From Bdellovibrionota bacterium (GTDB lineage Bacteria; Bdellovibrionota_C; UBA2361; JAAYZI01), in contig JBMNIF010000002.1 in assembly GCA_050950765.1 (NCBI GenBank), positions 512,001-576,000 of the forward strand: a stretch of 64,000 nucleotides of DNA. Reading direction: 5' to 3'. A program made the translations under genes and the position numbers. Numbering within the stretch: position 1 is the first letter of the stretch; every line of letters starts with the position of its first letter. The notes below the pieces were generated by a model that worked only from the letters and a program-made list of their open reading frames with translations, was not told where the DNA came from and searched no databases. Below are positions 1-64,000 of the stretch, piece by piece.

Positions 1-1783
1 TCTCAGGCGGAATATTATCTACACCACGCTCACGGTTACCCAAAGTACTAGACTTGGCGTTGATATCTAAAAGAACGTAATAGTCCGGTGAAGCTTGCGC
101 CGTCACATTAAGAACGATACCAACTTCAATCGTCTCCGTAGCTGCAGAACCACTTCCAGCAGCAGTAGCACCTTGACCTGTCGCAACACTCACACCACCT
201 TGAGGAAGTTTAATTCTGATCTTCTCAACGCTCTTAATAACAGCGGGCTCATTATTTGCAACTGCAACTGAAGGTCTCGAAACGACTTTAACCATTCCTT
301 CCGTTTCAGCTTGAGTGAGTCTAACATCCAAGCCTTTGCTACCATCAGCGCTACCAAAGAGCATACTTAAAGCAGAGCTCTGGTTTGATGACGGGAAGAA
401 GGAAGCGGCCGGAGATACGCTCGTTAAGTTTCCATCAGAATCAGCAGCAGCAGCAGAACCACCGATCTGCATTGAGTTCGGGAAATTGTATCCGAGTGCA
501 TTACCCGTTTCAGGTGTACGCATATAGAAGAAACCCAACTCACTACCAAGGGTACGAACAAAATTACGTGTTGCCTCAACGATCTGAGTTTCAATCAAAA
601 CTTGCGGAGTTCTTAAATCTAACTTCTGAACTAAGACAGTGACGTTTCTCAAACCTTTTGAAATATCCTTAACAATCAACTGATTGGTACGGTCTTCAAA
701 AGCAACTGTTCCACGCTCGGTAATAACGGACTCAATAAGGGGCTGTAACTCGGAAGCTTTAGCGTAGCTAACACGAATATACTGAACCTTAAGTGGCTCT
801 AACTCCTCAGCAGCTTGTAAAGATTGACGTAGCTGTTCACGCTCCAACTTTAACTTCTCAACAGGAGCGATACGTACAACGTTCCCCTCTTGAACTTTAT
901 CAAGACCGTTAGTCTTTAAGATCACATCAAGAGCCTGATCCCAAGGCACATCAATCAAGCGTAAAGTAACTTTACCGGTCACATCACCACTTGCAATAAT
1001 ATTCAGATTAGAAACTTCAGCGATGATCCTAAGGGCATTATCGATATCTGTGTCTTGCAGATCTAAAGAGATTAAGCGCCCTGTATATTGGGATTCTCCG
1101 AGCAACTCACTAAAATCTGCTGCGGTAGCTTCATCAATAGCCCCTCCAGCAATAACATCATCTGCAACCTCTTCAACCCTCTCATCAGTCGCTTGTGCTA
1201 ACACTTCAGAGCGATCTGAAATCGTAGCAGCATCAGCAATGGCCATAACCATCAACTTACTGCCGCGTGCTTCAACCTTTAAAAGGGTATCGGTCTCTGA
1301 AAAGATACGGAGTGCAACATTATCGCCCTCTTGAACAGCACGGACAGAACGAATCTTTCCGTTATCACGTGGAGCTAAAAGTGTGCGTTCGACATCTTCA
1401 GCAATTCCGGCATCCTCAAGAGTTAAGACATATTCTGACGGAGCAGTCTTGTTGAAAGTATAAAATCCGACTGCTTGTAAATCAGCAACAATTGCGTTAC
1501 TGCCGTGTCCTAATTGTTCAAAACGTAGATCCACGAGCGCTGTCTTGTGATCGCTTTCTCCCAACGCAACCGTGTTTAACTCAAGCCCCTTAGACTCGTC
1601 AGCTTCAACTCTTTGATCGTGCACATCAACGATTCCTCGGTCACTCGCAACAATATCTGCAGAATCGCTTTCAGGCATAGTGGTCGGCGCAAATCCTCCA
1701 CAGGCTGATAAACCTAAAATGGAAAGCAAAAACGCTGCCACAACAAAACCGTTAAAGTTCATCTGGTTTGTTTTACCATTCAT
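1..1783 (-). CDS. pilQ: Type IV pilus secretin PilQ, 5' part (runs off the window start; absent from the ORF track)
   Basis: Hand translation from ATG at 1783 (SD AGGGAG): lipoprotein-like signal ending LGLSAC, then secretin N0/N1 motif ISLDLQDTDIDNALRIIAEVSNLNIIASGDVTGKVTLRLIDVPWDQALDVILKTNGL and secretin core LDVRLTQAETEGMVKVVSRPSVAVANNEPA; downstream of pilMNO. Confidence 0.93.
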   Translation of the reverse strand, partial: MNGKTNQMNFNGFVVAAFLLSILGLSACGGFAPTTMPESDSADIVASDRGIVDVHDQRVEADESKGLELNTVALGESDHKTALVDLRFEQLGHGSNAIVADLQAVGFYTFNKTAPSEYVLTLEDAGIAEDVERTLLAPRDNGKIRSVRAVQEGDNVALRIFSETDTLLKVEARGSKLMVMAIADAATISDRSEVLAQATDERVEEVADDVIAGGAIDEATAADFSELLGESQYTGRLISLDLQDTDIDNALRIIAEVSNLNIIASGDVTGKVTLRLIDVPWDQALDVILKTNGLDKVQEGNVVRIAPVEKLKLEREQLRQSLQAAEELEPLKVQYIRVSYAKASELQPLIESVITERGTVAFEDRTNQLIVKDISKGLRNVTVLVQKLDLRTPQVLIETQIVEATRNFVRTLGSELGFFYMRTPETGNALGYNFPNSMQIGGSAAAADSDGNLTSVSPAASFFPSSNQSSALSMLFGSADGSKGLDVRLTQAETEGMVKVVSRPSVAVANNEPAVIKSVEKIRIKLPQGGVSVATGQGATAAGSGSAATETIEVGIVLNVTAQASPDYYVLLDINAKSSTLGNRERGVDNIPPE

Positions 1784-2366
1784 GAGGGTTCTCCCTAAAT
1801 ACGAACTTATTAACAAGGCTTCCACAATCCGTTAGGTGTTAAAACTACAACCAAAAACAAAAAACGTAAAAGCCTTTCAAAACTCAAATGCGTGAAGAAA
1901 TTATCAGACACGCATACACCTAATAATCAATTACGGAACCAACAGAGTCAAAAAAAATAATAATTTTTCTATTTTTCTCTGAAGGCAACCTCCCCAGCAG
2001 GATACTAATTTGCCGGACACTCCCTGACAACATAGAAAATTAACCTGCAACAAGAATTTTATGGAGGTGCCTGCACAACCGTATGCGGATAAACACCTCC
2101 TAATAAGACTCCATGAATATGGCAAATAAAGAACTATGTCAACAACCATTTAAAGCAGATCTGAGAGCTATCTATTTGAAATAACAGATGAAAAATAGAT
2201 TTTTGGTAATGTTTTTTCTCTAAGTTATAAGGCTTCAAAAACACAAAATCGAGTGATTTTTTAGGAAATGGAGCGCGCTGCAAAGCTCTGACAGGAGAGC
2301 TTACTCACTTAGATAACAGTAGGAAAATATTACAATATCGTTACAAAAAACGAGTATAACGACGTT

Positions 2367-3002
2367 CTACCTACGCCTTCTCCTCTTTGATTTTGCTTTG
2401 ATAGCATCAGCTTCAGCTTTCGCAATTCTTTCACTTTCATCAAGATAACGGAAAGACGTTATAATGCAGCTACTTCTGACAAGAACTTCCTCCTTACTCT
2501 CTGTGTTGAGATCGATACTTACGGTATCGATATTAACGATTCTGGAGAGGTGCCCCACCTCGTCAAAAAATGTTACTAACTGGTGAAAATTTCCTTCAAC
2601 TTCAAGATACATCGGAACTTCAGCAAAAAAATCTTTAATAACCTCCTGCTGAGGGGTGAACTTAATTACTTCTAAACCGATATCCGTTGCTAACGAAGAA
2701 AGGGATGCTAAGAGAACCTGTATCTCCTTTTTGTCGGGGAGTTGTGCAAAGACCCGTTCTAATTGCGCATCTAGTTTCTCAATATTACTTCGCAAACGGG
2801 GAAGTTGCCGCACCTTACGTTGTGCCGTAGCGATACCGTTACTGAGAGTCTCACTTTTATTATTCAGAGACTCTAACCTTTGCCACTCTCCTTTATAAAA
2901 ATACAACCAGAACACCAGCGCCAGCACTAACAAAGTTCCGCACCATAAAGCGATCTTCTGCGATAACGGACGAGCCTCTATTTTTTCAAAGATAGCGTTC
3001 AT
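2367..3002 (-). CDS. pilO: Type IV pilus assembly protein PilO
   Basis: N-terminal TM, coiled coil, LPDKKEI..LL, F.EVP...V.GNFHQL..FFDEV..L.RIVNI motifs; overlaps the pilN stop. Confidence 0.92.
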   Translation of the reverse strand: MNAIFEKIEARPLSQKIALWCGTLLVLALVFWLYFYKGEWQRLESLNNKSETLSNGIATAQRKVRQLPRLRSNIEKLDAQLERVFAQLPDKKEIQVLLASLSSLATDIGLEVIKFTPQQEVIKDFFAEVPMYLEVEGNFHQLVTFFDEVGHLSRIVNIDTVSIDLNTESKEEVLVRSSCIITSFRYLDESERIAKAEADAIKAKSKRRRRR

Positions 3003-3766
3003 ATCTCCTCTTCCTCTTTCTTCTCAGCCTTAACCAAAACGCTATTAAGTTTTCCGGCGTAATTAACCTTAGCCGTAACGGTGAACTCCTTAATTTTAAT
3101 ATTAAACTCATCTAGCGCCGCTTTTCTCGCATTTTCAATATCATTCCGACTTTTCTCTCTGACAGACCACCGCTTGGCAGGTGTGGTGCCTTTTTTGCCG
3201 CCACCTGCTTTTGTAGCACGTTTATCTGAACGTAGAGCCTGTAAATCAGGTGTCGCCTGAACTTGTCCTGTACGCTTAGCGTAATACATCTGATCCGAAG
3301 TGATTAATTCAACAGAGCTGAAGTAATCAGAGTTATCCAGATTCTTCATAAAGATGGATATACTTTCATTATTTAAAGCACGCCCTTTTATAGTAAAGAA
3401 TCCATTTTTCTCAATTACTGAACGTAACCAAACGTGTGACGGAACCGCCAGATTCAGATCATCAAAAACCCTAACAGGTCCTATTTTATTCTGATTAACA
3501 CGTGCGATAACCGCTAATTTTTCATTAAGGAGTTTATCTTTTACCTCCAACTCATCAATCTCCTTAGTCTGTTTCTTTAGATGTTCAAACTGGGCCTCTA
3601 AAGTAGCCACCTGTTGCTCTTTTACTTCAATATCTTTAACGATCCCGCCATACATCACATAAAAAGCGGCGAGTAAACAAAGTATGGAAAGAAAGTAACA
3701 AACAAGCCCTATCCTCCAAGCGAGTTTACTATCACACTCCTCTCCAAGAAGGTTTATCTTTATCAT
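2999..3766 (-). CDS. pilN: Type IV pilus assembly protein PilN
   Basis: N-terminal MIKINLL motif, TM, coiled coil, VP..VWL and I..FM.NL..S.YF..V.L motifs. Confidence 0.92.
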   Translation of the reverse strand: MIKINLLGEECDSKLAWRIGLVCYFLSILCLLAAFYVMYGGIVKDIEVKEQQVATLEAQFEHLKKQTKEIDELEVKDKLLNEKLAVIARVNQNKIGPVRVFDDLNLAVPSHVWLRSVIEKNGFFTIKGRALNNESISIFMKNLDNSDYFSSVELITSDQMYYAKRTGQVQATPDLQALRSDKRATKAGGGKKGTTPAKRWSVREKSRNDIENARKAALDEFNIKIKEFTVTAKVNYAGKLNSVLVKAEKKEEEEI

Positions 3767-3812
3767 TTTCGACCCCGTTTAATTTCACTCACTCCGGCAT
3801 AACTTGCAGATC

Positions 3813-4895
3813 TTATCTATCTTTATCAAACCTATCCCCGACATGCCTTATCCCCATACCTACTGCTATGGCTAACTTCGTTCTTCTACCCTCATCTAAG
3901 TATGCAGCATCAAGATCGTGATCAATCTTAAGCCCCCTTAAAGGATCGATCCGTTCACACGGCACGCCTGTTTTATCACTAATCTCTTCCAATAAACTCG
4001 GCACAAGAGAGGCACCACCTGTCATAAAGATATTATCAATTCCACCCTCTGCACCGGAAGCGTTCCAAAACATACTCAACTGTCTATTCAACTCAGCTGC
4101 TACCCGCTCCGCTTTTTTATGTAAAACCTCTAAAACTAATTCGGCATCAGCACTACCGACACCCTCTCCCAATTTCTGTCTCTCTGCATCTTCAAAACTA
4201 CCACCAAGCTCCTGCACTAACGCTTCTGAAAAAGTTTTTCCACCAAGAGTCATATCTCCTGTAAAGAGCGATTGTCCTCCTTTGCAGATATTGATACCGG
4301 AGTAACGTGACCCCATATCGATCAAGGTCACCGTTTTTGAAAGGAGCTCTGGATATGCCAATTCAAAACAGTTTTGCAAAGCAAAGTAATCTACATCAAC
4401 CAAGACCACATCAAGCCCTGCTTCAGAAACAGCGTCTATATAACTGTCAACGATCTCGTCTTTTACCGCCACAACCAAGAGGTCATAATTATTTTTGCTT
4501 TTTTCTCCGATGATATGAAAATCTATCTTAACACTACCGACACTAGGCGGAAGAAAGTTGGCTGTCTCCATCTCCAAGCACGCTTTTAATTCGGAATAAG
4601 ATAACTTCGGCATCGTCATCCGTTTTGTAAAGACACTCGGTCCAGGCATAGACACTACCGCCTTATCAGCATCAAAATCTTTTTCTTCTAAAAGCTCTGC
4701 TATTTTTGCTGAAACGTTCTCAGGTTTTACAATGCTGTTATTTACAAACGTATCCGGAGCTAACGCACTCTCTGCCACATTCAGCAACGTATAAGGTGTA
4801 GTTGTAGTATCAAGCTCAACCAACTTAACGGAGCTACTTCCGATATCAACCGCTAACAGATCTTCTTTACTAGAAAACAGACCCCCTATCCCCAT
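3813..4895 (-). CDS. pilM: Type IV pilus assembly actin-like protein PilM
   Basis: AVDIGSSSVKLVEL, VDVDYFAL.N, IDMG and MTGGASL motifs; ATG at 4895 preferred over the upstream TTG at 4922. Confidence 0.93.
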   Translation of the reverse strand: MGIGGLFSSKEDLLAVDIGSSSVKLVELDTTTTPYTLLNVAESALAPDTFVNNSIVKPENVSAKIAELLEEKDFDADKAVVSMPGPSVFTKRMTMPKLSYSELKACLEMETANFLPPSVGSVKIDFHIIGEKSKNNYDLLVVAVKDEIVDSYIDAVSEAGLDVVLVDVDYFALQNCFELAYPELLSKTVTLIDMGSRYSGINICKGGQSLFTGDMTLGGKTFSEALVQELGGSFEDAERQKLGEGVGSADAELVLEVLHKKAERVAAELNRQLSMFWNASGAEGGIDNIFMTGGASLVPSLLEEISDKTGVPCERIDPLRGLKIDHDLDAAYLDEGRRTKLAIAVGMGIRHVGDRFDKDR

Positions 4896-5177
4896 TTTGA
4901 AATCCCAAAAAAACACAATCAACTAAGAATGATTAGAAACAACACTATAACCGTCGTAAGATCTATCGAAAGAAAAGAGAAATAAATCAACCGAAAAAAT
5001 ACTAATTTTCGGCACAGGCGATCCTACTCAAGCGACCTATTATTTAACTATCTTATTTTATTATATAAAACCAGCCTTAGCGCAACCTCAAGACACTATC
5101 TCTTCTAAGCGGAGTATAAAGCTGTTAGATTTCTCTTCCCTTTGTTTAGATTTTACCCGTTGTGTACATTGCGGATT

Positions 5178-7436
5178 ATGTCAGAACGATTTGTAAATAT
5201 CGCTGTTCCACCACTTAAGCAGCTCTTCACCTACTCCGTACCAGATGGGGGCGCTATCGCCATCGGTTCGTGTTTAAGGGTTAGTTTCGGCAAGCAATCA
5301 CGTCTCGGATACGTCATTGAAGAGGTTGAAGCACCTGCAACTACGCATAAAATAAAAGAGCTAAATCTGAATCAAGATATCCGACACTGTTTTTTACCGT
5401 CACAGCTACAATTTCTAAAATGGATCTCAAGTTATTATGGTGTTCCGCTCTCACTTGCAATTGAAACAGCACTCCCAAAAATTACCTCTGCAAAAGAAGA
5501 ACGGTTTATCCGTTTTCTTAAAACCCCTGAAAAAGCGTTGCGCGGAAAGGTGCAGAACGAACTTTTTGAAGAGATTAAGGGAAGAACCGATCTGATCCCT
5601 TATACACAACTTTTAAAAAAACATACCTCTATTCTGCCTGCTTTACGCGCCCTGCAAGAAAAAGGGTTAATCGAGATCTTCACTCAAAAAAAAGAATATA
5701 AAACAACGATCACTCCACCCGCTTGGGCAAAACGTGAAGTCGTTCTTAATGAAGATCAGATCAATGCTTTAAACTGCATAAAAGAGAGTTTACTAATTGC
5801 AAAAAACTATTGCACCACCTGCAACGACGAAAACGGTTCAGCACTTTCAGATCAATCTTTATCAAAACCTATCCCACCTTTTTTAATGCACGGCGTTACA
5901 GGTAGTGGAAAAACGGAGGTTTATATTGAAGCTATCAACGCCGCAAAAGATCTGGGACTAGGATCGTTAGTGATAGTTCCTGAGATCGCTCTTACACCAC
6001 AACTGATTGACCGTTTTACAGCGAGACTCGGTAACGATATAGCTATTTTACACAGTGGCATTTCAGACCGTGAAAGGTGGAGCGCTTGGAGCGCCCTTCT
6101 TGAAGGGAAGATACAGATAGCTATCGGTGCACGATCTGGTATCTTTGCACCGATTCAAAACTTAGGGCTGATCATCGTTGATGAAGAACACGATAGCTCT
6201 TTTAAACAATCTGATGGACTCCGTTATAATGCCAGAGATCTCGCTGTTGTTTTAGCCTCACTACGTCACTGCCCCGTTGTCTTAGGATCTGCCACACCAT
6301 CACTTGAAAGTTATCACAACGCTCTTACAAAAAAATACCGTTACCTTCCGTTACGGAAACGTCACCATTCAGGATCGGATATCGTGGTTTCTATCATTGA
6401 TATGAATAAGAGCAGAGCGGAAGAGCGTCCGTCACCGTCATTATCTAAAGAATTATACACAGCTATTACAGAAAAATTAGCACATAAAGAACAGGTTTTT
6501 ATCCTTTACAATAGACGTGGTTTTGCCTGTTATTTACAGTGCGATAAGTGCAACAAAGTCATAACTTGTCCGAATTGTAGTGTTACTCTAACCATGCACG
6601 CTTCAGACAACACTTTAAAGTGTCACTACTGCGATTATAAAATTCCAGCACCAACCCTATGCCCACACTGCACGGCAGAAGAAGTAGGATCATTAATCCT
6701 TAGAGGCTCCGGCACGGAAAAAGTTTTTGAAGAGATTGCGGATCTTTTTCCTGAAGCGAAACTTTCTCGTCTTGATCGAGATGCGGCAGATAATCCACAA
6801 CAGTACAGACAGATCCTTGATGATGTAAGAAACGGCACAACTGATATCTTAATCGGCACACAGATGATCGCTAAAGGACACGATCTACCAAAGGTAACTT
6901 TAGTTGGTATCGTTGATTGTGATGTCGGACTGAATATGCCTGATTTTCGCGCTTCAGAACGTGTATTTCAACTTTTAACTCAAGCCTCCGGTCGAGCGGG
7001 ACGTGGCACTTTACAGGGGCGTGTTCTCTTACAAACACACATTCCCAATCACCTCAGTTTGCAAAGTACAAAACTTAAAAGTTTTGCAACCTTTGCTAAA
7101 GCAGAATTATCCTCTAGAAAAGAGCTGTTTTATCCCCCCTTTTCACGCATCTTGCGTGTACTTGTTTCCTCAGAAGATCAACAAGAACCTTTTTTAATCT
7201 TGTCGAAGTGGCGAGACCTTAGCGCGAACCTTATCTCAAAACAGAACTTAGCAGTTTCTATACTTGGTCCCTGCCCAACTGCTATCGCTCGTATCCGTAA
7301 CAGATGGCGTTGGCACCTCCTCTTTAAATCAAAAGCCCCCAGCGCTTTAAATATAATAATGAACGCCCTTCAAACTCAAAAAGTAAGCTCCTCCACACGC
7401 ATAGCTTTTGACTTAGACCCACAAGACCTACTTTAA
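5178..7436 (+). CDS. priA: Primosomal protein N' (replication restart helicase PriA)
   Basis: HGVTGSGKTEVY, VPEIALTPQ, IVDEEHD, NRRG, four CxxC pairs, GTQMIAKGHD; ATG at 5178 (ORF opens at 5142). Confidence 0.96.
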   Translation: MSERFVNIAVPPLKQLFTYSVPDGGAIAIGSCLRVSFGKQSRLGYVIEEVEAPATTHKIKELNLNQDIRHCFLPSQLQFLKWISSYYGVPLSLAIETALPKITSAKEERFIRFLKTPEKALRGKVQNELFEEIKGRTDLIPYTQLLKKHTSILPALRALQEKGLIEIFTQKKEYKTTITPPAWAKREVVLNEDQINALNCIKESLLIAKNYCTTCNDENGSALSDQSLSKPIPPFLMHGVTGSGKTEVYIEAINAAKDLGLGSLVIVPEIALTPQLIDRFTARLGNDIAILHSGISDRERWSAWSALLEGKIQIAIGARSGIFAPIQNLGLIIVDEEHDSSFKQSDGLRYNARDLAVVLASLRHCPVVLGSATPSLESYHNALTKKYRYLPLRKRHHSGSDIVVSIIDMNKSRAEERPSPSLSKELYTAITEKLAHKEQVFILYNRRGFACYLQCDKCNKVITCPNCSVTLTMHASDNTLKCHYCDYKIPAPTLCPHCTAEEVGSLILRGSGTEKVFEEIADLFPEAKLSRLDRDAADNPQQYRQILDDVRNGTTDILIGTQMIAKGHDLPKVTLVGIVDCDVGLNMPDFRASERVFQLLTQASGRAGRGTLQGRVLLQTHIPNHLSLQSTKLKSFATFAKAELSSRKELFYPPFSRILRVLVSSEDQQEPFLILSKWRDLSANLISKQNLAVSILGPCPTAIARIRNRWRWHLLFKSKAPSALNIIMNALQTQKVSSSTRIAFDLDPQDLL

Positions 7437-7513
7437 AAAATATACACTTAAAGATAAGAAAGTTTTAAGGTCTACTAAAAAACATCCATAGAGATAAGAA
7501 AGTAATTAAATTT

Positions 7514-7640
7514 TTTTACCACAATAATTCTCTGCTTCTTCGTTACTTTGTAACCTTTTTTACCTCTATGATTCTCTGCTTCCTTCTTATTTTGTAGCCC
7601 CTTTTTACCTCAATAATTCTCTGCTTCCTTTTTATTTACA
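7514..7640. repeat. Intergenic tandem repeat, ~3 x 44-45 bp
   Basis: TTTTACC-n-C-n-AT-n-ATTCTCTGCTTC core recurs at ~7514, 7558 and 7603. Confidence 0.75.
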
Positions 7641-7658
7641 CGATTTTTTTAGAACAGA

Positions 7659-8072
7659 TTACCTTCCGCCTCTTGCTTTTTTGCACGCGGCTAAAGCTTC
7701 TTCTGCAAACGTTTCTAGATTTAAGAGCTCTCTATTTTTTGCTTTAATTTTACGTTTTAAATTTCTTTTTTTAGCGGAGTTTTTAGTTTCTTTTCTTTTC
7801 CTCTGTAATTTAACTTTTTCACTCCTTGCTTTCATAATCAGAACGCTAAACGGTTCAAAAACAAGTTTATTCCCCTCTTTAAACATTCCGGCTGTGATAA
7901 CACTTCCCGCTATTCGACAAGCGACATTGGTACCGTCATCCGTCTTAGCAGCAAAGATCTGCCCTGTTGTTTTTGGAAGTGGTCTAGGAGTTGGTCTCGG
8001 TCCACACGCCAAAGCAGGCGTTACAATAAATGCAGATAATCCCAATGCAATTAATAACTTCTGAACCTTCAT
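7659..8072 (-). CDS. Small secreted Lys/Arg-rich hypothetical protein
   Basis: Strong SD AAGGAGGTG, signal peptide ending PALA, Pro-rich linker, basic coiled coil. Confidence 0.7.
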   Translation of the reverse strand: MKVQKLLIALGLSAFIVTPALACGPRPTPRPLPKTTGQIFAAKTDDGTNVACRIAGSVITAGMFKEGNKLVFEPFSVLIMKARSEKVKLQRKRKETKNSAKKRNLKRKIKAKNRELLNLETFAEEALAACKKARGGR

Positions 8073-8214
8073 GGCACCTCCTTCGTTTAACGGACATTTA
8101 ACACACGTTTAACGCAACACTCACATTTTAAGATATCGGTACTTTATTTTTATTGTTAATGTTCTGACGCTAAATCATCCGCTCTAACATAAAATTTTTT
8201 TCCCTACCAATTAC

Positions 8215-8490
8215 CACTCGCTAGGGACAGTAGAACGGGCTGATACTAAAAAATGAATTGGCTAGATATTTACGGAGGTTAAAAACACTCGCTAGGGACA
8301 GTAGAACGGGCTGATACTAAAAAATGAATTAGTTAGGTTTTCACGAAGGTAAAAAGTGTCGCCCTTCAGTGCCGCTAATAATATCAAGATGTTAGCAAAA
8401 GTTTAAGGTTTCGGATCTGGTGCCACCCTTCAGCTAAAAGTGGATGTCCTAATTAGAAGGCTACGGGGGTTAAAACACCCTTCAGTATTG
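8215..8490 (+). repeat. Dispersed ~70-bp intergenic repeat family, locus 1 (two 71-bp tandem units plus degenerate tail)
   Basis: CACTCGCTAGGGACAGTAGAACGGGCTGATACTAAAAAATGAATT at 8215 and 8286; homologous to 29636-29776, 38166-38292 and 21330-21362. Confidence 0.85.
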
Positions 8491-8706
8491 CCTTTAGTGC
8501 TGAAATAATAAAATTTAATAATATCAATACATTACCAAACACTTAGGATTTAATTGAAAGTAAGTCCCCTAAAAAGAAGAAAAGCACTTATATAAAATAA
8601 TTTTATTTCTATATAGAAAAATACTTGAAATGTTCAGATAGTTTTGATATGAAATAAAACTAGAAAGGGGGAAACGTTATAAACAACTTTATTGGAGCGT
8701 CTTTAT

Positions 8707-8907
8707 ATGATTACTCAAAATATCTCACTAACTTTAGATATGATGGCTGCTTTTCTTACCGTTATCTATATCGTACACCTACTCGTCAAACGCTACTTTA
8801 ACAAGACACACCTAAGCGGGATCTCATCATACTTTACTTCACCTAGTAGTATTGAAAAGGGGCTTTTAGCGAGACAACACGTCTCTCGCACACCGATATT
8901 TAATTAA
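8707..8907 (+). CDS. Possible small single-TM membrane protein
   Basis: ATG at 8707 after GGAG; one hydrophobic stretch; no recognisable family. Confidence 0.35.
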   Translation: MITQNISLTLDMMAAFLTVIYIVHLLVKRYFNKTHLSGISSYFTSPSSIEKGLLARQHVSRTPIFN

Positions 8908-9010
8908 GACATCCCCCAAGCTCAAATTAAGTACACCTTACTTTCAAAAAATACCACCTTATTCAGCGCAATCACTGTACAGAAGGTGTAAAATAAACGA
9001 AATTGGGCAC

Positions 9011-11467
9011 ATGGAAGATTTAACAAAGCCGAAATATTTACAAAGTTTAAACGCCCCACAACTTGAAGCTGTACAACACGTCAACGGTCCAATCCTCGTC
9101 TTAGCAGGTGCCGGTAGTGGTAAAACCCGTGTTTTGACACACCGCATTGCACATTTAATCTTAGCCCATAACGTCAGACCGACCAACATCTTAGCTGTAA
9201 CGTTTACCAACAAAGCGGCAAACGAGATGAAAGAGCGCTTAAAATCTCTTTTGGGGGATGCTGCTAATAGGTTATGGGTAGCGACCTTTCATTCAACGTG
9301 CTTAAGAATTCTTAGACAACACGCCTCCCTCCTCTCCTATCCGAGTAATTTCGTTGTTTATGATGATAACGATAGTAAACACCTCATTAAGCGGGTTATG
9401 TGCGAGCTGCGTATTGATGAGAAGAAAACACCCGCCAACTCCCTTTCTTCACTAATAAGTCGTGCAAAAAACGATTATGTTAGCGCTGAAGAGTTTGCAA
9501 AGGAGGCGGCAGGTCTTACACTAACAACTGCGGCTGAAGTTTATCAACGGTATCAAGAATCCTTAATGGCAGCCGGAGCGATGGACTTCGACGATCTCTT
9601 AACGAATACAGTCACTCTCTTTTCTAAACATCCTGAAGTTCTTGATATTTTTAGGCACTTCTTACACTACATCTTAGTAGATGAGTTTCAAGATACTAAT
9701 AGAGTTCAATACCTCTTTATTAAACAACTAACAGAGCCACGCCGTAATATCTTTGTTGTCGGTGATGACGATCAATCCATCTACGCCTTTAGAGGAGCAA
9801 ATCCAGAAAATATCCTCGCTTTTGAAAAGGATTTTCTAGGCACTAAGGTGGTTACCCTTGAGCAAAATTACCGTTCAACACAAACTATTTTAGAAGCTGC
9901 CTACGCCGTCATTTCAAGAAACACCGACCGCAAAGAAAAGAAACTTTGGACTTCAAAGGGTGCGGGGAGTCAGATCACTTCTTTTGTTGGTTTCGATGAA
10001 GATCAGGAGGGCGACTTTATTGCAAAAGAGATAGCAACTTTAAAGCTCTCAGGCAGATCGTTCTCAGAGGTAGCTATCTTTTATCGTACCAACGCTCAGT
10101 CTCGTGCTTTGGAAGAGGCGCTACTCCGTCACCGTATCCCATATAGAATTTATGGCGGCTTAAAGTTCTATGAACGTAAGGAGATTAAAGATATCTTAGC
10201 TTATTTAAAACTGATAGCGAACGATCTTGATTCGCAATCTTTTCTCCGTGCGATCAACACCCCTCCACGGGGGATCGGTGCTCAAACTTTACAAAAAATC
10301 GCTCAAAAAGCAGAAGAAGAAAAGATCTCCCTTTGGCAGGCAGCTGTGGAGCTCCGTTATAATATCCCTAAGGTTAACGATTTCGTCACACTAATTGAAG
10401 AATTAAAAACTCTTTCAAAGCGGGCAGAGCTTGGCAAACTTATAACAGAGGTTATAAAACGTACCGGTTATGAAGAGAGGCTAAGGGCATTAAAAGAGAT
10501 CGGGAACGACTCTAGGATTGAAAACTTGCGCGAGTTAATCTCCATAGGAAATACAACAGCAGCTTCTGGAGAAACTCCGGAATCAGCCTTACAAACCTTT
10601 CTTGATAAAGTATCACTAACAGCAAGTGATGATCTCTCTACCGATGAGAAGAAACAACTTTTATCAGGAAATAACGTCAAGGTTGATGCTGTCTCATTGA
10701 TGACGTTGCACTTAGCTAAAGGGTTAGAATTTCCCGTTGTGTTTTTAACGGGCATGGAAGAAGGTCTCCTTCCACATTACCGTTCATTAGAATCTGAAGA
10801 TGAAGTAGCAGAGGAGCGTCGTCTCTGTTATGTCGGTATTACACGAGCAAAACAGATCCTCTATTTAACTCGAGCTGCTATACGTGGCATGTTCTCAGCA
10901 GGCGGAGGGTTGAGCTCTGCAACAAATAGCCGCTACCGTATGGTCAGCCGATTTTTTAATGATATCCCCCCTCAATATTTAAACGATAGAAGCACCTTCC
11001 AAGAAGATGAAGATCAACCCTTCGCTAAAGAGACAATAAACACCCCGAGGCAGAGGTCTCGTTTTAATAGCTATTACGAAAACGATGAATATGACCAAAG
11101 TGAAAGCGGCACTACCTTCACTCAAAAGAGAAACCGTTCGGCGACACCCCGTTACAACAAAGTGTTAACGGAGGAAGGATCTCCTCTGCCGCCAACCTTA
11201 ATGCAGAAGTTATCAGGAAATATCTCTATTGCAGATCAAGCACTAGATCTCCCCACGGATGCTCCATTGTTACGAGACCACCCTGAAAAGTTGGTGGTCG
11301 GTCTCTCTGTTTTACACTCAAACTTCGGTCGCGGTAGGATTATTTCAATTAATGAACCTGCCTCTAAAGACCCTAATAAGACAAAGTTAAGGATCTTATT
11401 TGATAATTACGAAAAAGAAAAAACTTTACTACTCGGCAAAGCACGTTTAGCAATCGTAGAAGCGTAG
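9011..11467 (+). CDS. pcrA: SF1 DNA helicase UvrD/PcrA
   Basis: AGAGSGKTRVLT, TFTNKAA, VDEFQDTN, VGDDDQSIYAFRGA, NYRS, MTLHLAKGLEF, EERRLCYVGITRA; C-terminal Tudor-like V.H..FG.G. Confidence 0.96.
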   Translation: MEDLTKPKYLQSLNAPQLEAVQHVNGPILVLAGAGSGKTRVLTHRIAHLILAHNVRPTNILAVTFTNKAANEMKERLKSLLGDAANRLWVATFHSTCLRILRQHASLLSYPSNFVVYDDNDSKHLIKRVMCELRIDEKKTPANSLSSLISRAKNDYVSAEEFAKEAAGLTLTTAAEVYQRYQESLMAAGAMDFDDLLTNTVTLFSKHPEVLDIFRHFLHYILVDEFQDTNRVQYLFIKQLTEPRRNIFVVGDDDQSIYAFRGANPENILAFEKDFLGTKVVTLEQNYRSTQTILEAAYAVISRNTDRKEKKLWTSKGAGSQITSFVGFDEDQEGDFIAKEIATLKLSGRSFSEVAIFYRTNAQSRALEEALLRHRIPYRIYGGLKFYERKEIKDILAYLKLIANDLDSQSFLRAINTPPRGIGAQTLQKIAQKAEEEKISLWQAAVELRYNIPKVNDFVTLIEELKTLSKRAELGKLITEVIKRTGYEERLRALKEIGNDSRIENLRELISIGNTTAASGETPESALQTFLDKVSLTASDDLSTDEKKQLLSGNNVKVDAVSLMTLHLAKGLEFPVVFLTGMEEGLLPHYRSLESEDEVAEERRLCYVGITRAKQILYLTRAAIRGMFSAGGGLSSATNSRYRMVSRFFNDIPPQYLNDRSTFQEDEDQPFAKETINTPRQRSRFNSYYENDEYDQSESGTTFTQKRNRSATPRYNKVLTEEGSPLPPTLMQKLSGNISIADQALDLPTDAPLLRDHPEKLVVGLSVLHSNFGRGRIISINEPASKDPNKTKLRILFDNYEKEKTLLLGKARLAIVEA

Positions 11468-11613
11468 ACGTTTTTTCCTCACCTCTAAACGTAGCCTTTT
11501 TCCTAATTTCAGGAGTGTAAATTTCTCTTCCCAATCTCCAAGTATATGTGCTTTTTTGGAATAAATTTTCTTAATCCTACGCTCTCTTCTGATAGTGTCA
11601 AAAAACTTACAGA

Positions 11614-12126
11614 TTAAGTCTTTTTCTCTTTAACTATGGTATTCGCTGGAGTGATCTTTTTAAGGTCAATAATAACTTTTTGAATATAGGTAGCAAGAGC
11701 TTGTGGGTTTCCGATATTGCGGCAGAACATCTCTTCAAAACCAGTAGCCGCCGTAGAGAGTGACAAGGTACCGTAATTAAAGATACGCCCAAGGATCGTT
11801 TGGTAAACTCTACTTTCTCTAATATCAACATATTTAAGTGTCATTCGATTGTACCTAAAAGAAAGTCTACCACCGAAATGCGTGATATCTGTCGGTGTCA
11901 ACGTATAAAGATCATTATAATAACGTCTAACCATCTCTAAGAGCCACAAGATACAGATCACTTTATATATTACGGTAAAACGATATCCAAATAAGGTGGT
12001 GGTGGTATAGACTATAATAATCCGCACAAATAGAAGTGGTAGGACAACTTTAAGGTATGTAATAAATAGAGCAACTACGGACGGTCTCACAGAAAACGTT
12101 TGAGGAGTATCTTCAAAATCTGTCAT
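11614..12126 (-). CDS. Membrane protein with bacterial PH domain (bPH_2/YdbS-like)
   Basis: Two TM segments followed by Y.LT...I..., V.QT.LGRIFNYGTL.LSTA. Confidence 0.75.
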   Translation of the reverse strand: MTDFEDTPQTFSVRPSVVALFITYLKVVLPLLFVRIIIVYTTTTLFGYRFTVIYKVICILWLLEMVRRYYNDLYTLTPTDITHFGGRLSFRYNRMTLKYVDIRESRVYQTILGRIFNYGTLSLSTAATGFEEMFCRNIGNPQALATYIQKVIIDLKKITPANTIVKEKKT

Positions 12127-12229
12127 GATGTTTTTCTCTATAATAATTTTTATCGAAAAATAGCGCTCAATAAAAAAGACGCTCCCCAGTTTGACGGATT
12201 ACCCGAATTTAAGCAATCTCTGATCGTTT

Positions 12230-15200
12230 CTAAAAAACACCTCCGTAAGCCGTTATAATCTCTCCCCACGGAGTTTTTGATTGAGAAATTTCAGCTGGAT
12301 CTCCGTTAAAAATCACCTTTCCGCCACTTTCTCCCGATCCAAGCCCAAGTTCAACCAAATGATCACACCCTAAAATAAAATCCCTATCGTGCTCTATCAC
12401 TAAAACAGAGTGCCCCTGCGCCGTTAAACGTCTAAGGATCTTTATCAATCGTCCTACATCAAAACGGTGCAGCCCTGTGGTCGGCTCGTCAAGAATATAC
12501 AAAACACGCCCTTTACGCCTCTTTGAAAGTTCAGAAACAAGCTTTAACCTCTGACTCTCTCCACCTGAAAGGGTGACACTACTCTGCCCTAAGGAGAGAT
12601 AACCGAGACCTATCTCACAAGCAGTGTGTAGGATGTGGTTAATTTTATAATGATTGGCAAATAATACAGATGCCTCTTCTAACGTCATCTTTAAAACATC
12701 TACGATATTACGCTCCAAGAAACGAACTGATTTAACCTCCTCCGAAAAGCGATCTCCGTGACAATCTTCACACTCAATTGTGGCATCAGCCAGAAAACTC
12801 ATCTTCAATTTAATATCACCACGCCCTTCACAAGTTTTGCACCGCCCCTTACCGGTATTGTAAGAGAAGAACGAGGCATCCCAACCACGAGCTTGAGCTT
12901 CGATAGTTTTTGCAAAAAGACGTCTAATCTCATTCAAAATGCCGAGATACGAAGCAGGTGTTGAACGGGGATTAGCACCGATCGGTTTCTGATCAACCGT
13001 TACGATCCGTTCAAGCGCAGAGCCTAAAGTTATGACCGTATCTCCATATTTAAATCTAGATCTATCAGCGGAAGATGCGCCGTTCTCTAAAACCTCTTTA
13101 ACAATACCGTTTACAAGCGAGCTCTTTCCCGCTCCAGAAACACCAGCGATCGTAACAAAAGATTCAAGTGGAAAAGTTAAATTAAGGTCGTGAATATTAT
13201 TTTTATTACCGTTACTGATAGTAAGCACAGGCTTCTCTTTTTTATCCGCAGTCACTTCACATTCAGGAACGATCTCCCCCCTTAAAGCAGCAGCTGTAAT
13301 AGATTTTTTACTTTTAATAAATTGTGCAAGTGGTAACGACTCTACTATCTTCCCACCATTACGCCCCGCTTCAGGACCAACATCGATAACGTGATCAGCC
13401 GTTAAAATACTCTCCTCATCATGCTCAATCACAATAACCGAATTACCGTTATCTTTTAGACGCTGCATCTCTTTTAAAACTTTACGATTATCATAAGGGT
13501 GTAATCCGGCGCTCGGTTCATCAAAGATATATAAAACTCCACTAAGTGGAGAGCCCATCGCTGTCGCCAGTCTTAAACGTTGCAACTCTCCACTTGAAAG
13601 GGTTGAGCAGTCTCTATCAAGTGTTAAATAATCAAGCCCAAGAGAGATAAGGGCATCAAGCTTTGCAAAAAGTTCACGCAAAATATTTTCTTTAATAAGG
13701 GTAGCTGCTGCATTGAATTGAAAATCAGAGAGGAATGCTTTTAATTTTGAAGGTGTCAGTAAACAGGCTTGATGAATATTTTTTTCACCTAACCTTAAAT
13801 TAGCAGCAACACTGTTGATGCGTGCACCGTTACAACTTTTACAAACATTGCCGTGTTCGTCCTGACCATATCCGCCACAAGTTGGACACACACCACGCTT
13901 TGAATTAAAGGAGAGGTCTTCGGGGTCAGCTTTAAAAAAACCCCGCTTACAGATAGGACAAGTCCTTTCCGTAGAATAGATCGTATCCTTTCCGTCATAA
14001 ACGATTAAAGTACCGTTCCCAAGACTTAGCGCTTGTGTAACGCACTCTCTGATCACCTCAAAAGGTATTTTTTTAGGATCAAACGATCCCACAACGTATT
14101 CTATGGTGTGTGGTTTAGTTTTTGATAAATCATCTACAACTGAAGATGCTTTTACAAAGACGTTATCAACTCGCACTTCGTTTAAATCAATAGCAACAGC
14201 ACGTTCCAGCACACCACGATGCGCCCCTTTTTTCTGTTTTATAACAGGTGCTAGAACTTTAATCCGATCTTTGTACCCCATCACCTCGCGAGCGATATCT
14301 TCCGCTTCTAACGGCGAAATACGGCGATCTGGATGATCTGGACAATACTGTAACGCCGTTTTTGCATATAAGAGGCGTAGATAATTATAAGCTTCAGACA
14401 TACTTGCTATTGTAGAAAGGCGTGACGGTTGAAAGGTGTGTTGATATACACAAACTGTCGGCAAGATATTTGAAATACTACTTACATCTGGACGTTTTAA
14501 TTCCTTAATAAATTGTCGTGCATAAGGAGAAAGACAATCAAGATAACGTCTCTGCCCCTCCGCATATAAGATATCTTTTGCAATGGAAGATTTTCCGGAA
14601 CCAGAAACCCCACATAACGCCACTATCTTATTTAACGGGATATCGATATCAATATTTTGCAGGTTATGCTCCTTAGCTCCTCTAATACCGATAAAAGCAG
14701 GTGCTTCAAACTTCTGCTTAACTTTCTTTAATGCTTTACTCTTTTTGCAATGACTCTCGTTACAATCGGTATTGTTATGATCGTTATAAAAACGGCGTAA
14801 ATGTTGTGCCGTTAAAGAAGGTGGCTCTTCATCTTGCACAAAATCTAACGGAGTCCCCACCCTCACCACCTCTCCACCGTGTTCACCCGCTGCAGGCCCC
14901 AGATCGATAATCCAATCTGCAGCAGAGATAAGACTTAAGTTGTGCTCCACTACCAATAAAGAGTGACCGCGATCACGCAAAGTATAAAAAAGCTCAATTA
15001 ACCTACTTACATCCTTATTGTGCAGACCTGTTGTCGGCTCATCAAAGATTAAAAGCGAGTGGCTCTGATCTGTTTTTTGTAAAAATGGAATGAGTTTTAA
15101 ACGTTGAGCTTCACCCCCTGAAAGTTCACTTAAGGGGTGTCCCAAACTTAAATGCCCCAAACCTAAAGTTTCCAACATTTCACACGTTTGCCAGATAGCA

Positions 15201-17623
15201 AAGTCTTCTTTAAAAAATTCTTTACAGGTGCTGACCGTCATCTGCAGAAAATCATCAACATTTTTACCTTTATATTGAACCTCTAAAACTATCTCTTTAA
15301 ATCTCTTACCGAGACAACTTTCACACGGCAGATAAACATCACTTAAAAACTGCATATCTTCTCTGACAAATCCAGCACCTTTACAAGCAGGGCATCTGCC
15401 TCCATCAACGTTAAAAGAGAAAGCTGACTTAGAGAGTTTGCGAATTTGCGCATCTTCCGTAGCTGCTAAGACACTTCTAATAGTCTCCCAGATCTTACAA
15501 TAAGTGGCGATATTAGCGCGTGGTGCTTTAGTCAGTGCTGATTGATCAACTAAAAAGAGGCGGTCTATACCTTCAAAACCTTCAACTTTAGTAAAAGACG
15601 GCAAACCGTTCTGCAAAGCTTCGTACTCATACTTAATAACTTCCTGTACTAACGTACTTTTGCCACTTCCAGAAACGCCGCTAATACAAACAAAAGCTTG
15701 TAACGGTATTTCAAGATCAATATCTTTTAAATTTCTTGCGCTTGCTCCCTTAATCTTTAACGTTTTTTCGAAGGGTGTAATTTTTTTCTGAAAATGTAAA
15801 AGTTCTCCGATAGAAGAGCTCCACTCAGAAGCACTTCCACAATAAACAACCTCTCCGCCCTTTTCTCCACCTTCCGGTCCAAGCTCTATAATATTATCAG
15901 CCGCCGCAATACAATCCGGATCGTGCTCCACAAGTAAGACGCTATTACCACGCCTCTGCAACTCTCTAATAGAATCAAGTAATCTATCAGTATCGTGCGG
16001 ATGTAATCCGACCGAAGGTTCATCCAGCACAAATTGAGTTGAGGTCAGGTGGCTGCCGAGAGCAGTTACAAGATTAACACGTTGAGTCTCTCCGCCGGAA
16101 AGGGTTCGCGCCTGCCTATCCAGTGTTAAATACGATAGCCCTAATTTTGAAAGAAGAGAGACACGGCTGATAACACCTTCAAAAACATCATTCAGATAAC
16201 GGCTATCACCTGCCCGTGAAAGCACATCAGAAGACGTTGTTTGCAGATAAGTACTGTGCAAATTTTTTAACCAGATAAGTAGTTTTTCTATGGAGAGACT
16301 CCAAAGGTCTGAAATACAGACACCGTTAATGCGGTACGCTAAGGCTTCACGACGTAAACGGGTACCGTTACAAGAGGGGCATATCATCTCCGTTCTATAA
16401 CGTGCCAAGAAAACACGTACGTGCATCTTATAACTTTTTCGTTCTACCTTTTTAAACCAAGTTCTAAGACCGAGATAGCTTTTTGATTTCGCATCAAAGA
16501 TTAGGTCCCGTTCATGCTGCGCCAGATCTTTCCAAGCAACTTTTGTTGAAATACCGTTTTCTTTACAAAACGTCAGGAGTTTTAAGTAATACCGTCTTGT
16601 TGATGGCGTACTCCAACACTGCACCGCCCCTTCTTCAATGGTGAGGTTGTGATCGGGAACACACTTAAGGGGATCCACAGTTAAAATTTTTCCAAAACCT
16701 TGACACTTGGCACAACTACCATTTGGATGATTATATGAGAAAAGAGAGGGTTGTGCATTCGGCAATACAACCTCTCCCTCCGTACAACGTGGATGGTTGT
16801 AAAAATAGTGGGTTTCTAAGGGAGACTTATCTAGATTTTTTTGTGCTTTATTATTTACAATGCGTAAGAACGGTCTGTAATTTTGTACGATCTCTGCTAT
16901 AACAACCGTACCGTGCGCAATACCGAAAGCTTGCTCCAAAGAATCTTGCACCTGTTTAGCAGAAAAGTTATTGGGTCTTATTCTATCCAGTAATAAGAGA
17001 AAGTTATTACCGTTTGCCTTTAAGTTAAGATCATTCAGATCTTCCAGATGTAAAATATCTGCACTAGCAACATCAATACACCGACTAAAACCGAGTGTGA
17101 TAAGGCGCTCAACCTCTTTTTTAAACTGTTTTTTATCACTGCTAAGAAAGGGGGTGCAGATATAGAAAGTGCTCTCTGGCTTTAACTTTTGCCACTTACA
17201 CAACAACTCCGTCAGATCTGCACTACTTTTACCTTCCAACTCAATGCCGCATTCAAGACAGTACGGCTTTGCCAAATTAGCCCAAAGGATCTTTAAATAA
17301 TCAATGATATCTGTCATCGAACCAACGGTCGATCTTGAACTGGTAACCTTAGTGCGCTGCTGAATAGCGATAGCAGCCCTGACATTTTTCAACATGTCCA
17401 CATCAGGCTTTTTAATCTTATCTAAAAATTGTCTAGTATACGGGGAAAATGTTTCAATAAAGCGTCTCTGCCCTTCTGCAAAAACGGTATCAAACGCCAG
17501 TGATGATTTGCCTGATCCGGAAAGCCCCGTTACAACGGTTAAGGTATCGTGCTCAATCTCAAGGTTTAGGTGTTTGAGGTTGTTTTCATGCGCATTTATG
17601 ATCTTAAGAGAGTGTGTATCCAA
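12230..17623 (-). CDS. uvrA: Excinuclease ABC subunit A, tandem-fused double-length form
   Basis: Two complete UvrA units: four Walker A motifs (GLSGSGKSS, GVSGSGKST, GVSGSGKSS, GVSGAGKSS), AEGQRR twice, four LSGGE/LSSGE signatures, DEP motifs, zinc-finger CxxC pairs. Confidence 0.95.
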   Translation of the reverse strand: MDTHSLKIINAHENNLKHLNLEIEHDTLTVVTGLSGSGKSSLAFDTVFAEGQRRFIETFSPYTRQFLDKIKKPDVDMLKNVRAAIAIQQRTKVTSSRSTVGSMTDIIDYLKILWANLAKPYCLECGIELEGKSSADLTELLCKWQKLKPESTFYICTPFLSSDKKQFKKEVERLITLGFSRCIDVASADILHLEDLNDLNLKANGNNFLLLLDRIRPNNFSAKQVQDSLEQAFGIAHGTVVIAEIVQNYRPFLRIVNNKAQKNLDKSPLETHYFYNHPRCTEGEVVLPNAQPSLFSYNHPNGSCAKCQGFGKILTVDPLKCVPDHNLTIEEGAVQCWSTPSTRRYYLKLLTFCKENGISTKVAWKDLAQHERDLIFDAKSKSYLGLRTWFKKVERKSYKMHVRVFLARYRTEMICPSCNGTRLRREALAYRINGVCISDLWSLSIEKLLIWLKNLHSTYLQTTSSDVLSRAGDSRYLNDVFEGVISRVSLLSKLGLSYLTLDRQARTLSGGETQRVNLVTALGSHLTSTQFVLDEPSVGLHPHDTDRLLDSIRELQRRGNSVLLVEHDPDCIAAADNIIELGPEGGEKGGEVVYCGSASEWSSSIGELLHFQKKITPFEKTLKIKGASARNLKDIDLEIPLQAFVCISGVSGSGKSTLVQEVIKYEYEALQNGLPSFTKVEGFEGIDRLFLVDQSALTKAPRANIATYCKIWETIRSVLAATEDAQIRKLSKSAFSFNVDGGRCPACKGAGFVREDMQFLSDVYLPCESCLGKRFKEIVLEVQYKGKNVDDFLQMTVSTCKEFFKEDFAIWQTCEMLETLGLGHLSLGHPLSELSGGEAQRLKLIPFLQKTDQSHSLLIFDEPTTGLHNKDVSRLIELFYTLRDRGHSLLVVEHNLSLISAADWIIDLGPAAGEHGGEVVRVGTPLDFVQDEEPPSLTAQHLRRFYNDHNNTDCNESHCKKSKALKKVKQKFEAPAFIGIRGAKEHNLQNIDIDIPLNKIVALCGVSGSGKSSIAKDILYAEGQRRYLDCLSPYARQFIKELKRPDVSSISNILPTVCVYQHTFQPSRLSTIASMSEAYNYLRLLYAKTALQYCPDHPDRRISPLEAEDIAREVMGYKDRIKVLAPVIKQKKGAHRGVLERAVAIDLNEVRVDNVFVKASSVVDDLSKTKPHTIEYVVGSFDPKKIPFEVIRECVTQALSLGNGTLIVYDGKDTIYSTERTCPICKRGFFKADPEDLSFNSKRGVCPTCGGYGQDEHGNVCKSCNGARINSVAANLRLGEKNIHQACLLTPSKLKAFLSDFQFNAAATLIKENILRELFAKLDALISLGLDYLTLDRDCSTLSSGELQRLRLATAMGSPLSGVLYIFDEPSAGLHPYDNRKVLKEMQRLKDNGNSVIVIEHDEESILTADHVIDVGPEAGRNGGKIVESLPLAQFIKSKKSITAAALRGEIVPECEVTADKKEKPVLTISNGNKNNIHDLNLTFPLESFVTIAGVSGAGKSSLVNGIVKEVLENGASSADRSRFKYGDTVITLGSALERIVTVDQKPIGANPRSTPASYLGILNEIRRLFAKTIEAQARGWDASFFSYNTGKGRCKTCEGRGDIKLKMSFLADATIECEDCHGDRFSEEVKSVRFLERNIVDVLKMTLEEASVLFANHYKINHILHTACEIGLGYLSLGQSSVTLSGGESQRLKLVSELSKRRKGRVLYILDEPTTGLHRFDVGRLIKILRRLTAQGHSVLVIEHDRDFILGCDHLVELGLGSGESGGKVIFNGDPAEISQSKTPWGEIITAYGGVF

Positions 17624-17897
17624 GCTTTTATCACCACTTAGAAAAGAACTAATTAGATTAGAAAGTAATCGTCTTTTAAAATAAATTTGAAGCCTCGATC
17701 ATAATCAATAAAAATAAGGCTGTCGAGAGAAGGTGATATCGTTTAACATAAGTAAAACGGATTTTTTTTATAGCCGTTTGCAGCGATCTTAAAAATTGAT
17801 AAAAACCATCTGACTTTTATCATTACTTTTCTAATTTAAAACATTTTAAAAGTATAACTAGCTGCTCATTTTTAATAAATTATCACAGGTAGTTCAG

Positions 17898-19109
17898 ATG
17901 CTTCGTATCTTAAAAATTTTATTTAGCACCATCCTTATTTCAGCTCTACCTATCACCCCTGTAAAAGCTGAAGAATCTCCCTGCGATATCGCACAGAGCG
18001 CTCTTATGAACGCAGCCAAGTTGCGTCACTTGCAGACAAAACAGGAGGTTCCCTGCGCTGTTTGGAGTAGAGAAAAGATTAGGGAGCACCTCTTGCAAAG
18101 AATAGCAGAAGAGATGCCGGGGGATCAGCCTAAGCAGGAAGGAACAATTTTTCGCGCCATCGGCATGATACCTGAAGACTACAACTATGAACGTGAGATT
18201 GTTGAACTCTACACCAGCCAAATTAGTGGATTTTACAATCAAAAAGATAAATATTTTATTATGGTTGATAATGGCGTACAGCAGATGCAGGTCGCTATCC
18301 ACGAACAAACACACGCCATTCAAGATCAGAACTTCGACCTTGAAAAGTTACTAGACCATAAAAAGTTTTCAGGAGATGAGCTTGCCGCTCGTCTGGCTTT
18401 AGTGGAAGGGGATGCTACTGCCGTGATGCTTGACTTTGCAATGCTCTTTAGTTTTACCAGCCTCAGCAAAACTCCAAATGTAACCGGTATTATCTTACAA
18501 AACATTATCGGCACATACTTTATCCCTGCACTACAAGAAGTTCCGCAAAGCATCATCTTAACTATGCTTTTCCCGTACACAAGTGGATTACGTTTTGTTC
18601 ATCATTTTTTATACAACAAGGACTATTCTGAAATTGATAAACTCTATGCAGCACCTCCGAGGTCTACTGAAGAGATCCTGCATCCTGAAAAATACGGCAC
18701 TGCCGCACCTGATTTTAAAGTTTTTTCTGACGCAGATGTTTTAAAGGCTTTTAAGGTATCTGATCAGAAAGCCCTTTATAGCGATGTGATGGGAGAGTTA
18801 GGGATCTCCGCACTATTGCAAAACCTTAAAGCTCCTAACAGCGCCGCTGCTGCCGCAGGTTGGGGTGGAGATAAAGCCGTTCTTTTAGATTCTGATAATA
18901 CAAAAGACACCGTCTTATGGCTTACTGCTTGGGATACGGAAAGAGATGCTGAGGAGTTTTTATCTGCTTATCTAAAAGGACTTGCCAAAACATATCCGAA
19001 TACCTCACCACAACTCGGAAAAAATAAACTTAGTAAACTTAAAACATTGGAACTTAGTAAAGACGGTAAAAATGTGCTGATTACGGTAGAGCTAGAGAGA
19101 TCTTTTTAA
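17898..19109 (+). CDS. Secreted putative neutral zinc metallopeptidase-like protein (Hvo_1808/LpqM-like)
   Basis: Signal peptide; HEQTHAIQDQNFDL (HExxH); ALVEGDAT third ligand; FPY..G..FV, PP.STE.ILHPEKY, AAGWGGD, WDTE.DA.EF. Confidence 0.7.
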   Translation: MLRILKILFSTILISALPITPVKAEESPCDIAQSALMNAAKLRHLQTKQEVPCAVWSREKIREHLLQRIAEEMPGDQPKQEGTIFRAIGMIPEDYNYEREIVELYTSQISGFYNQKDKYFIMVDNGVQQMQVAIHEQTHAIQDQNFDLEKLLDHKKFSGDELAARLALVEGDATAVMLDFAMLFSFTSLSKTPNVTGIILQNIIGTYFIPALQEVPQSIILTMLFPYTSGLRFVHHFLYNKDYSEIDKLYAAPPRSTEEILHPEKYGTAAPDFKVFSDADVLKAFKVSDQKALYSDVMGELGISALLQNLKAPNSAAAAAGWGGDKAVLLDSDNTKDTVLWLTAWDTERDAEEFLSAYLKGLAKTYPNTSPQLGKNKLSKLKTLELSKDGKNVLITVELERSF

Positions 19110-19232
19110 TACTTTTTACTAAAACGCAGCTCGGTAGTAACATTCGATAAAGTGATGGATATTTTATTAGTAGTAAAAAGATCTTTTTAATACTTTTTAC
19201 TAAAACACAGCCGCACTAAAAAAATCGTCTCA

Positions 19233-19895
19233 CTAAACTTTTAAGATCTGTTTTATATAATCAAGGTCGATCTTACTAAAATCGGGGGCAGTTGCTACGG
19301 TCGGTTGTAACATCTCGGCAGTGTGAGATGTCGTAATTCCGATAGCGACCATTCCTGCTGCCTGTGCTGCTTTTAAGCCGAGTAGACTATCTTCAAAAAC
19401 AAGGCAGCACTTTGGAGGAACTTGCAACATTTCAGCTGCTCGTAAAAATATATCAGGAGCAGGCTTTCCGTGTTTAACCTGATCGGCATCAACAACAACA
19501 TTGAAGAGCTCTCTAATCTGCAACCCATCTAAGACCAGATTTACATTTTCTGTCGGCGCTGCAGTTGCCACCGCCATAGGAACTTGGTGCTGCTTTAGAT
19601 CTAAGATCAATTCTTTCAAACCGTTCACAAGAGAGAGGTGCGGCGTATAGATCTCTCTATACAGAACCTCCTTTTCTTCACTCAGTTTTTTCGCTTCTTC
19701 TACCGAAACATCTGGTGAGACGATGTATTGAATTGTCTCCAGATTGGTGCGTCCTGCCAACATTTTATCAAACTCTTCTGCGGAAATGACCTTTTTACGA
19801 CGCAGAGCGAACTCTTGCCACGCTTCTAAGTGATAGCGCATGTCATCTACAATAACGCCATTCATATCAAACAGAACTGCGAATTCTCTATTCAT
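19233..19895 (-). CDS. HAD family phosphatase (beta-phosphoglucomutase/CbbY-like)
   Basis: FDMNGVIVD motif I, GKPAPDIF, VFEDS..G..AA..AGM; ATG at 19895 with SD AAGGAGG. Confidence 0.88.
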   Translation of the reverse strand: MNREFAVLFDMNGVIVDDMRYHLEAWQEFALRRKKVISAEEFDKMLAGRTNLETIQYIVSPDVSVEEAKKLSEEKEVLYREIYTPHLSLVNGLKELILDLKQHQVPMAVATAAPTENVNLVLDGLQIRELFNVVVDADQVKHGKPAPDIFLRAAEMLQVPPKCCLVFEDSLLGLKAAQAAGMVAIGITTSHTAEMLQPTVATAPDFSKIDLDYIKQILKV

Positions 19896-19962
19896 AAGAC
19901 CCTCCTTTTGAGGTAATATCGTAGAAACGTTATTAACTCTCTCTGATAAAGGTAACACACTT

Positions 19963-20415
19963 ATGGTTCAAAGAAGAAAAACAATCCGTCCAAAGGAAAA
20001 TTATAACGAACTTCTCTACTACGGAGACCATTTCTCCCTCCCGATCTTCAGTATCTTTATCTTAGCGCTGGTATCCGTTTCGTTACACGCCTACCTTAAC
20101 GGTTTTGATATCGTTTTACACACTCTACTTTTCGGCGTGGTTATTATACTTTTTTTAGCTTTTTTTAAACTAAAAGTTTTAGTTGATAGAAACTCTATCT
20201 CTCTAATTTACGGGATAGGTTTTTTTGAAGATACTATATTTTTAGGTGAGATCGAAAGTTACGCTATTAAACCTAACCGCTTTATCAGAACTTGGTTCTA
20301 TCTTCCGAATAGCACTTACGTTTTACAGATCCGTTTTAGAGGTGGCGGAAGAGCTTTAATTCCCGCAGAAGAGCCGAAGAAGTTGGCGGCGATGCTTAGA
20401 CTACGTAGCGAATGA
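19963..20415 (+). CDS. Hypothetical membrane protein (two TM plus PH-like soluble part)
   Basis: Two hydrophobic helices followed by a beta-rich segment. Confidence 0.6.
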   Translation: MVQRRKTIRPKENYNELLYYGDHFSLPIFSIFILALVSVSLHAYLNGFDIVLHTLLFGVVIILFLAFFKLKVLVDRNSISLIYGIGFFEDTIFLGEIESYAIKPNRFIRTWFYLPNSTYVLQIRFRGGGRALIPAEEPKKLAAMLRLRSE

Positions 20416-20453
20416 TATTCTTGAATCACTTCTGTTTTTAATAGACCTTGCAG

Positions 20454-21299
20454 ATGTTTAATACTGTTTCAAAAAAATTGAAGTTATTATCTACCACCCC
20501 TCCTTGGGAATGGCCGATGGATGTAGATAAAATTTTACTTTCAATTATTACAGATAAAAACACCCCTTTTTCAGACCGTCTGCGTGGAGTAGACCTTGCA
20601 GGAGAGTTATCTGTTATAAATTTAGAACTCGTTCAAGCGCTACAAGATATTATAAGCTCAAAAGATGAATCTTATGAATTGCGTGGTGCTGCCATCTCCT
20701 CCATAGGTGCTATCCTTGAAGAAGTTAGTAGTGCCAATTACCTTAATGAGATAACGTTCATAGACTCTGAAGAAGATCTTATTAAGATTGAAGATCTGCT
20801 AGAGATTAGGGATCTTTTACATAACATCTTTAACGATACTTCTGAATTTGATGAAACTAGACGAAGAGCTTTAGAGAGCGCTGTTCGCACACCAGAGGAG
20901 TGGACTAAAGCCGCAGTAGAAGATGCCTATAAAAGCTCAGACGTTGCTTGGAAAGTAACAGCTCTCTATTGCATGCGTTATTTACCGAACTTTAAAGAGG
21001 AGGTCTTAGCAGAACTAACTTCAATAAATCCCGAGATGAAACGTTACGCTGTTGAAGCCGTAGCGGCACATAAGTTTCAAGAAGCTTGGCCTAAATTAAA
21101 AAGTATTATTTTAAGTGAATACTCAGATAAAGATCTACTTGATAGTGCTATCTATGCAGCCGTTAAAATTAAAGGGTCAACAGATCTCCTTACTGAACTA
21201 CCTGAATTAAACGCTCCTGAACTAAAAGAGATCGTCTTAAGTAGTGCGGCGTTAGAAGACTTTAGTGATACAACAACTTCTGATGCAGATAAGACTTAA
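20454..21299 (+). CDS. HEAT-repeat-like acidic alpha-helical protein
   Basis: Repeated LRGAAISSIG / RRRALES / KRYAVEAVA helical pairs; start uncertain (20448 or 20454). Confidence 0.65.
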   Translation: MFNTVSKKLKLLSTTPPWEWPMDVDKILLSIITDKNTPFSDRLRGVDLAGELSVINLELVQALQDIISSKDESYELRGAAISSIGAILEEVSSANYLNEITFIDSEEDLIKIEDLLEIRDLLHNIFNDTSEFDETRRRALESAVRTPEEWTKAAVEDAYKSSDVAWKVTALYCMRYLPNFKEEVLAELTSINPEMKRYAVEAVAAHKFQEAWPKLKSIILSEYSDKDLLDSAIYAAVKIKGSTDLLTELPELNAPELKEIVLSSAALEDFSDTTTSDADKT

Positions 21300-21329
21300 T
21301 CTTTTTCCCTCACCTCCAAGCCTAGACGC

Positions 21330-21362
21330 TTTTAACCTCCGTTAAGATCTAGCCGATTCGTT
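21330..21362 (-). repeat. Partial copy of the dispersed ~70-bp repeat
   Basis: Reverse complement GAATCGGCTAGATCTTAACGGAGGTTAAAA vs GAATTGGCTAGATATTTACGGAGGTTAAAA at 8255-8284. Confidence 0.6.
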
Positions 21363-21423
21363 CCGCAAGTATCAGCCACCTCCAATTTTTTAAGCACTCT
21401 TATCGTCAATTTTAGGTGGCTAG

Positions 21424-22188
21424 TTAGAGAGAGATCTCCAAGCCGTCAAAAGCTGCTCTTGTATTTTCAAAGTCCTGTTTAGCAACTGTTTCCGCTACTT
21501 TTCTTGAAGCAGCATCAGGATAGTGAGTAGGATTAAAGTGCATCAACACCAACTGTTTTGCTCCTGCTTCCTTAGCGATTTTAGCACCATTTTCAGGGCT
21601 AAGGTGTGGCCAATCTCCCACCTCCGGTTGTCCGATAGGGTGTGCGCATTCGGTAAAGAGGAGGTCTGCTCCCTTAGCTAACTTTACACAGTTCTGGCAA
21701 TAGCCTGTATCTGCGACATAAGAGATAACCTTACCTTCCAATTCAATACGGATCCCGATAGTTGGCACTGCATGGCGCAGCGGCTCTACCGTAAAACGAA
21801 AGGGGAAGTCTTCTGTCTTAAACGGTGCTTCAAACACCTTTACATCATAAGGGTATTTTTCAAACTCAACTGAAAAGGGGTATTTAAAGATCTGTTGCAA
21901 TTCGCTTTTTATCCCGCTCTGCCCGAAGATGGTTAACCCTGCCGAAAAATTAAACTTCATTAAAACATTAATGCCGTATATATGATCAAGGTGGGGGTGG
22001 CTGATAAAAAGATAGGTGGGAAGGCTCTGATCGCAATACTTTTCCAAGCGTGAGATGCCGAGTCCAGCATCAAGAACGATAGAAAAACGATCAGTTTTAA
22101 TAAGAAGAGATGTTGTATTACCAGCAGGAGTATCGTACCAACCGTTAGACCCTAATACTAAGGCTTGCACCTGAGCCATATTTCTCAC
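21424..22188 (-). CDS. Metallo-beta-lactamase fold hydrolase, RNase Z-like
   Basis: VLGS.G, LDAG.G, SHPHLDH (HxHxDH), Y.ADT, ADLL..E, H.SP, LVLMHF. Confidence 0.85.
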   Translation of the reverse strand: MRNMAQVQALVLGSNGWYDTPAGNTTSLLIKTDRFSIVLDAGLGISRLEKYCDQSLPTYLFISHPHLDHIYGINVLMKFNFSAGLTIFGQSGIKSELQQIFKYPFSVEFEKYPYDVKVFEAPFKTEDFPFRFTVEPLRHAVPTIGIRIELEGKVISYVADTGYCQNCVKLAKGADLLFTECAHPIGQPEVGDWPHLSPENGAKIAKEAGAKQLVLMHFNPTHYPDAASRKVAETVAKQDFENTRAAFDGLEISL

Positions 22189-22298
22189 CCTTATATTTTA
22201 TTTAAACAACCATATCTTTTACCGTATTTTTTCATAAGAGCAACACTAAAAAATGCTCCTAAAAAAATACGGCGTTATCCAAATTAAAAATCACCGTA

Positions 22299-22793
22299 TT
22301 ATCGATCAGGATACCGTTGAGATCTACTCTTATATTTACTACCGTTTCCGAAGCGTCCACCGGAACTTTTTGCAGGACGTGCTGGATGTTTTTTCTGCGG
22401 CTGCGCCAACTGTTCATGCGACGTTAAAACTGCGCTCTGCCTTGATTCATCAATAGGGAAGGGTAAGTTACGGGGTTGGGACTCATTCCAGAGGTCTTCT
22501 TCAAGTGCAAATTCAATAATTGAAGCGACGTGATCAAGTGGTACAAGTGTAACCTTACCTTCCATGCGATGTCCTTCCTTACCCGTGATCTGTTTTCCCC
22601 TGACGAACTTAGTATCTGCGATAGTAACGATCTCCGGCTCTGTCATGCCGTACCAATGAGAAGATGATTTTGTGTAAAGCATAATAACGGAACCAAGCTT
22701 TACTTCACCTTCTTCCGGAGCTGCCTTTGCAACCTTAGCGGCTGTTTTTGTAGCGGTTTTAGTACCTGTTTTTGCTGTCTTTGCGGCTACCAT
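22299..22793 (-). CDS. Hypothetical protein (Lys/Ala/Thr-rich N-terminus, small beta domain, basic tail)
   Basis: 164-aa ORF in an otherwise empty interval with typical codon usage. Confidence 0.6.
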   Translation of the reverse strand: MVAAKTAKTGTKTATKTAAKVAKAAPEEGEVKLGSVIMLYTKSSSHWYGMTEPEIVTIADTKFVRGKQITGKEGHRMEGKVTLVPLDHVASIIEFALEEDLWNESQPRNLPFPIDESRQSAVLTSHEQLAQPQKKHPARPAKSSGGRFGNGSKYKSRSQRYPDR

Positions 22794-22964
22794 AATATCT
22801 GCCTTATTAAATTATTACTAAATTATCACTATTATTTTTATCATTAAATTTATTTCCTCAAGTAGGTAGTGAGGAGTATCAAGATAGGTTTATCGTATAA
22901 GAAGTTATTGAAAATTGAAAGATCTTTGAATTATGCTTTTAATCTAATCAATCTACACCACCTC

Positions 22965-23136
22965 TTAACGTTTTTTTACAAGGAAAAACATTCCTTTGCT
23001 CTGATTATAAGATATCTACTTATAATCGATAAGGTATAGCAGGGAAGGCTCAAACTTTAGATGCGACAGCTGCACTAAGTACAGCCGTCGCATTTCACAT
23101 GGTGTAAGAACTTATCTTCCCTGCTACCGTTCCTTG
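22965..23136 (-). ncRNA. Putative structured 3' RNA element, cassette A
   Basis: 87 bp identical to 24270-24356; outer stem GUAGCAGGGAAG/CUUCCCUGCUAU encloses a 14-bp hairpin (23062-23092) whose G-U pairs form only on the minus strand. Confidence 0.5.
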
Positions 23137-23793
23137 TTAGGATTCGCATTCCTGCTCGAAGTTAGCACACTCCTTTAAGAGAGTTGCAAGCTCCTTAACT
23201 ACGGAAGGCTTAAGTTTCTTAAGCACTTCTGCATCAATAGTGCGTAGAGCTTTTAAGATCTTTACAAAAGGCTGCAGTACATCTTCTGCCACCTCTTCCG
23301 CAAACTTATTCGCAGAAGTATCTTTGTTGCCGTCTTTAGGAAAAGCTGACGATAGCTTTTTTCCGCAATCCATCAAGGATTCGATTTCAGCCGCGAAGCA
23401 TTCCCCCATATTTAAAGAGGAAAGCTTTTTAAGCAACATAACGAAGTGGCGAATACACTCCAGCAAAGCATCTACAACTTTCCTAGTTGAACTATTTGTA
23501 GGCGCTGAGAGAGCGTCTAAAATCGTCCCTCTAAAACCTTGTAGTGCTTCTGCCCACTTCTCAAAAAGTCCATTCAGAAGAACTCCGCCGTCCTTCTCCT
23601 TTTTCCCTTTTTTGAGAAAATCGAGTATACCTTGAAGAGCGCTATTCAGCTCTTTCTGTGTCACGTTCGGATCTTTCGCTTGTTCAATGATCATTGCGAT
23701 AGAGACTTTGAACCAACAATCACGTTTGGCAATACGTGCAGCTTTGCGCGCATCATCATATGCGCTTTGCCAAGGGGGGGTAGTGATGCTCAT
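23137..23793 (-). CDS. Hypothetical all-alpha protein, cassette A (paralogue of 24443-25168)
   Basis: SD AGGAGGTG; shares LLNGLFE/LVNGLFK, P..VK and C-terminal ES-stop with the neighbouring ORF. Confidence 0.75.
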   Translation of the reverse strand: MSITTPPWQSAYDDARKAARIAKRDCWFKVSIAMIIEQAKDPNVTQKELNSALQGILDFLKKGKKEKDGGVLLNGLFEKWAEALQGFRGTILDALSAPTNSSTRKVVDALLECIRHFVMLLKKLSSLNMGECFAAEIESLMDCGKKLSSAFPKDGNKDTSANKFAEEVAEDVLQPFVKILKALRTIDAEVLKKLKPSVVKELATLLKECANFEQECES

Positions 23794-23835
23794 AAGAGCA
23801 CCTCCTTTCTATGTTGTAAAACAACCCACAATTTA

Positions 23836-24010
23836 ACTTCGCTCGGTTCGGTAAACCTAGCAAAGTAGGCAGAAAACCTTCTTTATCAACCTTTATCACA
23901 ACACACGTGAAAAGTTTGATATTCTCCCTGCCTTGATGAGGTTAGGAAAACTCTAAAACCATCAAGACAGGAGTTATACCCTTTACATCTACCCTTTAAA
24001 TTGTAAAAAA
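23836..24010 (-). promoter_or_regulatory. Conserved promoter/structured 5' leader, cassette A
   Basis: 52 bp (23959-24010) identical to 25296-25347; TATAAC followed by hairpin CCUGUCUUGAUG/CAUCAAGGCAGG. Confidence 0.55.
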
Positions 24011-24269
24011 CGGATGCTACTACGTGCTGCTATATGCTATTTACATTAGCAAAATAGTACTTTCGTAAATTAGAACACCTTAACGAGATAAGACACTATA
24101 TTTAAAGCGTCTTTAAACAGTTCCTTATTGTAATCAAGAAAACACCTTTTTTTCAAGTCAGGAAGGGCTTGAAAGGGCTTACCTTTTATTTTGCCTTAAA
24201 TATTTTTGATTGCGTAAAAGGGGTATTTTTAAAGGAAAAAAGCACTATGCTTTTAAGTCATAAGATCTT

Positions 24270-24442
24270 TTAACGTTTTTTTACAAGGAAAAACATTCCT
24301 TTGCTCTGATTATAAGATATCTACTTATAATCGATAAGGTATAGCAGGGAAGGCTCTCAAACTTTAGTTAGGTGCGGCAAGTCACATCTGCAACTTGCCG
24401 CACTTTCCGAAGTGCGAAAACCTCTTCTGCTATCCCTTTTTT
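24270..24442 (-). ncRNA. Putative structured 3' RNA element, cassette B
   Basis: Same architecture as 22965-23136, with an inner hairpin of different sequence (GUGCGGCAAGUUGC/GUGACUUGCCGCAC, 24372-24403) at the same position. Confidence 0.5.
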
Positions 24443-25168
24443 TTAGGATTCGCTGGAGTCGTCGTCAGGATCTTCGTAGTCTTCCAATAGATCCTTGAGT
24501 CTCGCTTCCGCGTTGCCTGTGGGATCTTCTACCCCATTAGCTTCACGAAGATACGCTTCAAGACACAAAACGAAACGAAGCATATCTTCCGAGGCATCTA
24601 CGAATTTCTTAACTATAGCAGGATCCGCCGTTTTAAACACGCGTTTCTCGCTGAACAAAGCGCTTAAGAGCCTCTTGAGAGGTTCTACCGTACCTTTTAA
24701 TTCGGTATCCAGAAGCTTCTTAAGCGAAGTTCCTCCCTGATCGCCTTCGCAGTTTTCGAAGAAGCTTTTATACAGCTCCCCATGATAATCCAGCAAGCCT
24801 TTGATCCTCTTTATTGCACTATTCGTGCAGCCTTCTCTCTCAATTACGATTGAGAGAGCATAATCGAAGATCTCCAGCACAGCATCTAAGAACTTCTCGA
24901 CTACTGGAAGAAGGTCAGGCGCATTAAGCGTTTTTTTGTCAGCGAATACAACTTTCCTGATAATTACGCCGAGCTTCTTCAGCTCTTCCGTCATCGCCTT
25001 AAAAAGTCCGTTTACAAGGGCGGTTTCGTTTTCGCTCTTAGCTAACGCTTCGAGGAAGATTGAAATCAATACTTGCAGAGATTTCGTTAGATCGTACGCA
25101 GCTTGAAAAATTCGAGCCTTGTGACACTTACAATTAGGGTCATAAAAACCCTGCTTTTCGATGCTCAT
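24443..25168 (-). CDS. Hypothetical all-alpha protein, cassette B
   Basis: ATG at 25168 (MSIEK) after SD GGAGGTG, matching the MSITT start of cassette A; acidic tail. Confidence 0.75.
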   Translation of the reverse strand: MSIEKQGFYDPNCKCHKARIFQAAYDLTKSLQVLISIFLEALAKSENETALVNGLFKAMTEELKKLGVIIRKVVFADKKTLNAPDLLPVVEKFLDAVLEIFDYALSIVIEREGCTNSAIKRIKGLLDYHGELYKSFFENCEGDQGGTSLKKLLDTELKGTVEPLKRLLSALFSEKRVFKTADPAIVKKFVDASEDMLRFVLCLEAYLREANGVEDPTGNAEARLKDLLEDYEDPDDDSSES

Positions 25169-25191
25169 ATGAGCACCTCCTTCCATAAATT

Positions 25192-25347
25192 ACTTCACTC
25201 GGTAAACCAAGCAAAGAAGACAGAAAACCTTTCACTTCGGTGAAAGTTTAAAGTTTGATATTCCCTGCCTTGATGAAGTTAGAAAAACTCTAAAGCCATC
25301 AAGACAGGAGTTATACCCTTTACATCTACCCTTTAAATTGTAAAAAA
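25192..25347 (-). promoter_or_regulatory. Conserved promoter/structured 5' leader, cassette B
   Basis: Homologous to 23836-24010, including the 12-bp hairpin. Confidence 0.55.
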
Positions 25348-25675
25348 ACGCACACCCCCTATATATTATCATATCTTAACAAAATAGTGCTTCCGTAAAC
25401 TAGATAAGTCACCTTATTTGGAACATTTTTTAAAATCTCCTCAACTTATTAAATGAGGGAGATCTTTTTTAAGCGCCAAGACCTTGAAAGGATTTACTTT
25501 TAAGTGAGTGTTAAATATCTTCTAATTGTGTCAAAATCATACTTTAAAGGAACAACGTACGGTCTAAAAACAGACTTTACACCTTCCAGATTGTGATAAT
25601 TTGAATTATTGAAGAGAGCAAGGCGTGCAGCAACCTACTTCGCTTTTATTTTAGAGAGATATAAGGATTTTAATT

Positions 25676-26560
25676 ATGGGAACAGAGAGACATATAAAGA
25701 TCAGGGTCGGCTTAGCTGAAATGTTAAAAGGCGGTGTAATTATGGATGTAGTTACTCCGGAACAGGCTAAGATTGCAGAAAATGCCGGTGCTGCTGCCGT
25801 GATGGCGTTAGAAAGGGTTCCGGCTGATATTAGGAGAGATGGCGGTGTAGCCAGAATGGCTTCAATAGACGTTATTGAAGGGATTAAAAGAGTTGTAACT
25901 ATTCCGGTTATGGCGAAGGTCAGGATCGGTCATTTTGTTGAAGCTCAAGTTTTGCAAGCCTTAGGGGTGGATTTTATAGATGAAAGCGAGGTGCTAACCC
26001 CTGCCGATGATAAATTACACATCGATAAGTTCGCCTTTGATACGCCTTTTGTCTGCGGCGCTAGAGATTTAGGCGAAGCATTAAGACGTATCAGTGAGGG
26101 TGCTGCTATGATTAGAACGAAGGGTGAGGCTGGATCCGGCAACATCGTTGAAGCAGTGCGACATATGCGTACCGTCATGAGTCAGATTAAAGCGTTAAAA
26201 GGCTTAGATGATGCTGAGTTAGTGGTGCGTGCTAAAGAGTTGGGAGCATCATACGACCTTCTTAAAATCGTAGCGGATCAGGGGAAACTACCCGTTCCAA
26301 ACTTTGCAGCGGGAGGAGTGGCAACACCGGCTGACGCCGCTTTGATGATGCAGCTTGGTGCTGAATCTGTTTTTGTCGGTTCCGGCATCTTTAAATCAGA
26401 AGATCCAGAAGCTAGAGCAAAAGCCATTGTAAAAGCCGTAGCACACTATAACGATCCGCAAGTATTGTTAGATGTTTCACGTGGATTACGTGATGCTATG
26501 CACGGAATTGAGATCTCTACCTTAAAGCCAGAAGAAAAACTTCAAGAGCGAGGGTGGTAG
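25676..26560 (+). CDS. pdxS: Pyridoxal 5'-phosphate synthase lyase subunit PdxS
   Basis: [62 protein letters not shown] terminus. Confidence 0.97.
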
Positions 26561-26580
26561 AAAGTAAGTTGAAGGGTGTA

Positions 26581-26608
26581 AGCGGCAACCTTTTTTAAAG
26601 TTGCCGCT
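26581..26608. terminator. Hairpin after pdxS (possible terminator, no U-tract)
   Basis: AGCGGCAAC/GTTGCCGCT 9-bp stem between convergent genes. Confidence 0.5.
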
Positions 26609-26751
26609 GATATACTCCCACCCTACCAACCTAGACGCTTTAAAAACGCTTTAAAAAAACTTCTCTGCTACACAATAAACAAAAATCACCACCACCATGA
26701 CAGTTTTTTAAAAGCTTCGCTTTAAAAAAACTTCTCCAAACTACTCGAAAG

Positions 26752-27639
26752 CTAGGGGCACAGTTGCTGATTTAATATATTCAACAAATTTTTATGCAGC
26801 GCCCCCTTACCATTTGATGCAACGATATAACCTATCCTTGGTTCTATATTATTATAACTAATAGGACGCCCCCTCTCATCAGTCACCTTTCCCCCCGCCT
26901 CTTCTACAAGAAGCGTAGCAAATGCTATATCCCAAACCTTATGTCCGCACATTTTAATAATAGAGCCATCAATATTACCGTTAGCGACAGCAATTAACGA
27001 CTCTGGAGTTTCATCCAACCCCAACTCTTTTACCTTATCTTCCTCCAAACTTTTAAAGGGGGAAGAGGGTAATTCACAAAATACAGTTGCAACTTCTGCT
27101 TTTTTAATATTGCTGATTTTAGAAACTTTAAGCTTTGCATTATTAGCAAAAGATCCACCTCCTTTTATAGCTGTAAAGATAGCCTCAAAAGCAGGTTGCG
27201 CCAGTATGGTATGAGTTGCCTCAAAGTTTTCTAATCTAGTGAGTGAAATAAGATAATACGGATCCCCCTCCACAAAACGTCTAGTATGGTCTAACGGATC
27301 AAGGATCCAAACTGGTTCAGATGGGAACTTTTTACATCTTTTCAGGAAACTAAGATCTTCTTCACTAATACACCCTTCATGCGGATACCGTTCTGATAAA
27401 AAGCGCATAATCTCTTCTGAAGAATATCGATCAGCAACCGTTACACAAGATCCATCTTCTTTCTCTTCGATGGGTAAATTTTTGTGATTTCTCCTCATCA
27501 TCTCTAAGTGTTTAGCAACAACACCGATATGTTCTATCAACTCAGGAAAAGAAGTAGCTACATAGCGCTGCGTATGAAAACAAGCGTTTACTAACTTAGT
27601 AAAAGATGAAGCAGGAATTTGTTTTAAGGAACCCATCAT
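26752..27639 (-). CDS. Inositol monophosphatase/CysQ family phosphatase
   Basis: VT.AD, SEE, WILDPLDHT, WDIA...LVEEAGG.VTD motifs. Confidence 0.85.
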   Translation of the reverse strand: MMGSLKQIPASSFTKLVNACFHTQRYVATSFPELIEHIGVVAKHLEMMRRNHKNLPIEEKEDGSCVTVADRYSSEEIMRFLSERYPHEGCISEEDLSFLKRCKKFPSEPVWILDPLDHTRRFVEGDPYYLISLTRLENFEATHTILAQPAFEAIFTAIKGGGSFANNAKLKVSKISNIKKAEVATVFCELPSSPFKSLEEDKVKELGLDETPESLIAVANGNIDGSIIKMCGHKVWDIAFATLLVEEAGGKVTDERGRPISYNNIEPRIGYIVASNGKGALHKNLLNILNQQLCP

Positions 27640-27752
27640 ATCTAAACAAGGTATACTAAGGCACAGGCTCTATTATCACCCCTCTTTATAAGTTCATTAC
27701 ATATTTCACGGCAGCTACTTCAAAGGAGTAGCATCTCTTAGAAAAAAAATTA

Positions 27753-29507
27753 TCATACCGCTTCAGCACCTTGAATCTGAAGTTGAATCTCTAAGAGACC
27801 GTTAAAAGAGTTTAGTGTAGGACGACACGCTAAATTAACCACGCCCCCCCGTTTTATAGCAGGATGTGAAGTTTGATTCCAGAGTAACGCCGGAAGGGTG
27901 CGTTTTCCATCCGACACCAGAGCCTTTAAATGTGTGCTTTTTAAGGTAAATGTCTCCACTATACGTAGATTTTTCAATAAGATCACAGGCGCAGGATTGC
28001 CTATGCCGTAAGGGGTAAAGATAGCAAGCTCATCGATAATTTTAGGTGTTAACTCTGATAGATCCGCTACGGTATCAACTTCACAGATCGGAAAAAGATC
28101 ATCGGGGCTAAGTTGTCTTTCTGCTTCATTATTAAAAGCTATACTAAAAGCCGAGATATTTTTTTCATCTAACGAAAACCCTCCGGCACCGACATGACCG
28201 CCGTAACCTAGTAAATAATCCGCACAATTTTTTAAAGCTTCAACAACATTAAAACCTTTAATACCACGACAAGATCCTTTAAAAACTCCATTCTCATCAG
28301 ATCCGATAATAGCAGTCGGACGGTAAAAGGTCTCAGCGATACGTTGTGCTACAATCCCGACTACACCTGTATGAAAACTTTTATCACCTACCACGATACC
28401 GTACGGCAAACGTGTCATTAGCGAGATACGAAAGGCGACCTCTTTTTTTATTTTTTTCTCGAGATCTTGACGTTCAGCATTCAAACGATCAAGTTTATTT
28501 GCTAAAGAATCAGCTCTTTTTCGATCTGATGTTGTTAGAAGTTCAATCACCATCTCGCCGCTCGACATCCTTCCCGCTGCATTGATTCTAGGCCCCACAC
28601 CGAAAGAGATATCAGTAGCGCTAAGATTTTTTTTAACACCACTTACATTTAATAAAGCTCTTAAACCCACCCTCTGTGTAGTGTTTAAACGCTCCATGCC
28701 ACGCTTTGCGATTACTCGATTTGCTCCTAATAGCGGCACCATATCGCAGATCGTTCCCAAGCAGGAGAACTCCAGATAATCTCTAACATCAACAGCGGCA
28801 GCTTGCGGTAAAAAAGTTCTAAGTGCCGCTATAAAATACCACGTTAAACCTGCAGCACATAATTGCAGATCTGAAAAACCGCACCCCTCTTGCTCCGGAT
28901 TTATAAAGCTATCAACCTCAAGTGGCTTTGTCCCGAGGTGATGGTGATCGATAACGATAGTTATTAAGTCACGCTCTTTTGCATAAAGAAGTTCGGAATA
29001 ATTTGTAGAGCCGAAATCAAGAGCTAAAAGGATACCGCAGCCCTCGTCAACTACTTCATCTATCATCCTTTTATTTAAGCCGTAACCTTCTGTAAAACGA
29101 TCAGGCACAAAGACTTTCGCCTCAATCCCGATCTCAGAAAAAAATGTTTTCAACATAGCTCCGCTACTTAAGCCGTCAACATCAAAATCGCAGCAGATAG
29201 CTATGGTTTTCCCACGCTCCAGCCCTTCCTTTAAGATTAGGCAAGCTTCACTAAGATTTTTTAATTTATCAGGATGCGGCAGATCGGAACGTAAAGTTGA
29301 ATCTAAAAATGATCGCAGCTCTTCCCCAGCCTCAAACCCACGTGCTGCCAAAACTCGCGCCGTTAACGGAGAGAAATTAAATTCTTTTTGTATTTTTTCA
29401 ACGGAATCGGTATTTGGTGATTTTACCCTTATTTTTTTTAGAAGGGGCAAAGGCTTTAATACTTCTACCCCTTCAAACACCATCTCTTCACAACAATTAT
29501 TCATCAT
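27753..29507 (-). CDS. recJ: Single-stranded-DNA-specific exonuclease RecJ
   Basis: DFDVDG, PDRFTEGYG, IDHH, LGTICDMVPL..NR, GPRINAAGR, GGH..AGG, PYG.GNP.P. Confidence 0.95.
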   Translation of the reverse strand: MMNNCCEEMVFEGVEVLKPLPLLKKIRVKSPNTDSVEKIQKEFNFSPLTARVLAARGFEAGEELRSFLDSTLRSDLPHPDKLKNLSEACLILKEGLERGKTIAICCDFDVDGLSSGAMLKTFFSEIGIEAKVFVPDRFTEGYGLNKRMIDEVVDEGCGILLALDFGSTNYSELLYAKERDLITIVIDHHHLGTKPLEVDSFINPEQEGCGFSDLQLCAAGLTWYFIAALRTFLPQAAAVDVRDYLEFSCLGTICDMVPLLGANRVIAKRGMERLNTTQRVGLRALLNVSGVKKNLSATDISFGVGPRINAAGRMSSGEMVIELLTTSDRKRADSLANKLDRLNAERQDLEKKIKKEVAFRISLMTRLPYGIVVGDKSFHTGVVGIVAQRIAETFYRPTAIIGSDENGVFKGSCRGIKGFNVVEALKNCADYLLGYGGHVGAGGFSLDEKNISAFSIAFNNEAERQLSPDDLFPICEVDTVADLSELTPKIIDELAIFTPYGIGNPAPVILLKNLRIVETFTLKSTHLKALVSDGKRTLPALLWNQTSHPAIKRGGVVNLACRPTLNSFNGLLEIQLQIQGAEAV

Positions 29508-29635
29508 AAGTTATCTTTTAACACAGAACCTCTCCTCGTTCATCTCCTTTACTGACTTCTCTTTCAACTAAATTTCTCCAGTGTGAAAAATCTAAGATAT
29601 TGGAATATAAGAAGAAGTTTTTAAGTATTTTTATC

Positions 29636-29776
29636 CACTGGGGACAGCAGAACGGGCTAATACTGAAAACTGAATTGGCTAGTTTTCTACGAAGGTTAAA
29701 GTGCCGCCCTTCAGGGACGATTGAGCGGTCTGCTACTAAAAACTGAATTAGCTAGATCTTTACGAAGGTCAAAAAT
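29636..29776 (+). repeat. Dispersed ~70-bp repeat family, locus 2 (two tandem units)
   Basis: GGGACAGCAGAACGGGCTAATACTGAAAACTGAATTGGCTAG...ACGAAGGTTAAA, followed by a second diverged unit. Confidence 0.85.
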
Positions 29777-29788
29777 ATTCTTGTACAA

Positions 29789-29846
29789 TCTTGAAAATAG
29801 AGCGACATTTTTTGTCGGAGCGACATTTTTTGTCATATTTTCAAGA
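29789..29846 (+). promoter_or_regulatory. Putative enhancer (UAS) for a sigma54 activator (PilR-like)
   Basis: Two exact GAGCGACATTTTTTGTC copies (29800, 29818), each a GACA-N5-TGTC palindrome, flanked by inverted TCTTGAAAATA/TATTTTCAAGA; ~80-115 bp upstream of the -24/-12 box. Confidence 0.7.
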
Positions 29847-29914
29847 AAGCTCTTTTTAGGGCTAACCTACTAGAAATACTCATATAAGCAAAAAACACCT
29901 CAAGTATTTTCGTA

Positions 29915-29930
29915 TGGCATCCGAATTGCT
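29915..29930 (+). promoter_or_regulatory. sigma54 (-24/-12) promoter of the pilin gene
   Basis: TGGCAT-CCGAA-TTGCT matches the TGGCAC-N5-TTGCW consensus with exact spacing. Confidence 0.8.
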
Positions 29931-30176
29931 TTCTCGATAGGACGTTGTGAGGAGGCATGCTCAAGAGAGAAAAGCGAGAAGCTTTTCTAAGAGTTGCAGC
30001 ATCATAATTCTCGTTATCTCTTATTATAAAGAGGTTAATATTCTATCACGGATGAGAGTGGCTTTGTATCTGTAAATTTTTCTTAAGAAGAACGGTTGAG
30101 TCTTCTAGGGGTATGGAGTGTTTTTAAGATTTTTTTGCAGATGCGTTTTTTATTGGTTATTTTTTAGGGAGTTATT

Positions 30177-30566
30177 ATGAACGAAAAAGGTTTTACATTG
30201 ATTGAACTCTTAGTTGTTGTTGGAATTATCGGCATCTTAGCTGCTATGGCTATTCCACAATTCGCAGAGTACAGAAAGAACGCTTACAACGCTTCTGCTT
30301 CAAGCGACCTCAGAAATGCCGCCACAGCTGAAGAGGCTTATTATGCGTTAAATGAAGAATACCTATCTTGTGAAAATGATGCTTGTGTTCGTAGCGCTGA
30401 TGGCACCACTGGTCTTCCAGGTGTAAAAGCTATCTCCAGCTCAGTTCAATTAGCTATGGTAGCTGATGGTGATGAGTTTACAGGAACTGCACACTCTGAA
30501 AAAGGTAACAAGCAGTATTCATGGGATAGTGCTAACGGCGGTATGCAGGAGCCTACTGACCTCTAG
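30177..30566 (+). CDS. pilA: Type IVa pilin, probable major pilin
   Basis: MNEKG|FTLIELLVVVGIIGILAAMAIPQF prepilin motif, SDLRN...EEAYY; own sigma54 promoter and terminator. Confidence 0.9.
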   Translation: MNEKGFTLIELLVVVGIIGILAAMAIPQFAEYRKNAYNASASSDLRNAATAEEAYYALNEEYLSCENDACVRSADGTTGLPGVKAISSSVQLAMVADGDEFTGTAHSEKGNKQYSWDSANGGMQEPTDL

Positions 30567-30636
30567 TAGTATTTAAAAGAAAAGATTTCTTACGGTGAGT
30601 CTCCATAAATAAAAGATACATCGTAATAATATCCAC

Positions 30637-30666
30637 AGCCGAGACCCGAGAGTCTCGGCTTTTTTT
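30637..30666 (+). terminator. Rho-independent terminator of pilA
   Basis: AGCCGAGAC-CCGAGA-GTCTCGGCT followed by a T-run. Confidence 0.88.
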
Positions 30667-30672
30667 ATCTAA

Positions 30673-32237
30673 CCCAAACTTTTCTGTGATTTACGTAACA
30701 ATAAAGTAACATATTGTTATAACCTATAGAAATTTTTTAAAAATTAACAAAAAAGGGGGTTGACTTTTTTGTTGTTTTGACATACGTATTTAGGTATGGG
30801 AAAGAAAGCAAAAATACACCCTGATTGGGCAACAAAATATCGAGAGAAAGGAAAAGAGGTACGTCTTATCAATGGGAGATATTACCTATATAGCTACAGC
30901 TATAAGTATGACCCTGAGAGGAAAAGGAGCGTGAAAGTTACTGGTAAATTACTTGGACGAATTACAGAAGAGGACGGTTTTATACCAAGTGAGAAGAGAA
31001 GCCTTGTACCTGCTGTGAATATTAAGTGCAGAGAGTATGGTTTATCTCAATTTATCCTCAATCAAAAAACAATTATTGAAAGACTTCGGTGTTATTTTCC
31101 AGATAAGTGGAAGGCTATTTTGCTGATGTCATACAGCAGGATCAAACATTGCTCTCCTATTAAACGCATGAATGATGATTTTGAAAACAGTATGTTGAGT
31201 GAAAAACTTAATTTTCTTCTTAATAAGAAAGCTATTCCGAATATTTTGCAATCGATTGGGAAAGATGAATTTGCTCGTTCTGAATATATGAAGAGTTTTA
31301 TTCATGGAAAAGATTTTTTGTTAATTGATTCTACATTTCTTAGAACATCTATGAGAAAGTCGAGTCTTGCTAAAGGAGGATATAATAAAGACCATTTTTG
31401 GGAAACGCAGGCGAGTTTGCTTTATATTTACTCTAAAAAATTGCAACAACCAGTCTATTATAGGTTATTGGCTGGGAATATAAGAGATGTAAAAGCTCTA
31501 TCTTTAACTATCCAAGAATCAGAAATTGGTGATGCTACTATTATTGCAGATAAGGGTTTCTATTCAGAGTCTAACGTTAAAGATCTTATAGAGAATAAAC
31601 TTAGCTTTGTTATTCCATTGCGTAGAAATAGCTCTCTTATAGACTATGATGGAATAGAAACAAGCAGGAACGTTATTGAATATAATAAAACGTACTTAAG
31701 ATATAAAAAATATAAGATTGGGAATGGATTTATATATCTGTTTAGAGACCCGTTTTTAGCAGGTGAAGAGGAAAATAACTTAGTTTCATTAACAATATCT
31801 CATCCAGAAAAATACAATTTAACAGATGTTGATTTAAAAAAAGTGAGGCTAGGAACTGTTGCATTCTTTTCAAATTTGGACTCATCCGCAGAAGAAATAT
31901 ACACGTTATACAAAATGCGACTATCTATTGAACAATCTTTTGATACGTTAAAAACTGTTTTAAAAGCAGATGCTTCATATATGAGTGATGATGATAAATT
32001 TCAGGGATGGATGTTCGTGAATCACATAGCAATACAGTGGAGCTATGAAATATTAAAAACAATAAAAAAACATAAACTTTCGACTTCAATATCATTAGAA
32101 GATGCTATCAGAAGGTTATCTGAAATTAAAAAAGTTAGGCTTGGGGACTCTTGGTATTTAGCCGAGCAAACTAAAGCAGAGCTAAAAATAGCCGAACTGT
32201 TACTTACTTAACATACGTAAAAAGGGGAAAGTTTGGG
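30673..32237 (+). mobile_element. Complete insertion sequence, IS1634-like (IS4 superfamily), 1565 bp
   Basis: Imperfect TIRs CCCAAACTTT....TTTACGTA at both ends; 6-bp direct repeat ATCTAA at 30667-30672 and 32238-32243; lower GC than flanks. Confidence 0.9.
30796..32211 (+). CDS. DDE transposase (IS1634-like)
   Basis: LIDST (D), GY.KD, IADKGFYS (D), Y..R..IEQSF..LK (E) signature. Confidence 0.9.
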   Translation: MGKKAKIHPDWATKYREKGKEVRLINGRYYLYSYSYKYDPERKRSVKVTGKLLGRITEEDGFIPSEKRSLVPAVNIKCREYGLSQFILNQKTIIERLRCYFPDKWKAILLMSYSRIKHCSPIKRMNDDFENSMLSEKLNFLLNKKAIPNILQSIGKDEFARSEYMKSFIHGKDFLLIDSTFLRTSMRKSSLAKGGYNKDHFWETQASLLYIYSKKLQQPVYYRLLAGNIRDVKALSLTIQESEIGDATIIADKGFYSESNVKDLIENKLSFVIPLRRNSSLIDYDGIETSRNVIEYNKTYLRYKKYKIGNGFIYLFRDPFLAGEEENNLVSLTISHPEKYNLTDVDLKKVRLGTVAFFSNLDSSAEEIYTLYKMRLSIEQSFDTLKTVLKADASYMSDDDKFQGWMFVNHIAIQWSYEILKTIKKHKLSTSISLEDAIRRLSEIKKVRLGDSWYLAEQTKAELKIAELLLT

Positions 32238-32370
32238 ATCTAAAAAACAGCCCCCCTCTTTAACTCTAAGATACGTTTTTTTATTTTTACCTTAATTAAA
32301 TTTTACCTCAAAAAAGGCTTTTTTCATAACCGTTAAAGGCTCTGTTAAAGTGGTTATCCTTGTGAGTAGG

Positions 32371-32826
32371 TTAAATTCCTAGCTCGGAAAAAGCTTTTTC
32401 ATAACCGACTAAACGTCGCGGCTCAGCTAACTTTCTAACCTCTGCCACGCTACACCACCGCCAATTCATCAACTCCTGATCGTAACGATTAAGGGTGATC
32501 TCTGCGTCAGAACCCAGATATTCAAGAACAAAAAATGTTTGGACTTGACCTCTCCACTTTCCGAGATAGTGGGCGGGGATAGGGTCTGAGAACTCATATT
32601 CATGTTGCGCTAAAAGGTGCTGCAAGATTTTAAAGTTTTTTTTAGGCACCCCTAGCTCTTCGTGCGCTTCCTTAATAGCAGCCTCTGCGGGGGTCATGCC
32701 CTGCTCTATTCCACCTTGTGGAAGTTGCCAAATACCAGGACAGCCGAACCTTTCAGCGAGAAAGATCTCCCGCTCTTTATTTAAAATAATAAGGCAAACA
32801 TTGGGACGAAGCGGTATCTCTGACAT
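32371..32826 (-). CDS. rppH: RNA pyrophosphohydrolase (Nudix)
   Basis: RPNV, WQLPQGGIE.G.....AA.KE..EELG Nudix box, RGQ.Q. Confidence 0.85.
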   Translation of the reverse strand: MSEIPLRPNVCLIILNKEREIFLAERFGCPGIWQLPQGGIEQGMTPAEAAIKEAHEELGVPKKNFKILQHLLAQHEYEFSDPIPAHYLGKWRGQVQTFFVLEYLGSDAEITLNRYDQELMNWRWCSVAEVRKLAEPRRLVGYEKAFSELGI

Positions 32827-32852
32827 CTTAAATCCGTTTTTATATGAAACAT

Positions 32853-34430
32853 CTATGCCTCTTTTTGGGCTTCTCTCAACAGGAATAGCTCATATGAATC
32901 AATCAATGCTGCATAACTAGCATCTATAATATTGTGAGAGACTCCAACTGTTGACCACCGTTCTTTTCCCAAAGCAGCTTCAATAGTTACCCTTGTGGTA
33001 GCACCCGTAGCTCGATCAGGATCAAGGATACGCACCTTGTAATCAACTAAGCTAACATCTTTTAAGGTTGGGAAGTGAGAGAGGAGGGCTTTTCTCAAAG
33101 CTTGATCAAGAGCATCCACAGGTCCCACCCCTTCACCGACCATATGAATAATCTCAGCACCTATCTTCAATTTTACCACCGCTTCAACGGTAAACATGGT
33201 GTTTCTGCGACATTCAGAAACCACCATCATATCAATCTTTTCAAAGGGTGGCTTATAATCGGGGCTATCTTTTCTTAGCAACAGTTCGAAGGTGCCTTCA
33301 GCATTTTCAAATTGAAATCCTTTATGCTCAAGCTCCTTAATTTTATCCAAAACTGCTTTTTCATTTCCTTGCAACTTTAATCCCAACTCAGCTGCACGAA
33401 TTCTGATATTACCACGTCCTGAAAGCTCAGAGATTATAAAGGTACGTTTATTACCGACTAGCGCAGGTGCGATATGTTCATAACTACTACTCTCTTTTTC
33501 AACTGCTGCTACATGAATTCCGCCTTTATGTGCAAAAGCAGAGGATCCGACGTAAGGTGCCTGCTTATCAGGATTAAGATTAGCAATACCACTGACCTTC
33601 AACGAAAGGTCTGTCAACGAACTTAATCCCTCCGGCGTTAAGCAATCAAACCCCATCTTCAATTGCAAGTTCGGAATTATCGAGATGAGATCGGCATTAC
33701 CGCAACGCTCACCGTATCCGTTAATTGTTCCCTGTACGTGGTCACAACCAGCTGCTACCGCAGTTAATGAGTTAGCAACAGCCAAACCGGAATCGTTATG
33801 AACGTGTACCCCCAAGTGGCAAGAGATATTTTTTTTAGCTTCAGAGACGATATCATTTATCCGCCACGGTAGAGATCCGCCGTTTGTATCACATAAGGTG
33901 ACGGTATCAGCACCTGCTGCACACGCCGTCTTGATCGTTAAAAGAGCGTATTCAGGATTGGCGATATAGCCGTCAAAGAAGTGTTCGGCATCAAAAACAA
34001 CCTCCTTACCGTGCTCTTTCATCCACTTAATACTCTCGGAGATCATGTTTAAGTTTTCTTCTAAAGTTGTCCGCAAAACTTCCTTTACATGAAAATCCCA
34101 TGTTTTTCCGACGAGTGCTACAACAGGCGTATTGGCTTGTAAAAGCAACTTTAAATTTTCATCATCTTCTACATCGATAGAGTGTCTACGCGTACTCCCG
34201 AAAGCCGCCATCTTGGCGTGTTGTAAGCCTAGCTCTAAAACTCGTTCGAAGAATTCACAATCTTTCGGATTAGATCCCGGCCATCCCCCCTCGATATAAT
34301 CGAAGCAAACACTATCAAGGAGTGTTGCTATCTTTAATTTATCTTCAACAGAGAAACTGATCCCACGCCGCTGGCTCCCATCTCGCAAGGTCGTATCATA
34401 TAATTGAATATGTTTTGTTTTTTCCGTCAT
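32853..34430 (-). CDS. cimA: Citramalate synthase (LeuA/CimA family)
   Basis: YDTTLRDG.Q, IEGGWPGSNPKD, DAEHFFDGY, CDTNGG, H.HNDSG, GYGERCGNADL, AHKGGIH, SELSG, C-terminal regulatory domain. Confidence 0.9.
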   Translation of the reverse strand: MTEKTKHIQLYDTTLRDGSQRRGISFSVEDKLKIATLLDSVCFDYIEGGWPGSNPKDCEFFERVLELGLQHAKMAAFGSTRRHSIDVEDDENLKLLLQANTPVVALVGKTWDFHVKEVLRTTLEENLNMISESIKWMKEHGKEVVFDAEHFFDGYIANPEYALLTIKTACAAGADTVTLCDTNGGSLPWRINDIVSEAKKNISCHLGVHVHNDSGLAVANSLTAVAAGCDHVQGTINGYGERCGNADLISIIPNLQLKMGFDCLTPEGLSSLTDLSLKVSGIANLNPDKQAPYVGSSAFAHKGGIHVAAVEKESSSYEHIAPALVGNKRTFIISELSGRGNIRIRAAELGLKLQGNEKAVLDKIKELEHKGFQFENAEGTFELLLRKDSPDYKPPFEKIDMMVVSECRRNTMFTVEAVVKLKIGAEIIHMVGEGVGPVDALDQALRKALLSHFPTLKDVSLVDYKVRILDPDRATGATTRVTIEAALGKERWSTVGVSHNIIDASYAALIDSYELFLLREAQKEA

Positions 34431-34643
34431 TCATTACCTTTTCTTTTAACGTTTATCTTTTATACTGTCTGCTATACTATCCGCTTCGAAAAATTTATTT
34501 AAAAAAAACAATACCTCTTATCAAGAGATCTGATTTTCCCTTGCTCTTAGCAAATTAGCAATATAACGTACACGTTGGAGTGCCATCTTGTACACCGTTA
34601 AGATAATCAGATGGTATAAAGTTTTCAAGATATTGAAAGTATT

Positions 34644-35771
34644 ATGCGCACACCATTCCCTTATTTTGTCTATTTTCTTATCTCTTTTGCTCTGTGCGGT
34701 TGCAGTGCCAAAGAGGATCTTCCGCCGTCATTTCTCGCCAATATGGATGACTTTAAGAAGCATGATATAGTTCCCGATTTTTACCTCTTAAAAACGCCGC
34801 AAACTCCAACTACAAAATATCATAGTGTAATTATTGAAACTCCGTTACTGTCTCTAAACAGGGAGCAGAGATATTATTATGCCGATCCTTCATTTTTAAA
34901 GTTCGTGACCGATCTTTTACGAGAACAGGTTGCCCTTAGTGTAGGTAATGATTTCAAGATAACTGAATCCCCTTCTCCGAAAACTTTCAGGCTACGCCTT
35001 GCTATCACAAACGTCACCCTCCCCGATCATAAAACACTCCTCACGGCAAGGCACGGCGGTTTAGTGCCGATTAGCCTTGATGATACGATTTTAGAGGCGT
35101 ATTTTGAAGATTCCTTAAGTGGGGATCTTTTAGGTGGGGTAAGAGATTTAAGGATAGGAAAGGTACGAAATCCCAAACTTATTCAAGGTTTTTCATCTCC
35201 TCTTTATCTTAAAAGCACCTTCGCCGCATGGAGCGGTGAATTAAGAGCGATCCTTTATGAGATATGCGTTCCCCCTACACATAAAAAAGATAAGGTGCAT
35301 TCTAATAAAAAAAGAGAGCTTAAAGAGGGAGAGAGAAAATTCACTTCCAGCACAACAGGAGATATTAAAGATGGTGAGGAAAAATTTAACTCCAATACAA
35401 CAGAAGAGCTTAAAGAGGGAGAGAGAAAATTCACTTCCAGCACAACAGAAGATCTTAAAGACGGTGAGGAAAGATCGTATTCTAATGCAAAAGGAAAGCT
35501 TAAAGATAGAGAGAGGAAATTCACTTCCAGCACAACAGAAGATCTTAAAGATAGAGAGGAAAAAACTTCTTCTAATGTAACAGGAGGTCTTAGAGAGGAA
35601 AGCAACAAGATAATGCCCTCCTTGCCTATCTTTATTGATAACGAACTATTTATTGATAACGAACGAAGAGGTTTTAATTCAGGAAGTGCGTTTAAACCTC
35701 AATCTAAAGAAGCGCCTCTTTTTAATGGTGTAGAGAAGAACGAGGATAAAGCTATAAAGAAGGTGCTTTAG
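34644..35771 (+). CDS. Lipoprotein, DUF3313-like domain plus C-terminal tandem repeats
   Basis: Lipobox LCGC; LRLAIT and EA...DS.SG.LLG..RD motifs; ~20-aa repeats at 35300-35600. Confidence 0.65.
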   Translation: MRTPFPYFVYFLISFALCGCSAKEDLPPSFLANMDDFKKHDIVPDFYLLKTPQTPTTKYHSVIIETPLLSLNREQRYYYADPSFLKFVTDLLREQVALSVGNDFKITESPSPKTFRLRLAITNVTLPDHKTLLTARHGGLVPISLDDTILEAYFEDSLSGDLLGGVRDLRIGKVRNPKLIQGFSSPLYLKSTFAAWSGELRAILYEICVPPTHKKDKVHSNKKRELKEGERKFTSSTTGDIKDGEEKFNSNTTEELKEGERKFTSSTTEDLKDGEERSYSNAKGKLKDRERKFTSSTTEDLKDREEKTSSNVTGGLREESNKIMPSLPIFIDNELFIDNERRGFNSGSAFKPQSKEAPLFNGVEKNEDKAIKKVL

Positions 35772-35939
35772 TTAGGGTAAGGGAGAACCGAGCTTCTGAA
35801 AATGTAGATTTAAAGAGAAGGAAGTAGATAAAACTATAAATAAGGTACCTTAGGGTAAGGGAGAACTGAGTTTCTGAAAATGTAGATTTAAAGAGAAGGA
35901 AGTAGATAAAACCATAAATAAGGTACCTTAGGGTAAGGG
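35772..35939 (+). repeat. Intergenic tandem repeat, 2.15 x 78 bp
   Basis: TTAGGGTAAGGG at 35772, 35850 and 35928 with near-identical intervening sequence. Confidence 0.9.
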
Positions 35940-36067
35940 TTTAGACCTTAGTTTTTTCCTATTCTCTTTTACCGAGTTATAGAAAGTTACACGGCAGATC
36001 AGTTTAAACCTTAACTTTATCTCTACCTTCTTTTATCTATGTTACGTTCTCTAGTGTTGTATCTAGA

Positions 36068-37057
36068 TCAGAGACACTTTCCGTCTTTATTCGGTGCGGA
36101 TAGCATCTTTCCATCTAAAATTGTACGAGGCACTGCTTTTAAAACCAATTCAGATCCGCCGCCGTAATCGTTATATTCCACCGTTATCTTATGTTTCCCA
36201 GGAGTGATAACCGTTGTTGCATTTTTCATAAGAAATGAATGCGCTCCCCAGTTATTGATAATAATTTTATCATCTATCATTAACCTTGAGCCGTCATCAG
36301 AGCCTAATTCAAAATTAACTTTGAGATCTTCCTTCGTTTCAATACAACTTTCAAAACGCACGGAGAAGGAGGGGGTAACTCCACTTACCCTTCTTAACTT
36401 TGAGCGATTTTTTAAAGAAACTATCTTCTCTGTGGATTTAATTTTAGGCTCTCCTGCTAGATCGGCATTTGAAAAATAAGAGACGCGCCACGGATTAGGT
36501 ACGCAGAGATTCCAAACGATAGCCACACAGATCATAACGGCACAGATAGAAACAAGATAAAGAGCTGCCGTTTTACGTTTATCATCAAAAAAACTTCGAT
36601 TAAACCTCTTATCAAGATCCGCATTAGCTTTAGCCAATACATTTCTAAGGGTTAGATAGTGATCTTGCAAACAATTTGAGGGTAAACTTTCTGGGATAAA
36701 ATCAGAGTGTAGCGCCGTTTGAAAAATTGAAAGGTGCTGATACAGATTTTCCGATGTAACCGTTCCAAAAAGCTCCACCTCTTGCAGATCAAGCACGATA
36801 TTATCGGGGTCTGGTGTATTTTCACCGTTTAAATACGACTGAAAGATCGCAAAATTATACCAAGCTTTCAAAAGGAGAAGGGCTTGTTCTTTCTCCGAAC
36901 CGTAAACCGCTACCGCAATATTATCGATACATTCAAGGCTTTTTTGCAAAGAGAGTAAGAGATCCTTTGCCTTTTCGTATGTTACCTGCGCTTCAACGGA
37001 ATCTTTTTTTTTCGCCATTATCTCCCTCGTTATTAAATGCCTCGATCTGTTATTCAT
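36068..37057 (-). CDS. Membrane-anchored PA14-domain protein
   Basis: Central TM, then YF.N..L.GEP, FSVRF, SDDGSRL.ID, NWG.H, G.H.I.VEY. Confidence 0.82.
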   Translation of the reverse strand: MNNRSRHLITREIMAKKKDSVEAQVTYEKAKDLLLSLQKSLECIDNIAVAVYGSEKEQALLLLKAWYNFAIFQSYLNGENTPDPDNIVLDLQEVELFGTVTSENLYQHLSIFQTALHSDFIPESLPSNCLQDHYLTLRNVLAKANADLDKRFNRSFFDDKRKTAALYLVSICAVMICVAIVWNLCVPNPWRVSYFSNADLAGEPKIKSTEKIVSLKNRSKLRRVSGVTPSFSVRFESCIETKEDLKVNFELGSDDGSRLMIDDKIIINNWGAHSFLMKNATTVITPGKHKITVEYNDYGGGSELVLKAVPRTILDGKMLSAPNKDGKCL

Positions 37058-37240
37058 CCTAACACGATTTTTTTCTCGGCAATACCCGTATTTTACCTAT
37101 GAAAAGGTGGTATTACTAATAATTATTCGTAGATAGAGAAGAAAAATCTCTTTATTTTACACCAAAGATGAAGCAACATCCTTATTTTTACAGATCTGCT
37201 ATCACAATAATTGAAGGTTTATTTTTAGAGAGGTTGCGCT

Positions 37241-38155
37241 ATGAGTAATATAGCTTATGCCTATAACGATGACGAAACTGTTAACGAAGAATATAGGAAT
37301 CACGCCAAAGAATTAAAATTGATGTACGGCTTTAATGACGGGAGCCCAAGTATAATTAGTGCCTTCTGCGGCCTTTTAAAGGGAGCACTTTTACTTGTAA
37401 TGGTACTGGCGATATTTTCAATCGCCATCTTGATTATTTACCTCAGTCAACATCAAGAACAGATCCCTGCTTTTAGAGCAAAAGTCACAAGTATTATCTC
37501 CACCTACTCCGGCTTATCATTCGGCGAAATAGAAGAGATGCGTCAAAATGTTTCAAGCTCCTTAGAAAAAACAATTCCTCAGATAAAAGATCTGGCGCTT
37601 TCAGAAACGTCACGCAGCGCTGTCTCTGCTTCTGAAGCAGACCTCGCTCTTCTAAATAGTAAAGTTGATATGAGCGAGCCTATCGTAAGAGCGCTCTACA
37701 ATTCAGGGGTAACGGAGCCTGCAAAACTGATTAACGCTGGTATCGTTATTAAAGAGAGTAGATCCCAAAAGGTCGACCCATTACTAGCGCTTGCAATCGC
37801 AATGCGTGACAGTAAACTTGATGCTTCATCAAAAAGCTTACGTGGTTTTGGACTTTTTAAGATTAGTAGCAGCAAGATCCCCAATTTAACCAAGTCACTC
37901 AATATGGCAACACTTACGGAAGAAGCTCTCCTTATTCCCGAGATCAATGCCAAGATAGGTGTTAAATATATTGCGTTACTCGGTGAAAAATTTCGTAACG
38001 CCCAAGAGTCAATAATTTACGGCTACTATCTTGGTGCTAAACCGTACCTTGCAACACTACTAGGAAAAGAAACACTCTCAGAAGACGCTATTAATTACGC
38101 ACACACTGTTTCAGGCAATTACCTCTCCCTATCAAAGAGAGTACGCCCTAACTAA
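37241..38155 (+). CDS. Membrane-anchored lytic-transglycosylase-like (SLT) protein with degenerate motifs
   Basis: TM, then VDPLLALAIAMRDS, GFGLFKI, L..PE.N..IG.KY, YYLG. Confidence 0.65.
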   Translation: MSNIAYAYNDDETVNEEYRNHAKELKLMYGFNDGSPSIISAFCGLLKGALLLVMVLAIFSIAILIIYLSQHQEQIPAFRAKVTSIISTYSGLSFGEIEEMRQNVSSSLEKTIPQIKDLALSETSRSAVSASEADLALLNSKVDMSEPIVRALYNSGVTEPAKLINAGIVIKESRSQKVDPLLALAIAMRDSKLDASSKSLRGFGLFKISSSKIPNLTKSLNMATLTEEALLIPEINAKIGVKYIALLGEKFRNAQESIIYGYYLGAKPYLATLLGKETLSEDAINYAHTVSGNYLSLSKRVRPN

Positions 38156-38165
38156 ACAGCTATAA

Positions 38166-38292
38166 TTTTTTGACCCTCATAAAAATCTAGCTGATTCGGT
38201 TTTTAGTCGCAGCCCGCTCAATTATCACTAGAGGAAGGGTCGTCCCTAAAAAGCTCAAAACCGTCTCTGCTAACATCTTGATATTATTAGCT
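38166..38292 (-). repeat. Dispersed ~70-bp repeat family, locus 3
   Basis: Reverse complement ATTGAGCGGGCTGCGACTAAAAACCGAATCAGCTAGATTTTTATGAGGGTCAAAAA matches the second unit at 29720; GCTAATAATATCAAGATGTTAGCA is also shared with 8374-8397. Confidence 0.8.
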
Positions 38293-38305
38293 ATTACAAT
38301 TTTAG

Positions 38306-39931
38306 CTAGAGATAGCCTCTTAGGTTTTCCATAACGGAGGTGATGTTTTGGAAATCTACATATTCACGCTGCACCTTAAGCTCTTGCGGTAGCACCTCCT
38401 GTTTAGAACCTTTATTATCAAGTCTAATAACGAAGAGGGATATTTTATCGGCGCACTTTTCATATTCATCTATAAGATCCTGTATACCATCCCCCTTTGT
38501 GATCGGAGTGTCCGTTATAACGATTACAGAACGGTTAAACTTAGCCTCTACTGCACAAACTTCCTTTAGCGCTTGAGTGATAGCACGACCTCCGCCGCTT
38601 GGCGCTCCTATATCAGCACGATCTGTTTGCAGACCTTTACCTTTACTTTTACTTTTTACCTTACTTTTTTGCATCAGATGCAGAGCGTCACTTACCTTAC
38701 TTTTATCTCCGACCTCAATCACACTATTTTTAGGAGACCCACCGTCTGCAACAATCAGGTGTAAAACATCTTCATTTTTAGGAGTAAGCCAAAACTTTCC
38801 CTCCTCATTTTTCGCAATATCTGCGAAGGCTTCTTTTAATTCAGCACTAAAACTATCTCTTAGCCCCATCTCCGCATTTAAAACAAATACTGCATAGCTC
38901 GGCTTTCTTAAAAACTCCTGATACCGTCCTAAAAACCTATTTAATTGAAACTTATTTAAGCCGCTCCGCGTTGAAGCCTTTTGCAAGGGGCTTAAACCTC
39001 GCCAACTTTCAGAATCGTAATACTTACCGAAAGGAGTTCTGAAAAATGCACCTGCTAACCTTTTTTGTGCAGTCTTTCCCGTTAAGTAACGTTTAATATC
39101 TCTCACAAGTTTTTGTCTCTCCTTATCGCCTTTATGGAGATAAACAAGTTGTGCACTTATCCCATAAGGAGCTTGTGTAAAGTAGAGTACATCTCTCGGG
39201 ATGAGCCCTTCTTGACGCATCTTTTTATTAAATCTAGCTGCCATGCGTTCTGTTACAATAACAGCATCATAGTTGGGGTCTTCAAAAACCCCTCTAAAAT
39301 CAAGGGGATTAGGAGAGATAAAAGCTGCATTAGCTATAAAACGTTTTAAACTTTTTCTTAATTCTAACGGATTTTTTTCCGTTCCTTTTTTTTCTGCTAG
39401 TTTTAGAACTCCCAGATAAGTAGATAACCCGACGGGATGGTGCGTTGGCGTTAAAAAAGCGTATTTTAAACCCCCTTTTAAAGTTTCCTCAAAAAAAGCT
39501 TCCGCCTTTAAGGTACGATGAAATCCGTCTTGAAACGGCTTCCCCTTATCCTTATTAAACGCCACAACTATGGGGCTAAACATAATCTGTTTTATCTCAA
39601 GAGCAAGTCTTGTCGCTGCGGAAAGTTGTAGCCACTCTATGGAGGGCATCAGCACGATATCTGGATTTTGCAAAAGGTCTTCCTGCTGTAACGTTTGTAA
39701 GATCTCCGTGCTGGAGAGGTAGCGCACCCTAAAATCGTATTTATGATCCTTACGTTGCTTAGCGTAGATAAATTCAGTAATTGTATTTCCCAACTCGTGC
39801 AGATCTGGTGTGGCGATTATCTCAAAGGTGGGACGTTTTATTACGTTATCACTTTGAAGGTGTCTAAAGACAATTCCGAGTGACACGATACAGATTATAC
39901 ATAAGGTTAAAAAAAGGAGCTTCTGTCTCAT
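38306..39931 (-). CDS. Periplasmic solute-binding-like domain fused to a degenerate vWA domain
   Basis: N-terminal TM, IMFSPIVVA, P....GLS.YLG, YDAVI.E; C-terminal Rossmann-like GG.AI..AL and SVIVITD. Confidence 0.6.
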   Translation of the reverse strand: MRQKLLFLTLCIICIVSLGIVFRHLQSDNVIKRPTFEIIATPDLHELGNTITEFIYAKQRKDHKYDFRVRYLSSTEILQTLQQEDLLQNPDIVLMPSIEWLQLSAATRLALEIKQIMFSPIVVAFNKDKGKPFQDGFHRTLKAEAFFEETLKGGLKYAFLTPTHHPVGLSTYLGVLKLAEKKGTEKNPLELRKSLKRFIANAAFISPNPLDFRGVFEDPNYDAVIVTERMAARFNKKMRQEGLIPRDVLYFTQAPYGISAQLVYLHKGDKERQKLVRDIKRYLTGKTAQKRLAGAFFRTPFGKYYDSESWRGLSPLQKASTRSGLNKFQLNRFLGRYQEFLRKPSYAVFVLNAEMGLRDSFSAELKEAFADIAKNEEGKFWLTPKNEDVLHLIVADGGSPKNSVIEVGDKSKVSDALHLMQKSKVKSKSKGKGLQTDRADIGAPSGGGRAITQALKEVCAVEAKFNRSVIVITDTPITKGDGIQDLIDEYEKCADKISLFVIRLDNKGSKQEVLPQELKVQREYVDFQNITSVMENLRGYL

Positions 39932-40151
39932 AACAGAATGATTCTATTTAAGTGCCCCTCACGTCAAGAGAGAGAATATCTAACAAAGCATAATCTTCTT
40001 TAAGAACTTATAAAGGTGCCCCTACCTGTGTCAATAAGGGAGGCACTACCTGTATCAACTGTAAACTTATAAAGGTGCCGCCCGCATAGATTGGTAAAGA
40101 TATGGTAGAGATAGAGATCGGTAAAAATAGAGGTGGGGTATTTAACTCCCC

Positions 40152-42035
40152 CTACTCAATCTCAACTATCTGATACGGATTAACCCCCACTACATAATCA
40201 TCCATAGCATCTTTAATCTGCTGGGCTTGCGTTCTGCAATCCGTAGTTACCAACTGACCGTAACGTGTTCGATCACATTGATTTTTGCGCCATTCAGCTC
40301 CATCACAGATCTCCCCCACCTGTGTTAGTAAGGGAGCCCAGACACCACCTGTATCAACTGCAAACTTATAAAGGTGCCGCATAGATTGGTAGAAAGGCTT
40401 AGAGGCGGTTTTGTTATTAAATACACCTTCACAATCACTACCAAAATCAGAACACCCTGAGCTCCCTCTTACAAAATCATATATACCGGTTTTATTTTTT
40501 GAAGACCTAAACTCAGCATCAGTAAAACACGTCCCCGTCTCAGTATTTTCTAAAGCAACCCAGTGTGGTCCCACATCCTTACCAACAGGAAAGATGTGTA
40601 GAGGGATATTGTTGGCTACCATAGTATTAACTACCCTCTGCAATTCATTCATGCCGTTTACATAGTAATTATAATCGCTTGCATTGCAATGTACTCCTGT
40701 AGTATCTCCATCCCAACAAGTTTGTAAACCATCAGTAAAAAGCACCACTGCATTAGAAACGTTTTCAGAAGCCCCCTCACTATCAGCAAGTAACCTCTGA
40801 ACCGCCTCTTCAAGCGCCTGCTTTATATGTGTTTGCCCCCTATTCGCTTGCGGACGTTTATTTATATCTACACTATCAAACATAGGGATTAAACCGTACC
40901 TAACAGCACGCTCTACACCAGCACTTACATTTGAAAAAGGATCACGCGTATTAATATCATCACTATCAAAGATACAGCCCTCTTCATCTGTATCTCCATC
41001 AGAGTAATCGGTAAAATTTATTAGTTGATCTAACTTATCGGTTAAGACCGTCATCCTTGGCCAGAAGAGACCGTTTGAAAACATTATAACTCCCGCCTTA
41101 TCTCCCGCTACGCTACGCGCCTTAAAAGCTTTTAAGGCGTTATGAATACCGTCATAGATATCAGCTAACGGTTGAGGTCTCCCTTTAGTGCCTACTCCCC
41201 TATAAGCATAAACATGGAAAGACTCTCTACTGCCAAAGTTATATCTTTCATCTCCGATCTCTCTAGTAAATTTATCTTTACACGGATCAGCTGTGCTTGG
41301 GCAAGGGTGGAGATCTCGAAGCTCGTTACAAGTAAAATTATTATAATCGTCATCACCAAGTACAAACTTCTGTTTGTAGTGCTTTGTATCTTCTCCAAAA
41401 GAAGTAAGCCTAAAAGTATAACAAGTATCACTTATCACATAATCAGGGCAATTATACTCAAAATTAAAGGTATCTTGTGTAGTAGAGAAAGAGGTATCAA
41501 CTAAAAAATAGATATGCCTCGGCACCACCATAGCCGTAGCTTTTACATAGGGGGCGATCTCTTTTATACCGAAGAACCTTCCAAAAGACATCTCCGTATC
41601 TCGTACATAGTTACCTGAGATACGTACGGCGTTAGGAGTGGTGCAATCTCCTGTCTCATCCGGAGTAAAAACCTGCTTTCCTAAGCTCTCGTCTCTCTTC
41701 CAACACCCCAACTCTAAACGAAAGAGGCTTTCTTCACCTAAACCAACTGCCCTTTGAGCAGACGCAGCATCTTCACTTTTAGGATCGTTATCATTTAATA
41801 ACTTATTTACAGCCTCTACGGCTGCCTCTTTTGCCGCTTCTTTAGTTTCGTTAAGTGCCCTCGCTGAAACGTACTCTTCTAAAGCTCTTAAAGTTGCAAG
41901 TTTGGTATTTTGTCTCGCTTTTTCAGCGTCGTTCATCATACGACTAACATCGATAACTATGGCAGCGAGACCAAAAATAACTATCATCGAGATACAGAAA
42001 AGAACCATAAAACCGCCGTTTTCTCGCTTCTTCAT
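40152..42035 (-). CDS. TadG-like minor pilin with vWA domain
   Basis: RENGG|FMVLF...IFGLAAIVIDVS Tad N-terminus, NAVR, F..FFG..A.A; MIDAS DTSFS...T...FTDG; ATG at 42035 after AAGGAAGG. Confidence 0.82.
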   Translation of the reverse strand: MKKRENGGFMVLFCISMIVIFGLAAIVIDVSRMMNDAEKARQNTKLATLRALEEYVSARALNETKEAAKEAAVEAVNKLLNDNDPKSEDAASAQRAVGLGEESLFRLELGCWKRDESLGKQVFTPDETGDCTTPNAVRISGNYVRDTEMSFGRFFGIKEIAPYVKATAMVVPRHIYFLVDTSFSTTQDTFNFEYNCPDYVISDTCYTFRLTSFGEDTKHYKQKFVLGDDDYNNFTCNELRDLHPCPSTADPCKDKFTREIGDERYNFGSRESFHVYAYRGVGTKGRPQPLADIYDGIHNALKAFKARSVAGDKAGVIMFSNGLFWPRMTVLTDKLDQLINFTDYSDGDTDEEGCIFDSDDINTRDPFSNVSAGVERAVRYGLIPMFDSVDINKRPQANRGQTHIKQALEEAVQRLLADSEGASENVSNAVVLFTDGLQTCWDGDTTGVHCNASDYNYYVNGMNELQRVVNTMVANNIPLHIFPVGKDVGPHWVALENTETGTCFTDAEFRSSKNKTGIYDFVRGSSGCSDFGSDCEGVFNNKTASKPFYQSMRHLYKFAVDTGGVWAPLLTQVGEICDGAEWRKNQCDRTRYGQLVTTDCRTQAQQIKDAMDDYVVGVNPYQIVEIE

Positions 42036-42176
42036 TAGCACCTTCCTTTTCACTATTATTTAATCGATAACATTACTTTTTCTCGAGCTATTAAGATTAT
42101 AAATTTAACTCTACTATTTAAGTATTACGTAACACTTACTTCTTAAGATATCTAAAACTTATTACTAATAAGGTAG

Positions 42177-42218
42177 AGAGAAGGATTATAAAGTTACTCG
42201 CTATCATAATCCTTCTCT
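42177..42218 (-). terminator. 13-bp hairpin between the giant TadE-like gene and tadG-like gene
   Basis: AGAGAAGGATTAT/ATAATCCTTCTCT. Confidence 0.45.
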
Positions 42219-42239
42219 GCATTTTTTAATTATTCTTCC

Positions 42240-45200
42240 TTAACCTTGCTTGCTACGCACAACCCACTCACTTGTCGTTTCCATATAGTCACACCCAGCT
42301 ATCTTTGTAATATCTCCGCAATTTTCGATCTCAGATTCTGTCATACATACTTTTTTCTCACCTATGGTAACTTCTTTTTTACCACTTTCACAAACGCACA
42401 CACACTCACCTTTACTATTTCTTGAAGCAACAAGGCTTTGATGCCCACATTGAATTTTTGTCTCATCACATCCGCAAGCGCACTCATCGGCGTAATACCT
42501 TTCATCTTCTCCACAGCCGATATTTATTTTAGAATTACCCTTAAGATTTCCATTATCATCGTACTTACAGACACAAGTATTGTCTTCTACAATCTCGTTC
42601 TCGCCGCAACTTACACACTCTTCATTTTGCATTACAAACCCTGAATTGCAGATACAATCACCTACTTCTTCATCCCATACTGAGTTTTCAGTACACGTCT
42701 GACATTCACAATAAGAACCATTCATAACGAGGTGTTGGTTCTCTCCTTGACAGAAATCTCCTAGGTTTGCAGCACCTGCCCCGTCTTTTTTCTTAGCACG
42801 TCCTGTTAATGAGTCTCTATCATAGATACAAGCACACTGCGTATATATAGATGCAGAACTACTTCCACTATGCGGCACAAGTTCTGTCCCATCAGGGCAA
42901 AAATCACAACTACAATTAGTCGTATCTATTAAATATTGCCCCTGCTCATGACACTTTTCTTCACTAGTTGTTATATCATCATCACCATCAATCCCAGTTG
43001 TACAGTCGCAACCAGTACCATCTTCATTTCCAACAAAAACTGTGCCATCTTCTGCGCAATCAACACATTCACAAGATGCTTCCTTAAATTGTTTACCTTC
43101 ATGAGCGCACTTTTCCTTTACAAGCGCTTGAACTTCTTCACTACACTCACAATTTAGTGACTTGCTATCAGTTGGTGTTTGAGAATCTTCAAGGGTGTTC
43201 GGAGTGCCCGCTCTATAATTACCGTCACAGATACACCCCGACCCATCTTCAGATAATCTTTGATTGGGATTAGTAGTGCACGTCACACACGCACACTCTG
43301 CATAATCAAAGTATTCATCGTCGTTGTCACATTCTTCTTCGAAGTGTTTTCCACCTTCTTCACTATACTTACACTCTTCACAGTTTAACTTTGTTATATC
43401 TGAAGACTCACCTAACTTATGATAAGAATCGCACGCACAAGCTTCTACTCCGACCCCTCCAGTACTTGTAGTATTCTCTCCGCAAGAGAGGCAGTCACAC
43501 TTTTCATAATCGAAGTATGTACCTTCAGGACATTTAGTACCATCACTACCAAATGCAGCGCCGTCTACGTCTGAAGCATATTTACAAACGCAATCTCCTA
43601 TCTCTTCACCTTCAGTAGATATAGTTTGATATGGAGTACAACAACTGCACTGAGTTATACTAAAGTTTCTTGAGTCCTTAATACAGGCTTCGTATTTGGT
43701 TTTAGTCTCTCCCTCTGTTATATTACAGGAACAGGTGCTACCTTTTACCGCTACACTATCTTCACATTTACAATAAGCAGCGTTACCTTCTCTAATAAAC
43801 GTACCACCTGTTTTTTCGCATAACTCTTCAAGCGTAGCAATATCAACATTATTAGGTCCAGCACCGGAGCTATTGCCCTTACCGTCGCCACCGCCGCTAC
43901 CACCTTTTCCGCACTTTGCAGAATCTGTACAGGTACAACTTAAGCCGTCACCTTTATAGCCGTTAGTAGTATCACAGACACAAGTTGTACCATTAAAAGT
44001 TGCTCCCGTAGCAGTACAACACTTCTCCTCCTTGCAGGAACACGATCCCTTTTCACTGTAATAACCTTGTGAGTTGTCGCAGACGCAAGTATGGTTACCT
44101 TGTGCATCAGTACCTGCCGCATAACCTTTCTTAGAATCACAAACACAGTTCCCATTAGCATCTTGGAAGGTATTGGCTATACAAATACACCCTGCTTCTG
44201 TTGCTTCTCTAAAATCTTGATTTCGACAAACACAGTTATCTGTCCCTGCTTCAAACTCATTACTGACACAGGTGCAACTACCATTTATCAGTGAACGATT
44301 GTTTTCACAGACACAGTTTCCGCCGTATGCCTTAAAGTATTTATTCTCATCACAGACACAGATACCGTCTTTCCTTATATAATTATTACGGCAGACGCAG
44401 TTAGGCAGCTTAACAGAAACGCCCTCTATTGTCTCAGTTTTATAACTCAATACCTCATTATTCGAACAACTTCCTATACCACCACAATCACAAGTATCTT
44501 CGCTAAATGGATTATAACCATGATCCTTACACCAAGCAGAGATCTCTCTTTTTTGAGCTTCTGTATAATTACATTCACACCTTTCAGTAGCAGAATTGTA
44601 AGTTTTATTTCTATCCCTACATTCGCAATCGCAGGTAGCTTTATTAAACTTTAAACCTCGATCACTACACCATTTTTGCACTGCCGTTTCATTACAAGAG
44701 CCGCCACCGCCGCCACCTGCTAGATCTCCAGCAGCTACTCCACCTCCTGTAATACCATCAGAGATATCACAGCTACAGATCTCAGTGTAATACGCCACCT
44801 TTTTATCGTAGCAGTATTGTTTAGAATTTGGTGTATTAGCCTCCTCATCATCACACTCACAGGCACAGGTATCTGTATTTAACTTACCAAGCCCGTTCTT
44901 TGTTATACAATCTTCAGGGGTAAGGGGGCACTCACAAACCATACTCCCCTCTTCCTCTGTAACTACAAAGTTCTCAGGACAGACACACTCATAATACCCT
45001 TTTTTAGTCTCTTTTACCGTCCAAGCTCCACTTCCACAAGAATCACAGGAGCAGGTCTCTGCGTTAAAGATAGAAGCTCCTTGCCTAGTACAATCATCTT
45101 GAGAATCCCTATATTTAGGACATTGACATTCACAATAATACTTCGTCTCTTTTTTTTCATTTATAGTTATAGTTTTAGATTTTTTACTAGGTACCTTATT

Positions 45201-46901
45201 CCCCTTACATCCATTAGGATCACAACTAAGCTCACATGTATATTTATCGTTATTTTTAATAAGGTGTGCTTGGAGCATTTTATCTCCATCTAATCCACCT
45301 AGCTTTGAAACATCACATTCGCACATACAGTTATCTTGATTAACTTTCTGATGGTCAGGATCGTAGCAGTTACTATTCTCTTTAAAATATTCTTTTAAAG
45401 TATATATTTTGTAACAATCACAACTATCACGTGCCGTTCTTCCCTTTTTAGCTGGATCGCTACAAGCACAATATAAAGATGAAGAGTTAGCACTTCTCTC
45501 AGTGCCTTCAGGACAATCGACACAAGTCCAGTGCCCATCGATTACTTGTACAGTTTGATTATCTTCACAATCACAATCACAAGTTGGAATTTGGCTTGAA
45601 GGTGTCAAGCTTTTACAAAGCCCTTTTTCACATTCGCACCATTCATTTCCTGCCCCATCACTCTTTTTAACAGAGCCTCGATTACATATTTGACAATTAC
45701 CGCTGGCATTTTTTACATAATTATCATTACAAACACACTCTAAACCATCTTCAGAGGCGTGCGCATTAGATCCGCACTGTACGCACTGACAGGCACTATT
45801 AACTACTGTTTTACACCCTTCAAAAGTTGCCTCATCAGTAGGTTTAAGATCTGTTGGTGTAGGATTAGCACTATTGTCGCAACAGATACTATCACCAACC
45901 TCCTTCCAAACTAGCTTTGAATAATCGCAGACACAACTGTTATCTTCTGCGCTATACTCTTGATTCTCCGCACAGTTATTACAGTAACAGCCGCCACCTG
46001 TCTCGTAAGTGCCGACTACGCCTGCACACACAAAGCCACTCCCCTCGATATCATAGAGGCATCGACATCCACTCCCTTCTTCATCTGTATACAACACCTC
46101 ATTTGGTCCACAATTTGTTGTATTATTTACACATGCACAGACTCCACGCTCATCTCTAATAGCGACCTGATAGGCGGTATTACAATTAATCAGTTCAGGC
46201 TTACAAAGACACTTTCCATCTTCATCCTTTTCACACTCTAATAACGGCGGCATATTTGATTTCGTACTAAGCTCTCTATAAGCAGAAGCTTTAGCTGTAA
46301 AAACAAAATCAGGTATCCACGGTGAAAGTGTTTTATACTTGGTGTGGACTGTCACTTCTATTGGGATTCTAGTTAGACCGTCTCTTAACGATTTCGATTC
46401 CTCAGTAGCTTCACCCTCAAGAGCGTACTTAGCTCCTTGAACGGGGAGTTTAATCTCTATTATTCCTTTATCTGTTGCTTTTCCTTGCTCGTCATCTCTT
46501 ACAGCTAATAGCTGCACAACCCCTTTGTCATTAACCTTTCTCTCTTCAATCTCTTTATCGTTTAGAGTTCCGATTAAAAAACCCTCCATATACTTATAAG
46601 CACGGTCTCTAATGCTTATCATCGCAGGTGCATTTTCTTGAATACCAACTTCACTACACTCTTCCTGACCAGTATTCATATTCACTACGCAAAGATCTTT
46701 GACCACATCTTCAAGATCCGGCACAACAGCTGCCAGTTGTGCAGCCTGTTCTGCTGCATTTTGGATGGTGGTCTTAGCATAAAGCGCAAATGAAAAGTCT
46801 ATAATTCCTAAAATTAGGATTAGGAATATCGGTATTCCTATGGCGAACTCAACCATCGTTGCACCACAATTTCTTACGTTGTTATTTTTAATAGTAGTCA
46901 T
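42240..46901 (-). CDS. Giant TadE-like pseudopilin with ~1330-aa cysteine-rich repeat extension
   Basis: G|ATMVEFAIGIPIFLILILGIIDFS..A.QAA..AA TadE motif; from ~aa 220 onward dozens of C-x-C/C-x-C-x-C units; ATG at 46901 after GAGG. Confidence 0.85.
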   Translation of the reverse strand: MTTIKNNNVRNCGATMVEFAIGIPIFLILILGIIDFSFALYAKTTIQNAAEQAAQLAAVVPDLEDVVKDLCVVNMNTGQEECSEVGIQENAPAMISIRDRAYKYMEGFLIGTLNDKEIEERKVNDKGVVQLLAVRDDEQGKATDKGIIEIKLPVQGAKYALEGEATEESKSLRDGLTRIPIEVTVHTKYKTLSPWIPDFVFTAKASAYRELSTKSNMPPLLECEKDEDGKCLCKPELINCNTAYQVAIRDERGVCACVNNTTNCGPNEVLYTDEEGSGCRCLYDIEGSGFVCAGVVGTYETGGGCYCNNCAENQEYSAEDNSCVCDYSKLVWKEVGDSICCDNSANPTPTDLKPTDEATFEGCKTVVNSACQCVQCGSNAHASEDGLECVCNDNYVKNASGNCQICNRGSVKKSDGAGNEWCECEKGLCKSLTPSSQIPTCDCDCEDNQTVQVIDGHWTCVDCPEGTERSANSSSLYCACSDPAKKGRTARDSCDCYKIYTLKEYFKENSNCYDPDHQKVNQDNCMCECDVSKLGGLDGDKMLQAHLIKNNDKYTCELSCDPNGCKGNKVPSKKSKTITINEKKETKYYCECQCPKYRDSQDDCTRQGASIFNAETCSCDSCGSGAWTVKETKKGYYECVCPENFVVTEEEGSMVCECPLTPEDCITKNGLGKLNTDTCACECDDEEANTPNSKQYCYDKKVAYYTEICSCDISDGITGGGVAAGDLAGGGGGGSCNETAVQKWCSDRGLKFNKATCDCECRDRNKTYNSATERCECNYTEAQKREISAWCKDHGYNPFSEDTCDCGGIGSCSNNEVLSYKTETIEGVSVKLPNCVCRNNYIRKDGICVCDENKYFKAYGGNCVCENNRSLINGSCTCVSNEFEAGTDNCVCRNQDFREATEAGCICIANTFQDANGNCVCDSKKGYAAGTDAQGNHTCVCDNSQGYYSEKGSCSCKEEKCCTATGATFNGTTCVCDTTNGYKGDGLSCTCTDSAKCGKGGSGGGDGKGNSSGAGPNNVDIATLEELCEKTGGTFIREGNAAYCKCEDSVAVKGSTCSCNITEGETKTKYEACIKDSRNFSITQCSCCTPYQTISTEGEEIGDCVCKYASDVDGAAFGSDGTKCPEGTYFDYEKCDCLSCGENTTSTGGVGVEACACDSYHKLGESSDITKLNCEECKYSEEGGKHFEEECDNDDEYFDYAECACVTCTTNPNQRLSEDGSGCICDGNYRAGTPNTLEDSQTPTDSKSLNCECSEEVQALVKEKCAHEGKQFKEASCECVDCAEDGTVFVGNEDGTGCDCTTGIDGDDDITTSEEKCHEQGQYLIDTTNCSCDFCPDGTELVPHSGSSSASIYTQCACIYDRDSLTGRAKKKDGAGAANLGDFCQGENQHLVMNGSYCECQTCTENSVWDEEVGDCICNSGFVMQNEECVSCGENEIVEDNTCVCKYDDNGNLKGNSKINIGCGEDERYYADECACGCDETKIQCGHQSLVASRNSKGECVCVCESGKKEVTIGEKKVCMTESEIENCGDITKIAGCDYMETTSEWVVRSKQG

Positions 46902-46931
46902 AATAATTACCTCATTAAATACCAACACTTC

Positions 46932-47600
46932 CTAGTTTCTAATCAGATATGGAGTAGTCTCCGTTATAGTAACGTCAGCCTTACCTCCTATAAACACCGC
47001 GAAATTAAAGATACTTTTATACGGCACCGAGACCTCTACCTTCACACGAGTGACTGAGGAAACTGAATAAACAACATCCTCTGTATTATCATTTTTTTCA
47101 GCACACGGTTTGTACTCATCGCCACACAAGGTTTCAACTTTTCTAATAGATCCCTCTGGCTCAATATAATTCGAATATCCCGCCCATCTAGGCGGTTTTT
47201 GTCTTCTTAAAAGTGAATTAACCCTATCTAATACAGCGTACTGCGCAACGTTACTGCCATCTATAACAGAAGAACGCTCTCCATTCCCCACCTCCGTAGC
47301 ATACCCCTTTCCGATACTCGGTCTCGAAGCAGCAAACCTAGCACCTTCATAAGCGATACTTTTTAATTTGAAGTATTCGTTCAAATAACAGGAGACTTCA
47401 AAGATGCCGACCAATATCAGTAGCATCACAGGAGCAACCAGCGCTAACTCTACTAAAACCAATCCACGCTCTTTTATATTTTTCCTGCTCGTGCTTTTAG
47501 AAGAGGGGAAAAGGTGAGATAACCCTCTGTAAAATTTTGTCCTTTCTGTTTTTTCTGAAGCACTAAGCATAATTAAACCGAAAAAACTTATAACAACCAC
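46932..47600 (-). CDS. TadE-like pseudopilin
   Basis: ERG|LVLVELALVAPVMLLILVGIFE and AYEGARFAA motifs; start uncertain (47570 possible). Confidence 0.85.
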   Translation of the reverse strand: MVVISFFGLIMLSASEKTERTKFYRGLSHLFPSSKSTSRKNIKERGLVLVELALVAPVMLLILVGIFEVSCYLNEYFKLKSIAYEGARFAASRPSIGKGYATEVGNGERSSVIDGSNVAQYAVLDRVNSLLRRQKPPRWAGYSNYIEPEGSIRKVETLCGDEYKPCAEKNDNTEDVVYSVSSVTRVKVEVSVPYKSIFNFAVFIGGKADVTITETTPYLIRN

Positions 47601-48074
47601 ATAAAAACTGCCGCCTTTCTCTTAAGAAAGGTCACTACCGAACAGACAAGAGAGAACGTGGTACCTAAAAAACGGTACTCACAACTCACGCAAAAAAACG
47701 TACTTAGGGAGTCTGCAAGAAACGATCCTTATTTATATTTAAAAAAACTCCCTTTGTTACCGTTTATTCAATAACTAGCAATTTCTTGTAGATGCAGATC
47801 ACTTCAAAAAAGATCTTTTTATTTTATTATGAATAGAGCACCCCTATGCTCCTCCAACGCTCTATTCTAGGCAAGAGTAAAAGATTACGGGATAAAGCGC
47901 TGAATATCATTCATAAAAAGGGGAATTACTCAACACAAAGAACGTTAGGCGCCCCCTTTCACTTAACCTTAAAGGTAAAAAGAATCACTATTTTCTGAAT
48001 CCTCACCACCAAACCTCTAATCTATGAAAGGTGCTGTCTTTTCATTTTAATATTTTTAAGGATGCTTTTTTAAG

Positions 48075-48656
48075 GTGCTAAGCATGTTTAACATTACTAA
48101 TCTTTTTCAAGATTTTTCCCTCGAACTCTTCTTCTGGATCTGCGCCATAATAGGTACATTGATCTTTTCCATCCGCCTTTTTATGACGATTTCAGGGCTC
48201 GGTGGTGATGATTTAATCTCAGAAGGTGTAGATGATATCGATGCAGATAGCGGATTAAACCTCATCTCTCTTACAACTGTTGTCGCCTTTATAATGATGT
48301 TCGGCTGGGTCGGTATCGCCAGTCTAAAAGCAGATAATGTCGGCGCTGGATTTTCAATATTATTTGCCACCGTCGCCGGTCTCTTGACTATGGTTCTTAT
48401 CGCTTACCTTTTTAAGTGGATCTTCTCTCTGACAGAGCAAGGTGATGTTTTTCAACCTTCCGACGCTCTAGGAAAAACTGCTGAAGTTTTTGAAAAGATC
48501 TCAGCAGGGGGTAAGGGTATGGTCTTTTTAAATATGCAAGGTCATAGAAGAGAGTTTACAGCCACTTCCGAAGATGGCGAGGAGATCCCCTCTTTTACTA
48601 AAGTAGTTATTCAAAAGATCGTTGATCAATCTTCAGTTGTAGTAAAAAAACTTTAA
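48075..48656 (+). CDS. NfeD-like membrane protein (flotillin partner)
   Basis: Three TMs, F.MMFGW.G, C-terminal OB-like G..A.V...I...G.G.V; directly upstream of flotillin. Confidence 0.85.
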   Translation: MLSMFNITNLFQDFSLELFFWICAIIGTLIFSIRLFMTISGLGGDDLISEGVDDIDADSGLNLISLTTVVAFIMMFGWVGIASLKADNVGAGFSILFATVAGLLTMVLIAYLFKWIFSLTEQGDVFQPSDALGKTAEVFEKISAGGKGMVFLNMQGHRREFTATSEDGEEIPSFTKVVIQKIVDQSSVVVKKL

Positions 48657-48676
48657 CCCTATTTAAGGAGCATACT

Positions 48677-50230
48677 ATGCCAACAGCTTTTGCAATTATC
48701 CTAATTATCCTATTTTTAATAGGCTTTTCAGTGATGCTGACGATCCCGCGCATCTATGTGCGCTGCCCCTCTAATAAAGTATTGGTAGTTTGGGGTAAAG
48801 TGAAGGGAGGAAGCGCAAAGTGTCATTTAGGCGGAGCACATCTTATTATTCCTATTTTTCAGGATGCAGCTTTTCTGGACTTAACTCCGATGACGATCAA
48901 TATTCCACTGCGAGGGGCACTCTCAAAGGAAAATATCCGTGTAAATGTACCCAGCACATTTACCATTAAGATCGATGCTCGTCCTGATTCTGTAGGTAAC
49001 GCCGCTACCTCACTACTCGGTTTAGCACGCCATGAAATAGAATCTATGGCGACAGAGATCTTAACAGGACAACTTCGTTTGACGGTAGCATCTTTAACTA
49101 TTGAAGAGATCAATCAGAACAGAGAACGGTTCTTAGAAGTTATCCGTGACAATATCCAGCCGGAGCTGCAAAAGATCGGCTTAAGTCTAATTAACGTTAA
49201 TATTACAGATATCACCGATGAATCAGGTTACATCGAAAGCATCGGTAAAAAGGCGGCTTCAACAGCTCTTAACCAAGCTAAAATTGATGTTGCTCAACAA
49301 GAAAAACTTGGAGAGGTCGGTAAGGCTCAAGCTGATAGAGACCGTCGTATGCAAGTTGCACAACTTAACGCAGAAGCGGTTGAAGGTGAAAATGTTGCAG
49401 CAGCTAAGATCGCTTCCTTTAATGCAGATTTAGCAGAAAAAAATGCAGAAGCGCAGCGTCGTTCTGAAATTGCAGCACAGATTGCAGATGCTAAGATCCA
49501 AGAAGAGCGCGCTAACGCTGAAAAAGCCAGACTCCTCGCCGACGAAGTTGTTCCGAGAGAGATCGCAAAACGTAAACTTGAGATCGATTCTGCTGCTCGA
49601 GCAGCACAGATGAAGATCGAAGCCGAAGGTCGCTCTTCTCAATTACAGATCGACTCCTCAGCACGCGCTGCACAGATGAAGATCGAGGCTGAAGGTAGAG
49701 CGGCACAGATGGAGATCGAGGCTGGTGGTAAATCAGCGCAGATGAAGATCGAGGCTGAAGGTAGAGCGGAGCAACTTCGGGCGGAAGCAGCAGGTCAAGC
49801 TGATGCTATCATCTCCGTACAAAGTGCAGAAGCTGAAGGTCAATACAAGGTGCTTGTTTCAAAAGCACGCGGTTATCAAGACCTCGTAAAGTCCTGCACC
49901 ACCGCACAAGATGCCACAACTATCTTATTAGTTGAAAAGATGGAAGACCTTGTAAAACTTCAAACAGAAGCTATCAAAAACATCAAGATTGATAAGATCA
50001 CAGTTTGGGATAGTGGCAACAACGAAAAAGGTAGCTCAACTGCTAACTTTATGAGTAGTATGGTTAAAAGCTTACCAACATTGCACGATGTAGCAGGTAT
50101 GGCGGGAGTTAATTTACCTGCTTACTTAGGTGATATAAAACCTATCGCCAAGCCTCTGCCAAGCGCTCAAGGTGGTATCCCAACTCAATCAACAGAGAAA
50201 AGCACTCCACCAAGTGCACCTGCTAAATAA
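48677..50230 (+). CDS. Flotillin/SPFH family protein
   Basis: CPS.KVLV.WG, ALS.ENIRV.VPS.FT, GQLR...A...IEEIN, NVNITDI.D, EA-rich coiled coil, IKIDKITVWD. Confidence 0.93.
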   Translation: MPTAFAIILIILFLIGFSVMLTIPRIYVRCPSNKVLVVWGKVKGGSAKCHLGGAHLIIPIFQDAAFLDLTPMTINIPLRGALSKENIRVNVPSTFTIKIDARPDSVGNAATSLLGLARHEIESMATEILTGQLRLTVASLTIEEINQNRERFLEVIRDNIQPELQKIGLSLINVNITDITDESGYIESIGKKAASTALNQAKIDVAQQEKLGEVGKAQADRDRRMQVAQLNAEAVEGENVAAAKIASFNADLAEKNAEAQRRSEIAAQIADAKIQEERANAEKARLLADEVVPREIAKRKLEIDSAARAAQMKIEAEGRSSQLQIDSSARAAQMKIEAEGRAAQMEIEAGGKSAQMKIEAEGRAEQLRAEAAGQADAIISVQSAEAEGQYKVLVSKARGYQDLVKSCTTAQDATTILLVEKMEDLVKLQTEAIKNIKIDKITVWDSGNNEKGSSTANFMSSMVKSLPTLHDVAGMAGVNLPAYLGDIKPIAKPLPSAQGGIPTQSTEKSTPPSAPAK

Positions 50231-50265
50231 CCTACTAGGTAATGCTTTAAATAACATTACTACCT

Positions 50266-50304
50266 AAGAGCGGGCTGTTTAAAAAACAGAACCCGCTCTT
50301 TTTT
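50266..50304 (+). terminator. Rho-independent terminator between convergent flotillin and PFOR genes
   Basis: AAGAGCGGG...CCCGCTCTT stem followed by TTTT. Confidence 0.75.
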
Positions 50305-50327
50305 AATCCTTATACACTACAATTTTT

Positions 50328-53300
50328 CTACATCGCTGCTAATTTCTGATAGTAAGCAAAACGATCCGTTACATTCTTCTGTAACTTCTCCAGTAGAAGT
50401 GCAGCACGCTCAGGATTCTTAGTCCTTAAAATATTAAAGCGATTTTCGCCGTAGATATAATCTGTAAGGGGCAAAGTCGGCTCTTTAGAATCAAAGATAA
50501 GTGGATTCTTACCCTCTTTTGCCAAATCAGGATTATACCGATACAACAACCAAGAACCGCTATTAACTGCTTTCTTCTGCTCTTCCAGCCCCTTCTTAAG
50601 ATCAATGCCGTGCGCAATACAGTGCGAATAGCAGATAATCAGAGATGGGCCATCATAAGCTTCGGCTTCCTTAATCGCCTTCACAGCGTGCTGGTCATTA
50701 GCACCAAGCGAGATACTAGCAACATAAACGTGCTTATAACTCATCGCCTGTAAGCCGATATCTTTCTTGTTCATTGTTTTACCAGCAGCAGCAAAGAGCG
50801 CGACAGCTCCTGTCGGTGTAGATTTTGACATCTGTCCACCTGTATTTGAATACACTTCAGTATCCAGCAATAACACATTAATGTTCTCACCTGATGCTAA
50901 AGCGTGATCCAATCCGCCGTAACCGATATCATACGCCCAGCCGTCACCACCGATAATCCAGACACTCTTCTTAGAGAGGTAATCAGCCAAAGAAAGTAAA
51001 GACTGCGCCTCAAAGGATTTGTTATTAGCTATGGCAGCCTTTAGTTGTGCAATCCTCTCTCGTTGAGCTTTAATCTCTGACTCATCATGCTCTGTGGCGT
51101 TTAAGATATCGTTAGCTAAACTCTCACCGATTTCAGCCTTCAACGCACTTACTAACTCTCTAGCCTGTTCAGCTTTTTTATTCACTGTTAAACGGAAGCC
51201 TAAACCGTATTCGGCATTGTCTTCGAAAAGTGAATTTGACCAAGCAGGACCACGCCCCTCTGCATTCTTACAATACGGAGTGGTCGGTAAATTACCGCTA
51301 TAAATTGAAGAGCACCCCGTTGCATTAGCCACAAGCATTCTGTCGCCAAAAAGTTGTGTTACGAGTTTAATGTACGGAGTTTCTCCACAACCGGCGCAAG
51401 CACCTGAGAACTCAAAAAGAGGTCTAAGCAACTGAGAGCCTTTAACGGTTGCTTGGTTAACAGCCGAACGGTCAGTATAATCAAGCGTCTCAAAGAACTC
51501 CCAATTCTTAACTTCACGCTCTCTAATCGGTACAAACGGTACCATGTTAATAGCTTTCTGCCCTTCAACCTTTTTGCTCTTAACAGGACAAGCATCGATA
51601 CAGATTCCGCAACCGGTACAATCTTCCGTAGAGATCTGTAAGATGAATTGTGTTCCTTCCGGAAAATCTTTGCCCTTTGTTGGAGCTGACTTAAAGCCTT
51701 GCGGTGCAGATTTTAACTTTGCACCTTCACAAGTTTTCATCCTGATAACTGCGTGCGGACAAACAATGGAGCACTTACCACACTGAATACACGCTTCAGG
51801 ATCCCACTCCGGAACTGTTAATGAGATAGCACGTTTTTCCCACTGCGTGGTGGCAGTCGGATAAGCACCATCGGCAGGCATCTGACTTACCTTCAAAGCT
51901 TCGCCCTCATCAATCATCATCGGAGCTAAAACTTCCTTAACGAACTTAGGCGCATGCTCAGGCACAGCACTCTTACGACGGATTGTGCTAGTTGGTGTTG
52001 CCGGAACAGGGATCTCATGCAAATTACTCAGAGACTCATCAACAGCCTTGAAGTTTTTCTGAACGACATCTTCACCCTTACTACTGTAAGATTTTTTAAT
52101 AGCACCTTTAATCTTCTCAATCGCCTCTTCTCGCGGAAGGATATTAGCGATAGCAAAGAAACAGGCTTGCAGGATGGTATTTATTCTGCTGCCCATACCG
52201 GTCTTCTTAGCTACTTCATAAGCATTGATTGAATAGAACTTGATCTTCTTTTCGATAATTGTTTGTTGAATCTCATAAGGTAACTTGTCCCAAACTTCAT
52301 CCTTAGAATACGGTGCATTCAAAAGGAAGGTTGCTCCAGAACACGCTTCTTTTAAGACATCTAATTTTTCCAATAAGCTGAACTGATGACACGCTACAAA
52401 GTTGGCGTGGTCGATCAGATAGATTGAACGGATCGGATCTTTACCAAACCTTAAGTGCGATTTTGTTAAACCACCCGATTTTTTAGAGTCATAAACAAAG
52501 TAGCCTTGTGCATGGTTATCAGTCTCTGTACCGATGATCTTAATGGAGTTTTTATTAGCACCAACTGTGCCATCAGAGCCGAGTCCGATAAAAACACCGC
52601 GGAAGGAGTTCTCGTTTTCAGTTCTAAAGTCTACATCATAAGTAAGGCTGGTATGAGAAACATCATCATTAATACCAACAGTAAAGTGATTCTTCGGATC
52701 ATCTTTTTTAAGTTCATCAAAAACCGCCTTGATCATAGCCGGTGTAAACTCTTTGGAAGATAAGCCATAACGTCCGCCGATAATCTTGGCATGTCGTCCT
52801 GCTTCTGCAAAGGCAGCAACAACATCAAGATAGAGCGGCTCACCAACACAACCTGACTCTTTAGTTCTATCCAAAACTGCTACGCTCTTTACAGTAGTTG
52901 GGATAGCAGCCATAAGATCTTTTATTGAGAAAGGACGGTATAAACGCACCTTCAAGACACCGACCTTCTCACCCATCTTCTTAGTCATATAATCTACAAC
53001 TTCAGAAGAGGTTTCAGCGCCGGAGCCCATCAAGATCAGTAAACGCTCGGCATCAGGAGCGCCATAATAATCAAAGAGGTGATACTCACGTCCCGTTACC
53101 TTAGCAAACTCTTTCATAGCAGTTTTAACGATCTCAGGAGTAGCTGCATAATACGGATTACAAGCTTCTCTAGACTGGAAGAAGGTGTCTGGATTTTGTG
53201 CGGTACCTCCGATCCTCGGTTGTTCAGGACGCAAGCCGCGCTCTCTATGAGCGATCACATCTTTAATATCGATCAAACTCTTCATCTGATCTTGCGTTAA

Positions 53301-53855
53301 CTTTTCAATCTTCATCAACTCGTGCGAAGTTCTAAAACCATCAAAGAAGTGAAGGAATGGAACTCTAGCTTTTAACGTTGACATATAAGCTATCATCGCT
53401 AAGTCCATCGCCTCTTGCACTGAATTAGAAGCAAGCATGGCGAACCCTGTCTGACGACAAGCATAAACATCGCTATGGTCGCCAAAGATTGAGAGGGCGT
53501 GAGTCGCTAAAGTACGCGCTGCTACATGGAAAACAGTTGAGGTCAACTCACCTGCAATCTTATACATATTAGGGATCATTAAGAGCAGACCTTGAGAGGC
53601 AGTAAAAGTCGTACTTAAAGCACCTGCTTGTAAGGCTCCGTGTACAGCACCTGCAGCACCTGCTTCACTCTGCATCTCATAAACTTTAGGAGTAATGCCA
53701 AAGATGTTCTTCATATTTTTGGCACTCCAACTATCTGAGTATTCACCCATCGGAGAAGAAGGGGTGATCGGGTAAATCGCGATAACCTCACTCAAATTAA
53801 AACCAACATGCGCCGCAGCTTCATTGGCATCCATAATAACTTTTTCAGTAGTCAT
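50328..53855 (-). CDS. nifJ: Pyruvate:ferredoxin/flavodoxin oxidoreductase (homodimeric)
   Basis: IYPITPSS, EMQSEAGAAG, FDGFRTSHE, GLGSDGTVGANK, two CxxCxxCxxxCP, FSGACAGCGE, GGDGWAYDIG. Confidence 0.97.
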   Translation of the reverse strand: MTTEKVIMDANEAAAHVGFNLSEVIAIYPITPSSPMGEYSDSWSAKNMKNIFGITPKVYEMQSEAGAAGAVHGALQAGALSTTFTASQGLLLMIPNMYKIAGELTSTVFHVAARTLATHALSIFGDHSDVYACRQTGFAMLASNSVQEAMDLAMIAYMSTLKARVPFLHFFDGFRTSHELMKIEKLTQDQMKSLIDIKDVIAHRERGLRPEQPRIGGTAQNPDTFFQSREACNPYYAATPEIVKTAMKEFAKVTGREYHLFDYYGAPDAERLLILMGSGAETSSEVVDYMTKKMGEKVGVLKVRLYRPFSIKDLMAAIPTTVKSVAVLDRTKESGCVGEPLYLDVVAAFAEAGRHAKIIGGRYGLSSKEFTPAMIKAVFDELKKDDPKNHFTVGINDDVSHTSLTYDVDFRTENENSFRGVFIGLGSDGTVGANKNSIKIIGTETDNHAQGYFVYDSKKSGGLTKSHLRFGKDPIRSIYLIDHANFVACHQFSLLEKLDVLKEACSGATFLLNAPYSKDEVWDKLPYEIQQTIIEKKIKFYSINAYEVAKKTGMGSRINTILQACFFAIANILPREEAIEKIKGAIKKSYSSKGEDVVQKNFKAVDESLSNLHEIPVPATPTSTIRRKSAVPEHAPKFVKEVLAPMMIDEGEALKVSQMPADGAYPTATTQWEKRAISLTVPEWDPEACIQCGKCSIVCPHAVIRMKTCEGAKLKSAPQGFKSAPTKGKDFPEGTQFILQISTEDCTGCGICIDACPVKSKKVEGQKAINMVPFVPIREREVKNWEFFETLDYTDRSAVNQATVKGSQLLRPLFEFSGACAGCGETPYIKLVTQLFGDRMLVANATGCSSIYSGNLPTTPYCKNAEGRGPAWSNSLFEDNAEYGLGFRLTVNKKAEQARELVSALKAEIGESLANDILNATEHDESEIKAQRERIAQLKAAIANNKSFEAQSLLSLADYLSKKSVWIIGGDGWAYDIGYGGLDHALASGENINVLLLDTEVYSNTGGQMSKSTPTGAVALFAAAGKTMNKKDIGLQAMSYKHVYVASISLGANDQHAVKAIKEAEAYDGPSLIICYSHCIAHGIDLKKGLEEQKKAVNSGSWLLYRYNPDLAKEGKNPLIFDSKEPTLPLTDYIYGENRFNILRTKNPERAALLLEKLQKNVTDRFAYYQKLAAM

Positions 53856-54409
53856 GACCTTTACTTCCCTTATTTAAATTAAGTAGGGGTGTCTGTTCTT
53901 CCCCCATCTCTTGCAATTTACTAAAGATTTTAACGTCGAACAGGATAAACGGATAAACTTAAAAAAGTAGCGTGGCGAACAGAATAAGCCCCTTCCTTCT
54001 TCTCCCCCCTCTTAAAAGTTATACCTTATTATTACGTGTATTATTTTAAGATACTCTCAAAAAAGGAACTCCGCTCTAACCCCTCATTAACAATGAAGAA
54101 TTTACACCGGTTACGACGCCCGTATACTATTACAGACAGACTAAATCCACAAATACAAGAATTGCTTCTTATTTGGTAAAAGCTTCGCATTGATAAAGGA
54201 GCAGGTTTTGCTGCAATACTCCAAAAATTAGGGTAAGTATCAATAAAGACTAGACGATATCTTTTATTTGATCACTTCATTACCGTTTTTTTTACATTTT
54301 TTAGATGAAAAAAAGAAAAAAATTATAAAAAACACCTTTATTTAAAAATTTCACTAAAGCTTTTCCTAAAAGATACCGACCCACCTTCTAGGGGAATAAG
54401 AGGGGTTGT

Positions 54410-57400
54410 ATGCAGAAGTTTACCTTAAGAACCTTGAAATTAGTTGTGCTGTTTAGCTTTTTCTGTGGCAGTCTGGCAGGTGCGGAAACTTTTTTGCCAA
54501 CCACTCAAAATTATAACTATAATTTCAACATCCTAAACAACTTATCAACACCGCCTACTGCACAAAACTTTAATATTAAAAACTTCTCTCTCTTCTCTAC
54601 CTTAAAAAAATCACTCCCCTTTAGAAGAGAGTTCTTTGGAAATCCTCCCCCTTATCTAGCAGCGCAAGTAACCTCCATCTCTATGGGCTACTTTCACGCC
54701 TGTGCTATTGTAGGAGGGCGTCTCTATTGTTGGGGGCTTAACTCCTCCGGTCAACTCGGGATTAACAGCACTGACACCACAACAACTCCAACTTTAACTT
54801 ACGACCCTAGCACAACCTCTTTTACAGGTTTATTAGGTGGTCAAGGTGTCTCTTCTGTTTCTGCTAATGGTTATAACACCTGCGCTATCAACGCAGACGG
54901 TAAACTTTACTGTTGGGGAGAAAATGACTCTGGTCAAGTCGGGAATGGAACTCTAGGATTTGATTGTAAGTATCCAGTATTAATTGAAGATCCAAGTACA
55001 CTTTCTTGTAGTGGTCTTCTAGGTTCAGAAACAGTTATCGCCGTTTCAGTAGGTGCTTCGCCCAACGACACTCCTGAAGGAGAGAGCTCCGGTAGAACTC
55101 ACGTTTGCGCTATAAATGCAGATGATAAACTTTACTGTTGGGGAGATAACACCTTCGGACAATTAGGCGACGGACAAAGCGGAGGGTCTTTACCGCGTCT
55201 TGTAGGGGATAGCGGAACTTTAAATGGAAGAGGTGTTGTTCAAGTTTCAGCAGGATACAGTTTTACCTGTGCTATCAATACAGAGAGTCTCCTTTTTTGT
55301 TGGGGCAAAAACGATTACGGACAGTTGGGGATTTATTCAACAGAAAATACCACCTCCCCCACACCTATATATAATGCAGATCCAGAAAAAGTTGGTGGAC
55401 TTGGAACTGGAAACGATCCAGCGGTTATGTCAGTTTCAGCAGGTACAACTCACACCTGTGCCATAGAGAGCGGATATCTTTTCTGTTGGGGAGATGGTAG
55501 TTATGGAGCGCTTGGAAATGGTGATGGAACAGATAGAAGTTTTCCAGTCGCTATCAATAAAGGATCTCCACCAGGTCAATTAGACGGAAGTATTGTTCTA
55601 TCTACCTCTTCAGGATCTGGTTTTACCTGCGCTATCAACGAGATCGGTGAAATTTATTGCTGGGGGAAAAATACTGATAAAAAACTACTCGGGATTAGTG
55701 GAGTAGATACTAGATTTCCCCAGCTTGTGGCAGGTTCAGATAGTAATCCCAATCCTGGCTTACTAGGCACATATACTGTAAATGCCGTTTCTTGTTCAAA
55801 CTCCGGTCCCTCCTATCAATCGATCTGCGGCATAAACTCACAACATAATCTTTATTGCTGGGGAGATAGTAACTTTGGTCAATTAGGACAAAACTCTACC
55901 ACTACCAATACAACACCGACACAAACACTCTTTAATGAAGACTCCACTTGTAACGGTATCGATGATGATGGTGATGGATTAACTGATGAAGATTACGTTT
56001 CTGTATCTTGTAACACAGGGCTACACGGTTTATGCGCAGCAGGAACAACATCTTGTAACGCCGGAAGTGTAGTTTGTAATCAGACAAATTCTCCTACAAC
56101 TGAGATCGCTTGTAATAATATCGATGATGACTGTGACGGTATAACTGATACTGATGCTGCAGGTTACGGAGCTGCTTGTAATAACGGGCTACTCGGTGCG
56201 TGTTACAAAACAGGCACGATGTCAGTTTGTGATGGAGGAGTTTTAACGTGCTCTGCTCCAAACGTTGAACCTACAACTGAAGTCGCTTGTAATAATATCG
56301 ATGATGACTGTGATGGAGTAACTGATACTGATGCTGCAGGTTACGGAGCTGCTTGCAATAACGGGTTACTCGGTGCGTGTTATAAAACAGGCACGATGTC
56401 AGTTTGTGATGGAGGAGTTTTAACGTGCTCTGCTCCAAACGTTGAACCTACAACTGAAGTCGCTTGTAATAATATCGATGATGACTGTGATGGAGTAACT
56501 GATACTGATGCTGCAGGTTACGGAGATGCTTGTAATAACGGACTACTCGGTGCGTGTTATAAAACAGGCACGATGTCAGTTTGTGATGGAGGAGTTTTAA
56601 CGTGCTCTGCTCCAAACGTTGAACCTACAACTGAAGTCGCTTGTAATAATATCGATGATGACTGTGATGGAGTAACTGATACTGATGCTGCAGGTTACGG
56701 AGCTGCTTGTAACAACGGACTACTCGGTGCGTGTTATAAAACAGGCACGATGACTCTTTGTGAAGGAGGGGTTTTAACGTGTTCTGCTCCAGATGCAGAT
56801 CCAGTAAGTGAAATTTGCGGTAACGGCATTGATGATGATTGTGATGGTGAAACTGATGAAGATTGCAATGCAGAAACTCCTACCCCTACCCCTCCAGCGC
56901 CTTTTGTAGATGCTTGTCCTACCGACCCGAATAAAACTGAAGCAGGAGTTTGCGGCTGCGGTATAGCCGATAGCGATCATAACAATAACGGCATAATTGA
57001 TTGCCTTGACCCGAAGTGGCCGACAACAAAAATAGATAGTATCGTTACACCAAACACCAAACCTGTCACTCCACGGGTAGATGTAGTAAAGAAAAAGGTC
57101 GTCGTTTATATGCAACGTTTTAAACGTGCCGAGCTACTGAAAAAATTACGTAACGTAGTTAACTATGCCAAAAAAAATAAAAGGAAAAAAATTACCTTTA
57201 GGTATGAAGTTGTTCTAAGACAGGTCTCTACTAAAACAACGTATAAAAGTATCACGAAGAAAAAGATTCAATCTCGGATCTCAAAACGTAATAAAGTAAT
57301 CTTTAAGAAACAGCGGCAAGGAACTTACAAAATTAAGTACAGAGTTAAGATCTATAAGAACGGTAAACTTGCTAAGAACACGAAGTGGAGCGATTCTAAA

Positions 57401-57424
57401 ACTGTTACAGTTTCGAAAAAGTAG
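54410..57424 (+). CDS. Secreted RCC1-repeat beta-propeller protein with Cys/Asp-rich (CN.IDDDCDG) repeats and a basic C-terminal domain
   Basis: Signal peptide; seven (H/F)TCAI...LYCWG.N..GQLG repeats; MopE-like CNNIDDDCDG repeats; DACP.DP.K...G.CGCG; Lys-rich beta tail. Confidence 0.88.
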   Translation: MQKFTLRTLKLVVLFSFFCGSLAGAETFLPTTQNYNYNFNILNNLSTPPTAQNFNIKNFSLFSTLKKSLPFRREFFGNPPPYLAAQVTSISMGYFHACAIVGGRLYCWGLNSSGQLGINSTDTTTTPTLTYDPSTTSFTGLLGGQGVSSVSANGYNTCAINADGKLYCWGENDSGQVGNGTLGFDCKYPVLIEDPSTLSCSGLLGSETVIAVSVGASPNDTPEGESSGRTHVCAINADDKLYCWGDNTFGQLGDGQSGGSLPRLVGDSGTLNGRGVVQVSAGYSFTCAINTESLLFCWGKNDYGQLGIYSTENTTSPTPIYNADPEKVGGLGTGNDPAVMSVSAGTTHTCAIESGYLFCWGDGSYGALGNGDGTDRSFPVAINKGSPPGQLDGSIVLSTSSGSGFTCAINEIGEIYCWGKNTDKKLLGISGVDTRFPQLVAGSDSNPNPGLLGTYTVNAVSCSNSGPSYQSICGINSQHNLYCWGDSNFGQLGQNSTTTNTTPTQTLFNEDSTCNGIDDDGDGLTDEDYVSVSCNTGLHGLCAAGTTSCNAGSVVCNQTNSPTTEIACNNIDDDCDGITDTDAAGYGAACNNGLLGACYKTGTMSVCDGGVLTCSAPNVEPTTEVACNNIDDDCDGVTDTDAAGYGAACNNGLLGACYKTGTMSVCDGGVLTCSAPNVEPTTEVACNNIDDDCDGVTDTDAAGYGDACNNGLLGACYKTGTMSVCDGGVLTCSAPNVEPTTEVACNNIDDDCDGVTDTDAAGYGAACNNGLLGACYKTGTMTLCEGGVLTCSAPDADPVSEICGNGIDDDCDGETDEDCNAETPTPTPPAPFVDACPTDPNKTEAGVCGCGIADSDHNNNGIIDCLDPKWPTTKIDSIVTPNTKPVTPRVDVVKKKVVVYMQRFKRAELLKKLRNVVNYAKKNKRKKITFRYEVVLRQVSTKTTYKSITKKKIQSRISKRNKVIFKKQRQGTYKIKYRVKIYKNGKLAKNTKWSDSKTVTVSKK
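56093..56800 (+). repeat. Intragenic tandem repeat, 4 x 177 bp (59 aa)
   Basis: CCTACAACTGA unit starts at 56093, 56270, 56447 and 56624; copies nearly identical. Confidence 0.95.
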
Positions 57425-57539
57425 GTGTATGTTTTTATACACCCTATTTTTTAAATGTTGGTAGCCTACCCATTCCACTTTTACAGAAATTTATATTTCT
57501 ATTGAAGTATCTTTGAAAAATAACGAAAAGAGAGTCCAC

Positions 57540-58505
57540 TTAGGAAAGTTCCAGCAAGTCAGAACCTCCATTAGAATCTGCCTTATCAAAATCTACTTCA
57601 TTAAGGCTTCCAGCAGGACCTCCATCGCTGCCTCTCGATTCAAGAAAGTCATCGAGGGATTGGTCTACACGTTCTCCCATTGTTCTATGAAAGTCTTCTT
57701 CAGGAACATGTTCAATAAAATTTTCTATCCTTTCTATCCTTTCTTTTAAAGTGTCTGCTATTTCAGGACCACACTCTTCTGCTAAGCGCTTAATTTCCTT
57801 AAGATAAGAAGAAAGGTTCCTAGGATCTCTATCTTTAACTTGTTCTTCAGAGATTTTTAAATAATTGTCAATACACCTCTTCCTTACATTTTGGTAAGAA
57901 TCTTTAAGTAATTGTGCATCATCTTCAGACAATTTAATATTTGCCTTTTCATAAGAGAACTTAATATCTTCTATTAAGCTATCGGCAAAAGCTACATCAT
58001 CTTTATTTACTCCCTGCTTTTCTACTATTTGTTGCAAATGATACTTTAAAGAGGAAATTGAGTTCTCACAACAACGCTGTAAAAATTCATCGAGCAGCTC
58101 ACTTTGATATTTTTTAATTTTTTCAATTGCTCCACTTGCAAACGAGACACTACCACTTGCAGCGTACTCCTCCAAACATTGCAAATAGTGCTGAATACCG
58201 TTTCTTCGTGCTGAGAGTAAACAAGATTGCAGCTCTCCAAGCTCTTCTGCACTAAACAGATTAGTATTAGAAGAACCAACTTTAGCTTTACGCATCTCAT
58301 CAAAGACCTTATCTGCTCTAGCAACAGCCCCATACTTGGCATAAAATTTTAAGCGCCACAGGAAAAAATCTTTGGAGACACTTGGACTGAGAAAAGACGC
58401 TTCTTCTAGTGGAGGACTTTCGGAACCCTCTTTAGGATCTATGCCTTGACGATCTTGACGAGTTCGTTTTTGATATGACGGATTATCTGATTTTATTGGC
58501 GGCAT
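57540..58505 (-). CDS. Hypothetical helical protein with disordered termini (paralogue of 58758-59588)
   Basis: Shares RLKFYAK.G, LQSCLLSAR.NGIQH and YLKISEEQVKD.D.RNLS.YL.EIKRLAEECG with the neighbour. Confidence 0.75.
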   Translation of the reverse strand: MPPIKSDNPSYQKRTRQDRQGIDPKEGSESPPLEEASFLSPSVSKDFFLWRLKFYAKYGAVARADKVFDEMRKAKVGSSNTNLFSAEELGELQSCLLSARRNGIQHYLQCLEEYAASGSVSFASGAIEKIKKYQSELLDEFLQRCCENSISSLKYHLQQIVEKQGVNKDDVAFADSLIEDIKFSYEKANIKLSEDDAQLLKDSYQNVRKRCIDNYLKISEEQVKDRDPRNLSSYLKEIKRLAEECGPEIADTLKERIERIENFIEHVPEEDFHRTMGERVDQSLDDFLESRGSDGGPAGSLNEVDFDKADSNGGSDLLELS

Positions 58506-58542
58506 TAAAAACTTATTTTTACTACTTTACTACAACTATCTG

Positions 58543-58571
58543 ATTTTAGCCCGCCCCTCCTACCTCGTCAA
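58543..58571 (-). promoter_or_regulatory. sigma70-type promoter, copy 1
   Basis: TTGACG-17 nt-TAAAAT within a 118-bp block duplicated at 59603-59720. Confidence 0.7.
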
Positions 58572-58757
58572 TTTTACTAAAAAATAATGCTTTATCAGAC
58601 AGTTGCGCACAAAAAAGCGCTGTTAAAAACGGTCTCGCCCTCTTTTTCTTAGCTTCTAAGCCTAAAGCTAGAGGCTGAAGAAAAGCATCAAAGGCACTTT
58701 TTAAAACGCTTTGCTTTTAAAAAGTGTATCTCTGTATCTATCCACTCGTCCTATCCT

Positions 58758-59588
58758 TTATTTTAAAGTGTCTACTATTTTAAGACCACATTCTTCTGCT
58801 AAGCGCTTAATTTCCTCAAGATAAGGGGAAAGGTTCCTAGAATCTCCATCTTTAACTTGTTCTTCAGAGATTTTTAAATAAATTTCAATACTCTTTTGCC
58901 TTACACTTTTGTAAGAATCTTTAAGGAATTGTGCGACCTCTTCAGGCATTTCACGCTTTGCATATACATAGTAGAGCTCGAGATCATTTTTAAATTGATC
59001 AGCATCAGCGATATACGCTTTTAATACATTAACAACATCTAGATCGATATTTAGATCTATTTCATACTTTTTTAATTTGGCGGCATAATTTTTTAATATT
59101 TCAACATCACTTAGTTTTACTATCTTGTTCAATTTATACTTAGCAGAAGGAATCGCTACCGCCAAACATTCCCTAAAAAGTTCATCAACCCACTCCTGAG
59201 TAGCAGGAGCCTTTTCAGTACCCAGAACTTTTTCATATTGTGTAATTTTATTAAGTGTTTTTAGTGCAAGCCCAACATCACCACCTTGAGCGTACTCCTT
59301 AAAGCATTGCAGCAAGTGCTGAATACCGTTTTTTCGTGCTGAGAGTAAACAAGATTGCAGTTTTTCGAGCTCTTCTGCACTAAGTAGATCGTGCTCACGT
59401 AATAAGTCAAAGTACCTATGAGTCCTATCAACATTTCCGATCTTGGCATAAAATTTTAAGCGAGCTAATAGATCATCTACATTAGGTAAAGACGCTTCCT
59501 CTAATGGAGAACTTTCGGGGGAACTCCCTTGAGAGGGATTAGAACCTTGAGAGTGGTTAGGAGGTGTGGAGCTTAAGTTTATCGACAT
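58758..59588 (-). CDS. Hypothetical helical protein, C-terminally shortened paralogue
   Basis: Ser/Pro-rich N-terminus; TAA replaces the GAA codon of the paralogue after DTLK. Confidence 0.72.
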   Translation of the reverse strand: MSINLSSTPPNHSQGSNPSQGSSPESSPLEEASLPNVDDLLARLKFYAKIGNVDRTHRYFDLLREHDLLSAEELEKLQSCLLSARKNGIQHLLQCFKEYAQGGDVGLALKTLNKITQYEKVLGTEKAPATQEWVDELFRECLAVAIPSAKYKLNKIVKLSDVEILKNYAAKLKKYEIDLNIDLDVVNVLKAYIADADQFKNDLELYYVYAKREMPEEVAQFLKDSYKSVRQKSIEIYLKISEEQVKDGDSRNLSPYLEEIKRLAEECGLKIVDTLK

Positions 59589-59619
59589 TATTAAAACTTC
59601 GTTTTACTACAACTATCTG

Positions 59620-59648
59620 ATTTTAGCCCGCCCCTCCTACCTCGTCAA
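59620..59648 (-). promoter_or_regulatory. sigma70-type promoter, copy 2
   Basis: TTGACG-17 nt-TAAAAT, identical to copy 1. Confidence 0.7.
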
Positions 59649-59727
59649 TTTTACTAAAAAATAATGCTTTATCAGACAGTTACGCACAAAAAAGCGCTGT
59701 TAAAAACGGTCTCGCCCTCTCTTCCCA

Positions 59728-60828
59728 TTAAACATTAAAGAGGAACTCTACAACATCACCGTCTTCCATCACGTAATCTTTTCCCTCTGTGCGTAACACA
59801 CCCGCTGTGCGACACGCTGCCACACTTTTGTATTGGAGATAATCTTCATACTTAATGACCTGTGCGCGGATAAAGCCACGTTCGAAATCAGTATGAATCA
59901 CACCGGCAGCTTGTGGAGCCTTCCACCCTTTTTCTATCGTCCAAGCACGCACCTCTTTCGGACCTGCTGTAAAAAAACTTTGCAAACCGAGGGTGTCGTA
60001 TCCGATCCTCGTTAAGCCTTGTAAGGCGCTCTCTTTTAAACCGTATTCCTGTAAAAGCTCTGCCGCTTCTTGATCTGAAAGTCCGATCATATCCTCTTCG
60101 ATCTTAGCGCAGATCGTAACACACCCAGCCTTAGACTTTTCAGCGTGTGCCTTAACAGCCTTAACATAACTGTTCTCTTTATTGATCTCATCCTCTCCGA
60201 TATTCATAGCGTAAACTACACGTTTATCAGTTAAGAAGGAGGACTGCTTTAAAAAGAATTCGAAGTCGGCGTCATCGCGCTGTCCAAATGAAGATACGGG
60301 ATGACCTGTATTTAAGTGTTCAACTAAAGCATTAACAATCTCCACTAGTGGTAGCAATTTTTTGTCGCCTTTGGCTTGCTTCTGCACCCGCTCAAGTTGT
60401 CTTTCGATACTCTGCAGATCAGCTAAGATTAACTCCGTTTCAATCACCTCAATATCTCGTAACGGATCAACACTACCATCAACATGAACTATATTTTCAT
60501 CATCAAAACACCTGACTACATGCAAAATAGCATTAGCTTCTCTGATATTTGCTAAAAACTTATTTCCCAAACCTTCACCACGACTAGCACCTTTAACAAG
60601 CCCTGCGATATCTACAAAATCAACTGTGGCATAAATAGTTTTTTGTGGTTTTACGAACTCACTTATTAGATCAATACGAGGGTCTTTTAGAGGAACCGTT
60701 GCTTTATTCGGTTCTATCGTACAAAAAGGATAGTTAGCGCTCTCTGCATTTTGCGCTCTTGTTAAAGCATTAAAAATCGTTGATTTTCCAACATTCGGCA
60801 GTCCAACAATTCCGATATTTAGTCCCAT
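59728..60828 (-). CDS. ychF: Redox-regulated ATPase YchF (Obg family)
   Basis: [55 protein letters not shown] terminus. Confidence 0.97.
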
Positions 60829-61075
60829 AGCACACCGCTCTCAGATAGAAATGATAAATTAAGGTGCAGAAGCGCATTCAAAAACAGATCAGCCCGTTAA
60901 GCGGCGTCATTTTAGCCCATATCAATAAAATAACAATATCACCTTTTCTATCCTGACAAATCAATTAATCTCACGTATTGTCAAGAGATACTCACATTGT
61001 AGCCGCTCCTTCAAAACCCTTACTGTTATAATCGAGGTTGAGGTCTAAGGATAATTTTTATACATTGCTATCACC

Positions 61076-62809
61076 ATGCGCCTTTCTTTTTTTAATAAGT
61101 TTAAACAGATACCTTTCTTTAAAATTTTCTTACTAATCTCTGTCTGTTCTTACGGATTCCTTGCTTGGAAAACCGTAGCTCCTTTCTGGTTTAATCTCTC
61201 TTATTCAACTAACGACGCCTATCAACAGGTTTATCCGTTTCACAAAGTATTAAACCCGCTCCTATTTAAAGATGATGTCATTACTGAATATATGCAGCTC
61301 TACCTGCCGCCCCTGCACTATCTAATCTGTTCCGTAATAACTTGGCTCTCTTCTAACGTTATTTTAATGTCTCACATCGTGACGCTGCTTCAGATCTCGT
61401 TACTAATACTCTTTATGTTTTTAGGAGTTCGCCGTGCGGCAGGTAGCAGTGCTGCCCTATTTGCTACACTCTGGCTTTTACACACACGTAGCATCCTCGA
61501 TCGTGCCACAGGCGGTTTGGCGCGTGGCTGGCTAGCGGTAATCATTGCCTGTTTTTTATACCTACTTGTCAGTAAACGGCACCGATCTATTATCTTCCTT
61601 TTGTTTTTCGGATGTCTTCTAAATCAAGTAGGCACATTTGTTAGCGCTTTCAGTTATGGTCTTTTCTTGTGTTGTAAAATTTTATCTCGTAAAAGTCGTA
61701 AAGAATATCTACCGCACCTTATCAGACTTGGCATTGCTGCACCCTTTATAATTTTACTTACCTTTATTACCACTCAAAAACCTGCCGAGATAGGAGAGAT
61801 GGCAACTCTAAAAGAAGCCTCCACTCTAAGCACATTCAGCAAAACAGGACGTTTTCCACTTCTTCCTTTTAAAAGCATTACAAGTGAAATAACTGATTAT
61901 GCGCTGTCACCTTTTAACACCAAAAAAGTTTGGTACAAACCACCAGAGATTGTCCGCAAAGCAACTCTTCCCTTTGTGATACTCCTATTTTTGGGGCTTT
62001 ACTTAATGGCAGCATTTAAAAAACAGAAGAGCTTAATAGTAGAAGCGCTATCTTGTTTTTCAGCCTCTTTAATGGCTTATCTTTTAGCAAGACACTTTGC
62101 CTTTCGCCTTTTTGTACCGAATAGGTATCTTCTTGTTCCGATGGGACTTTTCTCTATTTTCTTCGTTTCCGCGATAGGTTTTAACGTATTTAAAAATATA
62201 AAAATTAAACCTTTAAACTTAGACGGCTCTGTTATCTTTGCCTGTTTTATGGCGTGCGCTATCCTTCTATTTTCAGGGCATGGCTTGTACGGTCACGGTA
62301 GGTTTGATGTAACAAGTACAAAAAGAGAAAACCTCTGGAAGTGGCTTAAGTTAAACACTCCCCACGATGCTCTTTTTGCAGGGCACCCTTCTTATATTAA
62401 TGGTTTGCAATTATGGGCAGAAAGAACAGCTTACATCACAACAGAAACGGCGCACCCCTTTTATTCAGAGTATCGTAAAGAATCAGAACGTCGCTTAGCA
62501 AACTCCTTCAAAGCGTATTACGCCACAACACCACTCGCCTTTACTGAAGTGCTAGAGAATGAAGGGATCGATTATTTCATCTTTAATAAAAAAGATTTTT
62601 CAGATGCAGCTATCAAGCGAGCAACTTACAGAGACCCTATTAGGGAAGTGGTGCAAGAATTATGCAAAGATAAAGTTGCAGCGGATTTTCTTTATGCAAA
62701 GTTTTCTAATGCCGAATCTCCATTATCGCAAAGTGTAGCTTACGAAGATCAAGATTCTCTTGTTGTCGATCTAAAGCACCTCCTTAAAATAAGCCAAGTA
62801 ACAAATTGA
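61076..62809 (+). CDS. Polytopic membrane protein, possibly GT-C glycosyltransferase-like
   Basis: About 11-12 TMs, acidic residues in the first loop (NDA..., KDD), soluble C-terminus WL..NTP.DA.F..P. Confidence 0.55.
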   Translation: MRLSFFNKFKQIPFFKIFLLISVCSYGFLAWKTVAPFWFNLSYSTNDAYQQVYPFHKVLNPLLFKDDVITEYMQLYLPPLHYLICSVITWLSSNVILMSHIVTLLQISLLILFMFLGVRRAAGSSAALFATLWLLHTRSILDRATGGLARGWLAVIIACFLYLLVSKRHRSIIFLLFFGCLLNQVGTFVSAFSYGLFLCCKILSRKSRKEYLPHLIRLGIAAPFIILLTFITTQKPAEIGEMATLKEASTLSTFSKTGRFPLLPFKSITSEITDYALSPFNTKKVWYKPPEIVRKATLPFVILLFLGLYLMAAFKKQKSLIVEALSCFSASLMAYLLARHFAFRLFVPNRYLLVPMGLFSIFFVSAIGFNVFKNIKIKPLNLDGSVIFACFMACAILLFSGHGLYGHGRFDVTSTKRENLWKWLKLNTPHDALFAGHPSYINGLQLWAERTAYITTETAHPFYSEYRKESERRLANSFKAYYATTPLAFTEVLENEGIDYFIFNKKDFSDAAIKRATYRDPIREVVQELCKDKVAADFLYAKFSNAESPLSQSVAYEDQDSLVVDLKHLLKISQVTN

Positions 62810-62942
62810 ATATCTTAGTGTTGTAAGTAGATGATCTATAAATTGATTGCACCGTGCTTAAGCGTTTGTCATAATTTAATACCTTAAATGCGAAATATCC
62901 TATCGCCAAAGATAGACTTTAGTTTTTTATGGATCTTAAAAT

Positions 62943-63362
62943 ATGAACCTTCTTTTATTAGCTATGTCTTCAACTTTTATTTTAGTAGGTAGCGCGCTTT
63001 CTCAAAATAACTCGTACGATAAATACGGCAACAAAACAGGTTCTTATCACACGAACTCAAGTGGTGACATCACTTCCTATAATAAATACGGAAGTAAGAT
63101 CAAAACTTATAACAAAACTTCCGATGGCTATAATATCTACGATAAGTATGGGAGTAAAAGCGGAACACTCAGAAAAACAACAAACGGATATAACACTTAC
63201 GACAAATACGGTAGCAGAACAGGTAGCTTCAAAACAGATTCGAACGGTACTACTACACACTATGATAAATATGGAAATAAAACAGGCACTTTTAAAAAAG
63301 ATTCAACAGGTCGCATAACTCATTACGATAAATACGGACATAAAATTAAAAGCTATAAGTGA
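62943..63362 (+). CDS. Small secreted protein with six Y(D/N)KYG repeats
   Basis: Signal peptide, then ~20-aa repeats each containing YDKYG or YNKYG. Confidence 0.75.
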   Translation: MNLLLLAMSSTFILVGSALSQNNSYDKYGNKTGSYHTNSSGDITSYNKYGSKIKTYNKTSDGYNIYDKYGSKSGTLRKTTNGYNTYDKYGSRTGSFKTDSNGTTTHYDKYGNKTGTFKKDSTGRITHYDKYGHKIKSYK

Positions 63363-63488
63363 ATACCTTACGGCGTAAAGATATGCTTATGATAAAAAAG
63401 GGGTGGGTGCTGCTTAGGCTTTTTTTGAATAATTTTTTAGATAAGAATCCTGCACAATTGATTGATGCTAAATTTATGGAGTTTTATT

Positions 63489-64000
63489 ATGCATAAAAAA
63501 ATCGTTAGTTTATTTTCAGGAGCAGGTGGCTTGGATAAAGGCTTTGAAAAAGCCGGATTTGATATTGTATGGGCAAATGAATTTGATCCTACAATTTGGG
63601 AAACTTTTGAACACAACTTCCCTAACACCTATCTAGACAAAAGAAGCATACGGGATGTTCCGTCAAATGATATTCCGGAGTGTATTGGTATTATTGGTGG
63701 ACCTCCGTGTCAAAGTTGGTCGGAAGCCGGTTCATTACGAGGCATCAACGACTCAAGGGGACAACTCTTTTATGAATTCATAAGAACCTTAAGAGATAAA
63801 AAACCACTATTCTTTTTAGCTGAAAATGTTGAGGGGATGCTTGCACAAAGACATGCGCAAGCTTTAGCCAAGATAAAGTATCTGTTTAAAGAGTCAGGCT
63901 ATAATCTAAGTTTTAAATTGATTAATGCAAATAATTACAACGTCCCTCAAGATAGGAAGCGTGTAATTTTTATAGGATATAGAGATGATTTAAATTTAAC
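63489..64000 (+). CDS. DNA (cytosine-5)-methyltransferase, M.HaeIII-like, 5' part (runs off the window; absent from the ORF track)
   Basis: Hand translation [16 protein letters not shown] (motif I), [11 protein letters not shown] (motif IV), [12 protein letters not shown] (motif VI), VPQDRKRV (motif VIII). Confidence 0.93.

Follow-up and report, generated by a model that had tools for sequence, protein, structure and literature searches.

Two tandem units with folded flanks around diverged orphan genes in a member of the Bdellovibrionota: a possible expression frame for fast-evolving proteins

Why should two neighboring genes differ strongly when parts of the non-coding sequence around them are identical? 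This question is raised by a locus in a 64,000-nt stretch of DNA (the window) from an uncultured bioreactor bacterium of the Bdellovibrionota, whose genome assembly (2.64 Mb, 94% complete) is repeat-rich, containing 39,059 self-matches along with numerous tandem duplicates. The original prediction, made from the window alone, held that two direct-repeat units of ~1.3 kb enclose variable cargo genes in flanks that are the functional constant. Both units were confirmed, each on the minus strand and composed of upstream region, leader, ORF and tail: unit 1 at 22932..24237, with ORF P0001, and unit 2 at 24246..25552, with ORF P0002 (approximate ends, from shared blocks 24228-24237 and 22932-22942, and 25543-25552 and 24246-24256, respectively). 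An 87-bp tail block (22965..23051 in unit 1, 24270..24356 in unit 2) was identical at 87/87 positions and a 52-bp block (23959-24010 and 25296-25347) at 52/52, with mismatches flanking each block at both edges. The tail block contains a 9-7-9 palindrome (23003-23027 in unit 1, 24308-24332 in unit 2), and its unit 1 copy lies 170-260 nt before the point where the next gene (22299-22793) starts. Between the units, identity was 57% in the distal and 68% in the middle upstream part, 97% in the promoter-proximal block, 60% in the proximal leader, 50% in the ORF, 58% in the variable tail and 100% in the tail block. Thus, homology spans the whole unit and near-identity is confined to two blocks. When the region was compared with the 2.64-Mb host genome by BLASTN, only these two copies were found. 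The locus has one orphan gene and one SOR/SNZ gene as neighbors.

The encoded proteins, P0001 (23137..23793, minus strand, 218 aa, no predicted membrane segment) and P0002 (24443..25168, minus strand, 241 aa, with an acidic tail), are both orphans. As anticipated, their likeness is patchy, with a common MSI start, NGLF and ES-stop; BLASTP aligned 42/170 identical residues (25%; pairwise E 2e-5), and judging from their sequences they are true paralogs. P0002 has a homolog, P0003 (332 aa), known here as a protein alone, which is 53-60% identical to it overall and identical in the last 23 residues, a mosaic pattern as far as the protein sequences tell. The idea of variable cargo was therefore borne out in that the gene body differs between samples in the same frame (see below), but not in the sense of unrelated genes, since P0001, P0002 and P0003 are homologs. 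At same-residue columns, 63-67% of codons were identical between P0001 and P0002, compared with 41 +/- 7%, and at most 62.5%, in a control set of 150 ordinary paralog pairs that are 22-32% identical; this excess implies that the protein evolved fast for its age or that patches were converted. Diversifying selection in the sense of dN/dS >1 found no support, the Nei-Gojobori ratio being ~0.4 on four alignments. ORFs were intact in both units and in the cluster variants.

No match over cut-off was obtained for P0001-P0003 in Pfam, PHROGs, PADLOC or NCBIfam. Homolog searches returned P0001 alone among 814 candidates, P0002 and P0003 among 834 candidates for P0002, and none among 386 shorter proteins. 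A profile run against 1.84 billion representatives recovered the three input proteins and P0010, which was rejected as a 1964-aa repeat protein whose score was summed over 12 repeats. A feature atlas gave no usable match for P0002 and a best value of 0.77 for P0001. Structure models did not place the proteins in an ordinary known family: they were of low confidence (pLDDT 56 for the all-helical P0002 model and 45 for P0003) and had no clear Foldseek match (for P0002, best E 0.31; among helical bundles, Z up to 8.1).

All four flanks fold strongly. Tail folds had z scores of -7.4 and -8.0 and leader folds of -5.0 and -6.0, and no fold was equaled by any of 200 shuffles. The coding strand was better folded than the opposite strand by 12-22 kcal/mol in every flank, and leaders had 16 and 12 G-U pairs on the coding strand versus 1 and 2 on the opposite strand; G-U counts in the tails do not tell the strands apart (5 versus 5, 8 versus 5). 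Since the flanks fold best on the coding strand, we infer that they are read as mRNA leader and tail. Among 442 genes folded, those for P0001 and P0002 ranked 1 and 5 for flank folding; a flagellin-like gene and pilin-like genes, named by eye from sequence, likewise ranked high. The proposal that the flanks act as RNA or recombination signals thus stood in its first half, folds beyond shuffles making them structured and probably functional as RNA, and was not supported in its second, as no site-specific recombination signal or adjacent recombinase was found.

In the leader, the first predicted hairpin lies at 23926..23972 in unit 1 (minus strand; a 14-bp stem including 3 G-U pairs) and at 25263..25309 in unit 2 (minus strand). 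In the tail, a closing stem encloses an inner hairpin: the domain at 23036..23127 in unit 1 has a 12-bp closing stem around a 15-bp hairpin (23061-23093), and that at 24336..24438 in unit 2 has a 15-bp hairpin at 24372-24403 (both minus strand). Both inner hairpins are unbroken 15-pair stems that differ in sequence and share their shape. The identical blocks take in loops and covariation is absent; recent exchange or conversion would explain this as well as selection would. On the coding strand the tail lacks a U-run. Searches against Rfam gave six weak matches at this locus, all far below gathering scores, and a tRNA only at 11 other loci.

The very strong SD sequences that had been noted are present: AGGAGGTG, an 8-mer preceding only 6/2087 called genes, stands before both ORFs (23799-23806 and 25174-25181). 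In each unit a predicted 7-bp hairpin (23785..23806 and 25160..25181, minus strand) pairs the 3' half of the SD with the first codons and so covers half of the SD and the AUG; in both full-length folds this half has a predicted unpaired probability <=0.02. Among 503 genes that have a good SD, predicted start-site occlusion here ranked at the 95th percentile; most other cassette genes do not have an occluded start site. Upstream, extended -10-like sites (TGnTAAnnT) at 24043..24051 in unit 1 and 25373..25381 in unit 2, with a second one at 25363-25371 (all minus strand), are candidate promoters by pattern match. A consensus promoter scanner reported no promoter at either leader, and scores of the size seen at the leaders also precede 12% of random intergenic positions.

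Sequences from other samples point to exchange of the enclosed gene. In RNA run X15, one contig (record 18; 552 nt at a depth of 18.6) leads from 30 nt of unit 2 leader (25221-25192) to the unit 2 tail (24458-24356) through ~419 nt that match neither ORF at 80% likeness, and a second departs from the leader at 25209 into at least 255 unlike letters with an SD-like word. In DNA run X14, a contig joins 25416 to 24155 via 26 other letters, a unit order absent from the window; three of its tail variants are also present in record 18. Judged by their geometry, public contigs place at least one gene body, and probably a second, besides P0001 and P0002 within this frame, and show a rearranged array. 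The extra bodies are putative ORFs, and recombination may have caused the replacement between samples. A joint of 23958 to 25296 in X10 was not accepted as a variant, as it passes across the 52-bp block and could have arisen in assembly. Also left aside as evidence were gaps in cover: the P0001 ORF is not covered in X14, and the two RNA runs (unstranded contigs) cover both ORFs at a depth of up to 19 but not the neighboring genes, with RNA cover ending at 24356. Contig ends that resemble graph branch points occur in each RNA run, at 24453 and 25221.

The proteins were found in 0/40 other genomes and the neighboring gene P0007 in 0/5 relatives, and pattern scans of viral, phage and plasmid collections gave no hit. 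DNA matches in 2/90 relatives were rejected as only 37-nt and AT-rich; pattern matches in five viral and three metagenome sequences had no further likeness, and two alphaproteobacterial ones lay in a different context.

Elsewhere in the host genome, eight other flank families have the same design around diverged ORFs. The design therefore recurs genome-wide with other flank sequences and is not special to this locus. In Pfam, 20/20 other cassette-type proteins had no match over cut-off. A 19-nt leader motif, ANAA-N8-GTAGA(A/T)G, defined post hoc, lies at 23986..24004 in unit 1, inside the 52-bp identical block, and at 25323..25341 in unit 2 (both minus strand). It is common to 4/9 flank families and, by pattern, absent from the other 5/9, and this putative motif across orphan-gene leaders, recognized after the fact, is new here. 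It was not enriched over a reversed control in the host genome, nor generally in 40 genomes of the order, and 11/15 matches in the nearest relative fell inside long open frames. A likeness to ops suggested RfaH-like antitermination; this idea was set aside, as the host genome has only one NusG-family gene.

We consider it somewhat probable that the locus is an expression frame like the PeSL elements of T4-type phages, built around a fast-evolving conflict protein and kept by RNA-structure selection and homologous exchange. Each unit would be a self-contained gene: its own promoter would be followed by a folded leader (~150-240 nt), in which the final hairpin hides the start codon together with half of the SD, then by a single orphan helical ORF, and lastly by a folded tail serving to end or protect the mRNA. 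The frame may be kept by selection on RNA shape, hairpins holding their form while letters change, and also by homologous recombination or gene conversion via the identical blocks. Such exchange would also alter number, order and version of units, a PeSL-like shuffling that would need no dedicated recombinase. More tentatively, a stable mRNA could be translated at a damped level until it is opened by a trans factor, perhaps one that binds the shared 19-nt motif. Whether the proteins serve in an arms race as conflict proteins is about evenly balanced; export via the type III-like machinery of the genome, described below, would be their single most likely route, although unlikely overall. Overall, the data point to swapping of gene versions by ordinary recombination; they speak less for a mobile element of a new kind or for a toxin-antitoxin pair of the classic type.

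A simpler account, a plain tandem duplication in a repeat-rich genome followed by local gene conversion and relaxed selection on orphan genes that are dispensable, with the folds being no more than strong UTRs of well-expressed genes, appears unlikely. It is consistent with the many self-matches and tandem duplicates, the loop-including identical blocks that lack covariation, the high-ranking flagellin- and pilin-like genes and the dN/dS of ~0.4, and the unit 1 tail block may just be the upstream region of the gene at 22299-22793. Against it stand the additional gene bodies within this frame, the ORFs that are intact in both units and the cluster variants, hairpins whose shape is kept while letters change, and the recurrence of the design in eight other flank families.

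A broader scheme would have chromosome-wide single-gene cassettes, with unrelated folded frames, one leader motif and interchangeable, fast-evolving proteins that stay untranslated until export by type III-like/Tad machinery, in a probably predatory host; we regard it as doubtful. SctJ-like, SctV-like, FliN-like and Tad genes occur outside the flagellar cluster of the host genome, with Tad genes beside one SctV-like gene and further SctJ-, SctV- and FliN-like genes present. The SctV- and SctJ-like matches exceed Pfam cut-offs and fall under the curated NCBIfam SctV and SctJ cut-offs. T6SS and VirB4 were not found in the host genome (PF05943, PF03135). The S/T/P/N/Q share of the N-termini shows no clear enrichment (0.29 and 0.21; genome median 0.25), and 19-nt motif scores are not high before the type III-like/Tad clusters. 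For the Kil (Tad) pilus of Myxococcus with its needleless T3SS*, effectors are hypothesised rather than identified in the parts of the reports available to us (PMC12075869, PMC12428579). As there, Tad genes adjoin an SctV-like gene in the host genome, judged here from genes alone; unlike that setting as described, the cassettes lie outside the type III-like/Tad clusters. Type III-like and Tad machinery as an export route is a new and possible proposal here.

Tandem copies are typical of type I toxin-antitoxin loci. A module of this kind with a large toxin, in which the SD hairpin locks the mRNA and a ~125-nt plus-strand antisense RNA, starting at TATAAT within the tail palindrome, covers the tail, seems to us very unlikely. 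The folded 5' and 3' ends, the tandem arrangement and the predicted sequestration of the SD (its 3' half unpaired at <=0.02) by a nearby anti-SD are all type I-like, the tail palindrome does contain TATAAT, and in unit 2 a T run directly follows the closing stem on the plus strand. However, neither unit 1 nor the X14/X15 variant has this T run unbroken, the flanks contain no small ORF preceded by an SD, and a near-identical 5' part of the antitoxin around unlike toxins would be odd for cognate pairs. Leader-tail pairing was not beyond shuffles (110/200 and 24/200 as good), unlike the 5'-3' long-distance pairing described for some type I families. In the available part of T1TAdb (PMC8594479), type I toxins are 20-60 aa and usually hydrophobic, with mRNAs of 150-400 nt and antisense RNAs of 60-200 nt; the mRNAs here would be ~1 kb, and the proteins (218-332 aa) have no hydrophobic segment (best 19-residue Kyte-Doolittle 1.2-1.4).

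Less probable still is a site-specific cassette system (integron-, rAID- or pdif-like) using the 9-7-9 palindrome as recombinase site. The palindrome with its 7-nt center is conserved in both tails, cargo varies between samples, and the host genome encodes three tyrosine recombinases; yet the nearest lies ~63 kb off, the exact palindrome occurs in these two units only, flank sequence differs locus by locus, cargoes are paralogs, and variant junctions differ (25192, 25209, inside the ORF end). An attC site has R'' and R' boxes after the stop; no such pair follows either stop, and dif-like spacing is lacking. No integron integrase scored over the cut-off in the 94% complete genome (TIGR02249, best 49.8 bits versus a cut-off of 265). 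A retron or diversity-generating retroelement finds no reverse transcriptase in that genome (PF00078, 0 matches), and its six Y1 transposase copies have ends unlike these flanks.

If our preferred reading of a PeSL-like frame is right, shuffling of orphan genes of a type described in phages seems to run in many frames of one cellular genome, the frames being folded mRNA leaders and tails with no Rfam match around proteins of no known family. Should these be conflict proteins, frame and leader motif could serve to catalogue an entire arsenal that escapes homology searches; should they merely be drifting paralogs, the locus cautions that UTR structure and gene conversion can mimic conserved flanks around a diverged ORF. 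Were the export reading true, the effectors of needleless type III predation, still to be identified, would have named candidates, and a new RNA control element would be added.

A full-text literature search for this architecture in bacteria, with most subscription papers outside its scope, found no paper. Of known systems, rAID arrays (10.1101/471110, as far as its consulted part goes) and integron cassettes resemble it in co-directional variable genes between repeated intergenic sequence and in a likely role in bacterial conflict. It differs from them in that there is no recombinase at the array head (XerD-like in rAID arrays), no attC and no immunity-family homology, and in having two units only in this strain and a promoter region of its own for each. 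PeSLs of T4-type phages are, in the portions consulted (PMC2839356, PMC4122927), ~100-bp conserved non-coding blocks with promoter, stem-loop and SD that flank orphan ORFs and provide the homology that lets insertions, deletions and replacements occur with no recombinase; one motif occurs at ~50 sites in a genome, and mini-circles are a feature. In contrast to PeSLs so described, the units lie in two copies on a cellular chromosome, and no match came from phage or viral collections; flank families are specific to each locus, and each gene has a long folded leader and tail around a cargo from a paralog family. Where PeSLs have a sigma-70 promoter consensus and a stem-loop terminator, we found extended -10-like sites with scores near background and a strong predicted tail fold without a coding-strand U-run. 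As in PeSLs, a conserved non-coding block adjoins ORFans in variable regions, and the flanked ORF is replaced or lost between close relatives, as at the record 18 joint of X15 and the X14 junction.

The two-unit feature is real. Two tandem cassettes of ~1.3 kb lie on the minus strand, each with an upstream region, a leader, an ORF and a tail; the ORFs encode P0001 in unit 1 (23137-23793, 218 aa) and P0002 in unit 2 (24443-25168, 241 aa). Identity between units was confirmed for the 87-bp block (22965-23051 and 24270-24356) and the 52-bp block (23959-24010 and 25296-25347), as was strong divergence of the enclosed proteins (25% identity over 170 columns, pairwise E 2e-5). Homology spans the entire unit and not the blocks alone: identity is 57-68% in the upstream region, 97% in the block preceding the leader, 60% in the leader's proximal part, 50% across the ORF, 58% in the tail's opening part and 100% in the tail block. 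BLASTN, TBLASTN and profile searches detected no third copy in this genome (G000; 2.64 Mb, 5 contigs, 94% complete). Of 22 sequencing runs listed, 11 contained at least half of the query words, and these were digester, bioreactor, sludge or unspecified metagenomes. The pair is bordered by a divergent SOR/SNZ gene and by an orphan gene (22299-22793) whose product, P0007, was found in none of five relatives searched; four residues of its N-terminal repeat are missing in other strains (P0008, P0009; a 12-nt deletion in the DNA run X14).

Family, homolog and structure searches with P0001, P0002 and P0003 (a P0002 homolog) revealed no family, no fold and no homolog outside this set, and P0001 and P0002 look soluble and all-helical in predictions. 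Among same-residue columns, identical codons were used in 28/44, 34/54, 28/44 and 37/55 cases in four alignments (z 3.5-4.3 over saturation; control mean 41%, first 150 qualifying pairs). Because these values exceed both saturation and the control mean, the two proteins appear to be paralogs that diverged more recently than their 25% identity implies, or that were converted in part. Diversifying selection on the ORF, which had been proposed, was unsupported by the Nei-Gojobori estimates, dN (0.75-0.83) being below dS (1.8-2.1).

All four flanks folded better than 200/200 dinucleotide shuffles (z -5.0 to -8.0), and in each the coding strand was better than the opposite strand by 12-22 kcal/mol. 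Leaders had 16 and 12 G-U pairs on the coding strand versus 1 and 2 on the other; the tails had 5 versus 5 and 8 versus 5. When 442 genes (18 chosen cassette genes plus 424/586 candidates with long flanks; 5 mononucleotide shuffles each) were ranked by folded flanks, the P0001 and P0002 genes came 1st and 5th; rank 2 was a gene at C1:419841 and rank 4 a flagellin-like gene recognized by eye (C1:529943-530803). The predicted leader comprises three hairpins: one of 14 bp, a variable one in the middle, and one of 7 bp that pairs the first codons with the 3′ half of the SD AGGAGGTG. This SD half had an unpaired probability <=0.02 in full-length folds, and unfolding the start region would take 12.9 and 13.2 kcal/mol, which places the two genes at the 95th percentile of 503 good-SD genes. 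In the tail, a closing stem encloses an inner hairpin of 15 pairs, and a 9-7-9 palindrome follows. This inner hairpin differs in sequence between units with every pair maintained, which, in the predicted fold, points to selection on RNA structure, whereas the identical blocks are unchanged even in loops, which fits recent exchange. Since both patterns are present, two regimes can be distinguished in the flanks. The suggestion that flanks are the functional constant is partly supported by folding beyond shuffles and by strand preference, but the loop-inclusive identity also fits recent exchange. Leader-tail pairing was not beyond shuffles (110/200 and 24/200 as good), and an Rfam search of the region gave nothing near gathering score. 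A further 14-bp hairpin lies within the P0002 ORF (24547-24589), in the C-terminal part conserved with P0003.

Contigs from 4 of the 22 runs, all unstranded, were compared for variants. In the RNA run X15, one contig (record 18; 552 nt at depth 18.6) aligns at one end with 30 nt of the unit-2 leader (25221-25192) and at the other, with 5 differences, with the end of the ORF and the tail of unit 2 (24458-24356); its middle, ~419 nt with room for ~135 codons, lies on neither ORF at 80% likeness. A separate X15 contig breaks away from the leader at 25209, and the unlike letters that follow number at least 255 and include an SD-like word (summed depth bins). Judged from contig geometry, one further ORF in the same frame is well supported and a second is probable. 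An X14 contig joins 25416 to 24155 via 26 other letters, and therefore a unit-2-type upstream region occupies the unit-1-type place. Three tail variants are common to X14 and record 18, and two X14 tail changes, judged by eye against the predicted fold, preserve structure (an inner-hairpin loop insertion and G-U to A-U). P0003 (332 aa), recovered from Logan only, shows 53-60% identity with P0002, but the last 23 residues are the same in both. Variable cargo was upheld in that different bodies appear to occur between the same flanks (X15), but P0001 and P0002 are paralogs rather than unrelated cargo.

This genome is repeat-rich (39,059 self-matches). A scan of 2087 genes from our own gene caller for common upstream DNA with <50% protein identity gave 31 clusters, mostly insertion sequences or dispersed repeats. 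By our own reading nine share one design: the present pair and families at C1:51k with 347-351k, C2:625-628k, C2:1025-1029k, C2:1160k with 1227k, C3:77-79k, C3:567-568k, C3:682-686k and C1:354k with C3:202k. The flanks of these eight had no BLASTN match to those of the pair. Cas9-, cas1- and cas2-like genes recognized by eye (C2:1221204-1225580) adjoin another family's cassette (C2:1226813). The window also holds a second tandem pair of Pfam-less paralogs with common upstream DNA and N-termini rich in S/P/N (57540-58505, 58758-59588), a DDE transposase with many identical copies in the genome (30796-32211), and two copies (29641-29773, 21330-21359) of a dispersed intergenic repeat that precedes at least 16 unrelated genes; these two copies showed no strong RNA fold (z -0.5 and 0.1).

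A 19-nt word, ANAA-N8-GTAGA(A/T)G, was spotted by eye in cassette leaders and defined post hoc. Of its 27 matches in the genome, 15 fall within called genes and 12 between genes (C1:346749, 347463, 348540, 349591; C2:1227984, 537341, 536004; C3:375382, 426643, 79139, 78398, 77724), 10 at four flank families including the window's and 2 before single Pfam-less genes; all 12 precede orphan-type genes. Of 936 long upstream regions, 10 carried it in sense and 0 in antisense; genome-wide it was not enriched over a reversed control, and in the nearest relative 11/15 matches fell inside long open frames. Leave-one-family-out matrices placed 11/20 tested leaders at or above the 99.6th percentile, one from a family absent from training, and missed 9. 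Because promoter-like sites, with scores near background, lie 6-49 nt upstream, the motif may be transcribed. By eye, leaders at L021 (C1:347-350 kb) and L026 (C3:77-79 kb) carry, in this order, a -10-like hexamer, the word GGTGATC and the motif; these families, split by the scan, may descend from one frame.

Three FHIPEP-family genes were detected in this genome, and also in another (G001). SctJ-like genes at C1:17k and C2:265k adjoin divergent sigma-70 factors, and Tad genes adjoin one SctV-like gene, within a cluster with kinases. Three regions, C1:16-22 kb (L040), C2:258-268 kb and C3:601-617 kb (L041), contain type III-like, non-flagellar genes for export (SctJ-, FliN-, SctV-like, TPR). 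In the accessible text of PMC12428579, co-occurrence of Kil and T3SS* is apparently confined to Cystobacterinae, and that of PMC12075869 and PMC12428579 presents Myxococcus Kil/T3SS* effectors as hypothesised, not identified. The present loci may extend this co-occurrence beyond Cystobacterinae. Our boldest reading, and an improbable one, is that the motif ties together a whole set of predation effectors destined for export.

The most likely explanation, which we favor with some reserve, is a promoter-leader-ORF-tail unit with an RNA-structured frame, homologous exchange and fast-evolving cargo. The frame would be maintained through RNA structure and homogenized by exchange, which would also swap gene versions and change unit number; the cargo would be a fast-evolving family, probably in biological conflict, its translation damped. 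Plain duplication with conversion and drift, with which loop-inclusive identity agrees and maintained hairpin pairs and further gene bodies in the frame do not, is fairly unlikely. A module of the type I toxin-antitoxin kind, in which an antisense RNA would cover the tail, is doubtful: predicted SD occlusion is common to type I toxin mRNAs and the units, but the proteins differ from such toxins in size and hydrophobicity as given in the accessible text of PMC8594479. A recombinase cassette is very improbable, since rAID arrays, as far as 10.1101/471110 was available, have a recombinase and integron cassettes have attC boxes, and the units have neither. Searches of the genome with one family each were negative for an integron integrase, a reverse transcriptase, the T6SS sheath, VirB4 and a second NusG. 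Full-text literature yielded no paper with the same architecture in bacteria, subscription papers being mostly outside its scope and supplements possibly holding cases. Compared with the promoter-early stem-loop (PeSL) cassettes of T4-type phages, as described in the available parts of PMC2839356 and PMC4122927, the units are chromosomal, with locus-specific flanks and a candidate promoter and terminator; they are thus not PeSL members, but share the same working principle.
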